DNA of 64,000 nt, taken from a phage. Location of the stretch: NCBI GenBank assembly GCA_018509705.1, contig GCA_018509705.1_3630.1. One strand, written 5' to 3'. How positions within the stretch are numbered: the stretch's first letter is position 1; the number at the start of each line of letters is the position of its first letter. The notes under the pieces were generated by a model. The model had not been told where the DNA came from. It did not search any database and saw nothing but the letters and a program-made list of their open reading frames with translations. The position numbers were made by a program, and so were the translations under genes. Positions 1-64,000 of the stretch are shown here, in pieces.

Positions 1-165
1 ATCTCTCTTAACCATATTTTTGTTTCTACGAGATCCACCCTTCCTGTAGTACATATAGCATTCCTTGCATGTACCTGAGTATCCATCCTTGCTCTTAGAT
101 GATAAAAAGAAATCATCAATAGGTAGAACTCTTTGGCAATCCATACATTTTTTAGTATTACACAT
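1..165 (-). CDS. Cys-rich zinc-ribbon protein, N-terminal part; gene runs off the window start; possible homing-endonuclease-like ORF
   Basis: Minus-strand ATG at 165 after GGGAGGG RBS; open to position 1; CxxC...CKEC pattern like the N-terminus of the HNH protein at 63156-63734. Confidence 0.3.
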   Translation of the reverse strand, partial: MCNTKKCMDCQRVLPIDDFFLSSKSKDGYSGTCKECYMYYRKGGSRRNKNMVKRD

Positions 166-380
166 TCACCCTCCCGTTTCGAATCGCTTGATTCTACGTC
201 TTTCGACTAGTCGTTGAACGTTCATCCTCTCGGATGCTTCGCTGCGGATTATCTAAATTAACACACTGTTACCATACCTTCGATCTCTCTTCGAAGCCTC
301 TATCATGTTACCATGACAGGTTGGTGGTGTCAATAATAAAGATTTCCCCGCAATTAGGGAGGTTTTACGAGAGCTACAAA

Positions 381-809
381 TTAACCCTCATCGAAGCAAA
401 CCATGGTGTACTCAAGCCCTTGATGGTTAAGCTTATCTTGTACATACTCCATGTGACAGTATTTTACAACAGCTCCCTTTTTGCTTCTATCCCACTTGCC
501 AGTGTTCGGATCAAACCGTGGAAAAATGAACTTATGATCCTTCTCTCTGAACTTTGGCTTAATGTTTTCAGGCAGATCACTGTAAATAGCTACTGCTTTA
601 GGCCATAGTCCACCCTCACCTTCCAACTGTGGGGTTGTTCTTCGGAACATAACCACAGAGCTGTGGGGGTCATCAATAATTTTAAGTGGCATCAACTGCA
701 AGAGGAACGACTTGCCAGACCCTGCGGCACCGCCGATTACCAAAATATCTGCATCGTTTTCTAGGATCATCTTCTGCTTTTCAGAACACGGTCCGTAAAT
801 CTTAGACAT
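381..809 (-). CDS. P-loop ATPase fragment resembling a terminase large subunit N-terminal domain, ending right after a Walker-B-like FDEG
   Basis: Walker A GGAAGSGKS preceded by Q-rich motif, C-terminus MVCFDEG then stop; only 142 aa. Confidence 0.4.
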   Translation of the reverse strand: MSKIYGPCSEKQKMILENDADILVIGGAAGSGKSFLLQLMPLKIIDDPHSSVVMFRRTTPQLEGEGGLWPKAVAIYSDLPENIKPKFREKDHKFIFPRFDPNTGKWDRSKKGAVVKYCHMEYVQDKLNHQGLEYTMVCFDEG

Positions 810-1096
810 TAACCTCTCTCCTTTGGAAACAGTGTTCTAATATAGTCTTGCAAAATGATCAATTTAGCTCTATCATTGCTACAAGACAGATTATTATCCC
901 TCATAATGCCAGAATTCACTGCATCTGGCGCACCTTTCTTCAAAGGCATAGCTTTAGCAGGTGGTTTCATGGCACCTTCCGGGGGTTTAACAATCAACCT
1001 TCCTACATCCGGAGGGTCAATCTTGTATTCTCTCTCAACGCTGGTTGCACACCCACATAATAACAAGCACACAATAAACAGTGTAGCAACTCTCAT
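809..1096 (-). CDS. o-spanin-like outer-membrane lipoprotein
   Basis: Signal peptide with lipobox LLLCGC, proline-rich, overlaps upstream gene by 4 nt. Confidence 0.55.
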   Translation of the reverse strand: MRVATLFIVCLLLCGCATSVEREYKIDPPDVGRLIVKPPEGAMKPPAKAMPLKKGAPDAVNSGIMRDNNLSCSNDRAKLIILQDYIRTLFPKERG

Positions 1097-1491
1097 CTAC
1101 CCTCCTGATTAATACTCTCATTATAAATATCTATAAGCTGATCAGGGAGTGTTGACTTCTTACCCTCAGGTGACTGGAGGTAAATAATCTGCTTTTCTTT
1201 ACCTGCCTTCTCAGCCATATTTAATTTATCCTGTAGATCAGAAAGGGATTTTTCAAGGTTTTTAACCTCCTCTGCGTGGCCCATTTTAATTTTGTCGGCC
1301 TGCTTTTGTTGCTGATCAAGGATCCGTTCCCACTTTAACTCTGTTGCTGACACACCTTCTTGGTAGGCATCATTAAGCTTAGAGTTAAACCAATACACGG
1401 CCCCAAGATAAGCTGTACCTATCGCAGCTGCAAAAACTAAACCTTTTATGATCCCTCTATACCTGCTCAGCCATGTTAAAACTGAAATCAT
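1093..1491 (-). CDS. i-spanin-like protein (N-terminal TM helix, coiled coil)
   Basis: TM segment GLVFAAAIGTAYLGAVYWF then charged helical region; overlaps the lipoprotein gene. Confidence 0.55.
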   Translation of the reverse strand: MISVLTWLSRYRGIIKGLVFAAAIGTAYLGAVYWFNSKLNDAYQEGVSATELKWERILDQQQKQADKIKMGHAEEVKNLEKSLSDLQDKLNMAEKAGKEKQIIYLQSPEGKKSTLPDQLIDIYNESINQEGR

Positions 1492-1508
1492 TTTAAGGCT
1501 CCAGAAAC

Positions 1509-1546
1509 GAAAAAACCCCGCAGCTATACAGCTAACGGGGCGGGTT
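1509..1546 (-). terminator. Rho-independent terminator (minus strand)
   Basis: Hairpin CCCCG-N15-CGGGG followed by T-run on minus strand, downstream of gene 1597-1866. Confidence 0.5.
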
Positions 1547-1596
1547 AAAATTGAGTAACCTAAATAGATCGAAACTAACTAAAAGGAGACTAATAC

Positions 1597-1866
1597 TTAT
1601 CGAGGCACTCGGTGGATGATTCTAACAGTAACTGCATTTTCATTCATCAAGTATGCATCTACATCTCTGTAAATATAAAACTTCTGCTCACTATCAACAA
1701 CACAAGCTACCGCCCCTTCAGAGTTGTCTTCAAAAAAGACCACCACTGCATCGCAGCTGAGTTCATGATATGACTCTCGAAGATTTACAGCCAGAGGATT
1801 GAAATCGTCACGAAAATCTACGGTATGGGTTGGATTTACACGCTCTACAATTTTAAGTGTATACAT
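1597..1866 (-). CDS. hypothetical protein
   Basis: ORF with AAGGAA RBS before ATG at 1866; longer track ORF would overlap tRNA-Pro. Confidence 0.45.
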   Translation of the reverse strand: MYTLKIVERVNPTHTVDFRDDFNPLAVNLRESYHELSCDAVVVFFEDNSEGAVACVVDSEQKFYIYRDVDAYLMNENAVTVRIIHRVPR

Positions 1867-1912
1867 TTTAAAGGTTCCTTTTGTTTGTATATGTTTAAAG
1901 TATAACTGAAAG

Positions 1913-1989
1913 TGGTCTCCACGGAGTGATTCGAACACTCGACCTCCTGATCCCAAATCAGGCGCTCTACCAAGCTGAGCTACGCGGAG
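1913..1989 (-). tRNA. tRNA-Pro (anticodon UGG)
   Basis: Cloverleaf readable on minus strand: 7-bp acceptor, T-loop GTTCGAATC, anticodon loop TTTGGGA, CCA encoded. Confidence 0.7.
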
Positions 1990-2000
1990 TATTTATTATT

Positions 2001-2076
2001 TGGTGGCCCTGGGTGGAATTGAACCACCGTCTGGCGATTATGAGTCGCTTGCTTGAACCTTCCAGCTACAGGGCCA
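2001..2076 (-). tRNA. tRNA-Met or Ile2 (anticodon CAU)
   Basis: Minus strand; T-arm GGTGGTTCAATTCCACC, anticodon loop CTCATAA, CCA encoded. Confidence 0.6.
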
Positions 2077-2153
2077 TGGTGCTGATGGCAGGACTTGAAC
2101 CTGCAACCTATTGATTACAAATCAATTGCACTACCAATTGTGCTACATCAGCA
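2077..2153 (-). tRNA. tRNA-Thr (anticodon UGU)
   Basis: Minus strand; D-arm GCACAATTGGTAGTGC, anticodon loop TTTGTAA, T-arm GCAGGTTCAAGTCCTGC, CCA encoded. Confidence 0.65.
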
Positions 2154-2157
2154 AAAA

Positions 2158-2256
2158 GGTGCTAGGTGATGGAATCGAACCACCTATGTATTCAACGACT
2201 ACCTCGTCTATTTTCAGGATTAAAAATCCTCGCCCTTGCCAAAGGGCTTACCTAGC
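2158..2256 (-). tRNA. Aberrant tRNA-like element (good acceptor/D/T arms, irregular anticodon arm, over-long variable region); possible pseudo-tRNA
   Basis: Acceptor GCTAGGT/ACCTAGC pair, T-arm GGTGGTTCGATTCCATC, but anticodon stem does not close canonically and about 30 nt lie between anticodon arm and T-arm. Confidence 0.25.
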
Positions 2257-2354
2257 TCAGTATGTTGACCATGTTGCTAGTCGGCGATGACGACTGTAAC
2301 ATTTGATAATCCGGTTCTGCTTCCGGCTTTCGCTTAATTACAAGGTCAACAATA

Positions 2355-2445
2355 TGGCTGAGGGTAATGGAATCGAACCATCATCAAGTCATCCTCAACG
2401 GGACGGTTTTCAAGACCGCTTGAGCACCATTGCTCCCTACCCTCA
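2355..2445 (-). tRNA. tRNA-Ser (anticodon UGA), type II with long variable arm
   Basis: Minus strand; acceptor TGAGGGT/ACCCTCA, anticodon loop CTTGAAA, long variable arm, T-loop TTCGATT, CCA encoded. Confidence 0.6.
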
Positions 2446-2559
2446 TTTATAAACAATACTGATAATGACACTGATTTTCGAGCAGTTAGTGACTAGTATA
2501 AACGACGATAAATATCAATGCCATTATCTGTATGATTTATGCATTTAAAACTATAAATT

Positions 2560-2646
2560 TGGTGGGGAGTGGTGGAGTCGAACCACCCGAGTCGCAATGA
2601 CAATAGATTTACAGTCTACACCGCTACCCCTACGGGATAACTCCCC
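2560..2646 (-). tRNA. tRNA-Tyr (anticodon GUA), long variable arm
   Basis: Minus strand; acceptor GGGGAGT/ACTCCCC, anticodon loop CTGTAAA, T-arm GGTGGTTCGACTCCACC, CCA encoded. Confidence 0.6.
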
Positions 2647-2650
2647 AATT

Positions 2651-2725
2651 TGGCACCCCGTACTGGACTCGAACCAGTGTCAACGGCTTAGAAGGCCGCT
2701 GCTTTATCCACTAAGCTAACAGGGC
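2651..2725 (-). tRNA. tRNA-Arg (anticodon UCU)
   Basis: Minus strand; D-arm GCTTAGTGGATAAAGC, anticodon stem-loop GCGGC-CTTCTAA-GCCGT, T-arm ACTGGTTCGAGTCCAGT, CCA encoded. Confidence 0.65.
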
Positions 2726-2821
2726 ACTGGGTGGCTTTCTTTTACACCTTAGCCGCCAGAAAAGGTGGGAGACCATGTTTACAATATTACACTGTTAAGC
2801 AAAGTTTGTCAAGAAAATATT

Positions 2822-3160
2822 TTAGCTATTGCTAACAGGTTGTATTTCTGTGGTAAATGGCATAAAAGGTGCTGGTTTTTCAGCCTCTTCTACTACCACC
2901 TCTTCCTCTTCACCAAACATCTCATCATATTCTTCCTGCATTCGGTCTGCCTTATCAAGAACATACTCTGCAATGCTTTGACGAATATTTTGTTTGGTTT
3001 TCGGGTCCAACATCAGCTCTCTTAAAACTTTGTGAGCTTCTGGAACCATCGCTATAAAAGATTCCTTCATATCAAGGATGTTCTTCTCTAGCTGAATGGC
3101 GTTGGACTCCTCTTTCAGAGGTCTGCCTCTACGGCGACGCTTTTTAGTTGTATCCGCCAT
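2822..3160 (-). CDS. hypothetical basic/acidic protein with AT-hook-like RGRP motif
   Basis: ATG at 3160 after GGAGG RBS; KKRRRRGRPLKE N-terminus, acidic C-terminus. Confidence 0.45.
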   Translation of the reverse strand: MADTTKKRRRRGRPLKEESNAIQLEKNILDMKESFIAMVPEAHKVLRELMLDPKTKQNIRQSIAEYVLDKADRMQEEYDEMFGEEEEVVVEEAEKPAPFMPFTTEIQPVSNS

Positions 3161-3504
3161 GTTTCCTCCATTATCACGTGATAGGTGGATTTTATCATAG
3201 CAAATACTGATTGTCAAGTTCGCCGCAGGGTGGTATTCCCTGCGACTTGTCCAGCGTCCTGGACCAGCAAGACCCAACAAGTGGGTTACCAGAGCCCATT
3301 ACCGCACTTTGGCTCGACCTTATTACAGGTTGGCTGGGGTCACATCGTCATGTGCTGGCTGCCCCTACCATTTTAAGTGTGGTGCACTATCAAGCCCTCT
3401 AAGGGGAACTCAGCCTTCTCCGAACCCTGTTTCAAAGCATCCGGAGATAAAGCCATCAAATTCATCTTTAAATTGGATATTCATCATGATACACGAAAAC
3501 AACC

Positions 3505-3747
3505 TCATTGTAAAGCACAAATAAATAAAACATACTTAATTTGTTTGTTATCAGGCTCAGGGTAGAAGTAGAAGATCTTGCTATCACCGATCTGAACACC
3601 ACCATCCCAACAGCATAGCCCATAACCCGTATTCATACAAGCTAAGTCGTTGGCAAAATCTATTGCATCATCCAGTGCACGAAATTCACCTTCATCTTCT
3701 AAATAATCCTCATTCATGGAACGAAAAACGAGCTTAACCTTAAACAT
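3505..3747 (-). CDS. hypothetical small acidic protein
   Basis: ORF track; coding-dense minus-strand context. Confidence 0.35.
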   Translation of the reverse strand: MFKVKLVFRSMNEDYLEDEGEFRALDDAIDFANDLACMNTGYGLCCWDGGVQIGDSKIFYFYPEPDNKQIKYVLFICALQ

Positions 3748-3823
3748 AGCATTACCTGTAGACCTCGTAAGTTAAAATTGCATCACATCATATTGCAGAT
3801 CTTATCAGGTAACACTATTTTTG

Positions 3824-4033
3824 TCAACAGATTCCGGCCTTATCCTTCCTGTCTGCGTATTCTTTAATCGCAACCTCATCTGCATTAGTGACCAGGTCTT
3901 CAAAGTAACTCTCAAGCTCCTCGTCAATGTCAGGAGACCAGCTCTTTTTCCTGTCAGTGTGAATTGCAGACTTGTTGAACTTATTACAGTTCTTTGCTAC
4001 CGGGTTGTTCATTAAGCGCTCCTCAGCGTTCAT
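3824..4033 (-). CDS. hypothetical protein
   Basis: ORF track; overlaps start of next gene by about 10 nt. Confidence 0.35.
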   Translation of the reverse strand: MNAEERLMNNPVAKNCNKFNKSAIHTDRKKSWSPDIDEELESYFEDLVTNADEVAIKEYADRKDKAGIC

Positions 4034-4601
4034 AGTAAATCTTATTTAACATTACCTCATCCTTTGCAGAAAGGATATCAAGATATGCATCACCAAATCT
4101 TCCTGCAACAACCTCTGCATGATACATCACTTCGTTAACATCGTCAAGAGTGATAACCGGATGACCATATCTTTCTGAATATTGTCTCAGGGTGCGATGT
4201 AACGAGTCGTCATCATATGCAGACTTTTTAATATCACAAACACGACGAATAGCCTTGATGTCGAAAAAACCTGTGCGATACCACCCAAGAAAAAGGTTTC
4301 GTGCAGTGTCAACATCTACATTGATACCATCAAGAACCTTATCTACAAGATAGCTGTCATCCTTTGGACCAGCGTCCTTAGTGCGAATGTAGTTGCCATC
4401 TTTTCCAGGCGACATCTCCTTCTCATCCCCAACCTGAATGCCATCATTTGGCGGTGTTAGCCACTTATCCGGATGCTTACGATCACGAGCGTTAGAATGA
4501 TTACGCTGGAAACCGGGCTTCCACTTGAAAGTTTTCTCCATCTGTTCTTCATTCTGATAACGTTTTGCAATCTTTTCACGGTCATCTTTGCGTGAACCCA
4601 T
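4023..4601 (-). CDS. hypothetical protein (192 aa)
   Basis: ORF track; no recognisable motif. Confidence 0.45.
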   Translation of the reverse strand: MGSRKDDREKIAKRYQNEEQMEKTFKWKPGFQRNHSNARDRKHPDKWLTPPNDGIQVGDEKEMSPGKDGNYIRTKDAGPKDDSYLVDKVLDGINVDVDTARNLFLGWYRTGFFDIKAIRRVCDIKKSAYDDDSLHRTLRQYSERYGHPVITLDDVNEVMYHAEVVAGRFGDAYLDILSAKDEVMLNKIYYER

Positions 4602-4699
4602 AGCTGCCTCCTCTTCAAGTTATAGAAAAACTAACTGTATCGCTTTGTAACGAGCTTTTCTATCAAACTGGTGCGATTGCATTACCTGGTATAGTTTAT

Positions 4700-4975
4700 A
4701 TAGCTGTGGAGCGATTTAGGTGCCTTCTTGTCCGTTTCCACACATAAACTTCATCCAAGCTCGCGCGGGAGACTCTCAACCGACTCCTTCCGGCGCTGGC
4801 AAGCTTTCGTCGGTGGTCCACATCAGTGCTCGGCCTTTGGCCTGCGCTATCGCTTCGCTCTCACACATGTTAACAGACCTGCATGTATGCACTTCTGTTA
4901 TTGTGTGCACCAGGGAGGCCCGGCATCTCGCCCCTCGTAGGCGAGTGCCAATGAAGGGCCGACACTACCCATAGT
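4700..4975. other. GC-rich structured island without convincing ORF; candidate stable non-coding RNA next to the tRNA cluster
   Basis: Local GC clearly higher than flanks, many short complementary GC stems, track ORFs here have no RBS and odd composition. Confidence 0.25.
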
Positions 4976-5104
4976 AAGTAATAAATTTAAAACATGGTAC
5001 TTAGGATCTAATATATTCTACATAAGTTAAGTATATGTACTTAGTACCATAAGTACTAGATCTTTTGTTTTTTATTATTTAGTTATTTTAGTTATATTCT
5101 TTAT

Positions 5105-5148
5105 GTGTCCGTATCACGGACAGTTAGTGTCCGTATTACGGACAGTTA
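5105..5148. repeat. Tandem 22-bp direct repeat, each copy an inverted repeat GTCCGT-N3-ACGGAC (operator-like)
   Basis: GTGTCCGTATCACGGACAGTTA followed immediately by GTGTCCGTATTACGGACAGTTA. Confidence 0.6.
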
Positions 5149-5219
5149 CTAACCTCTGTTCCAGAGCGAACATAAAACATACGAATCCTTATAGTACAGA
5201 TATTTAAGTTTTTACTGGT

Positions 5220-5570
5220 CTAACCAGTTGTTGACATTCGAATAACTTCTTCTGGTGGCAAAACTTTGGAAAATGTGCATCTTTTACCTCTCCCTTGTGT
5301 GGATATTTCAACCACTCCCGCACATTCTAAAGTTTTAACGCACGCTGCTGCTTTTGTTTTCTTTATTCCAACATCTGCTGCAATTTTCCTTGTGCTGGGT
5401 GTGAAGCGTGAACTTCCTCCAAGCTTATACCAGTTGTGCAGGTAGCAGTATACGATCTTGTCATACAAGTCAAGAACAACAACCTCCCCAGTTGTGTCAT
5501 TCAAAACTTTTGACATAGATAGTATTTCAAGGGGGACTTTAAGATATAGCAGCTTATCCCCATCTTTCAT
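5220..5570 (-). CDS. putative helix-turn-helix DNA-binding protein
   Basis: Segment TRKIAADVGIKKTKAAACVKTLE resembles an HTH; sits beside the palindromic tandem repeat. Confidence 0.35.
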   Translation of the reverse strand: MKDGDKLLYLKVPLEILSMSKVLNDTTGEVVVLDLYDKIVYCYLHNWYKLGGSSRFTPSTRKIAADVGIKKTKAAACVKTLECAGVVEISTQGRGKRCTFSKVLPPEEVIRMSTTG

Positions 5571-5617
5571 ATCTCCTGATTCTCCTTGTGTGGCAATTTT
5601 CTTTAAAATAGCAGGGA

Positions 5618-6172
5618 TTACTCCCCGCTGTCAATAGCAAAACTCATTGCAATACGGTATGCCTCTTCTAATGGTAAGAGTCTCCCCCACACATCCCAAC
5701 CGACATCAAACTGTCTGCCAAACAACTGTTGTGTGGTTCCGTGAGCATGACCGAACAGTTGGACTGATCCGTGAGGCTTTCTGTTCCACTTTGCAAACTG
5801 GTAATGGCTCATACAGATCAAATTCTTGTTGTGGCGAAGCTCGTAATAATCTACAACCTCATGACCGAACTCTTTCATAATTCTGACAGTCGTCCTTGTG
5901 TCATGGTTACCACGAACAAGAATAATATGTCCGTTCAACATATTTAGAACATCTGGGAGCAATTTGTTGATATTCTTATCATTAGTGCACGCAATATCTC
6001 CCAAGTGAAACACAGTGTCTGCAGGTGACACAACAGAGTTCCACTTGGTGATGATTCCCGCATTCATACTGTCAAGATTGTGATCATACTGAGATCTGTG
6101 TTTTTGACATGAGTCGAACTCCATGACCCGCTGGTGGAGAAAGTGTGTGTCGCTTGTTACAAAGTATTTCAT
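5618..6172 (-). CDS. calcineurin-like metallophosphoesterase (Ser/Thr-phosphatase fold)
   Basis: Motifs SDTH(F), LGDI, GNHD in order; start at MKYF with GAGGA RBS, 7 nt after stop of upstream kinase gene. Confidence 0.7.
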   Translation of the reverse strand: MKYFVTSDTHFLHQRVMEFDSCQKHRSQYDHNLDSMNAGIITKWNSVVSPADTVFHLGDIACTNDKNINKLLPDVLNMLNGHIILVRGNHDTRTTVRIMKEFGHEVVDYYELRHNKNLICMSHYQFAKWNRKPHGSVQLFGHAHGTTQQLFGRQFDVGWDVWGRLLPLEEAYRIAMSFAIDSGE

Positions 6173-6179
6173 ACATTCC

Positions 6180-6590
6180 TCATTTAAGTTTAATGCAGTT
6201 TTTAAGCTGGCGTTCCATACGATCCACAACCCTGTCTGGAACATCATGAATGCTTTTATTACCATGGCGGTTTTCAACCACGATCACGGTATAACTATAC
6301 CCATGACTGATCGCCATGTCAATATATTCTTGCACATATTTTTCTTTTGTAAACGTATTACTTACCACGATACGGTCGTATCCCATACGCATCATATCTT
6401 CTACGTTATCTTTGCACCATTTTGCTGCAAGTGTTACTTTACTTGCATCCCAGTTGTAATTTCCATCATCGTCGTACCAGAACATGTCGTTCTCAAAATG
6501 TGGATACAGACCTTCTAAAGATAGCGCATTTGCCAGTGTTGATTTGCCAGACCCTGGTAGACCACGCACGATATATAGCATTTTAGACAT
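6180..6590 (-). CDS. P-loop kinase, polynucleotide-kinase-like
   Basis: Walker A GLPGSGKST near N-terminus; GGAGG RBS before ATG at 6590; directly upstream of the phosphatase. Confidence 0.55.
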   Translation of the reverse strand: MSKMLYIVRGLPGSGKSTLANALSLEGLYPHFENDMFWYDDDGNYNWDASKVTLAAKWCKDNVEDMMRMGYDRIVVSNTFTKEKYVQEYIDMAISHGYSYTVIVVENRHGNKSIHDVPDRVVDRMERQLKNCIKLK

Positions 6591-6711
6591 AGTAATCCTC
6601 CGTTTTAATTTCAACGATAGTATACCCAACTGTTTTGTTAATTTCAAGTGTTGACACTAGGTTATTTGTGTGGCAGGATAGACTGACAAAATGACAAATG
6701 AGGAATGTATA

Positions 6712-7626
6712 ATGAAGTATTTTAATGCAGACGACCTAGTTGACAAAGGTCTTGTAACCAGCAGATATTACCCAGATCTTGGGTTAAAGATCTATAAATA
6801 TGCCAGAAAAGTATTCTACAACAACTTATGGCATTTGTCTCCTCGATTACTGGAGTGCCGAGGCATTGTTGTCGGTAATGAAGGAAATGTTGTGGCATGG
6901 CCCTTCACAAAAGTGTTTAACTTGGGAGAAAACTCCACCAACCTGCCTGACAATAAGCTTGTGACGGCGGTAGAGAAAAAGAACGGATTCCTTGGTGTGG
7001 TGTCATCTCATAAAGGTGAACTATTGTTCTCAACAACCGGGTCTCTTGATTCTCCATATTGTAACCTTGCAAAGGAAACCATCCAGGAGCAATGCAGTAA
7101 TTTAGATCTTATCAAGAAGGTTATGGGCAATGAAAACATGACATTCATGTTTGAAATTTGTCACCCTTCAGATCCGCATATTGTTCAGGAAGATCATGGT
7201 GCATATTTGATAGGTTGCAGATATAATGATTCTGGAATAATGCTACCAGAAGCAGCTTTAGATGGGATTGCCAAATACCTTGGTGCAAAACGTCCTCACA
7301 CTGTGCGTGAAATTCCGTTCAGTTATGCAAAAGAATTGGCTGCAGAAACAAGAGGTGAAGGGTATATGATTCGTAAGCCTTACTACCCTTATGATCTGCA
7401 GCTGAAGATTAAGTCTCCATACTATCTGGCACGGAAGGCCGTAATGAGGGGTAAAGCTTGGAAGATTTGGGATGATGATATCTTTAAACGTGTTGACGAA
7501 GAGTTTTACGGCATGGTAAACTTCATTCGTAACAACTACACAGAGGATGTATGGAACTGCCTCCTGGAGCAGGAACGCCGTGAGATACTTGATTACTATT
7601 TCCACAACGAGAACTATATGCAATGA
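6712..7626 (+). CDS. RNA ligase (covalent nucleotidyltransferase superfamily)
   Basis: Motif I KKNGF (KxNG), motif IV EGYMIRK, motif V LKIK; AGGAA RBS before ATG 6712 (alternative start 6691). Confidence 0.6.
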   Translation: MKYFNADDLVDKGLVTSRYYPDLGLKIYKYARKVFYNNLWHLSPRLLECRGIVVGNEGNVVAWPFTKVFNLGENSTNLPDNKLVTAVEKKNGFLGVVSSHKGELLFSTTGSLDSPYCNLAKETIQEQCSNLDLIKKVMGNENMTFMFEICHPSDPHIVQEDHGAYLIGCRYNDSGIMLPEAALDGIAKYLGAKRPHTVREIPFSYAKELAAETRGEGYMIRKPYYPYDLQLKIKSPYYLARKAVMRGKAWKIWDDDIFKRVDEEFYGMVNFIRNNYTEDVWNCLLEQERREILDYYFHNENYMQ

Positions 7627-7973
7627 AGAAGTTGATTGTGTGGCTAGATGACTTGAGAGATCCGTCAAATTATGGGCTCCCAGACGCTATTTGGCTAAAG
7701 AATTCCTCCGAGTTTATGGATTTTATTAACGATAATAAAAAGCTCTACAGACGCGTTTCTGAGTGGCATATGGACAACGACCTTGGAGAGGTATTCGAAG
7801 GGTACGATTGCCTATCCATGTTGGAGGAAAAGTTTGTATTTGGTAAGCCTCCTGTAGTTGACAACGTGAAGATTTTCGTGCATACTTCTAACCCATCAGC
7901 GGCTCGTAAATTCATGCTTGCGACTGACTCGTTTAAAAAGTTTGGAATAGAGATTAAACAAAACATCTACTGA
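7623..7973 (+). CDS. small receiver-domain-like protein
   Basis: IVWLDDLRDP ... HMDNDLG ... HTSNP spacing resembles a REC-fold acidic pocket; overlaps stop of RNA ligase. Confidence 0.3.
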   Translation: MKKLIVWLDDLRDPSNYGLPDAIWLKNSSEFMDFINDNKKLYRRVSEWHMDNDLGEVFEGYDCLSMLEEKFVFGKPPVVDNVKIFVHTSNPSAARKFMLATDSFKKFGIEIKQNIY

Positions 7974-7981
7974 GGACACTT

Positions 7982-8743
7982 ATGCGACGACTGATTGTTA
8001 TCTCCGGTGCTGGTTTGAGTGCTGAATCTGGTATTCCCACTTTCCGATCTGGTAGCACTGCAATGTGGGAGAATTTCAGCATCGATGAGGTGTGCAACAT
8101 CCACACCTTTGCCAAGAACTACTATAAGGTGCATGACTTTTACAATGCACGTCGTGTAGCTTTAGGCAGTGTTGAGCCTAACCTTGCACATCTTCGGATC
8201 GCTGAGTGGTATTCCCGCTGGTCTGGTCGTGTGATCAACCTTACCACCAATGTAGATGATTTGCTGGAGCGTGCTGGTGTAAAACATGAAGATATTTTAC
8301 ATGTCCACGGGTATTTGCCAGAAATAGTCTATGAGGACGATGAAGGAAGTGACGTCATTAAGGACATTGGATACTCTGAGGTAGACGCAGGAAAGTATAC
8401 CTGGGTTAAGCCTAATGTGGTGTTCTTCGGAGAAGTAGCTCCGAAGTATACAGACATGTATGACCTGTTGACTTCTCTTACGAGCAATGATATGGTTATC
8501 CTTGTAGGGTGCTCCAACACAGTTATCAATTTTAACTGGGAGCTATTCCCTGCCTGCAATAAGGGAACCAAACTACTGATCGTTAATAAATACGACTCAC
8601 AGCATCTAGAGGAGAATGGCATTTCACGTAGTGATATTTACCAGTATGAGGATCGCGGCATCCCAGTTTGGTTTAACGGTGCGGTTGATGCCTTCTCTGA
8701 TAAAACATTCATTGAGACTGTAGAAAACTTTATGGAACTTTAA
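7982..8743 (+). CDS. Sir2-family (sirtuin-like) NAD-dependent protein
   Basis: ISGAGLSAESGIPTFR matches sirtuin GAGISxxSGIPxFR; TTNVDDLLERAG and HG motifs follow. Confidence 0.7.
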   Translation: MRRLIVISGAGLSAESGIPTFRSGSTAMWENFSIDEVCNIHTFAKNYYKVHDFYNARRVALGSVEPNLAHLRIAEWYSRWSGRVINLTTNVDDLLERAGVKHEDILHVHGYLPEIVYEDDEGSDVIKDIGYSEVDAGKYTWVKPNVVFFGEVAPKYTDMYDLLTSLTSNDMVILVGCSNTVINFNWELFPACNKGTKLLIVNKYDSQHLEENGISRSDIYQYEDRGIPVWFNGAVDAFSDKTFIETVENFMEL

Positions 8744-8756
8744 AAGGAGACCTTTA

Positions 8757-9470
8757 ATGCTGAATACTAAATTAATTGACAACCTGGAAAAACTATCCCA
8801 ACCTGAAAACTACCTTTGGTCTGCCAACTGGGTGGAAAACTGGAACCGTGTGGCAGCTAAAGTGAAAAAATCATACACACCATTCGAATTACAGCTTAGC
8901 TTCATTGAGGAAGAGTTCAATGAAGTTTTGGAAGAGCTGGAGAAAGGTGATGGTGGAGATCACCTGCTAAAAGAGGCCTGCGATCTTCACGTTGTCACAA
9001 GTTATGCAGCTTATCTTGTTAATGACAATCACGAAAAGTGGTCAAACCTGTTTGATAATCCACGAGGTCTTAAGTTCAAGATCGGTGAGTTCTATGACAC
9101 ACTGATCGCTGCGAAAAACACATCCAAGCAAAGAGCGTCAGCTTACCGTTTAGCGGAGTTGTCAACAGCTTTGCTGTTCCAGCTTCGCGGCGATGTGTGC
9201 GGGATGATGCGTAAGGTTCTCAAATCGAATGACAGCAAGTTTGCACGGGTCAACCATCTACGGTATTCACACGGTGCCAGTGCAGATATGCCTGCTGAAC
9301 AACTCATCGAGTTGGAGATTAAAGATCTTGAGCGACGCTTTGATGGTCGATATGAAGGTTTTGTTGCTAAGGAAGAATTCTACAACGGTAATAAAGTTAT
9401 CATATTCCTCGACAGTAAAGGTAAGATTATGAAGCCTTCAAGCTTCAAGGATGTAACAGAATATATTTAA
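8757..9470 (+). CDS. hypothetical protein, possible MazG/HisE-like all-alpha NTP pyrophosphatase
   Basis: FIEEEFNEVLEELEK ... EACDL resembles EExxE...D motif; weak. Confidence 0.3.
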   Translation: MLNTKLIDNLEKLSQPENYLWSANWVENWNRVAAKVKKSYTPFELQLSFIEEEFNEVLEELEKGDGGDHLLKEACDLHVVTSYAAYLVNDNHEKWSNLFDNPRGLKFKIGEFYDTLIAAKNTSKQRASAYRLAELSTALLFQLRGDVCGMMRKVLKSNDSKFARVNHLRYSHGASADMPAEQLIELEIKDLERRFDGRYEGFVAKEEFYNGNKVIIFLDSKGKIMKPSSFKDVTEYI

Positions 9471-9476
9471 TAATAT

Positions 9477-9500
9477 AGCCGGGGCGATCCCGGCTTTACT
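9477..9500 (+). terminator. Rho-independent terminator
   Basis: Hairpin AGCCGGG-GCGAT-CCCGGCT followed by T-rich stretch. Confidence 0.5.
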
Positions 9501-9534
9501 TGTTTCGGAAAGTATGCAAGTGAGGTAGAAAGTT

Positions 9535-9843
9535 ATGTACAAGCACTCCAGAGATCTTGAAAACGATGCTGTGTTTGGGGATCAGATGAAAGAATTGGTT
9601 AAACTTATAGGTAGGATAGAGGATAAGTTTGACACTAAGATCTACATCGACAGCAAAGTATTCAACCACAAAATATGGACAAATCTGTGTGTTGGACTAC
9701 ATGGAGATAAAGATGTGGTAAATTTAGTTGTAATTAAGTTCATAGTGTGGCAGAATAAAACTATAAATTATTACGATCCACACCTGCTTGTTTACCCGAT
9801 AAAAGACCTATTAGAGAAGGAGGACTGCAATGCCGTTATTTAA
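9535..9843 (+). CDS. hypothetical protein
   Basis: ORF track with AGGTAGAAAG upstream. Confidence 0.4.
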   Translation: MYKHSRDLENDAVFGDQMKELVKLIGRIEDKFDTKIYIDSKVFNHKIWTNLCVGLHGDKDVVNLVVIKFIVWQNKTINYYDPHLLVYPIKDLLEKEDCNAVI

Positions 9844-10099
9844 TCTTGCTAAACCTGTAGAAGCACACCAGTTTGACGGAAGCTCTTCATCAGTATCTGA
9901 TCTGCAACGGTGGATTGATACAGGTGTGTTTACATCGTCACCTGTTCGGACCAGAGATCTTCGTCGTATGTGTGAGCTTGTAGAGCCGTTTGGTAACCTA
10001 GTCTTGTACCAGGGTGATTGGCTTGTTGATTTTATGGGTGACTGGTTGGTAATGAGTAAAGAAGAGATGTTTAAAATTTTTAAGGAAGAGGTAGAGTAA
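9830..10099 (+). CDS. hypothetical protein
   Basis: ORF track; overlaps neighbours by a few nt (operon-like). Confidence 0.4.
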   Translation: MPLFNLAKPVEAHQFDGSSSSVSDLQRWIDTGVFTSSPVRTRDLRRMCELVEPFGNLVLYQGDWLVDFMGDWLVMSKEEMFKIFKEEVE

Positions 10100-11364
10100 T
10101 GCATCAATTCAAAACAACACTTTATGCTCGCAATAAAGACGGGTCCATCCAGATGTGGAAAGTAGATACAAGCGGCAACGAGGTTATTGTTGTGTTCGGC
10201 AGGGTTGGTGGCGCTGTACAATCAAAAACCACAAAATGTGAAGCCAAAAACATCGGGCGATCCAACGAAACTACAGCAGAAGAACAAGCTGTTTTAGAGG
10301 CGCAGTCTAAATGGGAAAAGCAAGTCCGGCTGGGTTACAAAGAAAATGTCGAAGACCTTGAGGCCATTGACATTTCACCTATGCTGGCGCAAGATGCTTC
10401 GAAAAAACCACACGCTATTGTGTATCCATGCCACCTGCAACACAAACTTGACGGGAACCGTTGCTTTGTCAAATTCGTAGACGGTGTACCTAAATTCATC
10501 TCTCGCGGTAACAAAGTGTATGAGCCGAAAGGTAACATCCTCCGTGAGCTACAAGACCTGCATGAAGAAACAGGCTTTGATGAATTTGATGGGGAGTTCT
10601 ACATTCACGGTTTACCGTTGCAGAAAATAACCTCCCTCGTTAAGAAATGGCGTAGTCTGGAAGACATTGAGAAAGAAATTGATAAGGATTTCATGGCAGA
10701 CATAAAACGCCGTGAGAAAGCGATCAAGGCCGGAGAGGAGACATGGAAAGACTTCAACAAGGTTGATCATCCGGTTTATGAAGAACCTGTCCGTGATTCT
10801 GATCGGTATGGAGGTTACTGCTCTTATGACCTGAAACTGATGGTGTTCGATGTTCCTGATTGCATCCATCGCTGGGAAGATCGGGCCACAAATCTTCAGG
10901 AAGTTATTGATTATTGTGAAGTTAACCATCTCACAAACGTCGAGGGTGTTCCTTTCAAGATCGCCTACAACGAGGAAGAGGTTCGCAACTCCATCGGACA
11001 GTACATGCAGGAAGGTTATGAAGGATCTATTATTCGTAACTTCTGTGGCACCTACGAATACGGTCAACGCTCTACTGATCTGCTCAAGTGGAAACTGTTC
11101 ACCGATGTTGAAGCAAAAGTGATCGGTGTTGAAAAAGATAAAAACGGGGAAGGTGTTCTTATCTGCGAAGAGAAAGATGGGACACAATGCAAATGCAAAA
11201 TGAAAGGCACTTTTGCCGTAAGGAACTACGAAAAATGCTGCTCATATGTTGGCAAATTTATCACGATAAAATTCCAACAGCGTACGGTGGACGGTGTGCC
11301 TCAATTCCCTGTGGGTATCGCATTCCGCAATCTTAATCCAGAAACTTGGGAGGTGCTGGAATAA
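10099..11364 (+). CDS. ATP-dependent DNA ligase
   Basis: Motif I KLDGNR, EGSIIRN (motif IV-like), C-terminal OB-like VPQFPVGIAFR. Confidence 0.7.
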   Translation: MHQFKTTLYARNKDGSIQMWKVDTSGNEVIVVFGRVGGAVQSKTTKCEAKNIGRSNETTAEEQAVLEAQSKWEKQVRLGYKENVEDLEAIDISPMLAQDASKKPHAIVYPCHLQHKLDGNRCFVKFVDGVPKFISRGNKVYEPKGNILRELQDLHEETGFDEFDGEFYIHGLPLQKITSLVKKWRSLEDIEKEIDKDFMADIKRREKAIKAGEETWKDFNKVDHPVYEEPVRDSDRYGGYCSYDLKLMVFDVPDCIHRWEDRATNLQEVIDYCEVNHLTNVEGVPFKIAYNEEEVRNSIGQYMQEGYEGSIIRNFCGTYEYGQRSTDLLKWKLFTDVEAKVIGVEKDKNGEGVLICEEKDGTQCKCKMKGTFAVRNYEKCCSYVGKFITIKFQQRTVDGVPQFPVGIAFRNLNPETWEVLE

Positions 11365-11487
11365 TGTAGGAAGGTCTAGTAGGTAACGGTAACCAATTGA
11401 ATGATGGTTTTCAATTGGCACCTACATAACCACACTATGCAGTGTTGTTGATCGGGTTAGTTATGAGTAAACTGGAGAGTATGAAAA

Positions 11488-11976
11488 ATGAAACTTGATA
11501 AAAATGTTCAACGAAAAGCTTTCTTGGATATGATCGCATATTCGGAAGGAACAGATAATGGTAGACAACCTACCAAGGATCGGGGGTACGATGTCATAGT
11601 CGGCGGCAAGCTGTTCAGCGATTACAGCAAGCATCCCGGTGTTTACGTTAAGCTAAATGCTAAACTTACCTCCTCCGCTGCTGGGCGTTACCAGGTTTTG
11701 GAGAAGTTTGCTAAACACTACATGAAACAGTTAGGATTACCAGATTTTGGCCCTGCCAGTCAGGACAAGATTGCGTTGCAACTGATCCGTGAGTGCAAGG
11801 CTCTCGCCGACATTGATGAAGGGCGTATTCATCAGGCCATTTATAAATGCCGCAGCCGCTGGGCAAGCTTCCCACCACCGCCAGGGGCTGGAAAGCTGTA
11901 CAATCAGCGAGCAGAAAGTATAGACAAGATGCTGGAGATCTTTAAGAGGGCAGGTGGAGTTGTTACAGATGAGTAA
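11488..11976 (+). CDS. endolysin, lambda R-like lytic transglycosylase/lysozyme
   Basis: RKAFLDMIAYSEGTDNGRQ and GAGRYQ motifs typical of this lysozyme family. Confidence 0.8.
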   Translation: MKLDKNVQRKAFLDMIAYSEGTDNGRQPTKDRGYDVIVGGKLFSDYSKHPGVYVKLNAKLTSSAAGRYQVLEKFAKHYMKQLGLPDFGPASQDKIALQLIRECKALADIDEGRIHQAIYKCRSRWASFPPPPGAGKLYNQRAESIDKMLEIFKRAGGVVTDE

Positions 11977-12649
11977 CGGGATTGACTGGTGGAGTGTCTT
12001 TAGATACGATACAGGCACTGGAAGGTTGTTTTGGAAGTCCCCACCAAAAAACAAACCTCAACTAATGGGAAAGGAGGCTGGATGTACTAACAACGGGTAC
12101 AGGGATATAGTCTATCGTGGCGTGCATTACTACAGGCATAGATTGGTGTGGGAGATGCATTATGGACCAATCCCAGAAGGGTACGAAGTTGATCACATAA
12201 AGCCACTTTTCTATTCCGACGGTGTTGCGGATGATAGGGTAGAAAACCTACAACTGTTAACACCAGAAGAAAATGCAAAAAAGGCGGCAGATGACGGATG
12301 CCTGGCACGCAAGATACCTAAATCCAATACTGGACATTTGGGTGTATATTTTCATGCTAGATCTGGAAGGTATGCTGCTTTTGGTAAGGTAGGTCATTAC
12401 TATAAGAAAGACCTAGGAGAATACGATACCTTAGAAGAGGCCATTGCTGCTCAAAAGTCTTTTGAAAGTGGCACGTTTGTCAGGGAATATCGTGGACAGC
12501 CTTTAGGGAGGGATAAATCTAGAGGTGTCAGATTTGAAGCAGATAGGGGCAAATGGAAAGTAACTTTCAGAGGAAAAACGCTAGGCAGGTTTGACACCAA
12601 AGAGTCTGCTGAAGCGTGTTACGCAAAGGCTCTTACTGAAAGCTTGTAA
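11954..12649 (+). CDS. HNH homing endonuclease with AP2-like DNA-binding region
   Basis: YEVDHIKP ... ENLQLLTPEEN HNH motif; C-terminal basic repeats. Confidence 0.65.
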   Translation: MELLQMSNGIDWWSVFRYDTGTGRLFWKSPPKNKPQLMGKEAGCTNNGYRDIVYRGVHYYRHRLVWEMHYGPIPEGYEVDHIKPLFYSDGVADDRVENLQLLTPEENAKKAADDGCLARKIPKSNTGHLGVYFHARSGRYAAFGKVGHYYKKDLGEYDTLEEAIAAQKSFESGTFVREYRGQPLGRDKSRGVRFEADRGKWKVTFRGKTLGRFDTKESAEACYAKALTESL

Positions 12650-12657
12650 CAGTATCA

Positions 12658-12686
12658 TTGACATAACCACACGGACGTGGTATTGT
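12658..12686 (+). promoter_or_regulatory. sigma70-like promoter
   Basis: TTGACA-17nt-TATTGT upstream of gene 12718. Confidence 0.35.
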
Positions 12687-12717
12687 CACCTCATAAAATG
12701 TTTGAGAGGGTTTAACC

Positions 12718-12924
12718 ATGAAAGATTTTCTGTTGGCAATTTTGTTCATGGCGGCATGTCTGGCCTGTGGTGTAGTGTTTGCAGGTGAAACAGCGTATCT
12801 TGTCGATGTATATCGGGACAATGGTAAACGTATTTGCCTTTATGAGACAAGCCAAGGTGAGCTCTACGAACTTGTGAAACAAGGAGAGGCAGGTTCCTGC
12901 CCTCGTACCCATTTCTTTGAATGA
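12718..12924 (+). CDS. small secreted protein
   Basis: N-terminal signal-peptide-like LLAILFMAACLACG. Confidence 0.4.
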   Translation: MKDFLLAILFMAACLACGVVFAGETAYLVDVYRDNGKRICLYETSQGELYELVKQGEAGSCPRTHFFE

Positions 12925-12933
12925 GGAGGATAC

Positions 12934-13398
12934 GTGGAAGACGGACGTTTAATGAAGTCTGAACGCAGGCTTATTGTGCAACTGATCCCAGAAACAGCTT
13001 GGTATAATAACCTCCGAAACGCTGTAAAGAAGAGTGAGTGGGATAAGATCCGCAAGAAGTGCTATAGAGAAGCCAACTACACCTGTGAGGTGTGCGGCGG
13101 TAAAGGCAGCAAACACCCAGTGGAGTGTCATGAACTTTACACTTTCGAAGAGGGAGTGATCCGGCTTGTCGGACTGATAGCGTTGTGCCCAGATTGTCAC
13201 ACATCGGTGCATCCTGGGTTAGCAAATATTCGTGGAAAGTATGCTCAGGCAGTTAATCAGTTGGCTAAGGTGAATAAGATCACCAGAGGTATGGCAGAGG
13301 CGTATTACCGAGACTGCTTTGCAGAGTGGCGCGAGCTTAGTAAAGTTCCAGAATGGAAGACTGACTTTTCGTGGATAGAGGATTACCTTGATGGCTAA
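12934..13398 (+). CDS. Cys/His-rich putative His-Me-finger nuclease
   Basis: CEVCGG ... ECHELY ... CPDCH arrangement. Confidence 0.35.
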   Translation: MEDGRLMKSERRLIVQLIPETAWYNNLRNAVKKSEWDKIRKKCYREANYTCEVCGGKGSKHPVECHELYTFEEGVIRLVGLIALCPDCHTSVHPGLANIRGKYAQAVNQLAKVNKITRGMAEAYYRDCFAEWRELSKVPEWKTDFSWIEDYLDG

Positions 13399-13681
13399 GA
13401 GATCTGTAAAAGAGAAATTCGATAAGACAGCTTTTGTATTCGATACACCTCTGGACGATATCATCAGAGGTATGCAAGCCTTGTATCGGAAGGCTGAATC
13501 TGAGCAGTTGTCTGAATCAGAACTTTACTGGCTTGGTTGGTGGGAGTTAAACCTGCCTAGAGCTGAAAGTTCTTGTCTGAGAACTGTTAAAACGTGCGCC
13601 CAAGAAAACGCTGCACTTGGAATCTACCACAAAAGGAAAAGATCAACAAAAAGCTCTCCAAGAAAGACTAAAAAGTCTTGA
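13388..13681 (+). CDS. hypothetical protein, basic C-terminus
   Basis: ORF track. Confidence 0.35.
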   Translation: MMAKRSVKEKFDKTAFVFDTPLDDIIRGMQALYRKAESEQLSESELYWLGWWELNLPRAESSCLRTVKTCAQENAALGIYHKRKRSTKSSPRKTKKS

Positions 13682-13707
13682 CAAAAGTGTTATTAATCTG
13701 ATATTAT
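13678..13707 (+). promoter_or_regulatory. sigma70-like promoter
   Basis: TTGACA-18nt-TATTAT, followed by AGGAGAA RBS and ATG 13741. Confidence 0.5.
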
Positions 13708-13740
13708 CGGTCAGATATCTATAAACTAGGAGAACTAGAT

Positions 13741-14049
13741 ATGCTTAAAATTTTTATTGTTGAAGATAAAGATATTGTCCAGTTGTATGCAAACGAGAAT
13801 CATAAAGGTATGATTCTGAAGAAGGCAAGCAACCTTCATGAAAACACAATTCAACCTGGCGATGTAATTAAGATCTGTGGTTATATGATACCAGACTCCT
13901 TGATGAAAATAACCCACCACTGGGGGTCTAATCCGTTCCTTTTTGAAAAGTATTGGGATGTTGAGTCACTTATTGCAGAGAGTGATGATGCATTCCATTA
14001 CAGCATCCAACCATCTTGCAGAATAACTAACAGGAGGGTCTTTGAGTAG
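13741..14049 (+). CDS. hypothetical protein
   Basis: ORF track, good RBS. Confidence 0.45.
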   Translation: MLKIFIVEDKDIVQLYANENHKGMILKKASNLHENTIQPGDVIKICGYMIPDSLMKITHHWGSNPFLFEKYWDVESLIAESDDAFHYSIQPSCRITNRRVFE

Positions 14050-15181
14050 AGAATATCCACTTATTGAGTCCATAGATTGTCTGGCTGATCTTCTTGAACC
14101 TGACGCTATAGTTTATTATGACTTCGATCAGGTTGCATATCAAGCTGCAGCAAGTTGTGAAAAAAGGACAATTGAGGTAACACACAAAGCCTCCGGACGT
14201 AAGAAGATGTTTAAAACACGAACAGAGTTCTGGGGGCGGCAGAAGAACACCGTTGGTGGTTGGTTAAAAGCTGAGAATACCAACCGTGAAGCTGCATGTA
14301 AAAAGGCTGGCAAGGAGTTTATTCCGTGGACACGAGAAGATTTCGATGTCTTGGATATCCAAACCCCTGATCCTGTAGAGAACTGCTTGCACACAATTAA
14401 GTGTAAAGCTAATGCAGTCCTTAATTATCTCGGTATTCCGGAAGATCGGTGCGTGGGGGTACTTGGAGGCACAGGTAATTTCAGACTAGATCTTCCCATG
14501 CCGGAAAGATATAAAGCCAACCGTAACAATACTCTTCGACCACTGCTGCTTGGAGATGCAAGACAGTATCTCCAAAAGCAGTATAATGCTCAAGTGATCA
14601 ACGGTATCGAGGCTGACGACTGGTTAGCTATCCAGCAATTTGAAGGTTGGAATCACTACCAAAAAACAGGTAAGTTCAACAAGTTTATTATCTCTATTGA
14701 TAAGGACCAAAGAACACTACCGGGGCTTGTGTTCGATCCCATGCGAAACGATAAGGGAGATTTTGTAAGAGAAACCCCTATGCTGATCGATAACGGTATG
14801 GGGAACATCTTCATGAAGCCTAATGGAGAGGTTGGTGGTTACGGAATGCTGTTCTTCGGATACCAAATGCTGTGTGGTGACTCTGCTGACAACATCAAGC
14901 CGTATCAGGGACTTATCGGTAAGGGTAAGTTCGGAGATGCCTCAGCATTCTACCTACTGTCTCAGTGCAGCACTCCAAAGGAGATGTGGATGGCTATTAT
15001 TGATCAGTACAAGAAGTGGTTCCCGAAAGGTGTTGTTAAGTATACTGACTTCAATGGTATTGATCGTAGAATTTCCGTAGGTCAATGGATGAGTATAATT
15101 TTTGACTGTTTGTATATGAAGCGAACATTCAATGATCAAACAAAACTTGTTAACGTTCTTAGAAATGTTGGAGCAATTTGA
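14042..15181 (+). CDS. flap endonuclease / 5'-3' exonuclease (FEN family)
   Basis: H3TH-like motif GDSADNIKPYQGLIGKG and acidic clusters typical of this fold. Confidence 0.65.
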   Translation: MSREYPLIESIDCLADLLEPDAIVYYDFDQVAYQAAASCEKRTIEVTHKASGRKKMFKTRTEFWGRQKNTVGGWLKAENTNREAACKKAGKEFIPWTREDFDVLDIQTPDPVENCLHTIKCKANAVLNYLGIPEDRCVGVLGGTGNFRLDLPMPERYKANRNNTLRPLLLGDARQYLQKQYNAQVINGIEADDWLAIQQFEGWNHYQKTGKFNKFIISIDKDQRTLPGLVFDPMRNDKGDFVRETPMLIDNGMGNIFMKPNGEVGGYGMLFFGYQMLCGDSADNIKPYQGLIGKGKFGDASAFYLLSQCSTPKEMWMAIIDQYKKWFPKGVVKYTDFNGIDRRISVGQWMSIIFDCLYMKRTFNDQTKLVNVLRNVGAI

Positions 15182-15513
15182 TGACTAAAAATTCTGTAGA
15201 TAACGCAATTATGGAAGCTGTTTTTGAGGATGATCACACAACAGGGACACTTAAAACAAAAAATACATTCGTTGTTGCCACAGGTATGTGGCGGTTGTAT
15301 GAAGATGACACCATTTCATACATCCTGTACACGGATGATTACGCAGATGACCGTGTATGGTCTGCTGTTTTAAAAGAGGATTGTGAGCTGATTGAGGGCG
15401 AGCGGTTATGCATGTTCACCAGTGTGGAAACAGATGTTAAGCTTTGCTCTCTCGTATTGTTCAAAGATAAGGCTTATGCTCCTGATGAAGGAGAGGAGGA
15501 TGAGGAAGCATGA
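15178..15513 (+). CDS. hypothetical acidic protein
   Basis: ORF track; start overlaps previous stop. Confidence 0.4.
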   Translation: MMTKNSVDNAIMEAVFEDDHTTGTLKTKNTFVVATGMWRLYEDDTISYILYTDDYADDRVWSAVLKEDCELIEGERLCMFTSVETDVKLCSLVLFKDKAYAPDEGEEDEEA

Positions 15514-16139
15514 GAGAGCGTCTATTATCCATAGACCAGTCGTTGACACACACAGCTTGCGTTGTATGGGACGATGGAAAGCCTGTTCATAAGGTTGTGT
15601 TACGAACTCAAAGCTCATCTGCAAAAGAGAAGAAACCAGGGACGGTTTCTTTTGCAACAGCTGCTGAGCGTATTGACTGGATCTGCAAACAGGTCAGATA
15701 TTATATCCACACGCACGGCGTTGACACCGTAGTTATGGAAGGGCTTTCCTTTGGATCACGCGGGGATGCCACACGTGAACTGGCTGGGTTGTTTTACGGT
15801 CTTGAAGTTATGCTTTGGGATGCCTTAGCTGATTGTGAAAATGACGGCCTGTTTAAGGTCCACACAGTGACACCAACAACTGCCAAAAAGTTTGCTCGTA
15901 GTCATCTTCCTGAGGAACTTGCTTTCGAGGAGAAGAAAAAGCTTGACAAAAAGACAGGTAAAGAGCATACTGTGAAGAAACCTGTTACGATGGATAAAAA
16001 GTTGATGGTTAAGGCCTGCGAAGTATCTGAACCTGGGTTCCTAGATGGGGTCAATTTGGTACAAGGTAAGGCCGATCTCGCAGATGCTTATTGGATAGGC
16101 AGGGCGCATCTGGAGGGATTATCGCAAAGCGTAAAATAA
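15510..16139 (+). CDS. RuvC-like Holliday junction resolvase (RNase H fold)
   Basis: N-terminal LSIDQSLTHTACVVWD resembles RuvC motif I; acidic residues downstream. Confidence 0.45.
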   Translation: MRERLLSIDQSLTHTACVVWDDGKPVHKVVLRTQSSSAKEKKPGTVSFATAAERIDWICKQVRYYIHTHGVDTVVMEGLSFGSRGDATRELAGLFYGLEVMLWDALADCENDGLFKVHTVTPTTAKKFARSHLPEELAFEEKKKLDKKTGKEHTVKKPVTMDKKLMVKACEVSEPGFLDGVNLVQGKADLADAYWIGRAHLEGLSQSVK

Positions 16140-16696
16140 GAAAGAAAGCTGTCAAAGCCCCCGTTCATAACGGGTGGTTAAAAGATTCTAAGGACATAGC
16201 CAACTTTCGAAAAGAATTGTCAGAGGAGCAGGATGGTCTTGATCCGATCTTGTGCGAGCCACTTCGTAAGCCTTGTTTGGATCATGACCATCTGACTGGT
16301 CGTTGCAGGGGTGTTTTGTCACAATGCACTAATACCTTTGAGGGGTATGTGCTTAAATACTGGATGAAATACTGTAACGAGTATACAGATTGCAGTTTAT
16401 CAGAGGCGTTGCGCCGGATGGCTGACTATTTGGAGAAAGACTACAGCGACTTCCCGCTCCACAAAAACTACAGAGATGATATGACAAAGTTCTTGAGGAG
16501 ATGCTCTAAAGCTACGATCATTGCACGAGCAGAATCAGATCTCAATATTGTCATTAATCCAGAGTGCACCAAGCATGAGGCTATTGAGTTCTACATGCAA
16601 GAGTTTATAAAGAAAACTGAGGAGAGAGATTTCTATGGGGATGAAAAAGGTATTCAATCCTTGCGACTCAGTCCTGATCAGGATGAAATACCGTAA
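16091..16696 (+). CDS. endonuclease VII-like protein
   Basis: CLDHDHLTGRCRGVLSQCTN matches the endo VII zinc motif; true start uncertain (overlaps upstream gene). Confidence 0.55.
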   Translation: MDRQGASGGIIAKRKIRKKAVKAPVHNGWLKDSKDIANFRKELSEEQDGLDPILCEPLRKPCLDHDHLTGRCRGVLSQCTNTFEGYVLKYWMKYCNEYTDCSLSEALRRMADYLEKDYSDFPLHKNYRDDMTKFLRRCSKATIIARAESDLNIVINPECTKHEAIEFYMQEFIKKTEERDFYGDEKGIQSLRLSPDQDEIP

Positions 16697-16856
16697 CTGG
16701 AAAGGTGTTGTTGCAGATCGCTGCGTTACTGAGCCTAATTTATGGTTTGGCTCTACAGAGTATCATAAAGAAGAGCAGTGGTTGATGCGTGCCTTCGATG
16801 TAGACAAGGGCGAATATCGTGACTTCGCTTTAAAAGACATTCTTCAGTTTTACTAA
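16635..16856 (+). CDS. hypothetical protein
   Basis: ORF track. Confidence 0.35.
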   Translation: MGMKKVFNPCDSVLIRMKYRNWKGVVADRCVTEPNLWFGSTEYHKEEQWLMRAFDVDKGEYRDFALKDILQFY

Positions 16857-16868
16857 GGAATCTTAACG

Positions 16869-17852
16869 ATGATGACAAAGTTAACTCTTGAGCAAATTTT
16901 AACACTAAAGCAACAGGGATACACTAATAGACAAATTGCTCGTGAATTTTTAGGCCGTGAGTCACGTGAGAGCTGGATCCGACTACAGCTTAAACGTGCA
17001 CAAGAGAATATGTCAGAGATTGTAGGAGAAGCAACGGAGCGCTTCCTTGAAGAGCACAAAGGTGCTAAAGTTTGGGTGTATGATACAGAAACATCCCCAA
17101 CAAACGGCTGGTTCTTTGGGCACTATAAGACCAACATTCAAACCTGTGGTATTGAAGTTATGCCCTATATGCTAACTTTCGCAGGTAAGTGGTTAGACAG
17201 CCCTAGTGTGGTTGACTGCGCTCTTCCCGATTACAAAATGTGGGATGAGGATATTCACAATGATCTCGAATTGATTCAGGATTTGTGGTATTATCTGGAT
17301 AAATGTGATGTCGCAGTAGCCCACAATTCAGGTTTTGACTGTGGGTGGGCCAACCAACGATTTGCATTTCACGGGTTGCCTCCAACAAGCCCCTACAAAG
17401 AGGTTGACACCCTTAAAATGATCAAGAAGGCATTCCGTTTGAATGCAAACACTTTGGAGTATGCATGCAAATACTTCCAACTTGCCCGACAGAAACTAAT
17501 TGACCACACATTTGAAATGTGGATCAAGTGTGTTCACGGTGATCTTGAGGCGTTTAAACAGATGCGGGAGTACAATGTTGGTGATATCCTATCTCTGGAA
17601 GGCCTGTATTTGCTGGCTCGACCGTTTGCTAAGCAGCACCCCAACATGTCATTGTACTACCAGGACGAGGAGCCAAAAGTTCGTTGCCCACGCTGTGGTG
17701 GAGAACACCTTCACGAGGAAGAAGCTTTGGCGTATACTCAATTGAGTGCATTTAAAACATACCGCTGCGAAGGTTGTGGATCTGTTGTTCGTGATCGTAA
17801 CAACATCCGTACCAGAGAAGAAATGAAAAACACCCTGATTCAGATAATCTAA
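16869..17852 (+). CDS. DnaQ-like 3'-5' exonuclease with C-terminal zinc ribbon
   Basis: Exo I VYDTETS, exo II HNSGFD, C-terminal CPRCGG ... CEGCG. Confidence 0.5.
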   Translation: MMTKLTLEQILTLKQQGYTNRQIAREFLGRESRESWIRLQLKRAQENMSEIVGEATERFLEEHKGAKVWVYDTETSPTNGWFFGHYKTNIQTCGIEVMPYMLTFAGKWLDSPSVVDCALPDYKMWDEDIHNDLELIQDLWYYLDKCDVAVAHNSGFDCGWANQRFAFHGLPPTSPYKEVDTLKMIKKAFRLNANTLEYACKYFQLARQKLIDHTFEMWIKCVHGDLEAFKQMREYNVGDILSLEGLYLLARPFAKQHPNMSLYYQDEEPKVRCPRCGGEHLHEEEALAYTQLSAFKTYRCEGCGSVVRDRNNIRTREEMKNTLIQII

Positions 17853-17860
17853 CAATTATA

Positions 17861-17888
17861 GGGAGGCTTGCGCCTCCCTTTTCCTTTT
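17861..17888 (+). terminator. Rho-independent terminator
   Basis: GGGAGGCTTGCGCCTCCC hairpin plus T-run. Confidence 0.6.
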
Positions 17889-17897
17889 GGAGGCACT

Positions 17898-18704
17898 TTG
17901 AGCAAGAAAGAGTCCAACGACAAATATTACACAAACCCTGAGTATGCAGAATATCTTGTTGGTAAAGTAAAAGATAAGTATGGGAATTGTGCATACGTTG
18001 AGCCTTCTGCTGGAAGGGGTTCTTTTTCAAAACTATTTTCAGAGATACTGTCGTACGATTTAGTACCAGATCCTGAATTTGAAGGACCAACACCGTGCAT
18101 TCAGGCAAACTTCTTGGAGGTGCATCCCAAGGCAGATGTCTTCATAGGTAACCCACCATTTGGCAAGAATTCATCCTTAGCTTGCAAATTCTTTAACCAT
18201 TGTGCATCATTGCTAGAGATTGGAGGAGCTATAGCCTTCATCTTGCCACGGACATTTGAAAAAATATTTTTTGCAAACAAACTGGACATGTCGATGCATC
18301 TTGTCTACAGCGAAAGGTGCCCTAAGAACTCGTTTTTACTTAATGGCAAACCTTATGACGTGCCATGTGTTTTCCAAATTTGGGAGAAAAAGGCGTGCAA
18401 TAGGGATCCTGTAGAGGTTGGAGAGAATAAGTTATTTTCTTTTAGCACACCAGATGACTACGACTTCTGTGTAAGACGTGTTGGGTATAATGCTGGAAAA
18501 GTACTGGGGGATGATGATCCAAAATCTGAAGAATCTACATATTTCATAAAATCTTTAGTTGACGGTGTTGACAGAGTGTTTGCTGAATGCTATTCTTCTT
18601 TTCAAGAAGAAGCAGGTAAGACTGCTGGAATGAAGAGTATAGGCAAGAAAGAACTACAATACATTTTGGAGACCAGGTATGATCAAAAGCATAGATTTGA
18701 CTAA
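17898..18704 (+). CDS. N6-adenine DNA methyltransferase
   Basis: Motif I EPSAGRGSF and motif IV IGNPPFG; probable TTG start after GGAGG. Confidence 0.6.
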   Translation: MSKKESNDKYYTNPEYAEYLVGKVKDKYGNCAYVEPSAGRGSFSKLFSEILSYDLVPDPEFEGPTPCIQANFLEVHPKADVFIGNPPFGKNSSLACKFFNHCASLLEIGGAIAFILPRTFEKIFFANKLDMSMHLVYSERCPKNSFLLNGKPYDVPCVFQIWEKKACNRDPVEVGENKLFSFSTPDDYDFCVRRVGYNAGKVLGDDDPKSEESTYFIKSLVDGVDRVFAECYSSFQEEAGKTAGMKSIGKKELQYILETRYDQKHRFD

Positions 18705-19137
18705 AGAACTTACTGATGCAAAAGCTTTTGGTGAGACAGCGGTACAAAGGGGGCAGGCGATGGGACTGGCACTACCTTTCGTCTTAAAAGAGCACTTTAC
18801 CGATTTTCAACTTATCAAGGGTGATAAGGGAATGCTTATCCTGGAGCATAAGTTGAGTAAGAAACGCTATAAAGTTGTTTTTAATTCTAAAGCTCCAACA
18901 AAACTGGGATTCAGAACTTACAATCTTAACCCATCCTACACTAAGGGTGTTGGAAGGGTAGAACAACAGCATTTCAGTGCCAGAGCTTCTTTAGCCCCTT
19001 TGATGCTAAATTTCTCAGGGGTGGCTTTAGGATACCTTGATAAGAAAAGAGTTCTTCATGTCCGTTTCACAGACTTTGTAACGCTTTTAGCTAACAACGA
19101 GGTTGATGAAAAGGGACGTGTAAAAACAAACTTCTAA
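18679..19137 (+). CDS. hypothetical protein
   Basis: ORF track; overlaps methyltransferase 3' end. Confidence 0.4.
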   Translation: MIKSIDLTKELTDAKAFGETAVQRGQAMGLALPFVLKEHFTDFQLIKGDKGMLILEHKLSKKRYKVVFNSKAPTKLGFRTYNLNPSYTKGVGRVEQQHFSARASLAPLMLNFSGVALGYLDKKRVLHVRFTDFVTLLANNEVDEKGRVKTNF

Positions 19138-19164
19138 TAACGCATAGTATGATTGGAGGCCACA

Positions 19165-19356
19165 ATGACACTAAAGTTAACAATTCCAGACAGCTTTTCA
19201 GAAAACTTTATCCCAGAAATGATGGGTAAGATGCGATCATTGCTTGATCAGATTGAGGAAGCTGTTTGGGAAGACGATGCTGTAGTGGCTAACGAGCTGG
19301 TAGATAAGTGTAAAAGTATTATTGATGCAGTTGAAGAATACCACGGAGGTTTTTGA
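19165..19356 (+). CDS. hypothetical small acidic protein
   Basis: GGAGG RBS before ATG 19165. Confidence 0.4.
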   Translation: MTLKLTIPDSFSENFIPEMMGKMRSLLDQIEEAVWEDDAVVANELVDKCKSIIDAVEEYHGGF

Positions 19357-19970
19357 TGGATATTATTGTTCTTAACGCCCCACCTAGCAGTGGCAAGGAT
19401 CACATTGCAGATCTCTTGTTGGAAGCTATTCCTAACTCACACCACCGTGAGGTTAAGGAAATGCTCTTCAGTGTGGCAATTAAGGCAGCTGGTGTAACCC
19501 CTCAACTCTGGAGTGCACTTTATGACCGCCACTACAAGGAAGAGCCTTGCCCTTTCTTAATGATGGACGGCAAGCATGTTTCTCCGCGAGAATGGATGAT
19601 CCATTGTAGTGAAAATCTGATTAAACCTATCTTTGGTGAAGATGCTTTCGGTAAAGCCGCAGTCGCATCTTTGAAGAAAGATTTCCCTGAAGGTAAAGGG
19701 GTTGTTGTTTACTCCGATGGTGGATTCAAAGAGGAGCTGGCATGCCTTAGTGAGTACGCATACAGCACAGGTGGAGATCTGTTGTTGTTCCGTATTCACC
19801 GTGTCGGATATGACTGGGGAAATGATTCCAGAACCTATCTAAGTCTGGAAAAGAACGGAATAAAAGGGATTGAGTTTGATGTTGTAAACCCTGAAGGTGC
19901 ACCTTGGGAATGTGCATCGGAGATTGTGTGCAAGTATATTGATGCTAAAGAGGCCCAAGAAGAATGTTAA
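19356..19970 (+). CDS. P-loop nucleotide kinase, possible dNMP kinase
   Basis: N-terminal LNAPPSSGKD P-loop; context with nucleotide-metabolism genes. Confidence 0.4.
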   Translation: MDIIVLNAPPSSGKDHIADLLLEAIPNSHHREVKEMLFSVAIKAAGVTPQLWSALYDRHYKEEPCPFLMMDGKHVSPREWMIHCSENLIKPIFGEDAFGKAAVASLKKDFPEGKGVVVYSDGGFKEELACLSEYAYSTGGDLLLFRIHRVGYDWGNDSRTYLSLEKNGIKGIEFDVVNPEGAPWECASEIVCKYIDAKEAQEEC

Positions 19971-20557
19971 TCGGAATTGATGTAGATTTGACACTGGTAG
20001 ATTCAGGAACAGCATGGTGGGAGTGGTTGGAGCGTTTGTATGGTCCAGCCAGTAAGACAGTCGCTAAACCTTCTAACGGGCTGATGTATTACGATCTGTC
20101 AAAGTATTGGCCTGATCGCCCCAAAGAAAACATCATAGGGCCTTTTGATTTCTGGAGTGACCCGTTCCTTTACGACTTTCTTAAGCCTGAAGAGGGGGCT
20201 ATTGAGGTTATGAAAGATTTGGTGGCTCGTGGTCACAAGCTTGCGTTTATCTCGGTATGCAAGAAAGGTCACCTTGCATCTAAATCAAGGTTCTTAAAGC
20301 GTTGGACCAGTGATTTTATGGATCTGGACGATCACACCCAGGGCCACGGATTCTACGCCACACATTTCAAAGGGAATGTGGCTGTAGATGTTATAATTGA
20401 CGACAGGCATGAATACCTGAACCAATTCGCTTCACGACCTGAAGTTATTAAAATCCTAAAAGATACGCCTTATGAGCAATTCGAGGAGTTAAAGGTCAGT
20501 ATTGACTATACCGCTAATAGCTGGTATAAAATAGGAAAGTTTTTAGAAGGTATTTGA
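19964..20557 (+). CDS. HAD-superfamily hydrolase, likely 5'-deoxynucleotidase
   Basis: N-terminal IGIDVDLTLVD (DxD motif), C-terminal VIIDDR. Confidence 0.55.
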   Translation: MLIGIDVDLTLVDSGTAWWEWLERLYGPASKTVAKPSNGLMYYDLSKYWPDRPKENIIGPFDFWSDPFLYDFLKPEEGAIEVMKDLVARGHKLAFISVCKKGHLASKSRFLKRWTSDFMDLDDHTQGHGFYATHFKGNVAVDVIIDDRHEYLNQFASRPEVIKILKDTPYEQFEELKVSIDYTANSWYKIGKFLEGI

Positions 20558-20558
20558 A

Positions 20559-20759
20559 ATGGGCAGATGTTCTAAAGGTGGCGATCCTGTAGTCAGATAC
20601 GGAGACTGGCTAGAGGTATATAATCTGGAGGGAAAGCTAGTGTATGCTTCCAGGATCACCCAGGATATGTGCTCTGATATGTTTAACAGGTACCTTGCAT
20701 TTAAGGCCAACATAAACCCAGACGAAATTTCCAAAATTAAAACAAGGAGAGCTAAATAA
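20559..20759 (+). CDS. hypothetical small protein
   Basis: ORF track. Confidence 0.35.
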   Translation: MGRCSKGGDPVVRYGDWLEVYNLEGKLVYASRITQDMCSDMFNRYLAFKANINPDEISKIKTRRAK

Positions 20760-21742
20760 TGCTAAAACTGTGCACTGCAAAGATTATTGCTGACAGCATT
20801 TCCGAGAAAGGTAAGTGTATAACCACTTTTGAGCTAGAGTATCCTAGAATCATTCACTCTGAACTCATGACACACCGAGTTTTCAGCAGAAACGCCATGT
20901 CCTCTCGTGCAGTACCTGTTAACAAAATGCTGCAGCAGGTTATGGAAAATCCTGCAATGCCAGTTCGTTTTGGTGTAAACCAGCGAGGTATGGAGGATGG
21001 TGGCGATCACGATCAGAAGATCCGTGTAGAGTATACTGATCTTGAGTTCTCTCCTGAAGAGTTCTGGAAAGAAGCTGCCAAAAATGCAGCCTGGCACGCT
21101 GAGAAGTTTGCTCTTGCTGGATACCATAAGCAGGTGTGTAACCGCTTAGTAGAGCCGTTTCAGCGCATGAAAACAGTTGTAACAAGCACCGAGTGGAATA
21201 ATTTTTTCCACCTCCGTTGCTGGCACGATGCAGATCCTACGATTCAGATGTTGGCTAATTGTATGTGGGAGGCTATGACTAATAGCACTCCTGAAATCCT
21301 TAAACCTGGTCAATGGCACACCCCATATGTAGAGCACATTTATTTGGACGGTGAGTTTAACTATGCTGTACGGGATGCAGAAGGAAAGCTCTGCGTTCTC
21401 AATACTGAAGAAGCTCTATCTATTAGTGCGAGCTGTTGTGCACAAGTATCTTATCGCAATATTGACAGCACGTTTGAAAAGGCAGACAATGTGGCTAAAA
21501 AATTGATTGGTGGGGATCGTATTCATGCAAGCCCTTACGAGCACCAGGCAACACCTATGGATCACGATAACGCAATGGAACGTTTAAACTACTACCTGTC
21601 TTCATGTGAGATCACACAAGACATCAGTACTTGGCAGGAAGGTGTAACCCATCAAGACCGTGATGGTAAATTCTGGTCTGCTAACTTTTGTGGGTGGGTT
21701 CAGCACAGACAACTGCTTAATAACCACTTCGTGAAAGGTTAA
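20759..21742 (+). CDS. thyX: FAD-dependent thymidylate synthase ThyX
   Basis: ThyX signature THRVFSRNAMSSR (RHRxxSxxxxSxR-like). Confidence 0.8.
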   Translation: MLKLCTAKIIADSISEKGKCITTFELEYPRIIHSELMTHRVFSRNAMSSRAVPVNKMLQQVMENPAMPVRFGVNQRGMEDGGDHDQKIRVEYTDLEFSPEEFWKEAAKNAAWHAEKFALAGYHKQVCNRLVEPFQRMKTVVTSTEWNNFFHLRCWHDADPTIQMLANCMWEAMTNSTPEILKPGQWHTPYVEHIYLDGEFNYAVRDAEGKLCVLNTEEALSISASCCAQVSYRNIDSTFEKADNVAKKLIGGDRIHASPYEHQATPMDHDNAMERLNYYLSSCEITQDISTWQEGVTHQDRDGKFWSANFCGWVQHRQLLNNHFVKG

Positions 21743-21771
21743 TCCTATCACAGCGATAGGTAACTTTTGTG

Positions 21772-21800
21772 TTGACTAATAGTATTAGATAATCTATAAT
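21772..21800 (+). promoter_or_regulatory. sigma70-like promoter followed by leader hairpin
   Basis: TTGACT-17nt-TATAAT; hairpin GCTCAC-N8-GTGAGC at 21805-21824 before RBS. Confidence 0.55.
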
Positions 21801-21840
21801 AATGGCTCACTTTGTTAGTGAGCCAGAAATGGAGACAGAT

Positions 21841-22302
21841 ATGAGTAATGTTATGATTCCTAAAAAGACATTTATTTCAGTTACTTTGGATTTCCTATCT
21901 ACCGTTCCCGGGTTTAACGTTCGCACACGAAACGGTCTCCGAGCTGCACTCTTTGCCGTAGGGTTTGATTTAAAAAGTATTGATGTTCTTCGTGGAAAAA
22001 ACGTTCGATGCAAAAATAAGCCAACACATTATCGAAAGGCAGATGTATTTGCTGGTGTTATGCGTGCAGACTTTAGATACCCGCAAATGTATAACGGTGT
22101 AGATATTTTAGATGTAGATAAAGCACCTGGTGAGGCAATGCTTGTTCAAGATCTTCCGTATGATATTCCTGTAGAGGATCGTGTTAATGTAAGAAAGTAT
22201 ACAAAACAATCTGAAAAGGCTGAAGATATTCATATTGTTGATGAACCTTTCAATTTTGAAGATCTGCATCGCCTGGAAAAATTATTCGGTATTGAAAGCT
22301 AA
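21841..22302 (+). CDS. hypothetical protein
   Basis: Start chosen downstream of promoter (GGAGA RBS); longer ORF from 21802 unlikely. Confidence 0.4.
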   Translation: MSNVMIPKKTFISVTLDFLSTVPGFNVRTRNGLRAALFAVGFDLKSIDVLRGKNVRCKNKPTHYRKADVFAGVMRADFRYPQMYNGVDILDVDKAPGEAMLVQDLPYDIPVEDRVNVRKYTKQSEKAEDIHIVDEPFNFEDLHRLEKLFGIES

Positions 22303-22313
22303 GGTGGTGAAGA

Positions 22314-22543
22314 TGAGTCATAACTCCAAGTGGAAGGATCTTGGTTTTGCAAGTCGGGCAGAATATGTTGGTTGGCTTTGGTTCAACGGTCTGACAAACG
22401 ATATTAAAATGTATGATGATGTTTATTATGACGAGTATACAGGTAAAATTATAAATATCTCTGTAGAAGAGGATACCTTTATCCAGCAAGATACTGATAC
22501 CTGCCTTGATAAATACGTTAATGAAGTGGAGGAAGCAAATTGA
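22314..22543 (+). CDS. hypothetical small protein
   Basis: AAGGTGGTGAAG RBS before ATG. Confidence 0.4.
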
Positions 22544-24855
22544 TCACCAAGGTAATTAAAAGTAACGGATGTGAAGTGGCATTCGATCCAGAACGTTTAA
22601 ATAAGGCAGCTATTTTCGGTGACGACGGTAACGGCAATTGGTCACATATTGCACTAGATGCATACAAACGACTGTATGATGGATGTACAACCAAAGAAGT
22701 TAACCAAGCTATCATAGACTCCTGTGTTAGCCGTAAAGACGAAGCACATTCTCGTATGGCTGGTCGTGTTCTTATTGGTCAGATTTATAAAGAGGCTTTT
22801 GGAGGGTTTACAAAGATCCCTTCCTTACCATCATTTTACAATACCATGGTTGAGAAAGGGTATTGGGAGGATATGGGTTATAGCTTTACCGAGCTAAACA
22901 CTTTAGACGCTGTTATTGACCACAGTAAAGATCTCGGTTATGGCTATGCAGTCCTTAAACAGTTTCGCGACAAATACGGGATCAAGGATACTCTTAAAGA
23001 CACCCTGTTTGAATCCCCCCAGATGATGTTTATGGGGATAGCAATGGCTGTCATGAAGAATATGCCGAAAGAACGTCGTATCAACGATGTTGTAAAATTA
23101 TACACTTATCTGTCCGACTTAAAGATCAATGCCCCGACACCGTACTTAAACGGGCTGCGCACAGGTAAGACAGGGTATGCATCTTGTTGTGTAATAAAAG
23201 CTGACGATACAGCAAAATCTATTGGTGTGGCACGTGAAGTTGCGTACACAATGACGGTTAACCAAGCAGGTATCGGCTACTACTTATCCTCAAGATCTGC
23301 AGGCGATGGTGTTCGTGGTAACACTATTAAACATATGGGTAAGATTCCATATTATCGAGGTATTGATGCTGGTGTTAAGGAGAACAGACAACAATCACGT
23401 GGCGGTTCTGCAACAGTATCATTCCTTGCACTGGACCCGCAGATTGATGAGCTAATCCGTTTGAGAAACCCTATGACTGTTGCTTCAAAAAGAATCAACA
23501 CCATGGACTACTCCATCGGTATTAATAGGTCGTTTATCAACCGTGTGGCTAAGAATTTAGATTGGATGCTTGTTTCTTATAAGCACGCTCCTCAACTGCA
23601 TGAGGGTATCTTCACCATGTCTATGGAGGAGTTTGATGCAGAGGTTGATCGTATTGCTAAAGATGACAGTATTCCTAAAACATGGATCCGAGCCAGAGAT
23701 CTTGCTGTTGAACTGATCACGCAGCGTACTGAGGTGGGAAGGCTGTATGTATACTGGACAGATGAGATGAATAGACATACACCTTTTAAAGATGTGATCT
23801 ATTCAAGTAACCTGTGTGCAGAAATAGCCCTCCCTACAAAAGGCTATTCAGATATGCGTAATATCTTCAAGTACGATGCTGATGATGGAGAGGTTGCATT
23901 GTGCTTCCTGTCATCTCTTGTAGCTGGAAGGGTTACTCCAGAGGAGTATGAGGATGTTGCATACTACACGGTGCTTATGATTGACAATGTTATGGAAATC
24001 ATGACATATCCGTATGAAAATATGGAAAGCACAGTTAAAAAACGCAGATCCATCGGGGTTGGCCTTACCAATGTTGCACATTTTATTGCCAGCCACAAGG
24101 TTACTTACGGGTCTCCTGAAAGTAAACAGCTCGTTCACGATCTTGCAGAACTTCACAGCTACAGCTTGCATAAGGCAAGTTTACGGTTGGCAAAAGAGCG
24201 TGGTGTCTGCGAGTGGATGCATAAAACAAAATATCCAGAAGGTTGGTTACCAATCGACACCTATAACAAAGAGGTCGATAGCGTGGTGAAAGATCCTTCT
24301 CTTAAGCAGGATTGGGAAGGGTTACGTAAAGAAATCATTGAAAATGGTGGGCTACGTAATAGCGTTCTTGAAGCATATATGCCTAATGAAAGCTCTTCGC
24401 TGGCAACAAACACCACTAACGGGGTCTATCCTGTCCGTGAGCACATTATCTTTAAAAAGTCGCCACAAGGGCAGGTGCTGTTTATCGTTCCTGACTATGA
24501 TGAGTTGAAAGAGTATTACACTTCGGCTTGGGACGTTGATACTAACGACATGATCGATATGTATGCTGTGATTCAAAAATTCACAGGTCAGGCAATCAGC
24601 GCGGATTTATACATAGACTACACCAAGTTGAAAGATGGTAAAATTTCAATGAAGGAGCAGCTAGGTTACCTTATCCGTGCCACTAAATTCGGGATGAAGA
24701 CATGGTATTATTTAAACTCCCGGGTTGGTGCTGGTGACTCCTTGGCAGAGGAACTTCATGCCAAGAAACAGGCTGAAGATGAAACCAGAAAGAACTATCC
24801 TTTGATTGCAGATAGTTCAGTTGAAGATCAGTATTGCGAAAGTTGTGCACTATAA
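22540..24855 (+). CDS. nrdA: ribonucleotide reductase class Ia alpha subunit
   Basis: 771 aa; active-site region SSNLCAEIALP, ATP-cone-like N-terminus. Confidence 0.9.
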   Translation: MITKVIKSNGCEVAFDPERLNKAAIFGDDGNGNWSHIALDAYKRLYDGCTTKEVNQAIIDSCVSRKDEAHSRMAGRVLIGQIYKEAFGGFTKIPSLPSFYNTMVEKGYWEDMGYSFTELNTLDAVIDHSKDLGYGYAVLKQFRDKYGIKDTLKDTLFESPQMMFMGIAMAVMKNMPKERRINDVVKLYTYLSDLKINAPTPYLNGLRTGKTGYASCCVIKADDTAKSIGVAREVAYTMTVNQAGIGYYLSSRSAGDGVRGNTIKHMGKIPYYRGIDAGVKENRQQSRGGSATVSFLALDPQIDELIRLRNPMTVASKRINTMDYSIGINRSFINRVAKNLDWMLVSYKHAPQLHEGIFTMSMEEFDAEVDRIAKDDSIPKTWIRARDLAVELITQRTEVGRLYVYWTDEMNRHTPFKDVIYSSNLCAEIALPTKGYSDMRNIFKYDADDGEVALCFLSSLVAGRVTPEEYEDVAYYTVLMIDNVMEIMTYPYENMESTVKKRRSIGVGLTNVAHFIASHKVTYGSPESKQLVHDLAELHSYSLHKASLRLAKERGVCEWMHKTKYPEGWLPIDTYNKEVDSVVKDPSLKQDWEGLRKEIIENGGLRNSVLEAYMPNESSSLATNTTNGVYPVREHIIFKKSPQGQVLFIVPDYDELKEYYTSAWDVDTNDMIDMYAVIQKFTGQAISADLYIDYTKLKDGKISMKEQLGYLIRATKFGMKTWYYLNSRVGAGDSLAEELHAKKQAEDETRKNYPLIADSSVEDQYCESCAL

Positions 24856-24859
24856 TTTT

Positions 24860-24883
24860 AAAGGGGCTTCGGCCCCATTTTAG
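24860..24883 (+). terminator. hairpin terminator/attenuator between nrdA and nrdB
   Basis: GGGGCTTCGGCCCC plus T-rich tail. Confidence 0.5.
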
Positions 24884-24894
24884 AGGTTAGAATA

Positions 24895-25983
24895 ATGGCT
24901 GTATTTAATGCTGAGAACACCGCTCATAAAACTGGTGACTATCCGCTGTTTCTAGGACAGCAAATGGGTATGTACGACTCTATCAACAAAAAATATCCAC
25001 AACTGTTTGAACTGTACAAAAAACAAAAAGAACAAGATTGGGCAGAGGATGAAGTGGATTTGTCGCAATCTATTTCAGATTTTGTAACATGCTCAAAGTC
25101 AACTTATGACGTGATGGTGCAGACCTTGATGTGGCAATGGGAGGCTGATAGCGTTGCGGCAAGATCGATCATCTGCCTCTTTTCACCATTCATCACTAAT
25201 AGTGAGCTTTTCACCCTATTGATGAAACAGTCGGAGATTGAAGTTCTTCACGCACTAACTTACTCAGAGATTGTTAGACAATGCCTCCCCAATGCCCGTG
25301 AGATTATAGAAGAGATCCAGGAAAACCAAAACGTTCTGAGCAGATCCGGCGTTATTGTCAAATACATGCAGGAACTCGAGGTTATTGGTGCAAAATACCG
25401 ACTGGATCCTTCTAGTGTTGAAGAAGATGTTGTGCGGAAATGCATTCTTAGAGCGCTTTTTGCACTTTTGGCTCTGGAAAGTATTGAGTTTATTGCAAGT
25501 TTTGCATGCACTTTCGCAGTGGCTGAACAGGGTATCTTTGTTCAGGTGGCGCAGCTTGTTCAAAAAATCATGCTTGACGAAATGCTACATTCGAAAGGTG
25601 ATTTTGCCATCATTGATATCCTGCTTAACGATCCCGCATGGGAGAAAAGCTTCCTTGAGATAAAGGGAGAGTTAAAAGAGATTCTTGATGAAGTACGAAC
25701 CAAGGAGTACGGTTGGAGCGACTATATTTTCAGCGAAGGAAGAGCGATTATAGGTCTTAACTCACCGTTGCTTAAAGAATGGGTTGACTATAACTGTTCA
25801 CCGATTTATGATTACTACGACATCGACAAAGACTTTGTGCCGCCAACAAAGGACCCGCTACCGTTTATGCAGGTGTGGATGAAACCTTCATTGCAACAGA
25901 CGGCGAACCAAGAAATGTCGAACACTGACTACCGCGTCAACACAACTGTTAACGACGCTGAAGAAGAAATTTGGGAGTTTTAA
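24895..25983 (+). CDS. nrdB: ribonucleotide reductase class Ia beta subunit
   Basis: 362 aa ferritin-like pattern with conserved E/H spacing; immediately downstream of nrdA. Confidence 0.85.
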   Translation: MAVFNAENTAHKTGDYPLFLGQQMGMYDSINKKYPQLFELYKKQKEQDWAEDEVDLSQSISDFVTCSKSTYDVMVQTLMWQWEADSVAARSIICLFSPFITNSELFTLLMKQSEIEVLHALTYSEIVRQCLPNAREIIEEIQENQNVLSRSGVIVKYMQELEVIGAKYRLDPSSVEEDVVRKCILRALFALLALESIEFIASFACTFAVAEQGIFVQVAQLVQKIMLDEMLHSKGDFAIIDILLNDPAWEKSFLEIKGELKEILDEVRTKEYGWSDYIFSEGRAIIGLNSPLLKEWVDYNCSPIYDYYDIDKDFVPPTKDPLPFMQVWMKPSLQQTANQEMSNTDYRVNTTVNDAEEEIWEF

Positions 25984-25986
25984 TAT

Positions 25987-26265
25987 ATGAGCTGTGAAAA
26001 ATCTTTTTTCTTTATTATTTACGGTAAAGATAACTGCCCACATTGTGTCAGAGCAAAAGAATTTGCAATCAGCAAAGGTCTGCCTTTTGTATATAAGACA
26101 CTTGGCGAGGGATACACAAAAGAAGAGCTTATTGAGAAGTGTAGCCCAATCGTGCCCAGAACGTTGCCGCAGATCTTCTTAGAAAGCAATCTTGAAAGTG
26201 TCCATATAGGCGGTGCCGACGATTTCATCTCTTTTGTTAAGAATGGTTTTGGAGAGAAAAAGTGA
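25987..26265 (+). CDS. glutaredoxin/NrdH-like redoxin
   Basis: CPHC active site near N-terminus; 92 aa. Confidence 0.7.
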   Translation: MSCEKSFFFIIYGKDNCPHCVRAKEFAISKGLPFVYKTLGEGYTKEELIEKCSPIVPRTLPQIFLESNLESVHIGGADDFISFVKNGFGEKK

Positions 26266-27113
26266 AAGTTGTAAAACGGGACGGTAGAGAAGAGTTCTAT
26301 AACGGAATTAAGGTGATCAAGGCGGCAGAGTCCGCCTTACTTGAGTCTGGACATACTGAAGAAGAAGCTTACCGGATCGCCTGCGCGGTTAATGAAGTTG
26401 TTGCTAACAATCTACCAACCGACCAGTGCACGATCTCTGTAAAAAATATCCATATCCTTGTTGAAGACGCTCTTATGGATATGGGTTTAAAATGTGCAGC
26501 CAGAGAATACATCCAGTATAGGCAGACAAGAGATAATAACAGAGAGGCAGGTGGAAAACTGCTTGCAGATATTAGTGGCTTCTTGGATCGCACTTGTGAT
26601 GAATTTACAAAAGAAAACGCAAATAAGCCTACCAATCATGTACACACTCATCGTGACCTGCTTGCAGGCATTCTTAGCAAACACCTTGCATCAACACAGA
26701 TCCTGCCAGACCGTGTCTCTGAAGAGCACAATAAAGGCTTCATCCATGTGCATGATCTTGACTACTTGATCAGTCCGTTAACAAACTGTTGTTTGGTAAA
26801 TTATCCAGATATGCTGGAAAACGGATTCAACATTGGTAACGCTCATGTCAGTAAGCCGAAGTCAATAGGGGTTGCAACAACAATCCTTAGCCAAATCTCT
26901 AGTGCGGTAGCTAGTGCTCAATATGGTGGTCAGACTATGAGCCATATTGATCATTATCTGGCACAGTATGCTGAAGCAACCTATGAGAAGAACCTTAAAT
27001 TTTGCCAGGAACATTGGTTGCCAGATGCTGAGACTGTTGCAATGCAAATGACAGATAAAGACGTATTTGACAGCATGCAGACTTTGCTCTATCAAATCAA
27101 TACGTTAACTTCT
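26262..27113 (+). CDS. nrdD: anaerobic ribonucleotide reductase NrdD, exon 1 (3' boundary approximate)
   Basis: GTG start overlapping grx stop; ATP-cone N-terminus; frame stops at 27123 inside presumed intron. Confidence 0.7.
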
Positions 27114-27370
27114 GTCAACGGTTAACAAACTGGCCGTTTTAAAACTCTGCTAACCTCAGTATGAGGGGTCAGCTGATCGCTGGCTAACGGGGAACGCTAA
27201 GGCGAAAGCTATGCCAATCCCGTGACTAGCTTCACAAGGAGTGAGGCGGTTGTAACGACTAACCTTTTGGTGTAGGGATTATGGAAGATTCCGAAACGCA
27301 GAGGTCTGATTAAGAATCACACGGTGTGATTTCAGGCAAGAGATAGTCTGGCCTTGTGGAAACATAAGGG
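27114..27370 (+). other. putative ORF-less group I intron in nrdD (boundaries within about 10 nt)
   Basis: About 250 nt GC-richer structured spacer between two in-frame NrdD segments; exon 2 frame opens after stop at 27365-27367. Confidence 0.5.
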
Positions 27371-27679
27371 TGGGGACCGCAAACCCCTTTTATCACATTA
27401 AGTTTAGGTCTGGACACCTCAGTATTTGGTAGAATGATTACCAAAAACTACTTGAAAGTCCACAAAATGGGTCTTGGTGAAGAACGTATCACACCTGTGT
27501 TCCCTAAAGTGCTGTTCTTCCTAGAAGAGGGTGTCAACATGAACCCTGGAGATCCTAACTATGATTTGAAACGATTAGCTTTGGAATGCTCTGCAGAGCG
27601 GATTTATCCTGACTTTGTTTCTGTTCCACTAAATCGTAAAGTGACAGGATCGACAGATGGCAAAGTAACGAGCATGGGT
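27371..27679 (+). CDS. nrdD: NrdD exon 2
   Basis: Encodes WGPQTPFITLSLGLDTS...KVTSMG; ends on T before intron. Confidence 0.6.
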
Positions 27680-28441
27680 AAACTATAACTGCTCATGTAA
27701 AATCTATCTAAACGGGGAAACTCCAGAACGGACAATCCCGTGCTAAACGTAACAGAACTCCTGACCAAGAGGAGTCCTGAAATGAGAAAACAAATTCGTG
27801 ATTTTGAAGGTTATGAAATTGACGAGATGGGCAATGTTTATTGCACCCGCTACGAAAATGAAAGAATTATTCATTCGTGGGAAGAGATAAACACAGGTTA
27901 CCGTCTTGTTAGGATACGCAAGAACAAAAAGACTGTTTGCCTAAGGGTTCACAGACTTGTTGCTGAATCGTTCTTACCAAATCCAGACAATTTACCCTAT
28001 GTTAAGCACAAAGGGGACAACAGGAAAGATAACAGTGTATACAACCTTGAGTGGGGAGCTTGCCCAGACAATACGCAAGAAGGATACAACAACAACTGTT
28101 ATGCTTTTTACACAAAATGCCACGGTGTGAAAGCCACCAACAAATTAACTGGTGAGGTTTTCCACTTTAAAAGTCTGAGATGTTGTGCTGATGTTTTAGG
28201 AGTGGATAGAAAAAGAATATCTGCTATCCTGAAACGTGGTGCGCCTAATAACTATGATTACGAGTTCTGTTACGAAATGCCTAACGACTAACCGTGATGA
28301 ATGTAGCGGTGTAGGGTGTAAGCCGATGACACTCGAAATGGTAGACACACTAAGTGTGAAGATATAGTCTGATCTGCATGGGAACATGCAGCAGCACGTA
28401 AAGGTGCGGGGGTGGACTTGCGAACCACCCTGAACATAATG
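27680..28441 (+). mobile_element. putative group I intron in nrdD carrying an HNH homing endonuclease
   Basis: Splitting ...TSMG | CRSFL...; upstream exon ends in T, intron ends in G (28441). Confidence 0.6.
27740..28291 (+). CDS. HNH homing endonuclease (intron-encoded)
   Basis: IDEMGNVYCTRYE ... HRLVAESF ... VKHKGDNRKDNSVYNLEWG typical of intron HNH endonucleases. Confidence 0.65.
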   Translation: MLNVTELLTKRSPEMRKQIRDFEGYEIDEMGNVYCTRYENERIIHSWEEINTGYRLVRIRKNKKTVCLRVHRLVAESFLPNPDNLPYVKHKGDNRKDNSVYNLEWGACPDNTQEGYNNNCYAFYTKCHGVKATNKLTGEVFHFKSLRCCADVLGVDRKRISAILKRGAPNNYDYEFCYEMPND

Positions 28442-29404
28442 TGTAGAAGTTTCTTATCGAAATATAGCGACCCTGTAACAGGCGAGGAGAAATACCTTGG
28501 CAGATTTAACTTAGGCGTTGTTAGCCTTAACCTGCCAATGATTGCGGCAAAAGCTAAAACGGAAGGTGTTGATTTCTTTGCAGTTCTTGACGAATACCTG
28601 GATCTTGCATACGAGGCTCACCTTGTAAGGGTTAACCGTCTAAAAGGAACAAAGGCAGGGCAGAACCCTATCATGTGGTGTGAAGGCGCTCTTGCTCGCC
28701 TGGATCCTGAAGAGAGTATTGATAAACTCTTCTATGACGGGTACGCTTCCATCAGTATTGGGTATATTGGTGTGTATGAAACCTGTCAGATTTTGGGCAG
28801 GGAGGGTGACAAGGCTTTAGCTCTTGGAATACTACAGCACATGAGAGATGCTTGTGAGCGATACAAGAAGGAAAGTAGACTAGCGTTTAGCTTGTACGGC
28901 ACTCCTTCTGAGAGTCTATGCTATAAAGCTGCAACCTGTCTGGATCGTGAATATCCTGAAGTGTTGAAGCACGAGCATGAATATCTCACCAACAGTTTCC
29001 ATCAGCCAGTATGGATCAATAGCTCTCCTTTTGATAAGTGGGAGTATGAAGAAGGTTTTGCTATGATATCCTCTGGTGGCAACATCGGATACGTAGAGAC
29101 ACCAAATCTGAAAAACAACTTAGATGCTTTGGAAGCTCTTGTTGATTTCGGATATAAACACATTATGTATTTTGGTATCAACCAGCCTGTGGATAAATGT
29201 CTTAAGTGTGGTTTCTCTGGTGAGTTCAGTGCAACAGCTAAAGGGTTCTGCTGCCCTGCGTGCGGATGCCACGATGAACAATATATCTCAGTGATCCGAA
29301 GAGTGTCTGGATACCTTTCCAGTCCTAACTCCCGTCCTTACAATAAAGGTAAGCAAGCGGAAGTTATAGAACGGGTTAAGCACTACGGAAGTTGTGGTTG
29401 CTGA
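28442..29404 (+). CDS. nrdD: NrdD exon 3 (glycyl-radical domain and C-terminal zinc site)
   Basis: RRVSGYLSSP glycyl-radical motif; CLKCG...CPACGC zinc cluster. Confidence 0.75.
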   Translation, partial: CRSFLSKYSDPVTGEEKYLGRFNLGVVSLNLPMIAAKAKTEGVDFFAVLDEYLDLAYEAHLVRVNRLKGTKAGQNPIMWCEGALARLDPEESIDKLFYDGYASISIGYIGVYETCQILGREGDKALALGILQHMRDACERYKKESRLAFSLYGTPSESLCYKAATCLDREYPEVLKHEHEYLTNSFHQPVWINSSPFDKWEYEEGFAMISSGGNIGYVETPNLKNNLDALEALVDFGYKHIMYFGINQPVDKCLKCGFSGEFSATAKGFCCPACGCHDEQYISVIRRVSGYLSSPNSRPYNKGKQAEVIERVKHYGSCGC

Positions 29405-29470
29405 TACTTGACAAAAGCCACAAGGATGTGGCACCCTTAGTTCAAAGACGAGAACTAAGAGGATTCAGCA

Positions 29471-30631
29471 GTGAGAAAACTTACAACCGAAGATTTTATA
29501 GAGGGGGCGAAAGCAGTTCATGGTGATAAATATGATTATTCCAAAGTCAAATATGTGGGTGCACACACCAAGATTGTAATTATATGCCCTGAGCATGGAG
29601 AATTTAAGAAAACTCTTGGAGATCACCTCCGTAAAAAACAGGGTTGCCCAAAATGTCAGATTGAAGCAGAAAGAGCGGCTTCTGCTGAAAAATTTAAAGC
29701 GGAGGCCGAGGCTAAGTATAATTATAAATATGATTACTCTAAGGTAGAGTATGTAAATGCTAAAACTAAAGTTGTGATTGTTTGTCCTGTTCACGGCGAG
29801 TTTGAGCAAAAGCCTGATAACCATCTCCGCGAGGGGGGTTGCCGTAAGTGTGGAGGAACTGAGAGAAAGACTACTGAAGAGTGGATCGCTGAGGCAAAAG
29901 CGCTTCATGGCGATAAGTATGATTACTCTCTTGTAAATTATAAAACCGGTAATGATAAAGTGGAGATAATCTGTAATACATGTGGTGCTCACTTCCCACA
30001 AAGACCTCATGACCATGCACCAAGTGGAAAAGGTTGCCCCGAGTGCGGGAAGAAGAAGGTGGCCGAGGTTAGTAGGAAGACGCAGAGAAAGAAAGCATCT
30101 GAGGTAGCTAAAAGGTTTGAGGCAAGAGCCAGAGCTATCCATAAAGATAAATACGATTATTCCAGGGTGGAATATGTTAATAGGGAGACAGAGGTCACTA
30201 TCATCTGTCCGATTCACGGGGAGTTCACACAAAAACCGTTTGTCCACATCAACCAAAAAGCTGGCTGTCAAAAATGTGCTAAAGTCGGCTTCTTATCTCA
30301 TGAACATGGTAGCCTTTATATCATGGTTGACGATCTGGAAGTACCAACTATGATGAAAATTGGTGTGAGTGTCCGGGTAGATGAACGAAGAAAAGATGTG
30401 TTAAAAAGAGCTAAAAAAGCTGGTGCTAGATTCTCTGATCTACATGTTATAAAAACTTGGGAAGGAACAACAGACGACATGCAAACTTTAGAAAAAGCTA
30501 TGCACCAAGCCTTGAGCCAATACAAAATCAACTTCACAGAGAAGTTTGATGGCTGTCGAGAGTTCTTCTACTACAGACCGGAGGTGTTCAGCATAGTGGA
30601 AGCAGCGTATAAAGAGATCTGCGGTAAATGA
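29471..30631 (+). CDS. free-standing homing-endonuclease-like protein: four zinc-ribbon repeats plus C-terminal T5orf172/GIY-YIG-like domain
   Basis: Four repeats of HGDKYDYS-x-V-x-Y...CPxHGEF...GCxxC; C-terminal LYIMVDD...KIGVSVR. Confidence 0.55.
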   Translation: MRKLTTEDFIEGAKAVHGDKYDYSKVKYVGAHTKIVIICPEHGEFKKTLGDHLRKKQGCPKCQIEAERAASAEKFKAEAEAKYNYKYDYSKVEYVNAKTKVVIVCPVHGEFEQKPDNHLREGGCRKCGGTERKTTEEWIAEAKALHGDKYDYSLVNYKTGNDKVEIICNTCGAHFPQRPHDHAPSGKGCPECGKKKVAEVSRKTQRKKASEVAKRFEARARAIHKDKYDYSRVEYVNRETEVTIICPIHGEFTQKPFVHINQKAGCQKCAKVGFLSHEHGSLYIMVDDLEVPTMMKIGVSVRVDERRKDVLKRAKKAGARFSDLHVIKTWEGTTDDMQTLEKAMHQALSQYKINFTEKFDGCREFFYYRPEVFSIVEAAYKEICGK

Positions 30632-30683
30632 TCGTAGAAAGATACACACATCTTAAACATGCTATAAACTAAGGAGGTACAGT

Positions 30684-30800
30684 ATGTCTAAAGGTATTTC
30701 TAAAATTTGCAAGTGTGGTTGTCGTTGCAATCTTCGTTGGTGCAAGGCACTAGATGATTTTATTTGGCATTGCCCTAAATGTGATACGGAGTATCTATGA
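30684..30800 (+). CDS. small zinc-ribbon protein (38 aa)
   Basis: Strong AAGGAGG RBS; CKCGCRC...CPKCD; stop overlaps nrdG start. Confidence 0.35.
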   Translation: MSKGISKICKCGCRCNLRWCKALDDFIWHCPKCDTEYL

Positions 30801-31270
30801 ACATTGTCGGATACACAGAAATATCTTACACAGAAGGGCCAGGTATTAGAACTGCCTTGTGGGTATCTGGGTGCCCACACGCTTGCCCTGGTTGCTTTAA
30901 TCAGGCATTTTGGTCAAAAGATAAGGGGAGGGAGTTCACTGAAGAAGATTTGCAAAAAATCTTGTCAGATTTAGATAACCCGTCTGTGTGCGGTATCTCT
31001 CTGCTGGGTGGAGAACCCTTAGCATACTATAATGAGCCAGATATTATTAGCCTGATGGAGAAAATTAAGGAAAAATTTGGTGACAAGAAAACTATTCTTG
31101 TATATACTGGGTTCACATTTAACCATATCTCTAGTGATGTTCTTAAACTGGCTGATATCATCATTGACGGTAAGTATGTAAAAGATTTACCAACCAAGAA
31201 ACCGTTCCGAGGCAGTGATAATCAAAGAATGTTTAAAAAAGTATCAGGCGGTTGGGTTCAGGTAGACTAG
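30797..31270 (+). CDS. nrdG: anaerobic RNR activating enzyme (radical SAM)
   Basis: N-terminal GPGIRTALWVSGCPHACPGCFN cluster. Confidence 0.8.
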   Translation: MNIVGYTEISYTEGPGIRTALWVSGCPHACPGCFNQAFWSKDKGREFTEEDLQKILSDLDNPSVCGISLLGGEPLAYYNEPDIISLMEKIKEKFGDKKTILVYTGFTFNHISSDVLKLADIIIDGKYVKDLPTKKPFRGSDNQRMFKKVSGGWVQVD

Positions 31271-31273
31271 TTG

Positions 31274-31303
31274 TTGACAAAGCTTTGTTTAGATAGGTAT
31301 AAT
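31274..31303 (+). promoter_or_regulatory. sigma70-like promoter
   Basis: TTGACA-18nt-TATAAT. Confidence 0.55.
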
Positions 31304-31335
31304 TATCGTAAAATGAAAGCAGAGGAGGTGCCAAA

Positions 31336-31449
31336 TGGCTAAAAAAGCCTTGAAGAAGGCGTACAAGAAAGAGATTGCGCTTGAGCTTAAGAAAAAACAC
31401 AAGCGTGAAAAGAAACATCATGAGGATGAAGAGGGGGTGCAACAGTGAC
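31336..31449 (+). CDS. small lysine-rich protein (37 aa)
   Basis: GAGGAGG RBS then ATG; MAKKALKKAYKKEIALELKKKHKREKKHHEDEEGVQQ. Confidence 0.3.
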
Positions 31450-31795
31450 ACAAGAACGTATCGATTTGGCTAATAAGTTTGTAGATCTCATTTTGCCACG
31501 GTTAGTTACTCAACATGCAGACGCTATTTCTACTAATCTTGATGGCTTACGCCTAATGCTGAATCGCACAGATGATCCTCGTATTCGAGCTGATTTAGAA
31601 GCCTCTGCCAACAAACTGGAAAAGTTCTTGCAAGTAGATACGCAAGAAGCCTTACACAAGATTATGGTGGAAGGTTTCTCTAAAGAATTTACCATTAAAG
31701 AGCTTAAGGAGCTGATCCACCAAGAAGAGATGAATATCCGAGTTCAGGCTGTTGCAAGCAGCATGGAAGCGGCTATTGAAAAACTGTTGCAGTAA
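31445..31795 (+). CDS. hypothetical protein
   Basis: ORF track. Confidence 0.4.
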   Translation: MTQERIDLANKFVDLILPRLVTQHADAISTNLDGLRLMLNRTDDPRIRADLEASANKLEKFLQVDTQEALHKIMVEGFSKEFTIKELKELIHQEEMNIRVQAVASSMEAAIEKLLQ

Positions 31796-31833
31796 AAGTA
31801 CTTGGCACATCTCAATCTGAAAGGAGTACCAAC

Positions 31834-32622
31834 ATGGGTCGAGCTAAAGAAACAAAACGCATGCGTGATGAAGCTAGAGAGGCTCGCAAATCTGATCGCC
31901 TGCGTAAGGCTGCTGAGAAATTTGCTGACGAACGAGAGCACACCGCTCCAGCTCTCCGACCGATGAATAAAAAGCAGCAAAAGTATCTTGATTATCTAGG
32001 GTCGCGTAAGATTATTATTGTAAACGGTGTGTTTGGATCCGGTAAGACATTCATGGCATCTGCATATGCAGGTGATCTTCTGCGTAAGAATGAGATTGAT
32101 AAGATCATTGTTGCACGTCCTTATGTACAGACCGGAAAATCAAGCGGATACAAACCGGGAACGTCAATGCAGAAGCTTTGGCCTTACCTTCGCAGTATGA
32201 TGGACACTATTTGTCGTCGTGTTGGCAAAGGTGCTTTTGCCGCAATGCTGGGAGATGGTCAGAACAGCCGTATCGAGATTTGTGAAGTTGAAAGCATTCG
32301 TGGTCGTAGTTTCGATGAGCGATGCTTTGTCCTGATTGACGAGGCACAGCAAACTAACCCTGAAGAAATGTTGTCAATTATCACAAGGATCTCTGATCAG
32401 GCCACACTTGTAATTATGGGAGATAATAGCCAACGCGACATCCCTGGTAAATCTGGCCTTGCATGGGTGACGGATTTCTTTACTCGTCATCCAGATCCTG
32501 AGGTTGGAATGATCAGCTTTGATAGTCCAGACGATGTCGTTCGTTCTGGGTTGGGTCGTCAGATTGCACTCAATCTTATTGAGGATCGTGCAAATCATAT
32601 TTGGACCCCTGTTTCCGAGTAA
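31834..32622 (+). CDS. phoH: PhoH-like ATPase
   Basis: Walker A GVFGSGKTF, Walker B VLIDEAQ, PhoH-like C-terminal region. Confidence 0.8.
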   Translation: MGRAKETKRMRDEAREARKSDRLRKAAEKFADEREHTAPALRPMNKKQQKYLDYLGSRKIIIVNGVFGSGKTFMASAYAGDLLRKNEIDKIIVARPYVQTGKSSGYKPGTSMQKLWPYLRSMMDTICRRVGKGAFAAMLGDGQNSRIEICEVESIRGRSFDERCFVLIDEAQQTNPEEMLSIITRISDQATLVIMGDNSQRDIPGKSGLAWVTDFFTRHPDPEVGMISFDSPDDVVRSGLGRQIALNLIEDRANHIWTPVSE

Positions 32623-32666
32623 TACAGAAGGGTGGTTATTCCACCCTTAAATGTCTAAAACAGTTG

Positions 32667-32695
32667 TTGACAAACAGGTGAGCTTTAGATACTAT
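32667..32695 (+). promoter_or_regulatory. sigma70-like promoter
   Basis: TTGACA-17nt-TACTAT then AAGGAGA RBS. Confidence 0.5.
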
Positions 32696-32725
32696 TATTG
32701 GACAAAACAAGGAGAAGGGCACAGT

Positions 32726-33037
32726 ATGGCTACAATACAAGAGAGACTGAATAAAATATACTGCCTGTTTGTCTATAACGGTGAGACAATTTTGGCAAAT
32801 AAAGGATCCAAGAATGTGTGGACCAAGGATAGTGGTGGTAATATAATCAACTTAGCGTTGCTACGTGAGCGCCGACACAGATTCTTTACCGAGTCTCGGA
32901 TTATTGAAAGCAGCACCTGCTACAGAACAGGCGATAAAGTGATTGTTGACAATGATACGTGGTATGTGGTAGACTGGCAATCATTGAGCTGTGATGCTTC
33001 TGACAATCGTAAGTATTCCATAGTGATTGCTAAATAA
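32726..33037 (+). CDS. hypothetical protein
   Basis: Start placed after promoter/RBS. Confidence 0.45.
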   Translation: MATIQERLNKIYCLFVYNGETILANKGSKNVWTKDSGGNIINLALLRERRHRFFTESRIIESSTCYRTGDKVIVDNDTWYVVDWQSLSCDASDNRKYSIVIAK

Positions 33038-33097
33038 AGGTAAATGTGAATCAGGTTTAAATAAACAGCTTTCAACTTCCAATATTAAGGATTTCTC

Positions 33098-34147
33098 ATG
33101 AATTTAACATATCGCAGCACCATGGTACACGGCATGAAAGAAAAACAGAACGGTTTCGAACCTATGAGTAATAAAATGTTCGGTATGCCGGGTGGTATTA
33201 TGGAAACATACAGCTACCCAACACCAGTTGTTGACCACGTTCTTTATATCGACGATTTGGAAGACTTACAAGATCATATGTCTCGTCTGCAGACGATCCG
33301 TATGGCTCAGCCGGAAGAAAGCATTCGGGTGATCATCAATAGCCCTGGGGGTTGCGTGCACATTGCAATGGCTTATCTGCAGGCATTCCGCGAGTCTCAG
33401 GCAAGCGTTGTTGCACATGCTGAAGGGATGTGCTGCTCTGCTGGAACAATCTTATGGCTTGGTTGCAAAGAACGTACTGTGGCTCCGGACACAGAATTTA
33501 TGTTCCACTACTATCAAGGTGGCACTTATGGTAACGGTGTGAACATGAATACTCAGGTCAGCTACTGGAAAAAACGTTTTGAACGCCTGATCGAAAAATA
33601 CTACGGTGGGGTGCTGACAGAAGATGAGATCGCATCCATCACAGCTGGCGGTGAAGTGTGGTTAGATGGAGAAGAGCTGGCATCTAGAACTGGTGCTATC
33701 ATTCTGGACGATGAAAACATTCAGCGCATTCAGAATGGACAGAAACCGAAAAAGCTTTTGGCAAAAAGTGATGAAGAAGGTGTGCTAGGCGAAGCAGGCC
33801 TGCCAGAGATTCACCAATGCACATCTCTGGACGAGCTGGTTCATGCTGTTGAGTCTGCAAAAGCAAATGGTATGAAAGATGATGTTCACACTGTGTTCCT
33901 GAATCTGCAGATGGAAAGTGGCGAGACCGTCCGGATCGCCCTGGGTGAAATTACTTCAGAAGATCTGCAGCGATTCTCTGTCGTCGAACTTCAGGATATT
34001 CTGTCTCAATTGAAGACTACTCTGAACGGCGGTGAAGAGGTTAAGGTGAAAGACAAGACCCGCAAGCGTCTGATGGACAATATCATTAAAACAGCAAAAG
34101 AGCTCAATGAAAAAATCCTGGGTGCAGGAATTGTCGAAGAAGCTTAA
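33098..34147 (+). CDS. ClpP-fold serine peptidase with long acidic helical C-terminal extension
   Basis: INSPGG, catalytic-Ser context GMCCSAGT, FMFHYYQGG. Confidence 0.5.
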   Translation: MNLTYRSTMVHGMKEKQNGFEPMSNKMFGMPGGIMETYSYPTPVVDHVLYIDDLEDLQDHMSRLQTIRMAQPEESIRVIINSPGGCVHIAMAYLQAFRESQASVVAHAEGMCCSAGTILWLGCKERTVAPDTEFMFHYYQGGTYGNGVNMNTQVSYWKKRFERLIEKYYGGVLTEDEIASITAGGEVWLDGEELASRTGAIILDDENIQRIQNGQKPKKLLAKSDEEGVLGEAGLPEIHQCTSLDELVHAVESAKANGMKDDVHTVFLNLQMESGETVRIALGEITSEDLQRFSVVELQDILSQLKTTLNGGEEVKVKDKTRKRLMDNIIKTAKELNEKILGAGIVEEA

Positions 34148-34159
34148 ACATTAATTCTA

Positions 34160-34184
34160 AAGCCCTCTTCGGAGGGCTTTTATG
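34160..34184 (+). terminator. Rho-independent terminator
   Basis: AAGCCCTC-TTCG-GAGGGCTT plus TTTAT. Confidence 0.6.
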
Positions 34185-34198
34185 ATCTGGAGATTTGC

Positions 34199-34732
34199 AT
34201 GACTTGTGCTAGAAAACCTGATGAACAACGTAACGCATACGATGAGTATGTGACACCGGAGTGGTGTGCAGAAGGGCTGTATGACCTTATTCCGTTCCCA
34301 GAGGGCTGGACCTACTTAGAGCCTTGCAGGAATAGTGCCTCAGGTGTGTTCTACTCCCGTATGCCGTTAGGATCTGCATGGGGAGAAATCCAAGAAGGTG
34401 TTGACTATCTGAATACAGAATACAACCATGTTGACTGTATTATCACCAACCCACCATACAGTTTGGCTCGTGAGTTTGTAGACAAGGCGTTGAAAGATGC
34501 TGACGTAGTTATTATGCTTTTGCGTCTTAATTTTCTGGAAAGCAAAGCCAGATTTGAATGGTGGCTTGATAATGCACCTACCACTGTGATCACAATATCT
34601 AAGCGTCCATCTTTTCAATCAAATGGCAGAACTGACGGGCAAGCATATGCATATTTTGTGTGGGATAAGAAAAACCGTTTAGGCTTGCCGCCATTTATGT
34701 GGTTGGCACCACCAGAGGTAGACCTGAAATGA
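34199..34732 (+). CDS. DNA methyltransferase (N6-adenine or N4-cytosine)
   Basis: Catalytic motif ITNPPY. Confidence 0.55.
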   Translation: MTCARKPDEQRNAYDEYVTPEWCAEGLYDLIPFPEGWTYLEPCRNSASGVFYSRMPLGSAWGEIQEGVDYLNTEYNHVDCIITNPPYSLAREFVDKALKDADVVIMLLRLNFLESKARFEWWLDNAPTTVITISKRPSFQSNGRTDGQAYAYFVWDKKNRLGLPPFMWLAPPEVDLK

Positions 34733-35013
34733 AAATGAGTGCTAAGGACAAATTACACCAGTTAGCGCTAAAACGTCCTGTAACGCTCCCTGACGAGCTT
34801 AACTCCATTTATGATGCGATTGTAGGGGAGATACAAAATAAAGCGTTAGCAGGCTTTCTGGGGTGCGGATTTTCGATAAATCTACCCTCGCATCTCTCAG
34901 ATTACTTCCCGCACATTGTTGGAGATTTAAGGGCAGGAGGTCTGCAGGTAGATGTTGTTGGCATCTCCCCAGAGAAAAATAATACGGTTGCCTACTTGAC
35001 AGTAACCTGGTAG
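34729..35013 (+). CDS. hypothetical protein
   Basis: ATG overlapping methyltransferase stop. Confidence 0.4.
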   Translation: MKMSAKDKLHQLALKRPVTLPDELNSIYDAIVGEIQNKALAGFLGCGFSINLPSHLSDYFPHIVGDLRAGGLQVDVVGISPEKNNTVAYLTVTW

Positions 35014-35050
35014 TTGTGTATTGTTGTTTTCAACAAGAGGGGGGTCATTT

Positions 35051-35290
35051 ATGTACAAGTCATTTTCAATCTACTCAAGACAGGCGAAACACTACACAGA
35101 GATCCTGATCACTCAGAAAAAATCTGTGGAAGGTGAGTGGGAATATCACCATAAAATGTTGCGTCCAGACTGGGTTTTTGATAGACTTATTGCTATGATC
35201 CCTCTCGGAGAAGTATACCCTCTGACAGCCCATCGCGATGCTTGGGATTTAATTGATTACATAGATTCATTTAAGGAGCCTAGATTATGA
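35051..35290 (+). CDS. hypothetical protein
   Basis: GAGGGGGG RBS then ATG 35051. Confidence 0.4.
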   Translation: MYKSFSIYSRQAKHYTEILITQKKSVEGEWEYHHKMLRPDWVFDRLIAMIPLGEVYPLTAHRDAWDLIDYIDSFKEPRL

Positions 35291-35688
35291 AGATTGAGAT
35301 TACTAAAGAAGGTAAGAAAGTGTCCGGCAACTATGCAACAGTAATTCGGGATTTAATGTTTGAAGCCACCAAGATCGGTACATCTAAAGTTGGTCAAACT
35401 GTTAGTGTGCAAAGTAATATCGCCACAGGAGAGAAGGTATTCATTGTGGTCAAAGGGCAGGATCCTGTGGAAGGAACAGTGGGCCGAGGAGGTTACCTGT
35501 GCATTTCTGAAGAGCCTCGTATGCTAGTGGCTGACTCCGCTACTATAGGTGGGAAACGTGTGTGCGAGGCGGATGAGGTAATGATTATCCAGCCTGTTGA
35601 CCCAGATGATCCAGCAACTTGGATGGTAGGAAATGAAATCTTCTCTTTAGAAGAGTTATCCTTCCCAGCCCCGCGCTCTGTTCAGTAA
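35287..35688 (+). CDS. small acidic protein, family-A paralogue
   Basis: MKIEIT... start, acidic tail; resembles other family-A members. Confidence 0.45.
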   Translation: MKIEITKEGKKVSGNYATVIRDLMFEATKIGTSKVGQTVSVQSNIATGEKVFIVVKGQDPVEGTVGRGGYLCISEEPRMLVADSATIGGKRVCEADEVMIIQPVDPDDPATWMVGNEIFSLEELSFPAPRSVQ

Positions 35689-35727
35689 TAATTTATCTTA
35701 CCAGGGACGGTAGAAGCAGGAGGTAGC

Positions 35728-35961
35728 ATGAAAGTTAAATTTCTTACAGATTTAGGGTACCCTTCCTTGGTTGACTGTGTTGGTAAAATTGTGGAAGCAA
35801 AACGGCTATCTGCAAACGAGAATGTTGTCCTGGTTAAAGGGAAGGATTTACTAGCTGCAGGTGCAGAGTCTGGCAGGATCTCTCCTGATTATATGTATTA
35901 CCTATCTTTAAGTAATCTGCCAGAGCGAGGCGGTAAAGGCCTTGAAGTTGTGGAGGAGTGA
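35728..35961 (+). CDS. small acidic protein, family-A paralogue
   Basis: MKVKFLTD...KGKDLLAAGAESG; close to 39392 and 39609 members. Confidence 0.5.
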   Translation: MKVKFLTDLGYPSLVDCVGKIVEAKRLSANENVVLVKGKDLLAAGAESGRISPDYMYYLSLSNLPERGGKGLEVVEE

Positions 35962-36491
35962 CAGGTATGCTTCTGATTAACTGGGAAGACCTCTATGGGG
36001 ACAAAGACCCTGTTGCGTTTGTTGATCGTAGGTGGAGATACACTGAAGAACAACTGGCGGCAAAAAATTTAACTGCAAAACGCAGAAAGATCATCCAGTG
36101 CAAGTACAAATACGCACAGTTTGCTGCAAAAGTGTCTCCACAAATCGAGAGCTTTGTGCTTAAATTGTATGACGAGTACCTCAAATTCAAATTGGATTTT
36201 GTACAGGTGTACCGTGCACAGGTACGACCAGATACCAACATATGTAGATGGAAGGTTGTTTGTGACGGTAAAGATTTGCCGCTCAGCTTGACAATTGAGT
36301 GGCGTTATGGGTATCATGAGTGTGGTCTGTATGATATTTGGGATGTCATTGTAGATCCTGCTAAGCATCTGAACACAGAGGAGCTGGAATATATCAATAA
36401 GGTTATTCTCGATATGTTTTTCAGCTACACCCATGAAAACTCTGAGAAAGAACGGGATAATTTTCTTGACACCCTCAGCTGCCATTTGTAG
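35958..36491 (+). CDS. hypothetical protein (177 aa)
   Basis: ORF track. Confidence 0.45.
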   Translation: MTGMLLINWEDLYGDKDPVAFVDRRWRYTEEQLAAKNLTAKRRKIIQCKYKYAQFAAKVSPQIESFVLKLYDEYLKFKLDFVQVYRAQVRPDTNICRWKVVCDGKDLPLSLTIEWRYGYHECGLYDIWDVIVDPAKHLNTEELEYINKVILDMFFSYTHENSEKERDNFLDTLSCHL

Positions 36492-36521
36492 TATACAATT
36501 TAACCTACAAAGGGAGGACCA

Positions 36522-36758
36522 ATGAGTATAAATGTTGTGCTAATAGGTTACCTGGTAATGTCCGTTATAACAGCGGTATTCTTGACAGGTGTATGCATCG
36601 TGTCCAGACGAAGGGTGAAGTTTGATGATTTTATCACCATCATCACTGCTGCACCTTTTTGGCCTGTTGTTATCTTCATCGTGATAATGTGCCTGGTTGA
36701 TTACTACAAGAATATCCGTAAGGAGAAAAAGGAGGGTAGGGATGGAGACCGCACCTAA
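36522..36758 (+). CDS. small membrane protein (two TM helices)
   Basis: Hydrophobic segments VLIGYLVMSVITAVFLTGVCIV and AAPFWPVVIFIVIMCLV. Confidence 0.45.
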   Translation: MSINVVLIGYLVMSVITAVFLTGVCIVSRRRVKFDDFITIITAAPFWPVVIFIVIMCLVDYYKNIRKEKKEGRDGDRT

Positions 36759-36894
36759 AACTGTTTATACTGTTCTTAAAGAGATTGCGTTCTACGCAGA
36801 TCTTAGCCAGGCACCTTTATGGGAAAAGAGCATGTATTTAAAATGGTGCGTTAATTTAGGGAGGCCTTCCAGTGTTTCAAGCCATGTTTATTGA
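36742..36894 (+). CDS. hypothetical small protein
   Basis: ATG inside track ORF 36697-36894. Confidence 0.3.
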   Translation: METAPKTVYTVLKEIAFYADLSQAPLWEKSMYLKWCVNLGRPSSVSSHVY

Positions 36895-36977
36895 GATGCT
36901 ATCTGGGGTATTGTTACTGGTAGCCATCTTAGGTGGTGCAGTTCTGATGTATAACTATCTTGAAAAAGGAGACAGCA

Positions 36978-37163
36978 ATGGTAAAAAATAAATCTTTAGA
37001 GCAGGCTGAAAACCTTCTCCACGAGCTGGTAAAGGAGTGGAAAGTTGAATACTCAGATTTTAATGCACGAGAGGGTGAAGATTATTGGCCTACTGAGCGC
37101 TCCGAGGGTGAATGGTATCAAGATTTTATAGAGTGGTTATATCAGACGTGCGATGAGGGGTGA
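36978..37163 (+). CDS. hypothetical small acidic protein
   Basis: AAGGAGA RBS then ATG 36978. Confidence 0.4.
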   Translation: MVKNKSLEQAENLLHELVKEWKVEYSDFNAREGEDYWPTERSEGEWYQDFIEWLYQTCDEG

Positions 37164-37633
37164 CGATGTTTGTTAAATATGTAAAAACGTGCCTCAACAG
37201 CCTTGGCAGAGAGCATTGGTACACCTTGCTTGAAAAAGGAGAAATTTTAACAAAATCTGGAAAGATAACTTTGATACCTCTTGATAGTAAAGGTAAAGAC
37301 CCGTCACGACTTGTTATAGATGATTACGTTACAGGTGTGACGTTCGAGGTCTCTGTGGAGAGGTTAATACGCAGAGCTGGCGGCCCTTATGACCGAAGAG
37401 AGTATGTTTTCGATTCCGTTACAGAGATGGGGGAGCATCCGTCTTTAATGTTCAGGATGGTAATCAGAGATATGAGGTCATCTATAGATAGGATCGTAAA
37501 GGACATTAAGGAACCTTTTAGAGTAAAAGTTAAGAAGTTTTTCGATTCTAAGATTAACATACTCGCCGTTGCACTAGGTGTAGTTCAACTTCTGTTAATT
37601 TTGCACTATTTTGAACTACTATTTAAGTGGTAG
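37160..37633 (+). CDS. hypothetical protein with C-terminal TM helix
   Basis: ORF track; C-terminus ILAVALGVVQLLLILHYF. Confidence 0.4.
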   Translation: MTMFVKYVKTCLNSLGREHWYTLLEKGEILTKSGKITLIPLDSKGKDPSRLVIDDYVTGVTFEVSVERLIRRAGGPYDRREYVFDSVTEMGEHPSLMFRMVIRDMRSSIDRIVKDIKEPFRVKVKKFFDSKINILAVALGVVQLLLILHYFELLFKW

Positions 37634-37692
37634 TTGAGATATGGCACAAAGGATGTGCCATAGTGAAATAAACTAAGAAAGAGGTAGAGAGA

Positions 37693-38040
37693 ATGCCAAA
37701 GATTAAAACGTTATTACTGTGGGTAGCTGTTTTAGCTTTTATAGGGTACTGGACTTGGGAAACTGAATTAAAAGATATCGGATATACCAGTCTTGAGAGC
37801 AAGGCGTGCATTGGCATAACCGATGCGTTCAGGCAAAATGCTATGGATCACGAATGTGTTGATGCAGATATAGATGAGAAACTGTCTAAGGACAAAGATT
37901 TTTACCATGGGCATGCTTTACTTGATAGTGGTGACACTGTAGAGTTCTGGTCGTGGTTTCGTGAAGATGGAACAATAAAAACAGCAGTAAAGATCTCTAA
38001 CAAAGAGTTAATGCTGTTGCAGCAAAAGGAGGCTCAATGA
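37693..38040 (+). CDS. hypothetical protein with N-terminal TM/signal segment
   Basis: MPKIKTLLLWVAVLAFIGYW. Confidence 0.4.
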   Translation: MPKIKTLLLWVAVLAFIGYWTWETELKDIGYTSLESKACIGITDAFRQNAMDHECVDADIDEKLSKDKDFYHGHALLDSGDTVEFWSWFREDGTIKTAVKISNKELMLLQQKEAQ

Positions 38041-38324
38041 TCTGGATATCCTATGCTGATGGCACCATGCTGTATACTGCAGGTACCAGATATGAAGTTC
38101 AGGAGAACGATAAAAAATTTATCGTAAAAACATTTGACAAGGACGACAACCTTTTGCTAGAATTGACTTCCAAAGTTGGAGAGGTATCCAATATCCAGTT
38201 GGATTGTGGTCATAAAGATAATCCACTCAAAAAACCTGGAGTAGGTAAGGCTTCAGAAGAACGTCTGTCTCGTATTGCAGAAAGCGTTTCTCCCCAAAAA
38301 TCTAAGAAGAGGACTAGAAAATGA
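38037..38324 (+). CDS. hypothetical protein
   Basis: ORF track. Confidence 0.4.
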   Translation: MIWISYADGTMLYTAGTRYEVQENDKKFIVKTFDKDDNLLLELTSKVGEVSNIQLDCGHKDNPLKKPGVGKASEERLSRIAESVSPQKSKKRTRK

Positions 38325-38515
38325 AAAACTTACGTTTTAACACTTATTACTACAACACATTGAATGATTTGTATTATATTGTTCGAAGTAAAAGTCCTGA
38401 AACAGTCCTATTCTGCCGCGAACCTTTCAAAGGGGAGGAAGTAGAGTCTGAGATGAATGTTAGCCAGATCACCTCTTTGTTGCTCTCAGGCGCAATGGAA
38501 GAAGCAATATTCTAA
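38321..38515 (+). CDS. hypothetical small protein
   Basis: ORF track. Confidence 0.35.
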   Translation: MKNLRFNTYYYNTLNDLYYIVRSKSPETVLFCREPFKGEEVESEMNVSQITSLLLSGAMEEAIF

Positions 38516-38533
38516 ACCAGGCGGGAGGGTTTT

Positions 38534-38719
38534 ATGAAGCACTATTGCCTGTCTGGTAGAATGGGTGCAGATTGTGATTGGGTTTTCTTAAAACTTGTCA
38601 GCATTCGAGAGTTCATCCCAGAGGAAGAGCAAGAAAGCGAGCTGATGTCATGGATCAACCACTACGGTAACACTTTTCGGCATGTTAAGGTAGAAGAGTT
38701 GCCAAGCGAGGCTGATTGA
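38534..38719 (+). CDS. hypothetical small protein
   Basis: GGGAGGG RBS. Confidence 0.4.
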   Translation: MKHYCLSGRMGADCDWVFLKLVSIREFIPEEEQESELMSWINHYGNTFRHVKVEELPSEAD

Positions 38720-38721
38720 CT

Positions 38722-38811
38722 ATGATTGCATCAATATTAACGTTTATGGGTGGCGTGGCATTCGGATTCATTGTTTGCCTGTTTATAGTGATTATGTCTA
38801 TGCGAGGCTGA
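38722..38811 (+). CDS. micro-ORF, 29-aa hydrophobic peptide
   Basis: MIASILTFMGGVAFGFIVCLFIVIMSMRG; packed between flanking genes. Confidence 0.3.
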   Translation: MIASILTFMGGVAFGFIVCLFIVIMSMRG

Positions 38812-38814
38812 ATT

Positions 38815-39111
38815 ATGAAACTTTTTGAGTGGTTTAAAAAGTTTAAATATAAAGCTGTAGCCATCGTGCCGTGGTCCATTCAGTGGGTTGATGAAGGTGG
38901 TCTACCGATACCTGGTGACAAAGATACTGGGTACTGGATTATGATGGAGAACGGGTTTGGAAAGCGAAAGTATACGTGCACAAACTCTACTCGATCTGCA
39001 CTTAATAGAGTACCTGGTTACAAACTTATGGTTGTGTGGAAAATGTCAGGCGTGCCTCCAGCCAATGCTCAATTTCTTACTGACAATCCGACCACGGTAG
39101 AGGGAGATTGA
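38815..39111 (+). CDS. hypothetical protein
   Basis: ORF track. Confidence 0.4.
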   Translation: MKLFEWFKKFKYKAVAIVPWSIQWVDEGGLPIPGDKDTGYWIMMENGFGKRKYTCTNSTRSALNRVPGYKLMVVWKMSGVPPANAQFLTDNPTTVEGD

Positions 39112-39395
39112 TAATGAAAAAGATTAACAGTAGTGAAGTAGAGTTTAAACTTGTCGGAAAAGGCACTTACTGGGAAGTTCGTCAAAAGGTATATTTGTTC
39201 GGTCTTATTCCCTACTGGTCTAAATTCTACTGGGGAGCTAACGAGTTGGGAAGATACGCCACCAAATCAATGGCACTTATTGGTATAGCAGAGTACATTG
39301 CAGCCCGAGACAGGGTTGGAACCACTTATTACTACACTGCTGACGATATTCGTAACAGTGTTTACGTCCCACAACCGCCTGAGGGAGACCGTTGA
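39108..39395 (+). CDS. hypothetical protein
   Basis: ORF track. Confidence 0.4.
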   Translation: MIMKKINSSEVEFKLVGKGTYWEVRQKVYLFGLIPYWSKFYWGANELGRYATKSMALIGIAEYIAARDRVGTTYYYTADDIRNSVYVPQPPEGDR

Positions 39396-39619
39396 TGAAA
39401 GTTAAAGTTTTAGATTCAAGCTTCTATATTGGTCAGGAGCCCTTAGTGGGGAAAGTGTTTACCGCTATCCCTAACGAAGATTATCCTGACCTTTTAAAAA
39501 TAAAAGGTGCAGATCTTATTGCCGCTGGTGCATCTCAGGACTGCTTTGACAGTCAGTGGACCTACAACTTTGCCCTTGGTGAGGATGTAGAGATAGTGGA
39601 GGACGATCATGAAGGTTAA
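39392..39619 (+). CDS. small acidic protein, family-A paralogue
   Basis: MKVKVLDSSFYIGQEPLVGKV...GADLIAAGA. Confidence 0.5.
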   Translation: MMKVKVLDSSFYIGQEPLVGKVFTAIPNEDYPDLLKIKGADLIAAGASQDCFDSQWTYNFALGEDVEIVEDDHEG

Positions 39620-39863
39620 AATTCTTGATTCTAACGTCTACTTGGGACAATCCTTCCTGAAGGGAAAGGTCGTTCCTGCGGTATACTTTGAAGGGTTGCC
39701 GTGGGATGATCCTGTGCGGCAACATCACAGTTATGTAGGCCACAACGTGGTGTTTATCTTGGGATCAGACCTGATCGCTGCTGGTGCACCGGAATATTAT
39801 TTCGGGGAAGAGTCCTATTATGCCTTTGGGGCAGGGTCAGATGCAGATATTGTAGAGCTGTGA
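39609..39863 (+). CDS. small acidic protein, family-A paralogue
   Basis: MKVKILDSNVYLGQSFLKGKV...GSDLIAAGA. Confidence 0.5.
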   Translation: MKVKILDSNVYLGQSFLKGKVVPAVYFEGLPWDDPVRQHHSYVGHNVVFILGSDLIAAGAPEYYFGEESYYAFGAGSDADIVEL

Positions 39864-40274
39864 TTGGTAACCGTTGTGAAAAATAAACTGTTCAAAGTTA
39901 CAATGAAAATTCGCGGAGCTTGGAGCGTAAAGCAAGGGCGTATCCCAGAATTTGAGAAAGACTTCTACGTAGTCTCCACCTCGGAGGAGGCTGCATGCTG
40001 GCAGGCTGGCTATGCCTATGCAAGAACCTGGTACGAAGGATACCAGACCGGGGGATATGACGGAGAAATTATCAGCAAAGGTGTGGAAGAAATTAATGTG
40101 TTGACAAGTGAAAAAGTTTTTGTTATAGTGCACCCAGATTCTAGAGTGAAGCATTACTGGAATGCCAGAACAAAAACTTGGACACCGTTTGCAGATTCTG
40201 CTACACCACTTTTAAACCAGAAAGCTCTTGACTCTGTCCCGAGCTATGGGGTTGTTGAAGAAAAGCTAAACTGA
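39864..40274 (+). CDS. hypothetical protein, family-B paralogue
   Basis: Shares ...HYWNARTKTWTP... with 42081-42476; non-ATG start likely. Confidence 0.45.
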   Translation: MVTVVKNKLFKVTMKIRGAWSVKQGRIPEFEKDFYVVSTSEEAACWQAGYAYARTWYEGYQTGGYDGEIISKGVEEINVLTSEKVFVIVHPDSRVKHYWNARTKTWTPFADSATPLLNQKALDSVPSYGVVEEKLN

Positions 40275-40291
40275 AACGGTGAGGTACTAAC

Positions 40292-40582
40292 ATGATGGAT
40301 TTAGTTCTAGACACTGATAACACCGGAGCGTTTAAAAAGGATGGTGTAACAAGCGTTGACCAATCATTCCCTGCCAAGATTGACTCAAAATGGACCTACA
40401 AGTTTGATGGAGAGATCTTCGCAAATGATGAGAAGGTTGTAGATGCTGCAGCCATTTTGAACGCTCTAGGGTACGACCCTGTGAATTCTTTGATCAAGGA
40501 TCCTGTTGAGTTTGCAGAGTATGTTCGAAAAATGGCAGATCTTGCTGTGGATATTTTAAAAACTATCGACAACAATCTGTAA
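40292..40582 (+). CDS. hypothetical small acidic protein
   Basis: ORF track. Confidence 0.4.
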   Translation: MMDLVLDTDNTGAFKKDGVTSVDQSFPAKIDSKWTYKFDGEIFANDEKVVDAAAILNALGYDPVNSLIKDPVEFAEYVRKMADLAVDILKTIDNNL

Positions 40583-40588
40583 AAACTG

Positions 40589-40617
40589 TTGACACAACGC
40601 TTCAGATTTAGTATCAT
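40589..40617 (+). promoter_or_regulatory. sigma70-like promoter followed by leader hairpin 40626-40646
   Basis: TTGACA-17nt-TATCAT then AGAGGG-TTTGGTT-CCCTCT hairpin. Confidence 0.5.
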
Positions 40618-40664
40618 TGTTTTCAAAGAGGGTTTGGTTCCCTCTTCTTTAAAAGGAACACGTT

Positions 40665-40982
40665 ATGCAAATTGAAATCACTGGCAACGTAGAAATCACT
40701 GAAGGTATGGTGTCTTTCATTTCCCACAAAATGTCTAAGCTGGAGCGTTTGCATCCCTCTGCCAACTATGCACGTGTGAGTGTAAAAGTTGAAAATGATC
40801 ACCAGGAAGTTATGGCGTTCATTTTTGACAATTCTGGAAAAGAAGTTATTGCCAAAGCTAAAGGCAGTGATGCTTACGAGGCAACTGACCGTATGGTAGA
40901 TGTTGCAGCACGTCAACTGGCTAAATGCGGTGGAAAGAAAGGTAAGGGGAAAGGCAAAGTAAAGATTGACTTTAGAGAATGA
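40665..40982 (+). CDS. ribosome hibernation factor homologue (HPF/RaiA/YfiA fold) with Gly/Lys-rich tail
   Basis: MQIEITGNVEITEGM...KLERL...YEATDRMVDVAARQLAK matches HPF/YfiA pattern. Confidence 0.55.
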   Translation: MQIEITGNVEITEGMVSFISHKMSKLERLHPSANYARVSVKVENDHQEVMAFIFDNSGKEVIAKAKGSDAYEATDRMVDVAARQLAKCGGKKGKGKGKVKIDFRE

Positions 40983-40991
40983 GGTGCTACA

Positions 40992-41093
40992 ATGGGTGTG
41001 ATCAAGAAATTAGTCCCAAATGTAGAGATTGCATGCTTTGAAATTATGTTTGCAATCGCAGTTGTAGTTAATGTGTTAGGTTACGGCTATTAA
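40992..41093 (+). CDS. micro-ORF, 33-aa hydrophobic peptide
   Basis: GAGGTG RBS; MGVIKKLVPNVEIACFEIMFAIAVVVNVLGYGY. Confidence 0.3.
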   Translation: MGVIKKLVPNVEIACFEIMFAIAVVVNVLGYGY

Positions 41094-41119
41094 TATCAAA
41101 TAATTGAGGAGACCTCTAA

Positions 41120-41389
41120 ATGAAAATTAAATTATTCAAAACTGAGCTGGCAGACAAAAACTGTGGACTGGTTGAAGGTATGATTGTCGAAGCACAACCA
41201 GTTGACTATATGAAGGTGGTTCGTGATGCCCTGGGTGAAGGTTTTGATCTGATGGAGCCAGCTCTGCGAGAAGATGTTATCGAGATGGCTAAAAAGCACA
41301 CACCTGAAGGCATGGTGGTGTTTGTTGCACCGGGTAACGGAGAAGAGTTGATTGTAACTCCGGATGTGTATGAGATTGTAGAGGAATAA
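41120..41389 (+). CDS. small acidic protein, family-A-like
   Basis: MKIKLFKTEL..., ends EIVEE. Confidence 0.45.
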   Translation: MKIKLFKTELADKNCGLVEGMIVEAQPVDYMKVVRDALGEGFDLMEPALREDVIEMAKKHTPEGMVVFVAPGNGEELIVTPDVYEIVEE

Positions 41390-41480
41390 TCCTGCTTGGA
41401 TTAGCATACTTCCTCGATAAGGAAGGTTTGTAATTATTTGTGGGAAAGGAATCCCAATCTCTTACCAGAGGTGATACTAT

Positions 41481-41744
41481 ATGATTGTTTATTTTAAAAC
41501 TTCAGGTGGATACCCTGATTCTCAAAGCTTGATCGGAAAAACGTGCACAGCATACTCACCTCTTGATGAGGAGGTAGGCGATATTCTACGAAATATGTAT
41601 CGGATTGATCCTCAAGAAGCTTTTGATCAAAACCTTGTATTTGTCAAGGGCTCAGACATGAAGTCTTTGGGAGCATTCCCTGAAGCAGATGATGATGCCG
41701 TTTATTCGTTCATGACCCCTTTTGAAGCTATGGTTGTTGGGTGA
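41481..41744 (+). CDS. small acidic protein, family-A-like
   Basis: ...LVFVKGSDMKSLGA... Confidence 0.45.
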   Translation: MIVYFKTSGGYPDSQSLIGKTCTAYSPLDEEVGDILRNMYRIDPQEAFDQNLVFVKGSDMKSLGAFPEADDDAVYSFMTPFEAMVVG

Positions 41745-41748
41745 TAAT

Positions 41749-42081
41749 ATGAAAGTACGCTTTATTGGTGAAACAATTCCTGTGCATCTCCGGTCGCCTG
41801 AGGATTCTGCAGATCTTGCATCTCAAAAGGCGAGAGGTTATGATAAGAAAGTAACCTCAACTGATGTAGTGCTTGAGGCTACTAGTCTACCTGACCCTGC
41901 TGCATTCTTTAATCATTATGGGTACTATTTCAGCAATCTGATGAATATCGGTGAGCTTGTGTTTATTAGTGGTGGAGAGATTGTTAGCAAGCTTGGCGGC
42001 GATCCGGATGTCTTTCATGAAACCTGTCCTTTTGCATTTGTGGTAGGTTCAGATGTGGAAGTTATTGAGGAGGTGCGGTAA
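41749..42081 (+). CDS. small acidic protein, family-A-like
   Basis: MKVRFIGE..., ends VIEEVR. Confidence 0.45.
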   Translation: MKVRFIGETIPVHLRSPEDSADLASQKARGYDKKVTSTDVVLEATSLPDPAAFFNHYGYYFSNLMNIGELVFISGGEIVSKLGGDPDVFHETCPFAFVVGSDVEVIEEVR

Positions 42082-42476
42082 TGGTAAGCCTATACCGTGT
42101 TGAGTATAGCTCAGATACTGTATACAACGTAAGAAGCAAAGATCGCAGCGACAGAGTGCAAGAAATGTATGTTCTTGCCGACAGTCCGTTATCTGCAGCG
42201 TTCAAGGCAGGGGCTCTTGCATCTCGTTGGAAATTTGAAGGCGGATCTTTCTATGAAGAAACCCTTGAAGATTCTGTTGTTATTTCTTCTGTAGAGGTTT
42301 CAGATGACTACGAAGGGAAAAAGTTCGTAATGCGGCACCCACACAGCAACATTGCGTACTACTGGGATGTTCTGAACAACGAGTGGACCCCAGATCTTCA
42401 GAAGGCTACTGTGCTAACACCGTTTTTGGCAGATAAGTTCCCACCAGAAGGTAATTTATCCGCACTGTTTCAGTAA
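42081..42476 (+). CDS. hypothetical protein, family-B paralogue
   Basis: Shares ...YYWDVLNNEWTP... with 39864-40274. Confidence 0.45.
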   Translation: MVSLYRVEYSSDTVYNVRSKDRSDRVQEMYVLADSPLSAAFKAGALASRWKFEGGSFYEETLEDSVVISSVEVSDDYEGKKFVMRHPHSNIAYYWDVLNNEWTPDLQKATVLTPFLADKFPPEGNLSALFQ

Positions 42477-42494
42477 TTTTCTTGCACACAGGTG

Positions 42495-42525
42495 TTGACA
42501 ACGCCAACCCTGTGTGAAATAATAC
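42495..42525 (+). promoter_or_regulatory. sigma70-like promoter with -35 embedded in inverted repeat
   Basis: CACACAGG-tgTTGACAacgccaac-CCTGTGTG then AATAAT. Confidence 0.45.
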
Positions 42526-42555
42526 CTTCATCTTAACAAGACAGGAGACCGATTG

Positions 42556-42813
42556 ATGAAGATTAAATTGAAAAACCTTGAAACGGCAGAGATTCAGGAC
42601 GGTGTTGATTTCCGTTCTAAAGATGGTGACATCTTAGAGGTAAATATTCCAACCTACGAGCTGATTAAAGGTTTTGGCAACGTTCAGGAAGAGGATATTA
42701 CAGAAATTCTTATGATGTTGATTCTTGACGGAACTGTGTTTGTAGGTGAAGGTGAGAACGCTATTGCAATCCCAGGCCATTTTTATGAAGTAGTTGACGA
42801 AGAGGTGCTGTAA
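42556..42813 (+). CDS. small acidic protein, family-A-like
   Basis: MKIKLKNL..., ends EVVDEEVL. Confidence 0.45.
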   Translation: MKIKLKNLETAEIQDGVDFRSKDGDILEVNIPTYELIKGFGNVQEEDITEILMMLILDGTVFVGEGENAIAIPGHFYEVVDEEVL

Positions 42814-43164
42814 ATGAAAGTAGAAATTACTGGTTTTGATGTTAATGTGGTTCCGGAAGATATTTTAGCTAAACTTCCGGAAGGTTTTGGTAACGGTGTT
42901 GTGGTGGATGCTGTTCCTCCTACTAAAGACATTCTGCTGCAGTATGGTGTAGCAGAGGAAGATGTCGATAAAGTTCTTACAATGATGGCAATCAATCGTG
43001 TTGTCGTTGTTAAAGGTCTCGATAATTTTGAGAGTGATCCACTGATTATTCGTGGAGATGACTACAAAATCATCGATAATGAAGGCCAAGAGTTCTATGA
43101 GCCTTGTGCAGAAGATATTCTTAACTTATTACTGGAAGCAGGCACCGAAGAGGAGGACGAATAA
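42814..43164 (+). CDS. small acidic protein, family-A-like
   Basis: MKVEITGFD..., tail TEEEDE. Confidence 0.45.
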   Translation: MKVEITGFDVNVVPEDILAKLPEGFGNGVVVDAVPPTKDILLQYGVAEEDVDKVLTMMAINRVVVVKGLDNFESDPLIIRGDDYKIIDNEGQEFYEPCAEDILNLLLEAGTEEEDE

Positions 43165-43493
43165 TGAAGATTGACCCGTTACTGAAGGCTCGTGCAGAAA
43201 AAGCGTACACCATTAAGTTGACCAACTTGGTTCCTACTTGTCATCCGGATGTAGGTTGGCCCGAAGGTTTGGTGGAGGGAACTGTAACAGCTGCATACCT
43301 TCCTAACATCAAATACCTCATGGAAATCTTGGAGCTGGATGAGGAAACGGCAGAAGAGTTCCAGTTGGACATGAAACAAAGTGGGACTCTGGTTATTCAC
43401 GGGTGGTACAATACTAAAGATGCAGAAGACCCTCTGGTAACTTCTAATCTGGCATATGAAATCTTAGGGCCTTTGAACCTGGAGGAAGACTAA
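43164..43493 (+). CDS. small acidic protein, family-A-like
   Basis: MKIDPLLK..., tail LNLEED. Confidence 0.4.
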   Translation: MKIDPLLKARAEKAYTIKLTNLVPTCHPDVGWPEGLVEGTVTAAYLPNIKYLMEILELDEETAEEFQLDMKQSGTLVIHGWYNTKDAEDPLVTSNLAYEILGPLNLEED

Positions 43494-43780
43494 TGAAAGA
43501 TCTGGTTAAGATTAAGATTAAAGATACCAATGGAGAACTCAGCCATTTTGGAATTAATGATGGTGACGAGCTGATCGCACACCTGCCTACCAAGGAGGTT
43601 GTAAGCAAAGCAGTTGCCGGAGAAGAAGCTGCAATGCAGGCTGCAGGTGTGGATGAAAACTATGTAGCTATGTGCATGTGCCGAGATCAGGTTGTTCTGT
43701 ATAAAGCGTATCGACCAAACGGAGCCACGGAGTGGCTTGTATTCCGACCCGAAGGATATGAAATCTTAGAGGCACTATGA
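43493..43780 (+). CDS. small protein, family-A-like
   Basis: MKDLVKIKIKD... Confidence 0.4.
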   Translation: MKDLVKIKIKDTNGELSHFGINDGDELIAHLPTKEVVSKAVAGEEAAMQAAGVDENYVAMCMCRDQVVLYKAYRPNGATEWLVFRPEGYEILEAL

Positions 43781-43869
43781 TAAATCTTGCCAAGGTTGCA
43801 ACGGCACTGTTAATTATTTGCTGGTCAGTAACCTTAACACTGTGTCTTGTATTTCAGTGAGGTGCTTGT

Positions 43870-44133
43870 ATGAACATCCTGATGTGGGTTATAGCAGTGG
43901 CGTTTGTTGCATGTTTTTGCTGCTGGGTTGCGGTGAGGATTTCTGTAGCTACCCTTCGGAAGTTGGGGTTCTCAGAATGGGATATTAATATCCTTTCTTT
44001 TCGCAATGAAACAATCTCAGCCGCCCTGCTTTGTAAGAAATTTAAGTGGGAACCTTGTGAGGTCATGAGCTATCTAAGAACAGGCGATATCCCTGAAAGA
44101 TTTAAAAAAGTTCTTGACGGCAAGGATAAATGA
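43870..44133 (+). CDS. small membrane protein
   Basis: N-terminal TM MNILMWVIAVAFVACFCCWVAV. Confidence 0.4.
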   Translation: MNILMWVIAVAFVACFCCWVAVRISVATLRKLGFSEWDINILSFRNETISAALLCKKFKWEPCEVMSYLRTGDIPERFKKVLDGKDK

Positions 44134-44289
44134 CAGTATAGTGACTAACAAGAGGTGAGGGGTGACTGATTTTACTGAAGCTTTAATGACGGCCTTGTCT
44201 GTTTTAGCGCTATCGGTGTGTTTTGGGGCGTTATTCACATCTCTGGTTAAAGTTTTACATACAGTATTATTACCCAAGGAGCGCAGTAA

Positions 44290-44540
44290 TGACGAAGATT
44301 GACTTGAATGCTGGTGATCATGTTGTTGTCAAATGCGTTGGAGATTATCTTGGATTCACAATCGGCAATACTTACGAGGCGGTAGTGGCGAAGGTTTATC
44401 ATGATAAAGTCCTCAGTCTTGTATTTGACTGTGATGATGACGGAGATGACCGTTACGTCTGTGAGGTGCTGGCTCGTGACGATAGTGAAGACCAGAAATT
44501 CCTGGTTATTGAACTGAACGGTATTTTTGTAGAACGTTAA
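44290..44540 (+). CDS. hypothetical small acidic protein
   Basis: AAGGAG RBS then ATG 44290. Confidence 0.4.
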
Positions 44541-44568
44541 TTTAAAACAACATAAGGAGACTCTTACT

Positions 44569-44874
44569 ATGGCTAAATCTAAAGTTGAACTGTTCACCTC
44601 TCTTCCTTCTGACACTGCAGAACGTGATCGCCTTCGCAAAACAATTGAAGAACTGGTGGAACTCCAGCTTCAGATTAAAGATTTGAAAGATGCCATCAAG
44701 GATATCATTCTTGTTGAGAAGCAGGATCATCTGTATTCTCCTAAATTCATCAAATCTCTGGTGGCTACCGAGTTCGATATTCGCTATGAGGCTGAAAAAC
44801 GTCGCGCTAAAATCGAAGAAGAGGTTGAGCACATGTCTGAGGCAGACATTCTGTTCAAACGCTCTGTAGAATAA
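44569..44874 (+). CDS. hypothetical coiled-coil protein
   Basis: AAGGAGA RBS; charged heptad-like sequence. Confidence 0.45.
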   Translation: MAKSKVELFTSLPSDTAERDRLRKTIEELVELQLQIKDLKDAIKDIILVEKQDHLYSPKFIKSLVATEFDIRYEAEKRRAKIEEEVEHMSEADILFKRSVE

Positions 44875-44880
44875 TGACAA

Positions 44881-44907
44881 AGAGGGGGGCTTGGGCCCCT
44901 CTTTTTA
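44881..44907 (+). terminator. Rho-independent terminator
   Basis: GAGGGGGGC-TTG-GGCCCCTCT then TTTTT. Confidence 0.65.
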
Positions 44908-44929
44908 CTATCTATGAAGGAGATTTGAG

Positions 44930-45256
44930 ATGGGTATACCGATTACTGTAAAAGAGCTAAATGAACGTGATGCAGGTGGTCTATGGCCTGCACGAAAAAT
45001 CCGCTGCGTCTATATGAAAGAGAATCTTGAACATCTTGATCAACAGATAAAGGTCGGCGATATTTTCGAGGTCTTCTATTCCAATCGGCGCAACTGGGAA
45101 ACCATTCAGCCTTCTGGTTTTGTTCTTGCCAAACTTGACACTGGAGAAGTGATTATCCCTGGGTTGGATATTGTCTTCGAAATTATCCAGGAGTGGGATC
45201 CGGATAAGATTAGATACGAAGAATTATTCGGTAAAGGTATTATCAAACCTGTGTGA
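44930..45256 (+). CDS. hypothetical protein
   Basis: ORF track; GAAGGAG RBS. Confidence 0.45.
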   Translation: MGIPITVKELNERDAGGLWPARKIRCVYMKENLEHLDQQIKVGDIFEVFYSNRRNWETIQPSGFVLAKLDTGEVIIPGLDIVFEIIQEWDPDKIRYEELFGKGIIKPV

Positions 45257-45274
45257 GGTGGATTATGTCTACAA

Positions 45275-45564
45275 AGGCGGCTAAATACTCCTATATGCCA
45301 TCAACCTCTGCAGAGGTAGACTTTAGTTTCGATGTGTTTCCACTGTTTGAGGTGGTTCTGGCATACCCAACAATACTATCTACTCCTGAATCACTTGTGC
45401 CTGTTAAGTTGCAGAACGCTATGCATTCTATGCACTACAACAATAAATGTAGGCACAGATGGTGTCAGGACGAGGAGAGAGATTTGGATAGTTTGAGAGA
45501 TTTTGACAGTCACCTTTTGACACCTTTCAGCTACTCCAACCTTGATAAGCCTTCATGGGTATAG
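45275..45564 (+). CDS. hypothetical protein
   Basis: ORF track (start at ATG 45275). Confidence 0.4.
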
Positions 45565-45588
45565 CAAAATATCAAATTTAAGACACCT

Positions 45589-45616
45589 AGGACGCTCTGT
45601 GGCGTCCTTTTCTTTA
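45589..45616 (+). terminator. Rho-independent terminator
   Basis: AGGACGC-TCTGTG-GCGTCCT then TTTCTTT. Confidence 0.65.
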
Positions 45617-45777
45617 TATGGTGCACGATTGCATACCTTGGACAAATAATCTCGTTACAGAGCGTTTAAGGACGGTCTACAAACAAATCTCTCTTTCGAG
45701 CGTAGCGAGAACGCACGTCCGTTTTGACCCAAATCACCATACGCTCGGATTTTAACCAAACCCTCGCGGCGTTTCTG

Positions 45778-45806
45778 TTGACACATTACCGCTCCAGTGA
45801 TAGTAT
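45778..45806 (+). promoter_or_regulatory. sigma70-like promoter
   Basis: TTGACA-17nt-TAGTAT. Confidence 0.45.
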
Positions 45807-45838
45807 CCACACATAGTTTGTAGAATATGGAGTACACA

Positions 45839-45928
45839 ATGAGAACATTGTCCGAAGTTTTAGTGGTGATCCTGATGATTATTACGTCCATAGCGGCTGT
45901 TGCCGGAATACTCACGGGTGGAACATGA
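45839..45928 (+). CDS. micro-ORF, 29-aa hydrophobic peptide
   Basis: TGGAG RBS; MRTLSEVLVVILMIITSIAAVAGILTGGT; stop overlaps next ATG. Confidence 0.3.
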   Translation: MRTLSEVLVVILMIITSIAAVAGILTGGT

Positions 45929-46137
45929 TCAACACACATGCATCTGAAGAGACATCCGAAGGAGTGACCATATGTCCCTTGGCTGATCCAGTGAAAGAGG
46001 AAAACTTCGATTCTGAAGATTCTCCATCTTCGCTCCAGGTAGATCCTGAGGCTGATGATCTAACGTGGGAAGACATCGTAGACATCTGGTTCTCTATTAT
46101 GCCTGAGCACGAAGAGTTCAGGGGTGGTAGACTATGA
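45925..46137 (+). CDS. hypothetical small acidic protein
   Basis: ORF track. Confidence 0.35.
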   Translation: MINTHASEETSEGVTICPLADPVKEENFDSEDSPSSLQVDPEADDLTWEDIVDIWFSIMPEHEEFRGGRL

Positions 46138-46258
46138 AGCACCGAGCCCACACAGGTTCCTCATGCTAAAGCATGGCCTGAAGAGGCAAACGTGCATAAT
46201 TCCAGTGCATTGGAACGTATAAAACCCAGTTCACACTCTCATTTCCAGAGGAGATTTC

Positions 46259-46474
46259 ATGAAGATAGAAATATTTGGTGGAGCTGACAACACTCGTGGC
46301 CTGATTTACCTTGAGTTCGATGAATCATACCTGCCAGAGGTGTTAAATATGGACTCTGTTGCTGATGCTTTGGGAGTAAGTCCTAAAGATCTCTACTCTG
46401 GTGCTGAGATTGATGGTTGGGAGGAGACCATGAACATTGATTTCAGTGAAGTAGGTGATGAACCACTGGACTGA
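46259..46474 (+). CDS. small acidic protein, family-A-like; last plus-strand gene before the non-coding hub
   Basis: MKIEIFGG..., GGAGA RBS. Confidence 0.4.
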   Translation: MKIEIFGGADNTRGLIYLEFDESYLPEVLNMDSVADALGVSPKDLYSGAEIDGWEETMNIDFSEVGDEPLD

Positions 46475-47235
46475 CACACAATTAGCTACCCGGCTAAAGT
46501 GCTGGGAGCACCTATAACACATCTTTCAACTAAATTTCCCACCACCACAATCACTTACCTCCCACACATGACTGTTTGCTTGTTTAGTGAGCAGTCATGC
46601 CTTGACATTCTTGCCTATCCTGATAAAATTAAGTTCTTCTCTTTTCTTTTACCGAGTAATTCGGGTTTTCTGTTCTCTTCGGTTTGAAGGGGGTATGGAG
46701 ATACACCTGAGTGAACAGGGTGAACAACCGAACCATTGGCTATGGCATTAGCATGGCGAAGCGGACGGGTGACGAAAGAGGGGCCGGAGGACACCAGTCA
46801 CTGCCATATGATATATGGGTGATAACCTGAAGAATCTGAATAAGTGTTTAAGTACCAGTCAGAGGAAAAGGTGAATGGTAGCTGAAGGGGAGGGGGGTTT
46901 CTTGTATCTTTAATTTGTATATTATGTATACACTTGTAAACCAATTTCATCTGAATCTGTTTACCACACAAAGTGGATAGAGACAAATATTACCTATTAA
47001 ACTTGAATTATTTATAGAAAATACCACAACACCACTTAAGTCTTTGATTTTACACACAAATCCTGCAGATATTCAACCTCCATATTTAACATACTTGTAA
47101 CATATTCCATACTCTACCTGCCTGATCAATTTCCCCAACTACATCCCCCATATTTTCCCTGTCTGTACTACCCCTGCCCCGCCGGGAGTCCCGTCATATC
47201 TGGCTTTCCAGCAAATATCACACCCACAAATATCA

Positions 47236-47290
47236 TTGCCTGAAGAGGGTTTCATCCCATAATACCTGCCTTGCCTGAAGAGGGTTTCAT
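47236..47290. repeat. 20-bp direct repeat x2 (TTGCCTGAAGAGGGTTTCAT), 15-bp spacer
   Basis: Copies at 47236-47255 and 47271-47290. Confidence 0.7.
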
Positions 47291-47957
47291 ACGCCACGTA
47301 AATTTTTTAATTGACCCCTCCCCGCCGCCGGAAAGGTTGGCTTTTCTCGCACAGACCTGAAGAGTCAGCCAGAAATATCTGAATAGGCCCAATTCTACCC
47401 CGATTTTGACCTGACCTACAGGAGCGCTGCCCTGTCAGGAGCCGTAGCGACTGGAGTGCTGCCAGGCGGACGAAATGGGAATACTTCTCATTCTTATAAC
47501 AATTCTCAAATATCGAGGCAGTGAGGCAAATTAATAGGCCAGGCCGTTCACACAGTGGCACAACATTTGCAACCTATCCTGTGGGGATGAATGAGAATAC
47601 CTATCATTGTGAGAACCATTATCATTACGGGCAATTTAACATAATACCCATTATGCGCACCACTGGCGATACATACAGGGATTGATAACATGGGTTACTG
47701 TTTACGCACATAACAATTATATTTCTTACCATTTGTGTGGGATATAGTTAGCAGCCGATAGATTAGATATTAACCTGCAGACTTCTGACCGTCCAGACGT
47801 CTAAACGCCCACACACCAAGGATTATACATACACTCCTGAATGTAAACAGGGCCGCAAAAATGCTACCATACAAGCTTGTAAATTTTTCATGCAGCACTT
47901 GACAAAGAGGAGAAAAACTTGTCTGACATAATGTGACCTAACTGACACAACATGACA

Positions 47958-48048
47958 CTTTTACACACCTATTAGTTTACACACTGGATTGTTTACATTC
48001 CTGATTGTTCACATGCTAACCATTTACATGATTGACTGTTTACACACC
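47958..48048. repeat. Iteron array: six TTTACA/TTCACA-centred repeats with 15-16 bp periodicity
   Basis: Motif recurs at about 47961, 47977, 47993, 48008, 48024, 48040. Confidence 0.6.
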
Positions 48049-48057
48049 GATAATCAG

Positions 48058-48307
48058 CCATGCCATTCGTTTGCATGACAATAATTATACATGACAATAA
48101 TCGCACTGATTATAATTAGCATGACATAATATAAAAGCAGGGCAACTATTAGCAGATCTATAGTTGCCTTGCTTGTCATGTCATGATTAACTAAATACAA
48201 GGCAACTATGATCTGATTAATAGTTTGCAGACAAACTATCACGGGGGTGATGGTTACTGCTTTTATATTATGTCGCGACTCCGTCGCGCCATGCCATTCG
48301 TTTGCAT
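48058..48307. repeat. Composite element: perfect 19-bp direct repeats flanking a 212-bp AT-rich core full of inverted repeats
   Basis: CCATGCCATTCGTTTGCAT at 48058-48076 and 48289-48307; inner palindromes GGCAACTAT-N11-ATAGTTGCC and ACATAATATAAAAGCAG/CTGCTTTTATATTATGT. Confidence 0.6.
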
Positions 48308-48921
48308 AGTTGCCTTATTGTTACAGATAAAATAATTGTATTGTTAATTATTTCTTATCTTTCTATTAGTCATCTAATGATTTCAGTTAATATAGTAACG
48401 TACAGTAAACATTAGACGACTAAAGATTTCTCTGCTTATGGTAACCTAACGTGACAATTCCAGACTGTTTACGAAAAATGTTGACACCTGGGCCGATTTA
48501 TGTTATGCAGTTTACACGAATAATTATTTTATGCAGGTATTGACTATTCCGTTATTCTATGGTTGGAATAAATGCTTAGCAGGCTATAGAATGGCGAGCG
48601 TACGTAAATTCTGAGATCTGGCGGCTATAGTTATACTCGATTTTTCACGTAGAAAACGCTTTTGTAGTTATGTAAGTGTATGACTTATAAAGATTTTTAG
48701 TTGTTGACAAGCTATTGAAGATATGCATCAGGTTAAATTTTGTGCAAATGCTGCATTATGTGCAATTTTGGAAGGAAAAACGTGTAAAAATGGCCCTGCT
48801 ACCACACAATGAAAAATTATGCAATAGTTATTTTATATGTATGTTTGTACAGTGGGGTTAATTGCTGGCTTGTTGATTATTCCATTTGCCAGGCGGGGCC
48901 ATTTGTGGTAGGAAAAGAGGA

Positions 48922-48950
48922 GACAAAAAGAAAGGGGCTTTAAGCCCCTG
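48922..48950 (-). terminator. Rho-independent terminator closing the minus-strand early block
   Basis: AGGGGCTTTAAGCCCCT hairpin followed by T-run on minus strand. Confidence 0.6.
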
Positions 48951-48968
48951 ACCGTGCACCTTGTTGTA

Positions 48969-49233
48969 TTATTTGTTGCTCATCCAGTTTTCCCAAGCTG
49001 CCTGATAATCTGCCTCACTACGGCGGATCTCTTCTTGCTCTTCAAGGCGGATCTCTTCTTCCAGGTACCCCAAGATGTCAGCCTTTTTGGTCTGGCGTAA
49101 CATCCAATCATCTTTTTTACGAGTGAAGATCTTATAAGCTTTCTCGCAAACCTCTTTTTTGCTACCTTTCTGGACTTCAAGAATTCTGTAGGCCATGTAC
49201 TGAACTAATTTAAGCTGATCCAGACGTTTCATG
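48969..49233 (-). CDS. hypothetical protein
   Basis: AAGAGGA RBS before ATG 49233. Confidence 0.45.
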
Positions 49234-49293
49234 ATGTTTTCCTCTTTATGTGGTCCTGGTTTAGTGGGCCTTTTGGCCCGTGTCATTATCTTA

Positions 49294-49566
49294 TTACTTA
49301 TGGCGGCAGAATTCAAGTGTTTTTAATTGATAATCTTCCTCAGCCTGGAGTACGACCGCCTCGATCATTTCGTTGGCATTGTTAAAGCCATAACCTTTAG
49401 CGAACTCATCCGCGCCACCTTCGTGATCATGTTCTGCGTTCATCGCTTCCACAAAATGGAATTCCAAATTGTTGAGGTAGGGGCTTGATGTGCCGTCTTC
49501 TTTTTCGATGAGATCCCAAATAGCATTAAAACGTGATTCGACTTCTTGATTAATCCAGCTTGACAT
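49294..49566 (-). CDS. hypothetical acidic protein
   Basis: ORF track; leader hairpin GGGCAAAAGTGCCC upstream. Confidence 0.45.
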   Translation of the reverse strand: MSSWINQEVESRFNAIWDLIEKEDGTSSPYLNNLEFHFVEAMNAEHDHEGGADEFAKGYGFNNANEMIEAVVLQAEEDYQLKTLEFCRHK

Positions 49567-49777
49567 AGTGTTTTCCTCTCTCCTGGTTATTGTGTGGGCA
49601 CTTTTGCCCCTTCAAGATAAATGTTACCCCACCCCATGGCAGATGTCAACGGTTTTTATAGTTCTTATATGACAGGCAGGCCCGGTGATTGTCTCCACCC
49701 GTCGCCAGGTGCCTGCCGTGAAACAAGTATAACAAAAAACAGGACCATTGCAAGCCCTGTTTTGTAGTTTATAAGGA

Positions 49778-49969
49778 TTATATTTTTTCGCCTATGTAGT
49801 CCGGTCGGTTTTTCTCTGTCATGCGCTTGAGCAATTCTTGCATGTTGCTTATGGCTTGCAGTGTATCCCCTTCCAGACTTGAATCAACATAATCAGGATC
49901 GTCTATAACCTTTCTATGATTATGATAACGCAGTACCGCCAATACCTTTCTAACTTGTTCGATATTCAT
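49778..49969 (-). CDS. hypothetical small protein
   Basis: ORF track. Confidence 0.4.
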   Translation of the reverse strand: MNIEQVRKVLAVLRYHNHRKVIDDPDYVDSSLEGDTLQAISNMQELLKRMTEKNRPDYIGEKI

Positions 49970-49981
49970 TTTTATCGCTCT

Positions 49982-50115
49982 TTAAAACAAGGTGCCAACC
50001 GTTCCCAATAGATCACTGACTACCAGGACAATACTGATCAGCACATACCTAACCATAAGGGGAAAGAGCGCCAGCGATCCAGCCACAATCCCCAAGGTGA
50101 TGATTATCTTTCTCA
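49982..50115 (-). CDS. micro-ORF, 44-aa hydrophobic peptide
   Basis: MRKIIITLGIVAGSLALFPLMV...; start next to upstream stop. Confidence 0.3.
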
Positions 50116-50118
50116 TGG

Positions 50119-50403
50119 TTAACGGTTTACGTAAGCTTTACCGTTTACGGTGATGGGCAGATCTTCCAGGTCTGGATCTTCCTTAAGGTCGCGAGCAAGC
50201 TCACCGCACCGGATACCCTCGAATCCGTAGTACTCTGTTGTGCCGTCATTAAAAGTTTTAGCGGCAAGGCATAAGCGATAAGTAACCCAGATTTGATTGA
50301 CGGCATGGATATCCGTTAGATTAACCTCTTTTGCCAGCTCTTTAGCCATTACAGGCGCATTAAGTCCAACAACCAGGGCAACTACTGCGATCATCTTTTT
50401 CAT
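50119..50403 (-). CDS. small secreted/periplasmic protein
   Basis: Signal peptide MKKMIAVVALVVGLNAPVMA; two Cys in mature part. Confidence 0.45.
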   Translation of the reverse strand: MKKMIAVVALVVGLNAPVMAKELAKEVNLTDIHAVNQIWVTYRLCLAAKTFNDGTTEYYGFEGIRCGELARDLKEDPDLEDLPITVNGKAYVNR

Positions 50404-50494
50404 TGTGTCTAGCCTCTTTCTGCTACGTTTAAGGCGGCGGTAACCGCCTGTTTATGATTTATTGGTTAATTTTCAGGTATCGCTATAAATTAAA

Positions 50495-50719
50495 CTATGC
50501 TGTACGCTCAACTATAACAACGGTTTGAGGGATCTCACCTTCCACCACTATCAAGGCCTTTTTCTGCGTGATGGATATCTTTACCCGTTGCAGCGTGGCG
50601 GTGAAGTCTTTCATTTCGTCACGTGGTGTTTTAGTGCAATGCCAGATCTCAGGCTTACCTATTTGCAAGCCGCGTAAAAATTCTGTTTTACCTGTCTTAT
50701 TCGTGATCATTTGATTCAC
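50495..50719 (-). CDS. hypothetical small protein
   Basis: ORF track. Confidence 0.4.
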   Translation of the reverse strand: MNQMITNKTGKTEFLRGLQIGKPEIWHCTKTPRDEMKDFTATLQRVKISITQKKALIVVEGEIPQTVVIVERTA

Positions 50720-50720
50720 C

Positions 50721-50825
50721 TTAACCGATACCGTGGGAAGATAGGATCATGTTAGCCATAGTTGCAACCACTCCAACCGATAATGCCAGGCCAACTACTA
50801 CAACCGTGAAAATTTTCTCTAACAT
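50721..50825 (-). CDS. micro-ORF, 34-aa hydrophobic peptide
   Basis: GAGGGTAG RBS; MLEKIFTVVVVGLALSVGVVATMANMILSSHGIG. Confidence 0.3.
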   Translation of the reverse strand: MLEKIFTVVVVGLALSVGVVATMANMILSSHGIG

Positions 50826-50908
50826 GATTCTACCCTCATTAATGGGCGTTGCCTTATTGCCCCGCCCTACGAAATACAGTCTATCAAGTAATAAACTATT
50901 GTCAAGAT

Positions 50909-51046
50909 TTATTTTACTTCCCAAACGGAAAATTCACTACCTGGCGGAATCATCTTTTTAATCTTGTTTGCTGCTGCTACCAGATCCACGGCTTGTACTG
51001 TAATAATATAACCAATTGTCGAGGCTGTTGCGTTGAAAGTTTTCAT
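50909..51046 (-). CDS. micro-ORF, 45-aa peptide
   Basis: Downstream of leader hairpin GGCGGGAAGTATTCCCGCG; RBS GAGGGT. Confidence 0.3.
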   Translation of the reverse strand: MKTFNATASTIGYIITVQAVDLVAAANKIKKMIPPGSEFSVWEVK

Positions 51047-51129
51047 TAAATTACCCTCATTAATGGCGGGAAGTATTCCCGCGCTATGTAGTACACTTTA
51101 CCAGATTGTTGACTGTTGTCAAACTATTT

Positions 51130-51307
51130 TAACGATAATCATCATATGCTTTATTGACCTGGCGAATATAACATTCAAAAGCTAGATCAATAGATTTATA
51201 TTCACGGATATATTCACCATAGGAAACCACATACATTTCTATAGCTTCCTCATATGCGAGGAGAATAGAATCTAAGCCTACGATCTCAGTCTTTGCAATA
51301 ATAGCCA
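51130..51307 (-). CDS. hypothetical small protein (59 aa)
   Basis: MAIIAKTEIVGLDSILLAYEEAIEMYVVSYGEYIREYKSIDLAFE...; below track length cutoff. Confidence 0.35.
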
Positions 51308-51383
51308 TGATTTTTATCCTCTTTGTGGTTGGTGGGGCTTGTTGCCCCCTTTGATTTATATTCTACAGTCTTATAAGGTCATG

Positions 51384-51617
51384 TCAACTATTTTCAAAAA
51401 ATTTTTCTGCTGTAATATTTTTCCCGGTAGGGTTCGCTACTTTCAAAATTTTATCATGCACTGGACGCCCAAAAGAATAAGCGCCGTACACAGTGCACCA
51501 ATAATCGCCGTCAGGCTGTACTATTACAGCCGCATAGGGTACGCCTTTTTCGTTTTTGCTGACAAAATAGATCACGTTGCCATTAATAGCCTCGGCGCGT
51601 TTAATTTGTTCCATCAT
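51384..51617 (-). CDS. hypothetical small protein
   Basis: ORF track. Confidence 0.4.
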   Translation of the reverse strand: MMEQIKRAEAINGNVIYFVSKNEKGVPYAAVIVQPDGDYWCTVYGAYSFGRPVHDKILKVANPTGKNITAEKFFENS

Positions 51618-51673
51618 GATGATTTGCCTCTCTTTATTTTCATAATTGGGGGGCCTTTTCGGCCCCGCCAGGT

Positions 51674-51958
51674 TTATTTATTGATAGCGTGCAGCGGGAA
51701 AGGTACGCCAGGTTGATAGATAACTTTTACAACCTCATCAGAGCAAAAGAAATTACAAAATTCACCCTGATAAGCCTCATCCTCTTTTAATTCTTCATCA
51801 ACATACTGGAAAAAGTAGTCAATGCTTGGATAATCCTGACCGGGATTATATTCAACCATGGTTAATAACAATTCTTGATCATTCCGTATGATATGCATAC
51901 CAGCTTTTAAGTATTTGGCTTCCATTTCTACTACATCGCCAACGGTAACAATAGCCAT
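51674..51958 (-). CDS. hypothetical acidic protein
   Basis: ORF track. Confidence 0.4.
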   Translation of the reverse strand: MAIVTVGDVVEMEAKYLKAGMHIIRNDQELLLTMVEYNPGQDYPSIDYFFQYVDEELKEDEAYQGEFCNFFCSDEVVKVIYQPGVPFPLHAINK

Positions 51959-52164
51959 GGTTTTAACTCCTATCTATCCGGTTAATGATTGGAGGCCTCA
52001 CCGCCCCCCGACACCCTTTATTATCCATATTGTAGGACTTGATGCAAGTACTTCTTTAAAAATTTTTTAAGCGCCTTGGGGGCCGCTGTAACGCCAAAAT
52101 AATAAAGGCTATGCAACCGCATAGCCTTTATGTGATTATATCGCTGCAGGCCCTGCCAGGGGCC

Positions 52165-52515
52165 TTATTTTGCATTCTTTCCTATATTGCCGCTACGGTA
52201 CCAGCGTTTACGGTGAAAATGGTAATAATCACCATCGGCATTAAACATCAGATGATTTTCAATAACCAGCTTACGAAGGTGGGCCGGATCTTGTTCCATT
52301 CTTGCCAGATTCTGGCGGCTGTTACGTAAGCGGATAAATTCTATATTCAGGCCGTTGATTGCAGCATGGATGTCAAAGTAACCACCTTTGAGACGTTCAC
52401 GCATGGCGTTAAGCTCAACACAATATACAGATTTCTCACAAATCAAGGTATTAGCCAGGGCGCGGACCTGGGCAAGAGGGTTAAGCTCATTAAGGTAATA
52501 TAGTTTTACTTTCAT
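52165..52515 (-). CDS. hypothetical protein
   Basis: ORF track. Confidence 0.4.
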   Translation of the reverse strand: MKVKLYYLNELNPLAQVRALANTLICEKSVYCVELNAMRERLKGGYFDIHAAINGLNIEFIRLRNSRQNLARMEQDPAHLRKLVIENHLMFNADGDYYHFHRKRWYRSGNIGKNAK

Positions 52516-52532
52516 AAAATCACCTGCTGAAA

Positions 52533-52853
52533 TTAGTTTGAGAAAACATCGTTCACAATAGCGATCACAATGCCGCCCACCTTGTCACGGTCAACAATGC
52601 ACAAATCACCATAGATCATGTGGTAGTCTGGATGATCTTTGACGGAATAGTCGATAAGTGTTTTCTTGTCATCCAGCTTACTAACTTCCATTCTCATAAC
52701 GATATGAGAATCATCAAAGGCATTATTCCGAAAAGTCATAACCTGACCGCCAGGGCACCCGGTGATTTCCACCTCCACGCCGTCTACGATCTGACCATCA
52801 AAGAAATAAAGATTATTAGCCTGGATAAACATGATCATTACTCCTTTTTGCAC
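52533..52853 (-). CDS. hypothetical protein
   Basis: ORF track; AAAAGGAG RBS. Confidence 0.4.
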   Translation of the reverse strand: MQKGVMIMFIQANNLYFFDGQIVDGVEVEITGCPGGQVMTFRNNAFDDSHIVMRMEVSKLDDKKTLIDYSVKDHPDYHMIYGDLCIVDRDKVGGIVIAIVNDVFSN

Positions 52854-52876
52854 TGATTATTTTAACAGGGTTTAAA

Positions 52877-52920
52877 TTTACTTTATTGATGGCCCTGGAG
52901 TCAAGGCCATCTAAAAATAA
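52877..52920 (-). promoter_or_regulatory. 44-bp conserved palindromic terminator-promoter element, copy 1 of 3
   Basis: Minus strand TTATTTTTAGATGGCC-TTGACTCCAG-GGCCATCAATAAAGTAAA directly after upstream stop; TTGACx hexamer in loop. Confidence 0.5.
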
Positions 52921-52923
52921 ATT

Positions 52924-53124
52924 TTACAGGCCTACAATCTCTTTAATTCGTTTTACTGCTGCCTCAGCGCCTTGAGGGTAAAAATTATGGTAACCAATCA
53001 CGCGAGTGATACTAATCGCCGTTTGATGATCTTCATAATCACCTTTAAAGATTTCTTGACCGTCAATCAGCACGGCAATTTTTTCTTCTTTTTTGAAGTT
53101 AATAACGCGGATATTGTTGCTCAT
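52924..53124 (-). CDS. hypothetical small protein
   Basis: ORF track; leader hairpin GGGGAGTGTCTCCCC upstream. Confidence 0.4.
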   Translation of the reverse strand: MSNNIRVINFKKEEKIAVLIDGQEIFKGDYEDHQTAISITRVIGYHNFYPQGAEAAVKRIKEIVGL

Positions 53125-53220
53125 TTTGTTTCTCCTTTTGGAACTTTGTCTATGCGGTGGGGAGTGTCTCCCCGTTGATTGTTATTATCCATATTCTGGA
53201 TCGGATTGCAACACTCAGGG

Positions 53221-53261
53221 AGAAAAAAATTTGAAAAGTTAGGCCCCCATGATCGGGGGCC
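53221..53261 (-). terminator. Rho-independent terminator (minus)
   Basis: GGCCCCCGATCATGGGGGCC hairpin followed by T-rich run on minus strand. Confidence 0.5.
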
Positions 53262-53265
53262 GTTC

Positions 53266-53385
53266 TTAGTTACTTACAGCGATAAAGTACATCCCTACGC
53301 CTAGCAATATTTCAAGGGCGATAATCTCAAGCCATACCATAACGCGGCGCACCTTATCGGTGCATGGCTTATCCTTGGTTGTCAT
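53266..53385 (-). CDS. micro-ORF, 39-aa membrane peptide
   Basis: Strong AAGGGGGAG RBS; MTTKDKPCTDKVRRVMVWLEIIALEILLGVGMYFIAVSN. Confidence 0.35.
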   Translation of the reverse strand: MTTKDKPCTDKVRRVMVWLEIIALEILLGVGMYFIAVSN

Positions 53386-53604
53386 CGTCTCCCCCTTTCC
53401 TTCTGGTAGTAGTGACGCGATCTACAATGGCCCCCAGGAGTCCTATCACGACACACACCACAAGAAAAATTATCTCCGCTGTTGTTCGATCCATTGTTAT
53501 AAAATTCCTCAAGATCAGGCCTGAAAATAAAGCGTTCGTTATTGAATCCATCCCGCCAGGCGGCTGGCTTCAAATCTTCACTAAAGGGGTTAATTAACGT
53601 GGCA

Positions 53605-54009
53605 TTATTTAAACGGCTGGTCCACATATTTTCTATTCCTCTCAAATAGGCGATCCGCCTCAGTTAAACAAATCTCATGGGCGTGATCTCTGGTTTTAGC
53701 TTCATCGAAAACCTGTTGTGCAAGGCTGCAACGTAGGGAGACTGGAAGATCACTATAATAGGCGTTGACAAACGTTTGAGCGTCGTACAGGTCTGAAAAT
53801 ACTTTACCCTTTCTATTATTCCCCTTGTCAACAATTGCAAGGATAACCAATACAATAGTTGCAACCACCCCCAGGAAAATAGATATAATAAACCATAAAA
53901 AGGCGGATCTTCCCATCTTGCCAGCGATCCAGGCGTTAAACAAGGCAACCAATACAGCCAAAATAATAAATTCCATTCTATGTACCTCTTTTACAGTTCT
54001 GATTAACAA
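53605..54009 (-). CDS. membrane protein (two TM helices)
   Basis: MEFIILAVLVALFNAWIAG and FLWFIISIFLGVVATIVLVILAIV. Confidence 0.45.
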   Translation of the reverse strand: MLIRTVKEVHRMEFIILAVLVALFNAWIAGKMGRSAFLWFIISIFLGVVATIVLVILAIVDKGNNRKGKVFSDLYDAQTFVNAYYSDLPVSLRCSLAQQVFDEAKTRDHAHEICLTEADRLFERNRKYVDQPFK

Positions 54010-54040
54010 TAAGGCGGCAAATATGCCGCCTGCTACCTGA

Positions 54041-54421
54041 TTAAAAATTATCGCCGTAAATCTTTCCGCTTTCTACCCATACCACCACGCGAGGCATACT
54101 ATCCCACACGTCTTGTTTTAGATTGAGCGCGTGCAATTCTTCGGTGGTGCTCATACCGGGCACGGGCTGATTGTATACTGCAAAACGACCGCCTGCATAA
54201 TCATAGGCCAGGGTTAAATCACACTGGATCATCTTTTTGATCATGGCATTAAGCATGGCGTTAGCCGCATATTGATCACGTTTTAAAGGCAACTCTTTGA
54301 TTAGTTTGCGATAGTTTTCGATATGGTCGCACACTGTTTCACGAGGAAGATCTTTCATATCTTCACGGAATGTAACCAGGTTAAACATAACGGTGTCAAT
54401 AGCCTTGGTAGTGTTTTTCAT
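54041..54421 (-). CDS. hypothetical protein
   Basis: ORF track. Confidence 0.45.
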   Translation of the reverse strand: MKNTTKAIDTVMFNLVTFREDMKDLPRETVCDHIENYRKLIKELPLKRDQYAANAMLNAMIKKMIQCDLTLAYDYAGGRFAVYNQPVPGMSTTEELHALNLKQDVWDSMPRVVVWVESGKIYGDNF

Positions 54422-54511
54422 GATGTTATCCTCTTTGTTTTGTGTTGGGGCAAACGTCTTGCCACCTTGAGTTTTAATATAGCAGGTTTTTAGGTTATTG
54501 CAACACTTTAT

Positions 54512-54889
54512 TTATGAAAAAGTCATCTCACCATATTCATCGACATCAAACCGCCAATCATTGGCCTCGATAAGGCCGATCAGGTTTTCTGCGGTGAACT
54601 GTTCTAGATAGGCCTCCTCCAGGTCTACGTAAACCTTGCGGGATAGCTCCCGTACCGTCTCGGTGATCAGTTCTTCCAGGTCTTCCACTTTGTTTTCTTG
54701 TTTGGCGGTCAGATCTAGCCAAGTGGTATCAATGTACCCGCTTACAGTGTTTTCATGGCTGTAATGGCTGTACTTGTCGCGTTCAACACTGGCTGATAAC
54801 TCGCCATCGTGCATTGTGCCGAACAAGTGACGAATTGATCGGAACTTGGTCAGGGCCTTTACTTTACGCAAAAATTTTTCTAAATCCAC
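54512..54889 (-). CDS. hypothetical acidic protein
   Basis: ORF track. Confidence 0.45.
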   Translation of the reverse strand: MDLEKFLRKVKALTKFRSIRHLFGTMHDGELSASVERDKYSHYSHENTVSGYIDTTWLDLTAKQENKVEDLEELITETVRELSRKVYVDLEEAYLEQFTAENLIGLIEANDWRFDVDEYGEMTFS

Positions 54890-54946
54890 GTTTTCAGCAC
54901 TGATTGACGCGCCGTCACCCTGGCACCAAAAGCCTGACCAATGTAC

Positions 54947-55135
54947 TTAGGTATCTTCAAGGCCATACTCTGGAAAAACATATTCTTTATAGTATTCAAT
55001 TACACTTTCTGCAAAAAAGTTATCCCCGCTGTGTTCTTCTCTTTCGCGGACCATTTCAACGGCTTTTTCTTTTTGTTCGTCGGTCAGCACGTCGAAAGAT
55101 AAATTGTAACCTGCGGTAATGTTAACGGTGGTCAT
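54947..55135 (-). CDS. hypothetical small acidic protein
   Basis: ORF track; AGGAGAA RBS. Confidence 0.4.
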   Translation of the reverse strand: MTTVNITAGYNLSFDVLTDEQKEKAVEMVREREEHSGDNFFAESVIEYYKEYVFPEYGLEDT

Positions 55136-55163
55136 GATATTTTCTCCTATTTTCTTTGTTAGT

Positions 55164-55220
55164 GGCGGGAAGTTTTCCCGCCTGTGTGTTTAAGTATACT
55201 TATTGAGGCTTACTTGTCAA
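55164..55220 (-). promoter_or_regulatory. promoter (TTGACA-16-TATACT) followed by conserved leader hairpin GGCGGGAAAACTTCCCGCC
   Basis: Read on minus strand; hairpin at 55164-55182. Confidence 0.5.
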
Positions 55221-55470
55221 CACTATTTTTTAAATTATTGTGGCGCAAAATGTTTAAAATCTCCTCAACGTCATCAACACGGCGGCAATTTTTAAACGCT
55301 ACCAATTGCCCCATGATTTTAATCACTGGGCGGCCTTGCCAGTGCCCCTGAAGAAAGCGCGCCCTGACTTTATCGGTGGAACTATCACGCCACCAAATAG
55401 CCTTGTTGTTGCAGTAGTAAAAATTATTCAGGATAACATCAACTTTATCAAAATTTTTTAATTTACGCAT
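55210..55470 (-). CDS. hypothetical protein
   Basis: ORF track; TTGACA-16-TATACT about 40 nt upstream. Confidence 0.4.
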   Translation of the reverse strand: MRKLKNFDKVDVILNNFYYCNNKAIWWRDSSTDKVRARFLQGHWQGRPVIKIMGQLVAFKNCRRVDDVEEILNILRHNNLKNSVDK

Positions 55471-55651
55471 GGCGTTTACTCCTTTCTCTCTTTGATGTGG
55501 TTAGTATAGCTAACCTGTTGACGATGTCAATGATATTTTTAACGCCATGAAACGGCCCTGGGCGATGTTTTCAGGTTAAAGGGGGCGATTGCATAGGTGG
55601 GGGCCTTTTTGGCGCTTACAGGGCCAACCAGGGGCGCTATTCGTAGGATAG

Positions 55652-55681
55652 AAATAAAAAGCCCCGCACAATGGCGGGGCG
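55652..55681 (-). terminator. Rho-independent terminator (minus)
   Basis: GCCCCGCCATTGTGCGGGGC hairpin plus T-run on minus strand. Confidence 0.6.
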
Positions 55682-55688
55682 TTGGTTG

Positions 55689-55886
55689 TTATTTGTCTTT
55701 ATGGCGGTATCGTTCTGCCTGTCGTTCACGTTCCAAAAGTAGGCCGGGCAATTTACGATCATAATGATTACGCCAGATCTTCCCAAACCTTTTTGGCTTA
55801 TTCAGTTTATTGTTACGCTGGCGGCGTTCTGGCAGCTCTTCGGAATCATGAGGGCGCTTTACAATTTTCTCGAAATTAATTTTCAT
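55689..55886 (-). CDS. hypothetical small basic protein
   Basis: Lys/Arg-rich; start uncertain. Confidence 0.3.
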   Translation of the reverse strand: MKINFEKIVKRPHDSEELPERRQRNNKLNKPKRFGKIWRNHYDRKLPGLLLERERQAERYRHKDK

Positions 55887-56229
55887 ATATTCCCCCCTTG
55901 CTAACTTCAATATTGGCCTGAATAGCCCGGATACGGCGCTTTATAACTTCCTGATCTGTGTGGTCGTATCCCCAAAAGTCTACAATTTTTGCGCCCCCCG
56001 CCTCCAGGCGGTATAGTGTTTCCTGCATTTTGTAAGCCGGGATCGGTCGCGGTGTTACTTGGTCACCTTCTTTATTTTTATACTTTATAATATAATCTTC
56101 GTTATCGTTGAATGCCCAAAATGGATATTCTGCAAGGGCGGTACTTCCTCTTTCCTTTTTATCCTGGATCTTATTTACAATTAAAGCCGTAGCAATAGCG
56201 CCAATAATAAAACTTGCCCCGCTGATCAT
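55876..56229 (-). CDS. membrane-anchored protein
   Basis: N-terminal TM ISGASFIIGAIATALIV. Confidence 0.45.
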   Translation of the reverse strand: MISGASFIIGAIATALIVNKIQDKKERGSTALAEYPFWAFNDNEDYIIKYKNKEGDQVTPRPIPAYKMQETLYRLEAGGAKIVDFWGYDHTDQEVIKRRIRAIQANIEVSKGGIYEN

Positions 56230-56303
56230 GTACTTTCTCCTTTCATGGTGTTAATAAATTATCTTTATAGATGGCCCTGCAACCAGGACCACCGAAAAAA
56301 TAA

Positions 56304-56549
56304 CTATTTCACAATGCCTACAAAACAGATCCCGCCTTCACCTATATAAGCAATATCGGTCACTTTATAACTTGTCAAGATCTGCTTATTTAGTTCATTA
56401 ATAAAATCGGTCATTGCGTTGGTGTAGTTGTCTTCCGTGTCTAAGGCATAATCCCAGGTGTACACCTTTTTACGTCCGAAGCCTTTTACCATGATACGGG
56501 CGCTTTTGGTGTTGGTAGGGGCATAATATTTGGTGATTAGTGCTGCCAT
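56304..56549 (-). CDS. hypothetical small protein
   Basis: ORF track; AGGAGTTAAAACC then ATG. Confidence 0.45.
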   Translation of the reverse strand: MAALITKYYAPTNTKSARIMVKGFGRKKVYTWDYALDTEDNYTNAMTDFINELNKQILTSYKVTDIAYIGEGGICFVGIVK

Positions 56550-56592
56550 GGTTTTAACTCCTATGCATTAGTTCAGTGTTAACAGTATAAAG

Positions 56593-56636
56593 TTTACTTT
56601 ATTGATGGCCCTGGTGTCAAGGCCATCTAAAAATAA
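56593..56636 (-). promoter_or_regulatory. 44-bp conserved palindromic terminator-promoter element, copy 2 of 3
   Basis: Identical to copy 3; directly after stop of gene 56639-56980. Confidence 0.5.
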
Positions 56637-56638
56637 GC

Positions 56639-56980
56639 TTACTCGTTTTCTTCCAGCTCCGCAAGCTCTTCTTTTGCTTCTTCTAACTCTGTCTGTAATT
56701 CCTGGTATTCTTCATCGTCCTCAATATCCAGGCTGTCGATGTAGTCGCTAAATCCGCAGCGGTAAGCGATAGGATCTAGCTCCTTGAGGATACGCGACGG
56801 AAGAAAAGAAATGTTTCCGATCATAATTTCGCCGTAGATCTCGTCTAACCATTCATCATAGTTTTCGTCGTACTTGTCCTCGTCGATTTCAAAGTTATCG
56901 ATCTTATTCTCAAGGTCTGCGATCTGTTTTTTCAGTTCAGCGATCTGCATAGCTTTTTCTGAGGCGGTCATAGTAGTCAT
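56639..56980 (-). CDS. hypothetical acidic coiled-coil protein
   Basis: ORF track. Confidence 0.45.
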   Translation of the reverse strand: MTTMTASEKAMQIAELKKQIADLENKIDNFEIDEDKYDENYDEWLDEIYGEIMIGNISFLPSRILKELDPIAYRCGFSDYIDSLDIEDDEEYQELQTELEEAKEELAELEENE

Positions 56981-57006
56981 GGTGTTTTTCTCCTTTTGTG
57001 TGTTCT

Positions 57007-57059
57007 GGGAAGTTTTCCCGTTTATGTGCTTATTATATCGATTTAAGTTAGCTTGTCAA
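57007..57059 (-). promoter_or_regulatory. promoter (TTGACA-16-TATAAT) followed by leader hairpin GGGAAAACTTCCC
   Basis: Read on minus strand. Confidence 0.55.
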
Positions 57060-57112
57060 TTAAAAGTTTAAGAAAAATTTTGCGACACCGTTGGCGCTAC
57101 CCATCAACATTT

Positions 57113-57180
57113 GCGCCAGGATGTACCCAATGATGCAAACGATGATGGTTACCTTTGTGTGCTGGCGTGTAGTGCTCATC
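57113..57180 (-). CDS. micro-ORF, hydrophobic peptide (boundaries approximate)
   Basis: AAGGAGG RBS; MSTTRQHTKVTIIVCIIGYILAQMLMGSANG... Confidence 0.3.
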
Positions 57181-57213
57181 TTTAAGCCTCCTTTTCCGCT
57201 CAACTGTGGTTAG

Positions 57214-57257
57214 TTTACTTTATTGATGGCCCTGGTGTCAAGGCCATCTAAAAATAA
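57214..57257 (-). promoter_or_regulatory. 44-bp conserved palindromic terminator-promoter element, copy 3 of 3
   Basis: TTATTTTTAGATGGCC-TTGACACCAG-GGCCATCAATAAAGTAAA after stop of gene 57260-57655. Confidence 0.5.
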
Positions 57258-57259
57258 AC

Positions 57260-57655
57260 TCAATAAGTTTTTAGTACTTTCCCGTCCAATCTGTCAAGCT
57301 GGATCTCGATAGCTGCAGAAAACCTATTGTAAACCACATCGCCCAGGGAGTCCAGCCAATCTATGACGTTATATACCTGCTCTTTATTCTTGCAAGTCCG
57401 GATCCGTTTCATTACGTAAGACGGATCAATATTAGCGCTCTCGTTGTTGTGGTCCTGCGCCTGGCCTGCTGCGCTAGTTATAGATTTTACAACCACCTGA
57501 AAGGGCTTTAAGGTGCCTTTTGCGTTCATCTCACGCGCTTTTGCGGCGCGGTTGTTATATGTTACACAACGGCGGCAAATGTTGACCAAATGCATATCAA
57601 TAATTTTTTCATCGTTTGCCAGTTCGTTCATGATGCGGCGTACGTTCTTGTTCAT
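57260..57655 (-). CDS. hypothetical protein
   Basis: ORF track; AAAGGAAAAAG RBS. Confidence 0.45.
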   Translation of the reverse strand: MNKNVRRIMNELANDEKIIDMHLVNICRRCVTYNNRAAKAREMNAKGTLKPFQVVVKSITSAAGQAQDHNNESANIDPSYVMKRIRTCKNKEQVYNVIDWLDSLGDVVYNRFSAAIEIQLDRLDGKVLKTY

Positions 57656-57675
57656 GATCTTTTTCCTTTGTGCTG

Positions 57676-57731
57676 GCGGGAAACATTCCCGCCTTTTGTG
57701 TCTAGTTTACTTAAATTTTGCAGCGTGTCAA
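57676..57731 (-). promoter_or_regulatory. promoter (TTGACA-16-TAAACT) followed by leader hairpin GGCGGGAATGTTTCCCGCC
   Basis: Read on minus strand. Confidence 0.5.
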
Positions 57732-57737
57732 TGATTT

Positions 57738-58136
57738 TTATTCGTGGGCGCATGTTACAATGTGTTTTTTATAGCCCAGGTGGTCAGCAAGTGCCGACAA
57801 AAACTCTTCTTCGTAGATCCAGCCGTCGGCAGTGATCCCCATAGCATTTAATGCGCTCTCAAGTGCTGCGTTAGCTTTATCGTAACCGTGACCGCTCGCC
57901 TTGCCGCCAGTATAACCGTACTTATTGTTCTTGTTGTCGTGAATCCAAAACACGCAGTAGTGAGTGTTCCCGCTGGCGGCGGCATAATACCGGATCTCAG
58001 CTACTTCGTGCAAATTATTGTCATCGTCCAGGCCCACCAGATTATAAGCCTTGTAAAATCCACGATCACGGCGGCAGTTCTTGACATCAGAAAAAGAAAA
58101 GTCCGCATTATCAAAATTAAAGGTAGTGGTTTTCAT
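57738..58136 (-). CDS. hypothetical protein
   Basis: ORF track. Confidence 0.45.
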   Translation of the reverse strand: MKTTTFNFDNADFSFSDVKNCRRDRGFYKAYNLVGLDDDNNLHEVAEIRYYAAASGNTHYCVFWIHDNKNNKYGYTGGKASGHGYDKANAALESALNAMGITADGWIYEEEFLSALADHLGYKKHIVTCAHE

Positions 58137-58200
58137 GATTTTATCCTCTTAGTGTCTTTTGTGTTTTTAGTGTATTTGGTGTCGGACTATATGTCAATAC

Positions 58201-58398
58201 TTATTTTTTATTAAACCAGTGGTTGATCTGTCCTTTTGTCAGGGCGCAACGATTAAGCTGTTGCCGGGTATAGCTCTGACCGCGACGGAATTTATAAAGG
58301 CCTTGCCCGTTGTTGATGGTTACGTCCACCTGGCAAACCATTTGATCGGTGACCACCTGGCGAGTGTTGCGACGTACTTTGATCCCGTATGCGTTCAT
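58201..58398 (-). CDS. hypothetical small basic protein
   Basis: AGAGGA RBS before ATG 58398. Confidence 0.4.
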   Translation of the reverse strand: MNAYGIKVRRNTRQVVTDQMVCQVDVTINNGQGLYKFRRGQSYTRQQLNRCALTKGQINHWFNKK

Positions 58399-58481
58399 AA
58401 ATTTATCCTCTTTACTGGTTAGTGCGGTGTTGTTCACCTTGTAGGGTAATAATACCATGATTAACCTTGTTGTCAACGATT

Positions 58482-58622
58482 ATTTTAAATTATTTTTATG
58501 ATAGAATCCACCTGCCGCCCCCGCCAGGTTAACCACCATTTTTTCGTACTCTTCTTTATGTTCCCGCGCTTCTGTATCATTAATCACTACATTTCCCAGG
58601 TGAGTAGCATTACCTTTCATTT
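58482..58622 (-). CDS. hypothetical small protein (46 aa)
   Basis: Strong GAGGAGG RBS; MKGNATHLGNVVINDTEAREHKEEYEKMVVNLAGAAGGFYHK... Confidence 0.35.
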
Positions 58623-58759
58623 TTGTACCTCCTCTTCAATTGTTTACCCTACAGCATGGGCCTACCAGGTTTGCAAGATTTCACCCTCTCCCACCTGGTC
58701 AGTTAGGTCCTGCCAGGTTGCAACGGTTAGCGCATCAGGTTAGAAAAATTTTTTGAAAA

Positions 58760-59030
58760 GGTGTTGACAGCGGCCCCGCCAGGGGGCACAATATACCTAT
58801 CGAAAGGACGGCAGGCACCGGTGACGGGGGAGACAACCACCGGGGATGGGCGCTGCATAAAATGAGAACGGTTATCATTATCATTTAAAAATTTATGCAA
58901 AAAATCCTTGCCTTCTTTGTCCTGTGTGATACTATAATAACAAGCCGGGGCAACAGGGGCCGGGAGACAATCACCGGGCCTGCCCGTTATTCTGCAAACG
59001 AGAATGATTATCATTCAAAATTCTAAATGA
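58760..59030 (+). ncRNA. two tandem homologous GC-rich structured units, each behind a promoter-like sequence; candidate small RNAs
   Basis: Unit 1 ...GGGGGAGACAACCACCGGGGA...AAATGAGAACGGTTATCATTATCATTT; unit 2 ...GGCCGGGAGACAATCACCGGGCC...AAACGAGAATGATTATCATTCAAAATT; TTGACA and TTGCCT-16-TACTAT upstream. Confidence 0.25.
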
Positions 59031-59224
59031 GAACTCCTCGCATTTAATAAATTTAATTAGCATGCTAATTACCCTCCGTAACAATTTCCTATAAAACAGT
59101 ATCCCATAAAATATTCCCATATAGAAATTTTAAAAATCCATTTCTGAAAACGAAAAATCGATTTCGTCCCCAAAAATTTCAGGTCGAGAGCTGGAACGAT
59201 TTCCAGAAAATCCGATTCAGAAAA

Positions 59225-59315
59225 CGAAAAACAGATCGAGTACTTGGAAATTTATCGAGAAAAATTTTCAGAAAATTCAATCTTTGAAACGAAAAACAGA
59301 TCGAGTACTTGGAAA
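59225..59315. repeat. perfect 26-bp direct repeat x2 inside an AT-rich GAAAA-repeat tract
   Basis: CGAAAAACAGATCGAGTACTTGGAAA at 59225-59250 and 59290-59315. Confidence 0.65.
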
Positions 59316-59620
59316 GCTGTACCGCAACTTCAAGATAGTGGCTGGATTATTGCCATAAAAGGCCAAGGGCGAGTGGGAAAGTTCTGGTAGAAGGGTGTGA
59401 GCATACGCGGAAAATCTGGAATGGTAGCCCGGAATATGACGCAAACGATAGGATGAGTGGTTCAGCTCATCGTGTCTACCCTGAAAAATCCATTTTAGTT
59501 TTCGATCCGTTTTCTGATTTTCTAAGAATTTTAAAATATCTGGCCTGGTGAAATATCAAAAAGGAGGAAATCCATTTTAGAAATCCCCCTTATACTTGAT
59601 ATGCCAGAAATTTTCAAGTA

Positions 59621-59950
59621 TCAGCTATCTTTGTTTTTAGGTTTATACATGCGGAGAGGTATAGTCTTTGTAACATTCCACTTCCTCAACCCTTCCCAGC
59701 TCCAATTGTGGGCGTGGTATCCGGTTATGCATGCACTGCTAGAGTGATCGTAAGCATAAGAGAACGCTAAGCGCACCAGGTGAGGCCAGTCCTTCCACGG
59801 TTGTGGCCCGTAAGCTTTTCTCCAACACCGACACAAACTAAATGTCTCAAGGATAGGAAGGATAACAAACCCATACACTGTAACCAAAATAGTCAGTGCA
59901 ATGATTGTCAGGAACACATACCCTGCAGTTGAAATGATGATCTCTGTCAT
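59621..59950 (-). CDS. membrane protein
   Basis: N-terminal TM IIISTAGYVFLTIIALTILVTVYGFVILPIL. Confidence 0.45.
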   Translation of the reverse strand: MTEIIISTAGYVFLTIIALTILVTVYGFVILPILETFSLCRCWRKAYGPQPWKDWPHLVRLAFSYAYDHSSSACITGYHAHNWSWEGLRKWNVTKTIPLRMYKPKNKDS

Positions 59951-60210
59951 TTGTCGTCCCCTTTCTTACGGATATAAATGTGAGAACCTGCCTGTATATA
60001 AATTTCTCGACCATCTTCTGCAAAGATGTGGAATACACGATCACCTTCGTACTCGATACGAGATATCTTCATGATTGTCTTTCCACCTGGGATGCGGATC
60101 TCGTCTCCCACAGCGATGTTCCATGCAGATTTAAGCTTAAACATCCGCACCCTCCTTTGGGAACTCGAATTCTGGCATAGCCATATACGCCACAACAGGG
60201 TTGTAATCAA
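59947..60210 (-). CDS. hypothetical small protein
   Basis: ORF track; overlaps neighbours by 4 nt. Confidence 0.4.
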   Translation of the reverse strand: MITTLLWRIWLCQNSSSQRRVRMFKLKSAWNIAVGDEIRIPGGKTIMKISRIEYEGDRVFHIFAEDGREIYIQAGSHIYIRKKGDDK

Positions 60211-60382
60211 AGTAGAAATGACCGTTAATTATCCCAGTTTTGTGAGCATAGTCACCAGATCCTGCAAGAACAACCTCGCAAACTCCGAAATCCACCTTGC
60301 CATTCTCATCTGCCATGGCTACAATATACTTTCCTAGAGGCATGTTTTTAACGCCGTCTACAAATGTCCACCCTTTGTTCAT
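60137..60382 (-). CDS. hypothetical small protein
   Basis: ORF track. Confidence 0.35.
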   Translation of the reverse strand: MNKGWTFVDGVKNMPLGKYIVAMADENGKVDFGVCEVVLAGSGDYAHKTGIINGHFYFDYNPVVAYMAMPEFEFPKEGADV

Positions 60383-60403
60383 AACTTTATCTCCTGGACT
60401 TTC

Positions 60404-60736
60404 TTAAGGTAACCAGTAAACAATTTCGCCTTTCAGTTCCATGTCGTTACCGACATAGATTTTCCAGCCATCCATTTTAGCCACTGCAGGAGTGAAGTCC
60501 GTAGAACCACTAACCTCTTTCCAAGTCCCGTAGTCAGGTTGCCAGATATAGAATCCACCTTCCTTGTCCCATGCTCCATATACCACATCGAGCAGGTTGC
60601 CCATTGCAACAATAGTGGGCCGTGGGAATAATACATCTACAGATGCGCCACAATTTCGGGTAGATTTTAAATTACAATCCCAAAAGATGTCTGCCAGTGT
60701 AGCGGCAATAGCTTTACGTCTTTCTAATGTTACCAT
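60404..60736 (-). CDS. hypothetical protein
   Basis: ORF track. Confidence 0.45.
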   Translation of the reverse strand: MVTLERRKAIAATLADIFWDCNLKSTRNCGASVDVLFPRPTIVAMGNLLDVVYGAWDKEGGFYIWQPDYGTWKEVSGSTDFTPAVAKMDGWKIYVGNDMELKGEIVYWLP

Positions 60737-60743
60737 ATCATAC

Positions 60744-60935
60744 TCACTTGTTGTTAATAAGTTCTAAAACTTTCTGTCTTACTTTGTCAAGGTCTGTTGA
60801 TTCAAAAACTGTGCGATATTCCCAACTTTGCCCATAGGAGTGACTGCAATCCCCGTAGCACCATTGCTCAATTTGATAGTATTCAAGGAACGGGTGCTGT
60901 CTAACTATGATACCATCCCGGTTAAAAATTACCAT
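60744..60935 (-). CDS. hypothetical small protein
   Basis: ORF track. Confidence 0.4.
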   Translation of the reverse strand: MVIFNRDGIIVRQHPFLEYYQIEQWCYGDCSHSYGQSWEYRTVFESTDLDKVRQKVLELINNK

Positions 60936-60998
60936 AATACATCGCTCTCTGTTAGTTTATGCGTATATTATACACTGCAGTTTTCAGATGTCAACCTC

Positions 60999-61250
60999 TT
61001 ACAGATTGCTCCAGTACAATCGGCATTTACATTTTGGGCAATGAGGTTCTTTTATGTAATAACCGTCAGTCTTTGGAACACTTTTTGGTGCAGTTTTAAT
61101 ATTGTACCTGGTAAAACATCGGAAGCAGGTTACCTCTCCGATCTGTTGATCGTTAATCCACTCGCCAGAGTAAAGCTCTTTCTTGTTTCTCATAATTCTC
61201 TTCAAAATCCTCTGCAATCTTATACCAAAATCTCCAGCCAGAAAGCACAC
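60999..61250 (-). CDS. small zinc-ribbon protein
   Basis: CFRCF ... CPKCKC pairs. Confidence 0.4.
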   Translation of the reverse strand: MCFLAGDFGIRLQRILKRIMRNKKELYSGEWINDQQIGEVTCFRCFTRYNIKTAPKSVPKTDGYYIKEPHCPKCKCRLYWSNL

Positions 61251-61444
61251 GGGAACACTTTGAGGATTGAATCTTTACTTGGCTCGGAAGTTCTTTTTCC
61301 GTATGGTAGGTAGAAATACCCTCCTGCAGATTCGAATATAGCTCCTTCGGTTGTATCTACCACAGCAAGAATTAAGATTTTAGTCTCCACAGTGCTCCCC
61401 TCTCTTAGTTGTTGTGGTGACTATACCATCTCAAAAACCAGCTG

Positions 61445-61942
61445 TCAACACTTTTTGTACTCCACCACGATAATATCCATATCAAAAGTGGCAAGGTTAA
61501 TAACGTCCTCTACGTGCTCCCACTTCAAACCGCCTATGCCGCACCCGATCTTAGGGATGTAGAATGGTAAAGTCGATCCACTGAATACCTCATTGACTAG
61601 CTCAAAGCCTTTCAGGATTGAGAAATATTCAGCATTAGGTCCTGGGTAGAACTGAGTATACAGATTGATTCCGTAGACAATACCTCTCGGAGATAAGTGC
61701 TCCCATCGGGAGAACGCACCCAGTTTACTTAGGCAACCATGTCTGGTCTCTTTGTCAGCTGCCAATGCTTGAGGGAACTCACGGGTAATCTGTTTTGCTA
61801 TCCCCTTGCCCATTGTGTGGAAGCAGTTACAACCGTGGATCAGGTGACCAGCACCACTCTTAAAAAGGGAGATTAAATCTCCCTCTACAGTATCAATAAT
61901 CACGGTATTCCAGCTCCTCTTCTGCAATTTCCAAAAACTCAT
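61445..61942 (-). CDS. macro domain protein of the TARG1/OARD1 type (predicted ADP-ribose hydrolase)
   Basis: GDLISLF, HGCNCFHTMGKGIA, IPKIGCGIGGLKWEHV line up with TARG1 motifs GDLF, HCISEDCRMGAGIA, MPRIGCGLDRLQWENV. Confidence 0.65.
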   Translation of the reverse strand: MSFWKLQKRSWNTVIIDTVEGDLISLFKSGAGHLIHGCNCFHTMGKGIAKQITREFPQALAADKETRHGCLSKLGAFSRWEHLSPRGIVYGINLYTQFYPGPNAEYFSILKGFELVNEVFSGSTLPFYIPKIGCGIGGLKWEHVEDVINLATFDMDIIVVEYKKC

Positions 61943-62318
61943 CCCAACCCTGTGGCATATTTGAGTTGCCGAAGTGGCTTTCGTAGTAGAGATTTTTACC
62001 ACTTGGAAGGTAGAAATCTGTTACCTCATAGAATCCACAATCGTCGCACTCACCTTCTTCAAACTTGGCCTCAACCTTAATACCGAGGAAGGTGAAAAGT
62101 TTATGGATATCTTCAGTTTCGAACTCCCAGTGAATGTTGTTTTCCGCATCGGTGTAGAACTGGATCAGCAGACCATTGTCCAGTTTACCAAAATACTCTG
62201 TGAAGTAACTTCCTTCCCAGAAATCTTTATGACAAATAATATCCATGCGTTTGCCCATAATAATGGTGTGAGCGTTTTGGGCATCGTCACGAATCAGTTT
62301 TGGCATTTCATAGATCAT
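61893..62318 (-). CDS. hypothetical acidic protein
   Basis: ORF track. Confidence 0.4.
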   Translation of the reverse strand: MIYEMPKLIRDDAQNAHTIIMGKRMDIICHKDFWEGSYFTEYFGKLDNGLLIQFYTDAENNIHWEFETEDIHKLFTFLGIKVEAKFEEGECDDCGFYEVTDFYLPSGKNLYYESHFGNSNMPQGWDEFLEIAEEELEYRDY

Positions 62319-62383
62319 CTTAGTTCTCCGGGTTCAACAGGTGGTGCTACAGGAAGATCATAAAACATGGCTATCACAGTCTC

Positions 62384-62581
62384 TTACACAGGAATTGCTT
62401 CAAATAGACCGTTATCTATACCGTCCTTCAGATAGAGATTATATTCTATATCGGTATCTGTATAAAGGGCAGCATCCAGCATTCTATCTGTGAGTCCATC
62501 CATCGGGTGGAGAAACCACCACCCACGCCAGTCAAAGTAACAGCCTGGTGCATCTTCTCTTACACGGATTCGATAAATCAT
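62384..62581 (-). CDS. hypothetical small protein
   Basis: ORF track. Confidence 0.35.
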   Translation of the reverse strand: MIYRIRVREDAPGCYFDWRGWWFLHPMDGLTDRMLDAALYTDTDIEYNLYLKDGIDNGLFEAIPV

Positions 62582-62677
62582 GGGCAGTGGCCTCCTGTTA
62601 GTTATACATCCCAGTTTTCTTCGTTCATCACGTCCTCCCGTTCTATGAAGTTATAATTGCACACCTTTCAACCTGTG

Positions 62678-63094
62678 TCAACAGAAAACTTCAACAAATT
62701 CTTCCACAGTTTTAATGTCGTGGGAAAAAGGTTTACGGCTATAACGGGCAATAGCACTATCAACCACCGCCCGGTACTCCAAATCTTCAGAATATTTCAT
62801 GAAGCATTGCAGCGTCTCTGGGCAGATAGCTAAATAGCTCCACCACCCCTCTTCAGATTGGTAGTCGAATCCCATACTCTCCAACCATGAAGCATATACG
62901 CCTGCACCCTCAAGCCAGTGAGTATTTTCATCCAGAAACTTGTTAATAGACATGTGAGCTTCTAAGCATTTATCCAGCTCTTTTCCGTTAACCAGCCACG
63001 CACTGACCATGGCGCATCCAAGGTCTACAGATTGAGTTGACAGGTTGTATTGGTCATAGTTCTCAGGTTTAACAATGATATCTTCTAATGTCAT
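62678..63094 (-). CDS. hypothetical protein
   Basis: ORF track. Confidence 0.45.
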   Translation of the reverse strand: MTLEDIIVKPENYDQYNLSTQSVDLGCAMVSAWLVNGKELDKCLEAHMSINKFLDENTHWLEGAGVYASWLESMGFDYQSEEGWWSYLAICPETLQCFMKYSEDLEYRAVVDSAIARYSRKPFSHDIKTVEEFVEVFC

Positions 63095-63155
63095 TTTTCA
63101 GATCTCCTTATACAAAAAGCCCCACCCTTTCGGGCAGGGCTATGTTAGTTATGTG

Positions 63156-63734
63156 TTAAAAGTATTCATAGAAGTATCCATCTGGAGCTGGAATTTTTTC
63201 ATGAATGTAGTAACCAATATATATTCCAGTTTCTCTGCTACAAGAGTTGTGGGATACCCATTCTTTAAGAACGTTACCATTCATGTCCAACCTCCTTACA
63301 TTTTTGCACCGTCTACCGCTGGTGCTTCTATGTAACAGAATATCCTCTGTCTGCTTGTCTTTATTTTCTCCCCAAGTCGTTAAACGGATATTATCAAAAG
63401 AGTACCCTTTGAAATCATCTATCCTGTCGCAAGAAGGCTTTTTCCTTTTGTCGTATCCGCTGGCTACCCACTGATCATACAACTCTTTGTAACCGTTTAG
63501 GTATAGCCACTCCTTAAACTCTTTTTTGGTGTAAGTCGGAGGAGGGTGACCTCTTTGCTTGCTGTTGCACTTTTGAGCCTTGTACAACACACGTATTACA
63601 CCTTTTTCTGAAGAGTCTTTAGCAAATTGGTCAGCCTCCCTGCTGGCCTTCTTGCAACACTCTTTGCACGTTGATTTGTTACTGGTGTAGAAGTCGGAGG
63701 CCTCCTTGTCCTCTCCACAACGTTTGCATTTCAT
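63156..63734 (-). CDS. HNH homing endonuclease with N-terminal zinc ribbon
   Basis: MKCKRCG...CKECC then SCDRIDDFKGYSFDNIRLTTWGEN HNH core. Confidence 0.6.
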   Translation of the reverse strand: MKCKRCGEDKEASDFYTSNKSTCKECCKKASREADQFAKDSSEKGVIRVLYKAQKCNSKQRGHPPPTYTKKEFKEWLYLNGYKELYDQWVASGYDKRKKPSCDRIDDFKGYSFDNIRLTTWGENKDKQTEDILLHRSTSGRRCKNVRRLDMNGNVLKEWVSHNSCSRETGIYIGYYIHEKIPAPDGYFYEYF

Positions 63735-63742
63735 AACTGACC

Positions 63743-64000
63743 TCAGAAAGGGATCGAGTCATCGAACTCATACTGTGCTGGATTCTGGCCCATCGGGTCA
63801 TCTTCCTCGTCATTTACAGGAGGAGCGTCTACAGTGTTTTGCTGTGGAGCGGCTTCCTGTTTGGCAGTTTGAGGTTCTTGATGGTCAGTTGACCCAGCCC
63901 CGTTCTTGATCCAATCGTACAACGGCTCAGCCAGATTAGTCAAGACATCTTTTGCTTCTGTAGTAATTGCCACTGCAAAATCATCAACTTTCGTTTTCTT
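63743..64000 (-). CDS. ssb: single-stranded DNA-binding protein, C-terminal part (gene starts beyond window end)
   Basis: Gln/Pro-rich linker ending in acidic tail EFDDSIPF, like bacterial SSB DDDIPF. Confidence 0.5.
   Translation of the reverse strand, partial: KKTKVDDFAVAITTEAKDVLTNLAEPLYDWIKNGAGSTDHQEPQTAKQEAAPQQNTVDAPPVNDEEDDPMGQNPAQYEFDDSIPF

What the first reader, a model, noticed from the sequence alone, without database searches (positions are those of the whole stretch)
52877..57257. 44-bp palindromic element repeated three times at gene junctions, with a -35 hexamer inside the loop
The sequence (minus strand) TTATTTTTAGATGGCC-TTGACACCAG-GGCCATCAATAAAGTAAA occurs at 52877-52920, 56593-56636 and 57214-57257, each time 1-3 nt after a stop codon and 40-60 nt before the next start. 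The 8-bp arms AGATGGCC/GGCCATCT form a stem or a dimeric-protein operator, and the loop carries TTGACA. This is either a terminator-promoter cassette or an operator that occludes the -35 when bound, allowing coordinated control of three early genes.
Basis: seen in the sequence. Interest (0 to 1): 0.6.

Follow-up and report, generated by a model that had tools for sequence, protein, structure and literature searches.

The report
Repeated intercistronic RNA hairpin in rV5-like phages
A roughly 50-nt sequence found four times between small early genes of an rV5-like E. coli phage is a conserved RNA hairpin shaped like the RNase III cutting sites of phage T7, and recombination between its copies has removed genes in related phages; this is a new example of known kinds of element, not a new mechanism.

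Summary
The repeat is real. All lie on the coding (minus) strand between early ORFan genes of a Vequintavirus that is 99.8% identical to phage EdH4.

It is not a symmetric DNA operator and not an intrinsic terminator. The selected feature is an RNA hairpin on the sense transcript: a 10-bp upper stem with a U·G pair, a tetraloop, a 2x3 internal loop and a 10-bp A·U lower stem. Across 32 distinct copies from 12 genomes, 98.8% of pair positions are paired. Four lower-stem pairs show compensatory changes. Every copy folds better on the sense strand.

The shape matches T7-type RNase III processing signals, including the U-A/U·G distal box and the 11-bp spacing. Cleavage itself is untested.

TTGAC(N) in the stem and loop, with TAAAYT 18 bp downstream, could be a weak promoter in three copies, but it is absent from the fourth.

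Recombination between copies has deleted the intervening genes in several related phages, as described for PeSL cassettes of T4-like phages.

The element is unannotated and restricted to this genus. Oddly, the same 10-bp stem occurs in lambdoid prophages of Pseudomonas and related bacteria.

The parts
57209..57263 (-). Copy 3 of the element, between the 131-aa ORF (57260-57655) and the small ORF starting at 57178. Upper stem 57248-57239 / 57234-57225, loop ACAC 57238-57235.
   Evidence: Covariance model R1 scores 80.5 bits. Sense-strand fold -25.1 kcal/mol, z = -6.9.
56588..56642 (-). Copy 2, between the 113-aa ORF (56639-56980) and the 81-aa ORF (56304-56549). Lower-stem 5' arm 56639-56630, which overlaps the stop codon. 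5' internal loop 56629-56628. Upper 5' arm 56627-56618. Tetraloop 56617-56614. Upper 3' arm 56613-56604. 3' internal loop AAU 56603-56601, the predicted RNase III scissile region. Lower 3' arm 56600-56591.
   Evidence: Pair probabilities 0.78-1.0, apart from one C·A mismatch in the lower stem.
56254..56308 (-). Upper stem GGUGGUCCUG/CAGGGCCAUC with two G·U pairs, loop GUUG. No -35-like hexamer.
   Evidence: 69% identity; 71.2 bits. Folds at -22.4 kcal/mol on the sense strand and -8.1 on the antisense strand.
52872..52926 (-). Copy 1, between the 66-aa ORF (52924-53124) and the ORF starting at 52832. Upper stem 52911-52902 / 52897-52888, loop ACUC.
   Evidence: 82.6 bits.
56591..56620 (-). Promoter-like match inside copy 2: TTGACA, 18-bp spacer, TAAACT. 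The same match is at 57241-57212 in copy 3. Copy 1 has TTGACT-18-TAAATT at 52904-52875. The -35 is half stem and half loop. The -10 lies in the 3' arm of the lower stem.
   Evidence: 10/12, 10/12 and 9/12. The region as a whole has 57 such matches against 32.6 expected, so a single match is weak evidence.
56640..57260 (-). The 621-bp cassette bounded by copies 3 and 2. It holds the small ORF 57060-57178, a strong promoter at 57059-57032 with its leader hairpin, and the 113-aa ORF. It is absent from phages magaca, ime and phiWec189 and from IMG/VR contig L027, which carry one chimeric copy (copy 3 left flank, copy 2 right flank).
56306..56639 (-). The 334-bp cassette bounded by copies 2 and 4, holding the 81-aa ORF. 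It is absent from phage 241Ecol014PP, whose single copy is a copy 2/copy 4 chimera.
57032..57059 (-). Context: a strong sigma70-type promoter (TTGACA-16-TATAAT), equivalent to P192 annotated in rV5. It heads the operon 113 aa - copy 2 - 81 aa - copy 4 - 117 aa - 73 aa, which ends at the terminator 55680-55661. Copies 2 and 4 are therefore internal to an operon.

Best explanation
The element is a cis-acting RNA structure in the polycistronic early transcripts of the minus strand. It starts at the stop codon of the upstream gene.

**Anatomy.** A 10-bp A·U-rich lower stem, a 2x3-nt internal loop, a 10-bp G·C-rich upper stem with a U·G pair next to the loop end, and a tetraloop of free sequence.

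**Most likely role.** It is an intercistronic processing and stability signal of the T7 early-region type. Host RNase III would bind the two-turn helix and cut at the internal loop, 11 bp from the tetraloop. This would separate the cistrons and leave the upstream message with a 3' hairpin that blocks 3'-5' exonucleases.

**Second role.** Because the four copies are nearly identical direct repeats, they also serve as crossover points that delete (or insert) the ORFan cassettes between them.

**Shown:** the repeat, selection on the sense-strand fold, and the recombination junctions.
**Inferred:** RNase III as the acting enzyme, and the effect on mRNA stability.
For: **Fold.** The sense-strand fold is -21 to -25 kcal/mol, z -4.5 to -6.9, for all four copies.

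**Selection on the structure (41 copies, 32 distinct, 12 genomes).**
- 98.8% of pair cells are paired, against 34-58% when the 3' partner is slid by 1-3 columns.
- Four lower-stem pairs change on both sides.
- All upper-stem variation is G·U to G-C or A-U.
- 0 of 500 shuffles reach the observed covariation score.
- The sense strand is more stable than the antisense strand in 32/32 copies, by 9.4 kcal/mol on average.
- Only 11-16% of element columns vary, against 14-32% in the upstream coding sequence and 19-53% downstream. The variation sits in the loop and in covarying pairs.

**Position.** Copies 2 and 4 lie between an upstream promoter and a downstream terminator with no other signal between the genes.

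**Match to RNase III sites.**
- Folding the T7 intergenic gaps that hold its early RNase III sites (positions recalled from Dunn & Studier) gives 9-10-bp upper stems with one G·U and 3-5-nt loops, right after stop codons, as a repeated family.
- Published rules (PMC1540722) call for two helical turns, 11 bp between tetraloop and scissile bond, an internal loop that limits cleavage to one strand and leaves a protective 3' hairpin, a distal box of U-A then U·G, no loop-sequence requirement, A-U or U-A at pb2, and no G-C at pb4.
- Copies 1-3 meet all of these. Their middle-box pairs match R1.1 (C-G) or a substitution reported to enhance cleavage (G-C).

**Recombination.** Junctions lie exactly inside the element.
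Against: - No transcript-end or cleavage data exist for any Vequintavirus in the searchable literature.
- Proximal-box positions 1 and 3 (U-A and G-C) differ from the uR1.1 optimum (G-C and A-U). The paper says substitutions at these positions weaken binding.
- Copy 4 has C-G at db2 and G·U at pb2, so it would be a poorer substrate.
- The upper stem shows no double compensatory change within the genus. Sequence-specific recognition by some other factor is therefore not excluded.
- TTGAC(N)-18-TAAAYT is conserved in copies 1-3. It overlaps the stems completely, so conservation alone cannot separate a promoter role from the fold.
- The covariance model finds no similarity to T7 sites and Rfam has no matching family. 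The link to RNase III rests on architecture, not homology.
Confidence: 0.45

Rival explanations
1. PeSL-type composite cassette. The element is mainly a sigma70 promoter, made of an A/T-rich UP-like tract, TTGAC(N), an 18-bp spacer and TAAAYT. Its overlapping stem-loop attenuates read-through from upstream, so each downstream ORFan carries its own regulatory module.
For: - The anatomy matches the published PeSL description: stop codon in an A/T-rich stretch, a stem-loop with G·T pairs that may overlap the -35, then an SD and start codon, in ORFan-rich plastic regions.
- Promoter-like score of 9-10 of 12 in copies 1-3, conserved across genomes.
- ORFan cassettes flanked by two copies are replaced by one chimeric copy in sister phages, as for RB49/phi1.
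- rV5's early region shares ORFans with RB49 (annotation).
Against: - Copy 4 has no -35 yet keeps the hairpin under compensatory evolution.
- L003 copy 3 has insertions that give a 20-bp spacer while the fold is intact.
- All hexamer variation is at loop positions: TTGACA/T/C/G, TTGATT and TTGATA.
- Genuine promoters in this region have 16-17-bp spacers, near-consensus -10 boxes and a characteristic leader hairpin, all of which the element lacks.
- No T-run follows the stem, so termination is not predicted.
- rV5's authors did not list it among 33 promoters and 20 terminators.
Confidence: 0.25
2. Passive RNA hairpin with no RNase III involvement. It would act as a 3'-5' exonuclease barrier after cleavage elsewhere (for example by RNase E in the A/U-rich flanks). 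Alternatively it would act as an insulator that stops terminating ribosomes from sliding into the next cistron. This resembles REP-type or T4 intercistronic stabiliser hairpins.
For: - The same structural evidence as for the best explanation.
- The upper stem alone is stable at -16.3 kcal/mol, while the A·U lower stem is weak and could breathe to expose A/U-rich single strands.
- The stop codon lies inside the lower stem.
Against: - It does not explain why the lower stem is kept by compensatory changes, giving a full two-turn helix.
- It does not explain why the internal loop sits exactly 11 bp from the tetraloop with a canonical U-A/U·G distal box.
A simple barrier needs only the upper stem.
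Confidence: 0.15
3. Binding site for a sequence-specific RNA-binding protein, from the phage or the host, that coordinately controls translation or decay of the downstream early genes.
For: - The 20 nt of the upper stem are almost invariant in copies 1-3 across genomes that differ by 5-15%.
- The identical stem occurs in unrelated lambdoid prophages of Pseudomonas, Halopseudomonas, Ralstonia and Rhodospirillales.
- Three permuted controls give no hits.
Against: - The loop sequence is free: ACAC, ACUC, ACUU, ACCC, ACGC, AUUC, GUUG, GUAG, GUGG and AUAAC.
- In the prophage family the stem covaries and can be entirely different.
- Copy 4 differs at three upper-stem pair positions.
- No candidate protein has been identified.
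Confidence: 0.08
4. DNA operator. A dimeric regulator binds the inverted repeat and occludes the -35.
For: A 7-bp perfect inverted repeat flanks a -35-like hexamer in three copies.
Against: - The arms are 10 nt apart.
- Copy 4's left half-site differs at 2 of 7 positions, in exactly the way that preserves RNA G·U pairing but not DNA symmetry.
- Lower-stem covariation and the 32/32 strand asymmetry are not expected for a DNA site.
- The sites are inside operons rather than at their promoters.
Confidence: 0.04
5. Functionless repeat: a duplication scar or selfish short repeat kept only by gene conversion.
For: Copies within one genome sometimes share loop variants (ACAC in copies 2 and 3 here, ACUU in copies 1 and 2 of rV5). 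This suggests conversion between copies.
Against: - The element is more conserved than the neighbouring coding sequence.
- There are compensatory changes in orthologous copy 4.
- It holds a fixed position relative to stop codons in all four junctions.
- The flanking genes are not paralogues.
Confidence: 0.03

Closest known systems
RNase III processing sites of the phage T7 early region (R0.3, R0.5, R1, R1.1, R1.3)
   Same: - A repeated family of hairpins in intergenic gaps right after stop codons of co-transcribed early genes.
- A 9-10-bp upper stem with a G·U pair, a 3-5-nt loop of no fixed sequence, an internal loop below it and a further helix.
- R1.1 and the element share closing pair / U-A / U·G next to the loop, and 11 bp from the loop to the internal loop.
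- Single-strand cleavage there leaves a protective 3' hairpin (PMC1540722).
   Different: - No sequence homology. Model R1 finds nothing in T7, and T7's conserved AAGGUC...UGGCCUU / UAUGAUU is absent.
- Proximal-box positions 1 and 3 differ from R1.1.
- The host phage is a myovirus that uses host RNA polymerase throughout.
- Cleavage has not been shown.
PeSLs (promoter-early stem-loops) of T4-like phages RB49, phi1, PST/T4 and nt-1/KVP40 (Arbiol 2010, PMC2839356; Comeau 2014, PMC4122927)
   Same: - Repeated intergenic motifs in ORFan-rich early regions.
- The stop codon lies in an A/T-rich stretch.
- A stem-loop with G·T pairs may overlap the -35.
- A downstream SD and start codon.
- Recombination between neighbouring copies excises ORFan cassettes and leaves a chimeric copy.
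   Different: - PeSLs carry consensus, experimentally very strong sigma70 promoters, and stem-loops that terminate as well as rrnB T1. They span about 100 bp and number dozens per genome.
- Here the promoter match is moderate (18-bp spacer, TAAAYT) and missing from one copy. No terminator features are present. The conserved unit is about 50 nt, with four copies per genome, in a different phage subfamily.
RNase III-sensitive hairpin of the lambda N leader, and the related single-copy hairpin found here in Pseudomonas/Ralstonia lambdoid prophages
   Same: - The prophage hairpin has the identical 10-bp upper stem, an internal loop directly below it and a complementary lower stem, just upstream of an SD.
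- In L024 it lies in the early-left leader downstream of a boxA-like sequence. As I recall lambda biology, that is the position of the lambda N-leader RNase III site.
   Different: - It is single-copy with a GNRA loop and a G/C-containing lower stem, in different hosts.
- Its function is unknown.
- The comparison with lambda rests on memory, not on a tool result.
- Whether the shared stem reflects transfer, convergence or chance is unresolved.
Intrinsic (Rho-independent) terminators
   Same: A G·C-rich hairpin at the end of a gene.
   Different: No T-run follows the stem on either strand; instead the T-run precedes the stem and an A-run follows it. The element is not called by the terminator scan or by the annotators of EdH4, Alma and rV5.

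Membership tests
E. coli RNase III processing signal (T7 R-site type) | Quasi-continuous double helix of about two turns (about 20 bp) | tested here: met
   10-bp upper stem plus 10-bp lower stem, separated by a 2x3 internal loop, in all four copies. The requirement is from PMC1540722.
E. coli RNase III processing signal (T7 R-site type) | About 11 bp between the hairpin loop and the scissile bond, with an internal loop or bulge that restricts cleavage to one strand | tested here: met
   A 10-bp upper stem plus an A·A mismatch at the pb4 position, then a 3'-side AAU loop. T7 sites fold the same way.
E. coli RNase III processing signal (T7 R-site type) | Distal box U-A then U·G; proximal box G-C / A-U or U-A / A-U / A-U or U-A; no G-C at pb2 or pb4 | tested here: inconclusive
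   Copies 1-3: db1 U-A and db2 U·G are met. pb2 A-U is met. pb4 is a mismatch, not G-C, so met. pb1 is U-A and pb3 is G-C, which both deviate. Copy 4: db2 is C-G and pb2 is G·U. Natural T7 sites also deviate; for example R0.5 has C-G at db2.
E. coli RNase III processing signal (T7 R-site type) | Actual RNase III-dependent cleavage | not testable with these tools
   No transcript-end data for any Vequintavirus in the searched literature.
PeSL (promoter-early stem-loop) cassette | Repeated intergenic motif in an ORFan-rich plastic region, with the upstream stop codon in an A/T-rich stretch and an SD plus start codon downstream | tested here: met
   The flanking 131-aa gene is a genus-restricted ORFan.
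PeSL (promoter-early stem-loop) cassette | Consensus, strong sigma70-type early promoter within the motif | tested here: inconclusive
   9-10 of 12 with an 18-bp spacer in copies 1-3. Absent from copy 4. The spacer is 20 bp in L003 copy 3. Activity not testable here.
PeSL (promoter-early stem-loop) cassette | Stable stem-loop (with G·T pairs) that overlaps or adjoins the promoter and terminates or attenuates transcription | tested here: inconclusive
   The stem-loop is present and overlaps the -35. No T-run is present and the terminator scan does not call it. Attenuation is not testable here.
PeSL (promoter-early stem-loop) cassette | Recombination between copies creates indels of the intervening ORFans and leaves a chimeric element | tested here: met
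   Copy 3 x copy 2 (621 bp) in magaca, ime, phiWec189 and L027. Copy 2 x copy 4 (334 bp) in 241Ecol014PP.
Intrinsic terminator | G·C-rich hairpin followed directly by a run of T (U) | tested here: not met
   The 3' flank is AATAAAGTAAA on the sense strand and TAAAAATAA on the other. It is absent from the terminator-like list.
Palindromic DNA operator for a dimeric regulator | Two symmetric DNA half-sites conserved in all copies, with no dependence on RNA pairing rules | tested here: not met
   Copy 4's half-sites, GGTGGTC / GGCCATC, are asymmetric as DNA but pair as RNA through G·U. Lower-stem covariation is present, and the sense strand is favoured in 32/32 copies.
Any curated RNA family (Rfam 15) | Match at or near a family's gathering score | tested here: not met
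   Only chance-level hits (E of about 1.5 or more, well below gathering scores) across 52500-57700.

The most novel reading that the evidence does not exclude
The 10-bp upper stem (GAUGGCCUUG / CAGGGCCAUC, with its U·G pair) may be a portable RNA module recognised in a sequence-specific way by a factor conserved across Proteobacteria, or it may have been exchanged horizontally. This would explain why the same 20 nt appear in E. coli myoviruses and in the early-left leaders of lambdoid prophages of Pseudomonas, Halopseudomonas, Ralstonia and Rhodospirillales. On this reading the rV5 copies would be a regulon-like set of sites giving coordinated post-transcriptional control of early ORFans, beyond generic RNase III processing.
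Probability: 0.12. Interest if true: 0.65.

Novelty: new member of a known kind. Interest (0 to 1): 0.4.

Why it matters
- **Annotation gap.** rV5-like phages are widely used therapy and biocontrol candidates, with over 120 sequenced genomes. Their early region is a block of unannotated ORFans whose regulation is unknown. This adds a conserved, unannotated RNA element to that map and gives a testable hypothesis: RNase III-dependent processing, as in T7.
- **Gene content differences.** The element explains some gene-content differences between sister phages as crossovers between its copies. That extends the PeSL idea of regulatory repeats as shuffling points beyond T4-like phages.
- **Scale of the finding.** None of this overturns current understanding. 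It is a useful annotation and a modest mechanistic lead.
- **Possible follow-up.** The shared stem with Pseudomonas-group prophages is the one part that could grow into something more interesting.

Tried and rejected
- **Intrinsic terminator:** rejected. There is no T-run, and the scan and three sets of annotators do not call it.
- **DNA operator:** rejected on strand asymmetry and G·U-dependent pairing.
- **Duplication remnant:** rejected. Similarity stops at about 50 nt and the flanking genes are unrelated.
- **Known RNA family:** Rfam gives only chance-level hits.
- **Already published:** the rV5 genome paper and its promoter/terminator table do not contain the sequence. No Vequintavirus transcript mapping was found.
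- **More copies or distant homologues:** model R1 found none in the other 50 kb of EdH4, in T7, or in seven distant loci encoding relatives of the 113-aa protein. blastn finds the element only in Vequintavirus records.
- **No outgroup junction:** the flanking 131-aa gene has no homologue outside the genus.
- **E. coli genomes:** no near-complete copy. A 35-nt query against 28 Gb cannot detect partial matches.
- **Universally fixed upper stem:** rejected. In the prophage family it covaries and can be replaced entirely.
- **rV5_ev146 deletion (57168-57668):** it does not use the element.
- **RNase III quantitative data:** the tables of PMC1540722 are not held as text, so the cost of the pb1 and pb3 deviations could not be read.
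- **Failed or mistyped queries:** one literature query and one paper look-up failed on term format. One pattern search was mistyped and repeated.

Full report
**What the window is.** The region 52000-58000 is 99.8% identical to Escherichia phage EdH4. It matches 124 phage records, essentially all Vequintavirus (rV5-like myoviruses). Genes from about 49 kb to the end of the window run on the minus strand. They belong to the long early transcription unit described for rV5. They are small ORFs of unknown function, separated by strong sigma70-type promoters and ordinary hairpin-plus-T-run terminators.

**Checking the observation.** The core sequence occurs three times on the minus strand, at 52888-52912, 56604-56628 and 57225-57249, with no match in any of 100 shuffles. 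As 49-nt repeats the copies are 92-100% identical. Four corrections apply:
- The exact inverted repeat is 7 bp, not 8.
- Copy 1 has TTGACT.
- The next start codon is 35-44 nt away.
- There is a fourth copy, 69% identical, at 56257-56305.

A covariance model built from the four copies finds exactly these four in the window. It finds none in a further 50 kb of the EdH4 genome. blastn finds the element only in Vequintavirus records, usually three detectable copies per genome. None of the records inspected annotates it. The rV5 genome paper's list of 33 promoters and 20 terminators does not contain it.

**What is under selection.** Folded as RNA, the sense (minus) strand gives a long two-part hairpin: a 10-bp lower stem of A·U and G·U pairs that begins at the upstream stop codon, a 2x3-nt internal loop, a 10-bp upper stem (GAUGGCCUUG/CAGGGCCAUC, with one U·G) and a tetraloop. 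Energies are -21 to -25 kcal/mol, 4.5 to 6.9 standard deviations below shuffled sequence. The antisense strand folds less well. The fourth copy folds only on the sense strand (-22.4 against -8.1 kcal/mol), because two of its pairs are G·U.

I collected 41 copies (32 distinct) from 12 genomes. The results:
- 98.8% of pair positions are paired, against 34-58% when partners are slid by 1-3 columns.
- Four lower-stem pairs change on both sides (U-A/C-G; U-A/A-U/G·U/G-C; A-U/U-A; G-C/A-U/G·U).
- All variation in the upper stem converts G·U to G-C or A-U.
- No shuffle reaches the observed covariation score.
- The sense strand is more stable in 32 of 32 distinct copies, by 9.4 kcal/mol on average.
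- Only 11-16% of element columns vary, against 14-32% of the coding sequence just upstream and 19-53% downstream. The variable columns are the loop and the covarying pairs.

This is the signature of a structure in the sense transcript. It is not the signature of a symmetric protein-binding site in DNA.

**The promoter question.** TTGACA (or TTGACT), an 18-bp spacer and TAAACT (or TAAATT) score 9-10 of 12. However, this region has 57 such matches against 32.6 expected. TTG is part of the upper stem, the rest of the hexamer is the loop, and the -10 lies in the lower stem. Conservation therefore cannot separate promoter from fold in copies 1-3. Three observations favour the fold as the core:
- Copy 4 has no -35 but keeps the hairpin through compensatory changes.
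- In the most divergent genome (L003), copy 3 carries two single-base insertions that make the spacer 20 bp but leave the hairpin intact.
- Across genomes the hexamer varies only at its loop positions: TTGACA/T/C/G, TTGATT and TTGATA.

The strong promoters nearby look different. They have 16-17-bp spacers, near-consensus -10 boxes and a GGGAA-NNN-TTCCC leader hairpin. A weak promoter in copies 1-3 remains possible.

**The terminator question.** No T-run follows the hairpin on either strand. On both strands a T-rich arm precedes the stem and an A-rich arm follows it. The terminator scan does not list it.

**Position in operons.** Copies 2 and 4 lie inside the unit that starts at the promoter 57059-57032 (P192 in rV5) and ends at the terminator 55680-55661. 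Copy 3 lies between the 131-aa ORF and a small ORF upstream of that promoter. Copy 1 lies between the first two genes after the promoter 53211-53184. The element is therefore intercistronic.

**Most likely mechanism.** The closest functional model is the set of RNase III sites in the T7 early region. I folded the T7 intergenic gaps that I know from Dunn & Studier's work to hold those sites. This gave 9-10-bp stems with one G·U and 3-5-nt loops right after stop codons, as a repeated family. Pertzev & Nicholson (PMC1540722) define a site for the E. coli enzyme as follows:
- About two helical turns.
- 11 bp between the tetraloop and the scissile bond.
- Internal loops that limit cutting to one strand and leave a protective 3' hairpin.
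- No loop-sequence requirement.
- A distal box of U-A then U·G, and a middle box.
- A proximal box of G-C, A-U or U-A, A-U, and A-U or U-A, with G-C forbidden at pb2 and inhibitory at pb4.

Reading copies 1-3 from the loop gives: G-C closing pair, U-A, U·G, C-G, C-G, G-C, G-C, U-A, A-U, G-C, then an A·A mismatch. So the distal box is canonical and at the same distance from the loop as in R1.1. Of the middle-box pairs, one equals R1.1 and the other is a substitution reported to enhance cleavage. pb2 is A-U and pb4 is not G-C. pb1 and pb3 deviate. Copy 4 deviates more.

I therefore propose that host RNase III cuts at the internal loop, which uncouples the cistrons and stabilises the upstream one. 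This step is inferred. No cleavage or transcript-end data exist in the searchable literature.

**Recombination between copies.**
- In magaca, phiWec189 and the IMG/VR contig L027, a single copy carries the left flank of copy 3 and the right flank of copy 2. The 621 bp between them (a small ORF, promoter P192 and the 113-aa ORF) are missing, and the alignment breakpoints overlap by 46 bp inside the element.
- Phage ime shows the same junction as one uninterrupted match.
- magaca is almost identical to this window around the junction, whereas phiWec189 differs by about 7%. The arrangement is therefore either old or recurrent.
- In 241Ecol014PP a copy 2/copy 4 chimera replaces the 81-aa ORF. The chimera mismatches exactly the two lower-stem pairs that covary between the two types.
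- A deletion in the laboratory-evolved rV5_ev146 does not use the element.

This behaviour matches the PeSLs of T4-like phages, where ORFans flanked by two motifs are replaced by one chimeric motif in a sister phage. The element shares the PeSL anatomy except for a consensus promoter and terminator features.

**An unexpected relative.**
- The exact upper stem (20 specified nt) also occurs in about 21 IMG/VR contigs of 33-63 kb and in 12 bacterial genomes (Pseudomonas, Halopseudomonas, Ectopseudomonas, Ralstonia, Rhodospirillales).
- There it is single-copy, with a GNRA loop and a different but complementary lower stem (UUUCCU/GGGAAA), 10-20 nt upstream of the SD of varied genes.
- In L024 the host element is a lambdoid prophage with a CI-like repressor, Erf, a YqaJ-family exonuclease, RdgC, and an integrase next to a tRNA. 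The hairpin lies in the early-left leader after a boxA-like sequence.
- With only flanks and loop specified, the family shows compensatory changes and even entirely different 10-bp stems, so the sequence is not obligatory there.
- Three controls with the same pairs in permuted order gave no hits, so chance is not an easy explanation either.
- Rfam has no family for it.

Transfer, convergence on a good RNase III substrate, or coincidence all remain open.

**Verdict.** The element is a previously unannotated, genus-restricted, structured intercistronic RNA. It has T7-like RNase III architecture and PeSL-like recombination behaviour, which makes it a new member of known kinds.

Noticed in passing
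L016-L064 (for example L024:1753-1792); bacterial loci L041-L052: Lambdoid prophages of Pseudomonas, Halopseudomonas, Ralstonia and Rhodospirillales carry a single-copy hairpin in the early-left leader. It has a 10-bp stem (often identical to the rV5 upper stem), a GNRA loop, a U·G pair near the loop and a UUUCCU/GGGAAA lower stem, just upstream of the first gene's SD. The stem covaries across the family and Rfam has no match. It looks like an undescribed structured leader RNA.
   Followed up: partly
window 51068-51080, 55167-55179, 57007-57019, 57678-57690 (minus-strand transcripts): A second hairpin family, (C)GGGAA-NNN-UUCCC(G), lies a few nucleotides downstream of the -10 box of four strong sigma70-type promoters (51122-51095, 55220-55193, 57059-57032, 57731-57704). 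These are probably 5'-leader stabiliser hairpins. There are four exact matches, and with one mismatch allowed 7 matches against about 2 expected by chance.
   Followed up: partly
window 54949 (gene 54512-55135, minus strand): The homologue of rv5_gp180 (207 aa, intact in EdH4 and rV5) carries a GAA to TAA nonsense change at codon 63 in this genome. Alma and magaca also annotate this gene as split.
   Followed up: partly
window 59120-59315: Three degenerate direct repeats of 57-65 nt (GAAAACGAAAAACAGATCGAGTACTTGGAAA...) lie in a stretch with few ORFs. This may be the 'non-coding' box drawn in the rV5 genome map. The function is unknown; an origin or iteron-like region is one guess.
   Followed up: no
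search results: Seventeen GenBank records named 'Campylobacter phage' (host Campylobacter jejuni) are 93-99.7% identical to E. coli Vequintaviruses across this region. This suggests mislabelled hosts or contaminating coliphages.
   Followed up: no
L053 (T7) 1514, 3113, 36836: In the T7 record the minor E. coli promoters B, C and E are annotated within a few tens of bases of the hairpins in the 0.4/0.5, 0.7/1 and 18/18.5 gaps. So T7 also has host-type promoters next to its RNase III-type hairpins, a parallel to the -35-like hexamer in the rV5 element.
   Followed up: no
L015 (rV5_ev146) compared with window 57168-57668 and upstream of 55741: The laboratory-evolved rV5_ev146 lacks copies 1 and 3 and the 131-aa ORF, through deletions whose ends are not in the element. 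At least two copies, and the genes around them, are therefore dispensable for growth in the laboratory.
   Followed up: partly

Follow-up and report, generated by a model that had tools for sequence, protein, structure and literature searches.

We analysed a 64,000-nt stretch of DNA, hereafter the window, from the genome of an rV5-like Vequintavirus, a phage of E. coli. The window harbours an ORF-free tract between minus-strand genes, at approximately 58,640-59,620. The initial annotation had let this non-coding DNA begin at 58480; an ORF-free tract between minus-strand genes is indeed present, but 58480-58620 codes for a small minus-strand gene (AGGAGG 8 nt before the ATG, match to phrog_21957, 33-nt in-frame indel among relatives), and the gene-free tract consequently begins near 58,640. 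At the other end, a terminator-like hairpin (GGGGGA...TCCTCC) followed by TTTTTGATATTT was read on the minus strand (59,551-59,589); its consensus fold reaches -30.7 kcal/mol on the minus strand vs. -21.5 kcal/mol on the plus strand. This hairpin ends the upstream minus-strand gene 59621-59950 and forms the right boundary of a plus-strand island. The plus-strand island is confirmed by a small plus-strand ORF directly upstream of the homologous tract in several other genera. The neighbours of the tract are small proteins to which protein-family matching assigned no function.

Other identities for the tract were rejected. Protein coding inside it does not hold, as GenBank ORF calls vary between records and 1- and 2-nt indels break the frame (phages Alma and pangalan). 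One record of a Klebsiella phage places a tRNA-Met at the matching site; ARAGORN found no tRNA in the locus or its homologues, which is why the coordinates in that record look misplaced. The pseudo-ToxI antitoxin mimic of phiTE is located at 106.7 kb of phiTE and not at the homologous tract, and the 21-bp palindromes with 8-bp spacers described below are unlike CRISPR arrays. No similar control region was found in Rfam or in the searched literature. The literature search, which mostly covered journals without subscription, returned no publication that describes Fur boxes in lytic phages, none dealing with the RNAs or origins of rV5-like phages, and no transcriptome study of the genus Vequintavirus.

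Two promoters are present on the plus strand of the tract. PA (58764-58792) combines TTGACA (58764-69), a 17-nt spacer and CACAAT (58787-92), reaches 10/12 in the consensus scan and is directed against the flanking minus-strand genes; in seven Vequintavirus genomes it is invariant except for changes in the spacer. PB (58908-58938), which was read from the sequence and just misses the criteria of a simple promoter scan, has TTGCCT (58908-13), a 16-nt spacer and an extended -10, (TGa)TACTAT (58930-35), overlapped by a perfect TATAAT (58933-38). Its sole variable position across the seven genomes is 58913 (position 6 of the -35, C/T). Homologous promoters of other genera keep hexamers and spacing while the spacer sequence changes; P2, the PB homologue, has TTGCAA, TTGACC or TTGCCA, a 17-nt spacer and TATATT or GATAAT. 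The promoter-like sequences that had been noted before each GC-rich unit can thus be described as sigma-70-like, with hexamers and spacing retained beyond the genus.

The unit A leader (58799-58858, plus strand) is GC-rich (62%) and hairpin-prone, and presents GGGAGACAACCACC apically; it is a paralogue of the leaders of units B and C. Its core is GGGAGACAACCACCGGG (58828-44, plus strand) and its tail GAGAACGGTTATCATTATCATT (58864-85). The unit B leader (58941-58995, plus strand) is a GC-rich hairpin presenting GGGAGACAATCACC, followed by CTGCCCGTTATTCTGCAAAC, which runs into box B1; its core is GGGAGACAATCACCGGG (58962-78, plus strand) and its tail GAGAATGATTATCATTC (59000-16). The two homologous units of the initial annotation were therefore recovered as promoter plus GC-rich paralogues. 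Unit C (49673-49753, minus strand) adds a third copy of promoter and leader, in which PC, read from the sequence (TTGCAA, 16-nt spacer, TATACT), is followed by GGCAGGCACCTGGCGACGGGTGGAGACAATCACCGGGCCTGCC. It has no box and is located upstream of the minus-strand gene 49294-49566, that is, it is the 5' leader of an mRNA. The third copy of the core (49681-97, minus strand) had been missed previously. At no more than one mismatch the 17-nt core occurs three times in the window (0.10 expected). A sigma-70 promoter made up by the core itself (GAGACA, 18-nt spacer, TATTCT) was discarded, as its spacing fits unit B only and not A or C.

The segments made of promoter, unit and box show 97.7-98.2% mean pairwise identity within the genus (97.7% for the unit A segment), compared to 76-87% in the flanking genes. 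A block GAGACAAWCACC-N5-CTGCCCGYYATTCTGCAAAT with fixed spacing is conserved across Vequintavirinae and Stephanstirmvirinae. The initial annotation had made its reading depend on conservation in relatives, and the units are nearly invariant within the genus. That reading, duplicated small RNA genes, stood in part: the units have promoters of their own and are extremely conserved, but they lack terminators, fold weakly and, despite their near-invariance, show no covariation across genera. The minimum free energy of unit A is -20.1 kcal/mol (z-score against shuffles -2.14 sense vs. -1.79 antisense); z is -1.28 for unit B and -2.76 for unit C (-23.9 kcal/mol), and the mean over 24 unit homologues is -1.0, with the sense strand folding better than the antisense strand in 16 of them. 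A search for covariation in relatives had been suggested; RNAalifold returned a consensus of 0 pairs over 23 homologues, and close variants carry uncompensated changes (e.g. CC-to-GG in L162 compared to the window). No intrinsic terminator follows unit A or B in a plus-strand scan of 58,000-60,200; the hairpins are followed by GUUAUUCUGC or AUAAAAUG, as read from the sequence, and not by a U-run. An Rfam/Infernal scan had also been suggested, and no family matched the tract at the gathering threshold (only chance hits at E<=10) or six homologous loci at E<=1.

If units A, B and C were nevertheless duplicated trans-acting sRNA genes, they would pair with host or phage mRNAs via an exposed GGGAGACAAYCACC loop. 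In addition to the promoters, the conservation and the sense-strand bias already mentioned, the invariant 13-17-nt loop-like core shared by the three paralogues would fit such genes, as would the neighbouring unit A' of other genera, which resembles a true structured RNA. However, no other site complementary to the core was found in the window, blastn found no match to the units in 5,426 E. coli genomes, and unit C is an mRNA leader. Together with the missing terminators, the weak z-scores, the lack of a consensus structure and of an Rfam family, this makes trans-acting sRNAs improbable, and units A and B do not look like stand-alone small RNA genes.

Each plus-strand leader is followed by palindromic boxes, to which no strand is assigned. 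Box A (58860-58886) is composed of two overlapping 21-mers, matches the 19-mer Fur consensus (GATAATGATAATCATTATC) at 16/19 positions and reaches 22.0 bits with a matrix whose training set contained no rV5-like sequence; it would lie at about +61 to +87 from the predicted PA start. Box B1, AAACGAGAATGATTATCATTC (58996-59016), scores 24.1 bits and matches the Fur consensus at 15/19 positions; the 17-mer GAGAATGATTATCATTC within it recurs unchanged in phiTE, Mydovirus, GAP31, Av-05 and Aeromonas phage 2L372X. Box B2, AAATGAGAACTCCTCGCATTT (59025-59045), lies 29 bp after B1 and qualifies through its matrix score (19.5 bits), its match to the Fur consensus being only 9/19. The 29-bp period recurs in phiTE, ESCO5, KaOmega, GAP31, Mydovirus and ECO340P2. 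Three further Fur-like boxes (47473, 47589 and 47607; 24.0, 15.0 and 13.0 bits with the independent matrix) are located in another large non-coding tract of the window (47473-47627). All six hits of at least 12 bits in the window fall within these two non-coding tracts (0.32 expected; maximum of 2 in 100 shuffles). Homologous tracts of relatives hold one to six boxes, and 69 of 120 metagenomic viral contigs holding one exact box carry further ones, often clustered.

The box consensus is AAATGAGAATnATTCTCATTT, i.e. TGAGAATnATTCTCA, and matches TGATAATnATTATCA, the 7-1-7 consensus of Fur, at 12 of 14 positions. A matrix built from phage boxes only was run over the 26 kb ent-fep cluster of E. coli: its top seven hits were located in the Fur-regulated regions fepB-entC, fepA-fes and fepD-entS, which make up 2.8% of the scanned DNA. 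By this comparison the boxes are Fur-like in nature. Their half-sites degrade independently and without compensation, as expected for protein-bound DNA and not for RNA hairpins, and an RNA-hairpin reading of the boxes was rejected. What had been called the AT-rich tail of an RNA unit is a palindromic DNA operator that resembles those of Fur. No box overlaps the -35 or -10 of any conserved promoter. The first box directly adjoins a 64-nt leader segment at its 3' end in those genera of Vequintavirinae and Stephanstirmvirinae that were examined; judging from the -10 position of PA, PB and P2, this box would lie approximately 60 nt downstream of the transcription start. A Fur-repressed minus-strand promoter over the boxes was also discarded, since its candidate -10 (NNGAAT) lacks a conserved A2 across genera. 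Identical or near-identical boxes occur in phages of E. coli, Klebsiella, Cronobacter, Pectobacterium, Erwinia, Proteus, Salmonella and Aeromonas. The binder is likely a host factor, because the boxes are common to phages of many hosts and to T5, which, apart from a weak hegG match, shares no first-step-transfer protein with the window.

Downstream of the boxes, a perfect 18-bp palindrome, TAATTAGCATGCTAATTA (59054-59071, no strand assigned, read from the sequence), is nearly invariant in the genus. It is followed by an iteron array (59120-59315, plus strand, 33% GC) of three 57-nt copies (AAAATCCNATTYWG ... GAAAACGAAAAACAGATCGAGTAC) at 59120, 59194 and 59259, spaced 74 and 65 bp. The perfect 26-bp repeat of the initial annotation, CGAAAAACAGATCGAGTACTTGGAAA, is exact at 59225-50 and 59290-315 (0 expected by chance), 65 bp apart, and proved to be the 3' part of this three-copy family. 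Its description as a binding site is reasonable, because the iteron-like array is conserved across genera. Homologous triplets of approximately 75-bp units ending in (T)CGATCGAGAACC are present in GAP31, 4MG, GEC_vB_MG, Mydovirus, Av-05 and TH18; repeats are more numerous and less regular in phiTE and KaOmega, Hena1 has a diverged version, and Aeromonas phage 2L372X has two GATCGAGA-like motifs.

The array is followed by a fast-evolving segment (59319-59482, plus strand) that keeps a plus-strand RNA fold (RNAalifold, -29.5 on the plus vs. -14.2 kcal/mol on the minus strand). In the alignment 96.8% of cells are paired, with four compensatory pairs and many G-U pairs, compared to 37-46% paired in slid controls, and the covariation score was reached by 0 of 500 shuffles; the test used seven closely related genomes, and the structure was derived from the same sequences. 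This segment is possibly the 3' structured domain of a plus-strand non-coding transcript.

The same layout was observed in other Vequintavirinae genera: plus-strand promoter, GC-rich leader, box array (often with 29-bp spacing) and about three iterons. Promoters, leader and boxes are also present in phi92-like phages, with different repeats, and in Aeromonas phage 2L372X boxes and iteron-like motifs come after a GC-rich leader that is longer and unrelated. The elements, their order and their conservation were all read directly from these genomes. The tract is best read as a conserved control region and not as a pair of ordinary small RNA genes.

In phage T5 the same boxes fill the annotated injection-stop region, Untranslated Repeat Region 3 (RR3) or 'injection stop signal', in the left terminal repeat (9.1-10.4 kb; Davison, bioRxiv 10.1101/866236). 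Like the window tract, RR3 is gene-free and conserved better than its neighbouring ORFs, and upstream transcription points into the box region. With the rV5-family matrix, 26-33 bits were obtained for the T5 boxes at 9551, 9655 and 9690, and T5 agrees with TAAATGCGAATCATTATCATTTGCATTTC of ESCO5 in 28 of 29 positions. A direct-repeat array (DRD, GTGCAAATCCGACA) comes after the T5 boxes, and its core AAATCCGA recurs in the window AAAATCCGATTCAG; two copies of TTGAGATAA come next, a motif also present after the iterons in Mydovirus, GAP31, 4MG, Hena1 and ESCO5. The window likewise has an array of AAATGAGAATCATT-type palindromes and then direct repeats. By contrast, T5 has paired DnaA boxes (IRD'-spacer-IRC') that the window tract lacks, and is devoid of the promoter and GC-rich leader cassettes of the window. 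Its region is located at the terminal-repeat boundary and goes with two-step injection, whereas rV5-like genomes are reported to be circularly permuted (PMC3475682). No homologue of the T5 first-step-transfer proteins (A1, A2 and others) was found in the window, except for a weak match to the HNH homing endonuclease hegG (E 3e-06) at 11,999-12,322, far from the tract.

Our preferred explanation, to which we give somewhat less than an even chance, sees the tract as a control hub acting in cis: Fur, the iron regulator of the host, would gate plus-strand non-coding transcription into the iteron array. The tract would be a roughly 0.8-kb, ORF-free plus-strand transcription island set against the early-gene flow. 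Its two tandem promoters of the host sigma-70 type would each transcribe a short GC-rich leader hairpin, and about 60 nt from each start the polymerase would meet palindromic operators of the host Fur type; the AT-rich array of three iterons and then the structured 3' RNA segment would lie past these operators. Iron-loaded Fur on the boxes would act as a roadblock just after the leader hairpin, leaving short leader RNAs only, and with Fur off the DNA transcription would proceed through the iterons and the 3' domain. Read-through would make either a DNA process at the iterons (protein binding, perhaps the start of replication) or a long RNA, antisense or non-coding, depend on the iron state of the host. 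Transcription itself, binding of Fur in vivo and gating are what we infer.

This explanation is consistent with the promoters, whose hexamers and spacing are kept across genera while spacers vary, and with the plus-strand ORF upstream of the tract in several genera. The consensus of the boxes, their 16/19 and 15/19 matches and the seven ent-fep hits point to Fur, and their restriction to non-coding DNA, their fixed position after the leader and the high identity of promoter, unit and box relative to the flanks point to a role at this site; the G-U-rich conserved pairing specific to the plus strand at 59319-59482 agrees with transcription in that direction. On the other hand, the boxes do not overlap a -35 or -10, which is the usual arrangement in Fur repression, and we know of no established Fur mechanism based on a roadblock at about +60. 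No role is assigned to the conserved primary sequence of the leader, unit C lacks a box, a plus-strand transcript would end without a clear terminator, and the 3' domain rests on seven close genomes from which its structure was derived. Moreover, GAGAAT is retained in the boxes at the place of the GATAAT of the Fur consensus, for which reason the binder may be another protein, either Zur-like or encoded by the phage.

With such a binder the boxes would be operators of a phage-encoded or other non-Fur protein and would merely resemble Fur boxes, which we judge unlikely. Almost all genera retain GAGAAT and not GATAAT, the boxes extend beyond the classical Fur 19-mer by outer arms (AAATG/CATTT) that resemble the Zur box, and the regular 29-bp period mismatches the 6-bp hexamer register of Fur. 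However, the boxes are common to T5-, rV5-, phi92-like and Aeromonas phages, and yet the window has no homologue of a T5 first-step-transfer protein beyond the weak hegG match; the phage-derived matrix recognises genuine Fur operators, and half-sites with GAGAAT are found at established Fur targets, the aerobactin promoter among them. Fur might also be bound without any role of the boxes in cis: as a decoy, arrays on hundreds of replicating genomes would titrate Fur and de-repress host iron uptake. Multicopy Fur boxes do titrate Fur in the Fur titration assay, and a decoy would account for arrays of up to six boxes, for their location in non-coding DNA away from promoters and for the clustered boxes of the metagenomic contigs. 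Nevertheless, we regard it as quite unlikely: the boxes keep a fixed position after the promoter-leader and before the iterons across families, which argues for a role in cis, and Fur is abundant, so that titration late in infection may come too late.

A replication origin is a somewhat unlikely reading of the same elements. The tandem promoters would give activating or priming transcripts, the AT-rich region of boxes and iterons would be the unwinding and initiator zone, and the boxes would recruit a host protein as an architectural factor. As in iteron origins, at least three direct repeats (the three 57-nt copies) lie by AT-rich DNA and are conserved, with 65-77-bp spacing, across Vequintavirinae genera; 58,996-59,318 (29-33% GC) is among the three lowest-GC places of the window, and predicted transcription is always directed toward boxes and iterons. 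In T5-like phages, the boxes beside paired DnaA boxes were described as reminiscent of oriC (10.1101/866236), and the replication origin of rV5 was never located (PMC3606486). By contrast, DnaA boxes and Dam/GATC clustering were rejected as origin signals of the tract, which has no DnaA box (TTWTNCACA; 9 in the window vs. 8.4 expected) and no enrichment of GATC. There is no adjacent initiator gene, Stephanstirmvirinae carry unrelated repeats in place of the iterons, and the cumulative GC skew turns only at ~6-7 kb and ~47-48 kb, where gene orientation changes. The GC skew of rV5 likewise turns with transcription direction (PMC3606486), and in T5 the origins mapped by electron microscopy do not coincide with the analogous region (10.1101/866236).

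Like the enterobacterial Fur operators of fepA-fes, fepB-entC and fepD-entS, which the phage-derived matrix finds, the phage boxes have the palindromic 7-1-7 core (15-16/19 in boxes A and B1) and are arrayed or overlapping. They differ in lying off the promoter -35 and -10, in having G and not T at position 4 of the half-site, in the longer AAATG/CATTT arms, in the 29-bp period and in being set in a virulent phage. Tandem promoters followed by an AT-rich direct-repeat region are also found in the T7 primary origin, which consists of two tandem promoters and an AT-rich region, in T4 oriF/oriG, in lambda ori and in plasmid iteron origins; unlike these, the tract lacks an initiator gene, DnaA boxes and a skew signal, and its iterons, recognised here from sequence alone, have a period of 65-77 bp compared to about 20 bp. 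HK022 put and lambda/P22 nut boxB are likewise paralogous short hairpins directly downstream of several early promoters, with a conserved GACAA-containing loop (GACAA is the loop of P22 boxB), but the window shows no boxA, no known N or Q homologue and no identified downstream terminators. A lambda/P22 boxB-like hairpin was rejected for the units, as its stem is not conserved among homologues. The tie of a short RNA-like unit to a Fur box recalls Fur-controlled sRNAs of the RyhB type; RyhB, however, has its Fur box over the promoter and ends in a strong terminator, whereas in the window the box is downstream and there is no terminator. The units have no sequence similarity to RyhB.

Arrays of host Fur operators may be a shared, so far unrecognised building block of conserved untranslated regions in several unrelated virulent phage families of Enterobacteria and Aeromonas hosts (rV5-like, phi92-like, Plateaulakevirus and the 'injection stop' region of T5), a proposal that we make tentatively and consider on balance doubtful. 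Such phages would capture the iron regulator of their host on phage DNA and use it to gate non-coding transcription or DNA transactions according to iron status, or would titrate Fur. If true, large virulent coliphages used in therapy and typing (rV5-, phi92- and T5-like) would read or manipulate host iron status via DNA sites and not via proteins. To our knowledge, no function has been assigned to the RR3 palindromes of T5 in almost 40 years; Fur operators would be the first concrete identity for them, and would connect the T5 puzzle with a homologous module of myophages whose genomes are circularly permuted and for which two-step injection is not known. In phages whose origin was never mapped, the conserved iteron array would at present be the leading candidate for a DNA site that acts in cis, be it as origin or in another DNA transaction.

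A sequence search with 1.3 kb around the tract (the ORF-free stretch at about 58,640-59,620) matched 122 phage records, nearly all of them Escherichia phages of the genus Vequintavirus (rV5-like), with phage ime as the closest (96.6%). Sixteen 'Campylobacter phage' records (host C. jejuni), several carrying no annotation, were 89-99% identical over the tract to this E. coli rV5-like phage and are probably mislabelled or contaminant genomes. Small early genes on the minus strand, of unknown function, surround the tract. The initial annotation had counted 58,480-58,620 as non-coding, but this is a real small minus-strand gene with a strong ribosome-binding site, a phrog_21957 match and a 33-nt in-frame indel in relatives. 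Next to it, at 58,650-58,724, where a 14-nt indel separates relatives, lie two copies of GG(G/T)CCT(A/G)CCAGGTT(T)GCAA. Their minus-strand reading, TTGCAAACCTGG, is the typical early-promoter -35 context in these phages, and the small gene is probably expressed from one of them. On the other side, a terminator-like hairpin of the upstream minus-strand gene is located at 59,551-59,589 (minus). The absence of credible ORFs inside the tract was confirmed: annotated ORFs vary between records, and in phages Alma and pangalan indels of 1 and 2 nt disrupt them (seven-genome alignment); the tract is therefore considered non-coding.

All the elements described initially were found in the sequence. Two homologous plus-strand units stand behind promoter-like sequences: unit A (promoter TTGACA-17-CACAAT, a GC-rich segment with GGGAGACAACCACCGGG, tail GAGAACGGTTATCATTATCATT) and unit B (promoter TTGCCT-16-(TGa)TACTAT/TATAAT, core GGGAGACAATCACCGGG, tail GAGAATGATTATCATTC). 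Three copies of the unit core are present in the window (0.1 expected). The one at 49,681-49,697 (minus) belongs to a third unit, C, which lies upstream of a minus-strand gene and is headed by a TTGCAA-16-TATACT promoter of its own. The 26-bp direct repeat is perfect at 59,225 and 59,290 (0 expected) and belongs to a 57-nt family with three copies, the iterons (59120, 59194, 59259), whose region has a GC content of 29-33%. Seven Vequintavirus genomes were aligned and mean pairwise identity was computed per segment. Identity was 97.7% and 98.2% for promoter, unit and tail of A and B respectively, 93.8% for the iterons, 88.1% for 59,319-59,482 and 76-87% for the small flanking ORF plus the sequence upstream of it.

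Folding of the units was modest, with z-scores of -2.1 (A), -1.3 (B) and -2.8 (C) on the sense strand, -1.8 (A) and -0.4 (B) on the antisense strand, and means over 24 homologues of -1.0 (sense) and -0.7 (antisense). Structural covariation in related phages, the check proposed initially, did not appear: RNAalifold gave no consensus structure over 23 unit homologues. Near-identical unit variants hold uncompensated changes. The Rfam scan proposed for the units returned no family match, and no terminator was found after them. Between genera it is the primary sequence that is kept, at constant spacing (GAGACAAWCACC-N5-CTGCCCGYYATTCTGCAAAT, then a box). With the core inside a GC-rich hairpin that every clade can still fold, in some cases using G-U pairs, an RNA leader transcribed from the units is plausible, though unproven.

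The AT-rich tails, initially counted as part of the small-RNA-like units, are palindromes of the Fur-operator type (boxes A and B1, with B2 29 bp after B1). Their consensus, AAATGAGAATnATTCTCATTT, is a 7-1-7 inverted repeat, TGAGAATnATTCTCA, which differs from the Fur consensus, TGATAATnATTATCA, by one base per half-site. Boxes A and B1 match the classical Fur 19-mer at 16/19 and 15/19 positions; box B2, with just 9/19, was called from its matrix score. Half-sites degrade independently, without compensating change on the other arm, a pattern that fits protein-bound DNA and speaks against RNA hairpins. Reciprocally, a weight matrix built from 28 phage boxes alone was scanned over 26 kb of the E. 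coli ent-fep cluster, and its top seven hits all fell within the fepB-entC, fepA-fes and fepD-entS divergent promoter regions (2.8% of the scanned DNA), the three classical Fur-regulated ones. A second matrix, trained without any rV5-like sequence, gave six hits scoring 12 bits or more across the 64-kb window (0.32 expected; maximum of two in 100 shuffles), three of them in the tract and three at 47.5 kb, in another non-coding tract.

The boxes of this other tract are at 47473, 47589 and 47607. This roughly 2-kb non-coding region (46,800-48,950) has the lowest GC content of the window and lies where plus-strand late and minus-strand early genes converge; repeats of the TGTTTAC(A/G)C and CATGACAATAAT types are numerous in it. 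Possibly it corresponds to the region labelled "non-coding" in the rV5 genome map (PMC3606486). Scanning IMG/VR for the exact box retrieved many viral contigs, and 69 of the 120 examined hold at least two boxes, often clustered. Box arrays in unrelated contigs (L086 1-300, L066 ~1100-1200, L106 40-120 and 2180-2290, L058 8070-8300) usually adjoin other direct repeats; in one such contig a box is fused to a run of seven GAGAAT hexamers, and a second contains GAGAATGATTCTCATT as three tandem units.

Sensitive blastn showed that the 3' part of unit B and its tail are kept in other Vequintavirinae (Mydovirus, Seunavirus, Certrevirus, Henunavirus, Avunavirus), in Stephanstirmvirinae (Phapecoctavirus, Justusliebigvirus) and in Aeromonas phage 2L372X. 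The homologous loci share one layout, which in every case runs against the direction of the flanking genes: a sigma-70-like promoter P1, a GC-rich unit A' (~95 nt), GTAAA-N5-GTAAA, a promoter P2, unit B, one to six palindromic boxes (spacing often exactly 29 bp), AAAAATTTTTTCG, three ~75-bp repeats ending in (T)CGATCGAGAACC, and TTTGAGATAA repeats. Promoter hexamers and spacing are constant while spacer sequences vary. The Aeromonas phage retains boxes and iteron-like motifs behind a GC-rich leader unrelated in sequence, and in Stephanstirmvirinae other repeats stand where iterons would be. Upstream of P1, several genera add a small plus-strand ORF, and these ORFs come from heterogeneous families. 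GTAAA-N5-GTAAA, the CpxR-box consensus, is perfect and directly upstream of the P2 -35 in most non-rV5 genera (L003 ~1424-1445, L005 ~1420-1440, L007 ~1479-1498), and is not present in the window. The TTTGAGATAA motif occurs two or three times downstream of the iterons in several genera (L004, L005, L007, L008, L010); the window carries only the variant CTTCAAGATAG, at ~59,330. L004 (OY978796.1, Klebsiella phage K45PH128C2) has three annotated tRNA genes at 878-1573; their coordinates appear displaced, since ARAGORN finds no tRNA there and one overlies the unit B/box region.

Unit A' (L003 1314-1419, L005 1305-1409, L007 1373-1472 and 20 other loci, plus strand) is absent from rV5-like phages, where unit A, the paralogue of unit B, takes its position. 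One hairpin of unit A', CGCC/GGCG, is invariant, and another varies in length and shows compensatory changes. A likely pseudoknot pairs loop CCCC with downstream GGGG, the two being jointly changed to CCAA/UUGG in Hena1-like and FKP3-like phages. Rfam has no match for unit A', which looks like an undescribed pseudoknotted phage RNA. Inside the window, the fast-evolving 59,319-59,482 keeps a G-U-rich fold specific to the plus strand (RNAalifold -29.5 kcal/mol vs. -14.2 on the minus strand). It has four compensated pairs, and 96.8% of cells are paired vs. 37-46% in slid controls, in a structure derived from the same seven related genomes. These two elements lend independent support to plus-strand RNA.

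The boxes are also present in T5-like phages. Within the annotated T5 injection stop signal (9,140-10,149) they lie at 9,551, 9,586, 9,609, 9,655 and 9,690, with scores up to 33 bits, and after them come the DRD direct repeats and two TTGAGATA motifs; a 29-nt ESCO5 box matches T5 at 28/29 positions. In T5-like phage chee24 (IMG/VR contig) the left terminal repeat carries the boxes at its inner end, with two perfect DnaA boxes alongside. The TTTGAGATAA motif occurs twice in T5 (10,120 and 10,140), ~80-100 bp short of where the left terminal repeat ends, and Repeat Region 1 (~5,077) also has GTAAA-N5-GTAAA, as TTTGTAAAGAAACGTAAAGA. In a comparison of 25 T5-like phages the palindromes that form these boxes (palE-palJ, DRC) are described as conserved, with unknown function, and Fur is not mentioned (Davison, 10.1101/866236). 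A common host factor would explain the shared boxes economically, as T5 first-step-transfer proteins have no homologue in the window except a weak match to the HNH homing endonuclease hegG (E 3e-06, 11,999-12,322).

The elements of the tract and their order are established. We tentatively propose that they form a plus-strand non-coding transcription island of ~0.8 kb, bounded on one side by a divergent promoter region (~58.7 kb) and on the other, at 59.55-59.59 kb, by the upstream operon's convergent terminator. Each promoter would transcribe a GC-rich leader, and ~60 nt downstream the polymerase would meet Fur-type operators, followed by the AT-rich iterons and the structured 3' segment. In the simplest model, iron-loaded Fur on the boxes would halt elongation just past the hairpin, as a conditional terminator, and host iron status would then decide whether the polymerase reads on into the iterons and the structured 3' segment. 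All three steps (transcription, binding of Fur, gating) are predicted, and this gated island is a possible model, somewhat short of an even chance.

Stand-alone sRNAs, the initial proposal of duplicated small RNA genes, are favoured by the promoters, the expected strand, the extreme conservation and the three paralogues; the missing terminator, modest z-scores, lack of consensus structure, uncompensated changes and lack of an Rfam family count against them. The element layout and the DnaA boxes of the T5-like region make a transcription-activated, iteron-type origin attractive, but the tract has no DnaA boxes, skew signal or initiator gene, and the analogous T5 region is not the mapped origin (10.1101/866236); the rV5 origin could not be located by skew analysis (PMC3606486). 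The boxes might also be a pure decoy titrating Fur, and the conserved GAGAAT, long AAATG/CATTT arms and 29-bp period suggest operators of a non-Fur protein. Not all of these readings are mutually exclusive. The components of the gated island are of known kinds (Fur operators, iteron arrays, promoter-proximal leaders), and the T5 repeat region and rV5 non-coding region have been described. As far as we found, the Fur-type identity of the palindromes, such arrays in virulent phages and the module homology between rV5-like, phi92-like, Aeromonas and T5-like phages are new; nothing relevant on these points appeared in the literature covered, most subscription journals lying outside it.

Elsewhere in the window, a seven-gene tRNA cluster (1913-2725) includes a 99-nt tRNA-like gene (2158-2256, minus) with a 26-nt insertion, to which ARAGORN assigns a four-base anticodon (atcc) and which is barely above the Rfam tRNA threshold (35.5 bits).

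Follow-up and report, generated by a model that had tools for sequence, protein, structure and literature searches.

The window analysed here is a 64,000-nucleotide stretch of phage DNA (contig GCA_018509705.1_3630.1 of the GenBank assembly GCA_018509705.1), and its region is 96–97% identical to Escherichia phages inoa, ime, FFH2 and approximately 115 other Vequintavirus (rV5-like) genomes. An ORF listing gives one long open reading frame on the minus strand, from 61445 to 62002, and this frame holds a gene for a single macro domain that is surrounded by other small minus-strand ORFs. The features of the gene and of its surroundings are given below, and residues of the macro protein are numbered throughout on the 152-aa product of the GTG start.

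61445..61903, minus strand: macro-domain gene of 152 aa with GTG start and TGA stop, the Vequintavirus homologue of T4 Tk.4/AdfM
61914..61919, minus strand: Shine-Dalgarno sequence GAGGAG, 10 nt 5' of the GTG start, read directly off the sequence
61826..61828, minus strand: codon of Asn26 in the motif H-G-C-N-C, equivalent by alignment to Asn22 of DarG and Asn27 of SCO6735
61796..61810, minus strand: G-K-G-I-A loop (residues 32–36), the first ADP-ribose/phosphate-binding loop, with G32, G34 and A36 invariant or nearly so
61652..61654, minus strand: codon CAG of Gln84 (motif N-L-Y-T-Q), which stands where TARG1 and DarG have their catalytic Lys
61529..61549, minus strand: I-G-C-G-I-G-G (residues 119–125), the Gly-rich phosphate-binding loop
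61893..62318, minus strand: upstream ORF of 141 aa without assigned function (PHROG 8157), overlapping the start of the macro gene by 11 nt
62384..62581, minus strand: ORF of 65 aa (PHROG 9903, unknown function), the first gene after a promoter-like site
62653..62681, minus strand: sigma-70-like promoter (TTGACA, 17 nt, AATTAT, with TG) from a consensus scan only, a candidate for a unit of three genes of which the macro gene is the last
63118..63141: terminator-like hairpin just upstream of the preceding site
61420..61448, minus strand: sigma-70-like promoter (TTGACA, 17 nt, TATAGT, 11/12 matches) from a consensus scan only, which overlaps the stop codon of the macro gene and would serve the next small ORF
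60967..60994: near-consensus sigma-70 site from the consensus scan

The preliminary description had placed the gene at 61445–61942 and thus began it at the ATG at 61942, which lies 39 nt further 5' than the GTG at 61903 and gives a product of 165 aa. The 120 homologues that we recovered are mostly 150–155 aa long and cover 92% of this 165-aa reading, the RefSeq/GenBank records of FFH2, slur12, rV5 and phiWec193 give the orthologue a length of 459 nt, the alignment with T4 Tk.4 begins at residue 1 of the GTG-initiated product, and the GAGGAG site stands in front of that GTG. On these grounds the real start is almost certainly GTG 61903, and the gene begins there and not at 61942. Homologue lengths and public gene calls rule out both upstream candidates, the ATG at 61942 having in addition no comparable Shine-Dalgarno sequence, and the GTG at 62002 being disfavoured by the ribosome-binding site as well.

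The 11-nt overlap between the 141-aa ORF and the macro gene makes co-transcription and translational coupling of the two probable, and this arrangement is kept in FFH2, rV5, slur12 and phiWec193. Sigma-70-like sites are numerous in the region according to the consensus scan (19 found, 10.5 ± 3.3 expected), and a sigma-70 promoter is annotated close by in the rV5 record. It is plausible from these sequence signals that the unit is expressed early by the host polymerase. A search of the ten neighbouring ORFs for a functional clue gave none, as their matches are PHROGs of unknown function, a zinc-binding domain or an endonuclease; this silence of the neighbouring genes counts somewhat against the interpretation that we favour below. 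No structured RNA of any Rfam family reached the threshold between 57500 and 64000. One neighbour, the 56-aa ORF at 61220..61390, carries the name “putative macro domain protein” in phage Alma; since Pfam gives no match for it and its PHROG is of unknown function, that label is probably misplaced, and we rejected this ORF as a second macro gene.

The identity of the product as a macro domain, which had been proposed from the letters alone, was confirmed, since profile and phmmer matches far exceed chance. Read from the ATG at 61942 as 165 aa, the product scores 27.8 bits against Pfam PF01661 (Macro; curated cut-off 22), matches PHROG 335 (labelled “phosphatase”) with an E-value of 3.7e-58, and matches the DarG profiles of PADLOC (E 9e-14) and NCBIfam (E 2e-12) over their macro part only. 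[quoted passage not shown] The AlphaFold2 model built on a 108-sequence alignment (pLDDT 96.8, pTM 0.91) has strands alternating with helices, and its Foldseek comparison with the PDB gave 191 matches at E ≤ 0.001, of which the top 50 are macro domains apart from designed serine hydrolases. The leading matches have a probability of 1.00 and TM scores of 0.72–0.82; TARG1 (4J5R, 4J5S) stands first (E 5e-10, TM 0.76–0.82), followed by Poa1p (TM 0.72), the DarG macrodomains of Thermus and Mycobacterium (TM 0.75–0.78), BT1257, the Thermosipho DarTG and SCO6735, with viral and other macro domains further down the list. Model, structural matches and the presence of both Gly-rich loops agree on the three-layer alpha/beta/alpha macro fold, and the protein is a member of the TARG1/ALC1-like macrodomain class. 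A profile made from the family itself ranks the PDB proteins differently from Foldseek: BT1257 comes first (E 4e-19), then SCO6735 (E 3e-17), Poa1p (E 5e-15), M. tuberculosis DarG (E 4e-14), TARG1 (E 8e-14) and T. aquaticus DarG (E 7e-12).

Among single sequences in the PDB the best match is thus a DarG2 macrodomain, and DarG is also the sole NCBIfam and PADLOC match of the macro protein. The DarG2 macrodomains of Thermus aquaticus and M. tuberculosis (5M31, 5M3E, 5M3I) share with it the class, the fold and the active-site Asn (N22/N26). However, they carry Lys80 in the motif F-P-T-K where the macro protein has Gln84 in L-Y-T-Q, and DarG2 continues into a C-terminal DarT-binding domain that the 152-aa protein does not have. 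The DarG equivalog NF048014 is matched at profile positions 3–141 of 338, and the score of 47.4 bits stays below its cut-off of 250. A DarT toxin gene was not recognised among the ten neighbouring ORFs. A complete DarG antitoxin or a toxin-antitoxin pair is ruled out by the missing second domain and by the lack of a recognised DarT nearby. As no DarT-binding domain is present, the macro protein would erase the modification and not sequester the toxin.

The active site is where the protein parts from its best-known relatives. The GxGIA loop and the IGCG motif, both of which had been pointed out in the preliminary description, are present as G-K-G-I-A and within I-G-C-G-I-G-G, and the IGCG loop is common to TARG1. 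The catalytic Lys that the comparison with TARG1 and DarG implied is not there, since its position is taken by Gln84. In our alignments Gln84 falls on the Lys of TARG1 (K84), Thermus DarG (K80) and PhiKZ gp104 (K78), and on Gln85 of SCO6735; the residues at this site read LYTQF in the window and in T4, as opposed to FPTKK, FPTKD and LITKK. The register at the Gln position was taken from HMMER alignments, because MAFFT mis-registers SCO6735 and Bt_1257 there owing to a loop insertion. Asp125 of the Lys84/Asp125 dyad of TARG1 corresponds to Gly124 of the macro protein, and Asn26 corresponds to a Ser in TARG1. The alignment therefore rules out the Lys/Asp chemistry of TARG1, and the macro protein is, judged from its sequence, not TARG1-like in mechanism. 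What survives of the proposed TARG1/OARD1 and DarG type is the class, which profiles and Foldseek both support, and what falls is the dyad of TARG1 proper.

Gln at this position is a property of the whole family. Of 120 homologues, 116 have Gln in this column, as do 139 of another 140 representatives drawn from an exhaustive search, and Asn26 is invariant in both sets (120/120 and 140/140). The elements that define the family are H23-G-C-N26-C-F-H-T-M-G-x-G-I-A, D50, K60-L-G62, N80-x-Y-T-Q84, P-K-I-G-C-G-[IL]-[AG]-G-G and W128, and His23 and both Gly loops are, like Asn26, invariant or nearly so. The role of the equivalent active-site Asn has been described in other macrodomains (PMC13309987; PMC9411070).

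A Gln-type enzyme of this class is already known. SCO6735 carries Gln85 at the Lys position, hydrolyses the thymidine-ADP-ribose that DarT makes on DNA, does so faster than DarG and TARG1, and is inactive as Q85A; the study proposes that water initiates the reaction and argues that thymidine de-ADP-ribosylation is a unifying activity of the ALC1-like class (PMC9411070). SCO6735 and Bt_1257 (PDB 5E3B, 2FG1) head the list of PDB proteins matched by the family profile and share with the phage protein the Gln, the His, the Asn and the Gly loops. They differ from it in being cellular proteins of about 23–25% identity and in having a longer mobile loop: in SCO6735 this loop is a five-residue insertion just after the Gln that is absent from the macro protein. 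A mobile loop five residues longer than that of DarG and TARG1 defines the SCO6735/Bt_1257 subclass and has been credited with the high DNA activity of SCO6735 (PMC9411070). With Gln84 and without the longer loop, the macro protein is of a Gln type with a short loop. The loss of the Lys on proper alignment had been named beforehand as a result that would speak against the assignment, together with loss of the Gly-rich loop; the Gly loops are in place, and loss of the Lys does not overturn the assignment, since SCO6735 is active with Gln and T4 Tk.4 is active by genetics. One may still ask whether the protein is an enzyme at all. It could be a non-catalytic ADP-ribose binder that soaks up or senses immune signals derived from ADP-ribose. 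In favour of such a role are the loss of the catalytic Lys, the existence of macro domains that act as readers and not as enzymes (Iyer et al. 2022), and a weak co-match to Pfam ThsA_Macro in two family representatives. Gln at the same site is nevertheless required for catalysis in SCO6735 (PMC9411070), and near-invariance of Asn26, His23 and both Gly loops is what would be expected of an enzyme, and we regard a pure binder as very improbable.

The strongest clue to the function is homology to a T4 protein with a known phenotype. T4 Tk.4 (NC_000866, 60922..61389) and the macro protein align over their whole length (residues 1–150 against 1–152) at 39% identity (E 4e-41), and the two have in common the motifs HGCNCFHTMG, NLYTQF and IG(C/A)GIG. 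A tblastn search found homologues in 2,779 of 50,697 phage records, including the “tk.4: phosphatase” genes of T-even phages, and the reverse search from T4 Tk.4 returned the same rV5 gene, so that the relation is reciprocal, with the gene single-copy in both phage groups. Both are single-domain proteins of 152–155 aa with Gln at the catalytic-Lys position, and both are encoded among small non-structural genes. On the other hand, the T4 gene belongs to the Straboviridae and lies between vs and tk, while the window gene belongs to the Vequintavirinae, and the demonstrated DarTG2 phenotype is that of the T4 protein only. T4 lacking both adfA and adfN is still resistant to DarTG2, and this implied a further factor (PMC11825919). 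In November 2025 tk.4 was reported as the single T4 gene depleted from a transposon library on a DarTG2 host; a clean tk.4 knockout became DarTG2-sensitive and the gene was renamed adfM (bioRxiv 10.1101/2025.11.20.689424). The same preprint includes a transposon library of the Vequintavirinae phage Bas54, for which a DarTG2 challenge is not reported. The DarTG2 evidence on Tk.4 is a preprint and consists of genetics, and our literature search found neither biochemistry of Tk.4 nor a DarTG2 test of any Vequintavirus macro copy.

Based on this homology, we consider it probable that the macro gene encodes a macrodomain ADP-ribosyl hydrolase of the Tk.4/AdfM family that strips the ADP-ribose attached by DarT2 from thymidines of single-stranded phage DNA. 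The protein would be made early from host-type promoters, and removal of ADP-ribose would allow phage replication and transcription to continue in DarTG2 cells. In the predicted active site the GKGIA and IGCGIGG loops would hold the diphosphate and the distal ribose, and Asn26 and Gln84 would position the N-glycosidic bond between ribose and thymine for attack by water, in a Lys-independent mechanism as proposed for SCO6735 and not by the Lys–Schiff-base route of TARG1. A counter-defence role against DarT-like DNA ADP-ribosylation had been suggested from the sequence alone, and by analogy it gains support here, because T4 Tk.4/AdfM, which is required on DarTG2 hosts, is a full-length homologue. 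Several observations weigh against this reading. The macro protein is no more than 39% identical to Tk.4, and macrodomains as a group are promiscuous. It lacks both the catalytic Lys found in DarG, TARG1 and PhiKZ AdfM and the longer loop of SCO6735. In the view of Iyer et al. 2022, moreover, the substrates of most phage macro domains are ADP-ribose derivatives of low molecular weight.

One such derivative deserves attention because of other genes in the window. A cluster at 5618..9470 encodes a phosphoesterase, an AAA_33 kinase, an Rnl1-type RNA ligase, a cREC protein, a SIR2 protein and a MazG-like ORF, and exactly such a cluster in phage V5, with no macro gene adjoining, has been presented as a predicted RNA-repair system (Iyer et al. 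2022). The macro protein could then be a phosphatase of ADP-ribose-1''-phosphate (Appr1p), or process another small ADP-ribose derivative, and so complete an NAD-dependent RNA-repair pathway of the phage: the phage sirtuin would act in a KptA-like manner on RNA ends with a 2'-phosphate, opening of the cyclic phosphate would fall to cREC, and the macro domain would take the phosphate off Appr1p. The yeast Appr1p phosphatase Poa1p is of the same class and close to the family both by profile and by Foldseek, and “phosphatase” appears in public annotations of the gene. That label, however, derives from the old motif name “A1pp”, and the sirtuin pathway is itself a prediction. The macro gene lies approximately 53 kb from the RNA-repair cluster and on the opposite strand, and T4 has a member of the family whose sole reported phenotype is DarTG2 sensitivity and whose annotated tk.4 neighbourhood is without such a cluster. 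We consider this pathway an unlikely home for the protein.

The hydrolysis of DNA-linked ADP-ribose, which we favour, is supported from another side by domain fusions. An exhaustive search found 18,924 representatives at 50% clustering that match at E ≤ 1e-3, and 1,570 that match at E ≤ 1e-30. Half of the ten longest top family representatives (5/10) have a NADAR domain fused to a Tk.4-type macro domain, and one of these five also matches the T4 gp30.3 family weakly. The NADAR fold removes guanine-linked ADP-ribose in DarG1 and in phage AdfN (PMC11825919), and the fusions therefore tie the macro family to reversal of DNA ADP-ribosylation. They also suggest that one and the same protein may remove the marks of both toxins, on thymidine for DarT2 and on guanine for DarT1. 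The substrate could still lie elsewhere, with the protein reversing ADP-ribosylation of protein or RNA that is laid down by other host ADP-ribosyltransferase defences or toxins, or acting as a broad eraser of several substrates. SCO6735 and TARG1 also take off protein-linked ADP-ribose (PMC9411070), the macro fold is versatile in its substrates (Iyer et al. 2022), and RNA ADP-ribosylation has been reported in bacteria together with enzymes that reverse it (PMC11833690). Yet the sole genetic phenotype in the family is specific to DarTG2, NADAR, to which the family is repeatedly fused, acts specifically on nucleic-acid bases, and no product is named an ADP-ribosyltransferase in the part 50000–139020 of the reannotated relative FFH2, a stretch that includes the counterpart of the window. 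The fusion partners and the conservation of catalytic residues make both this proposal and that of a mere binder less likely, and for protein or RNA as the substrate we assign a low probability.

The name AdfM, which the probable thymidine-ADP-ribose hydrolase of the window would share with T4 Tk.4, has also been given to a chimallivirus protein. PhiKZ gp104 belongs to the same class and is likewise a single macrodomain encoded by a phage, with the Asn conserved (its Asn23); it removes DarT2 ADP-ribose from DNA, counters DarTG2 and is imported into the phage nucleus (Cell Rep 2026, PMC13309987). In contrast to the macro protein it keeps the DarG-type Lys78 (in FPTKD), and the two are only 21% identical (E 2e-5, hhalign probability 97%). 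PhiKZ AdfM is a separate branch that shares its name with T4 Tk.4. As Gln is nearly invariant at the catalytic position of the Tk.4 family, the two proteins named AdfM are therefore mechanistically different branches.

With respect to what is new, the macro gene has long been in the databases. The orthologue is variously named “hypothetical protein”, “phosphatase” and “macro domain protein”, and the original rV5 record calls it “Tk.4 conserved hypothetical protein; similar to RB49 Tk.4”; the gene has thus been annotated in relatives since that record and is largely known. It is an ordinary member of a family already annotated and now functionally described, with its role in Vequintavirus drawn by analogy. 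The conceptual addition made here is small and consists of the corrected start, the Gln-for-Lys site common to T4 and SCO6735, the split from PhiKZ “AdfM” and the NADAR fusions. If the analogy holds, the anti-DarTG2 factor Tk.4/AdfM of T4 would extend to the rV5-like phages, themselves candidate agents of therapy and biocontrol, and these phages are predicted to resist DarTG2-carrying E. coli thanks to the macro gene.

The history of the gene can be read in part from its relatives. Vequintavirus orthologues are under purifying selection (dN/dS 0.10–0.16) and fall into two old allele groups, one with the window, FFH2 and phiWec193 and the other with rV5 and slur12, which are separated by 80% amino-acid identity and dS > 1. 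The closest copy outside Vequintavirus is Tk.4 of the Krischvirus ECD7, an RB49-like phage, which is 67% identical and occupies the canonical vs-tk.4-tk position. Several neighbour genes in rV5 are annotated as similar to RB49 proteins, and together with the ECD7 identity this suggests gene exchange between Vequintavirus and RB49-like phages. A bolder and rather improbable proposal is that Tk.4-type phage macrodomains form a third mechanistic subclass of thymidine-ADP-ribose hydrolases, dependent on Gln as SCO6735 is, with the short loop of DarG and TARG1 and distinct from the Lys-type PhiKZ AdfM, and that the Vequintavirus copy might in addition supply the missing Appr1p step of sirtuin–cREC RNA repair. 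ECD7 Tk.4 has Lys (AAA) at the site where the others have Gln (CAG or CAA), and if the proposal is true, this rare switch would be a natural experiment on the interconversion of two chemistries.

The Tk.4 protein of the Krischvirus ECD7, an RB49-like phage (KY683735, 3001..3456), shares 67% identity with the Vequintavirus macro domain protein, whereas other T-even Tk.4 copies reach only about 40%. At the position of the catalytic Lys of TARG1 it carries Lys (AAA) and not Gln. On sequence comparison, the similarity of this ECD7 copy is a hint that phage groups have exchanged the gene, and its residue at the catalytic position hints at a rare Gln/Lys switch. Within the Tk.4-type family, macro domains with fusion partners are found in P0124, P0168, P0199, P0154, P0174, and P0136, all long representatives of the family; the partner is NADAR in five proteins and DUF4326 in two.

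The surroundings of the macro gene contain the following features:

63156..63734, minus strand: 192-aa ORF matching PHROG 1035 ("endonuclease VII") and, weakly, HNH
61220..61390, minus strand: 56-aa ORF directly downstream of the macro gene, PHROG 15268 (unknown function), without a Pfam match
60967..60994, minus strand: sigma-70 consensus TTGACA-16 nt-TATAAT, a perfect match (12/12)
59120-59176, 59194-59250, and 59259-59315: direct repeat in three copies, each about 57 nt long and spaced 65-74 nt apart

Both rV5 and slur12 share the 192-aa ORF with the window at this place, where FFH2, Alma, and phiWec193 instead have a 408-aa hypothetical ORF. Since this split disagrees with the macro allele groups, the locus is mosaic. 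In phage Alma (OV101294) the 56-aa ORF is labeled "putative macro domain protein", which looks like an annotation slip. Alma's macro gene itself has a 1-nt deletion within a run of five Ts near its 5' end (about 5460..5504, orthologous to window 61860..61903), which accounts for its annotation as an ORF truncated to 369 nt; the deletion reflects either a genuine frameshift or an error in sequencing. In the phage collection, 60400..63100 of this E. coli Vequintavirus is matched at a nucleotide identity of at least 90% by 16 records that bear the name "Campylobacter phage" (host C. jejuni); A132, one of these records, is only 70.7 kb long. These may be mislabeled or contaminated entries.

The sigma-70 site lies upstream of a 63-aa ORF (60744..60935); by consensus matches, the small-gene block has several strong host-type promoters, this one among them. 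The repeats fall in a stretch of about 1 kb with few genes (58700..59600), where the annotations of relatives show no coding and no Rfam match was obtained.

A further cluster, at 5618..9470, corresponds to a predicted RNA-repair system:

5618..6277, minus strand: calcineurin-like phosphoesterase
6180..6647, minus strand: AAA_33/zeta-like kinase
6691..7626: Rnl1-type RNA ligase
7623..7973: cREC domain protein
7982..8743: SIR2-family protein
8757..9470: 237-aa ORF

No Pfam family matches the last ORF, but the corresponding FFH2 gene carries the annotation nucleotide pyrophosphohydrolase. The same gene arrangement in phage V5 is a predicted NAD-dependent RNA-repair system (Iyer et al., 2022).
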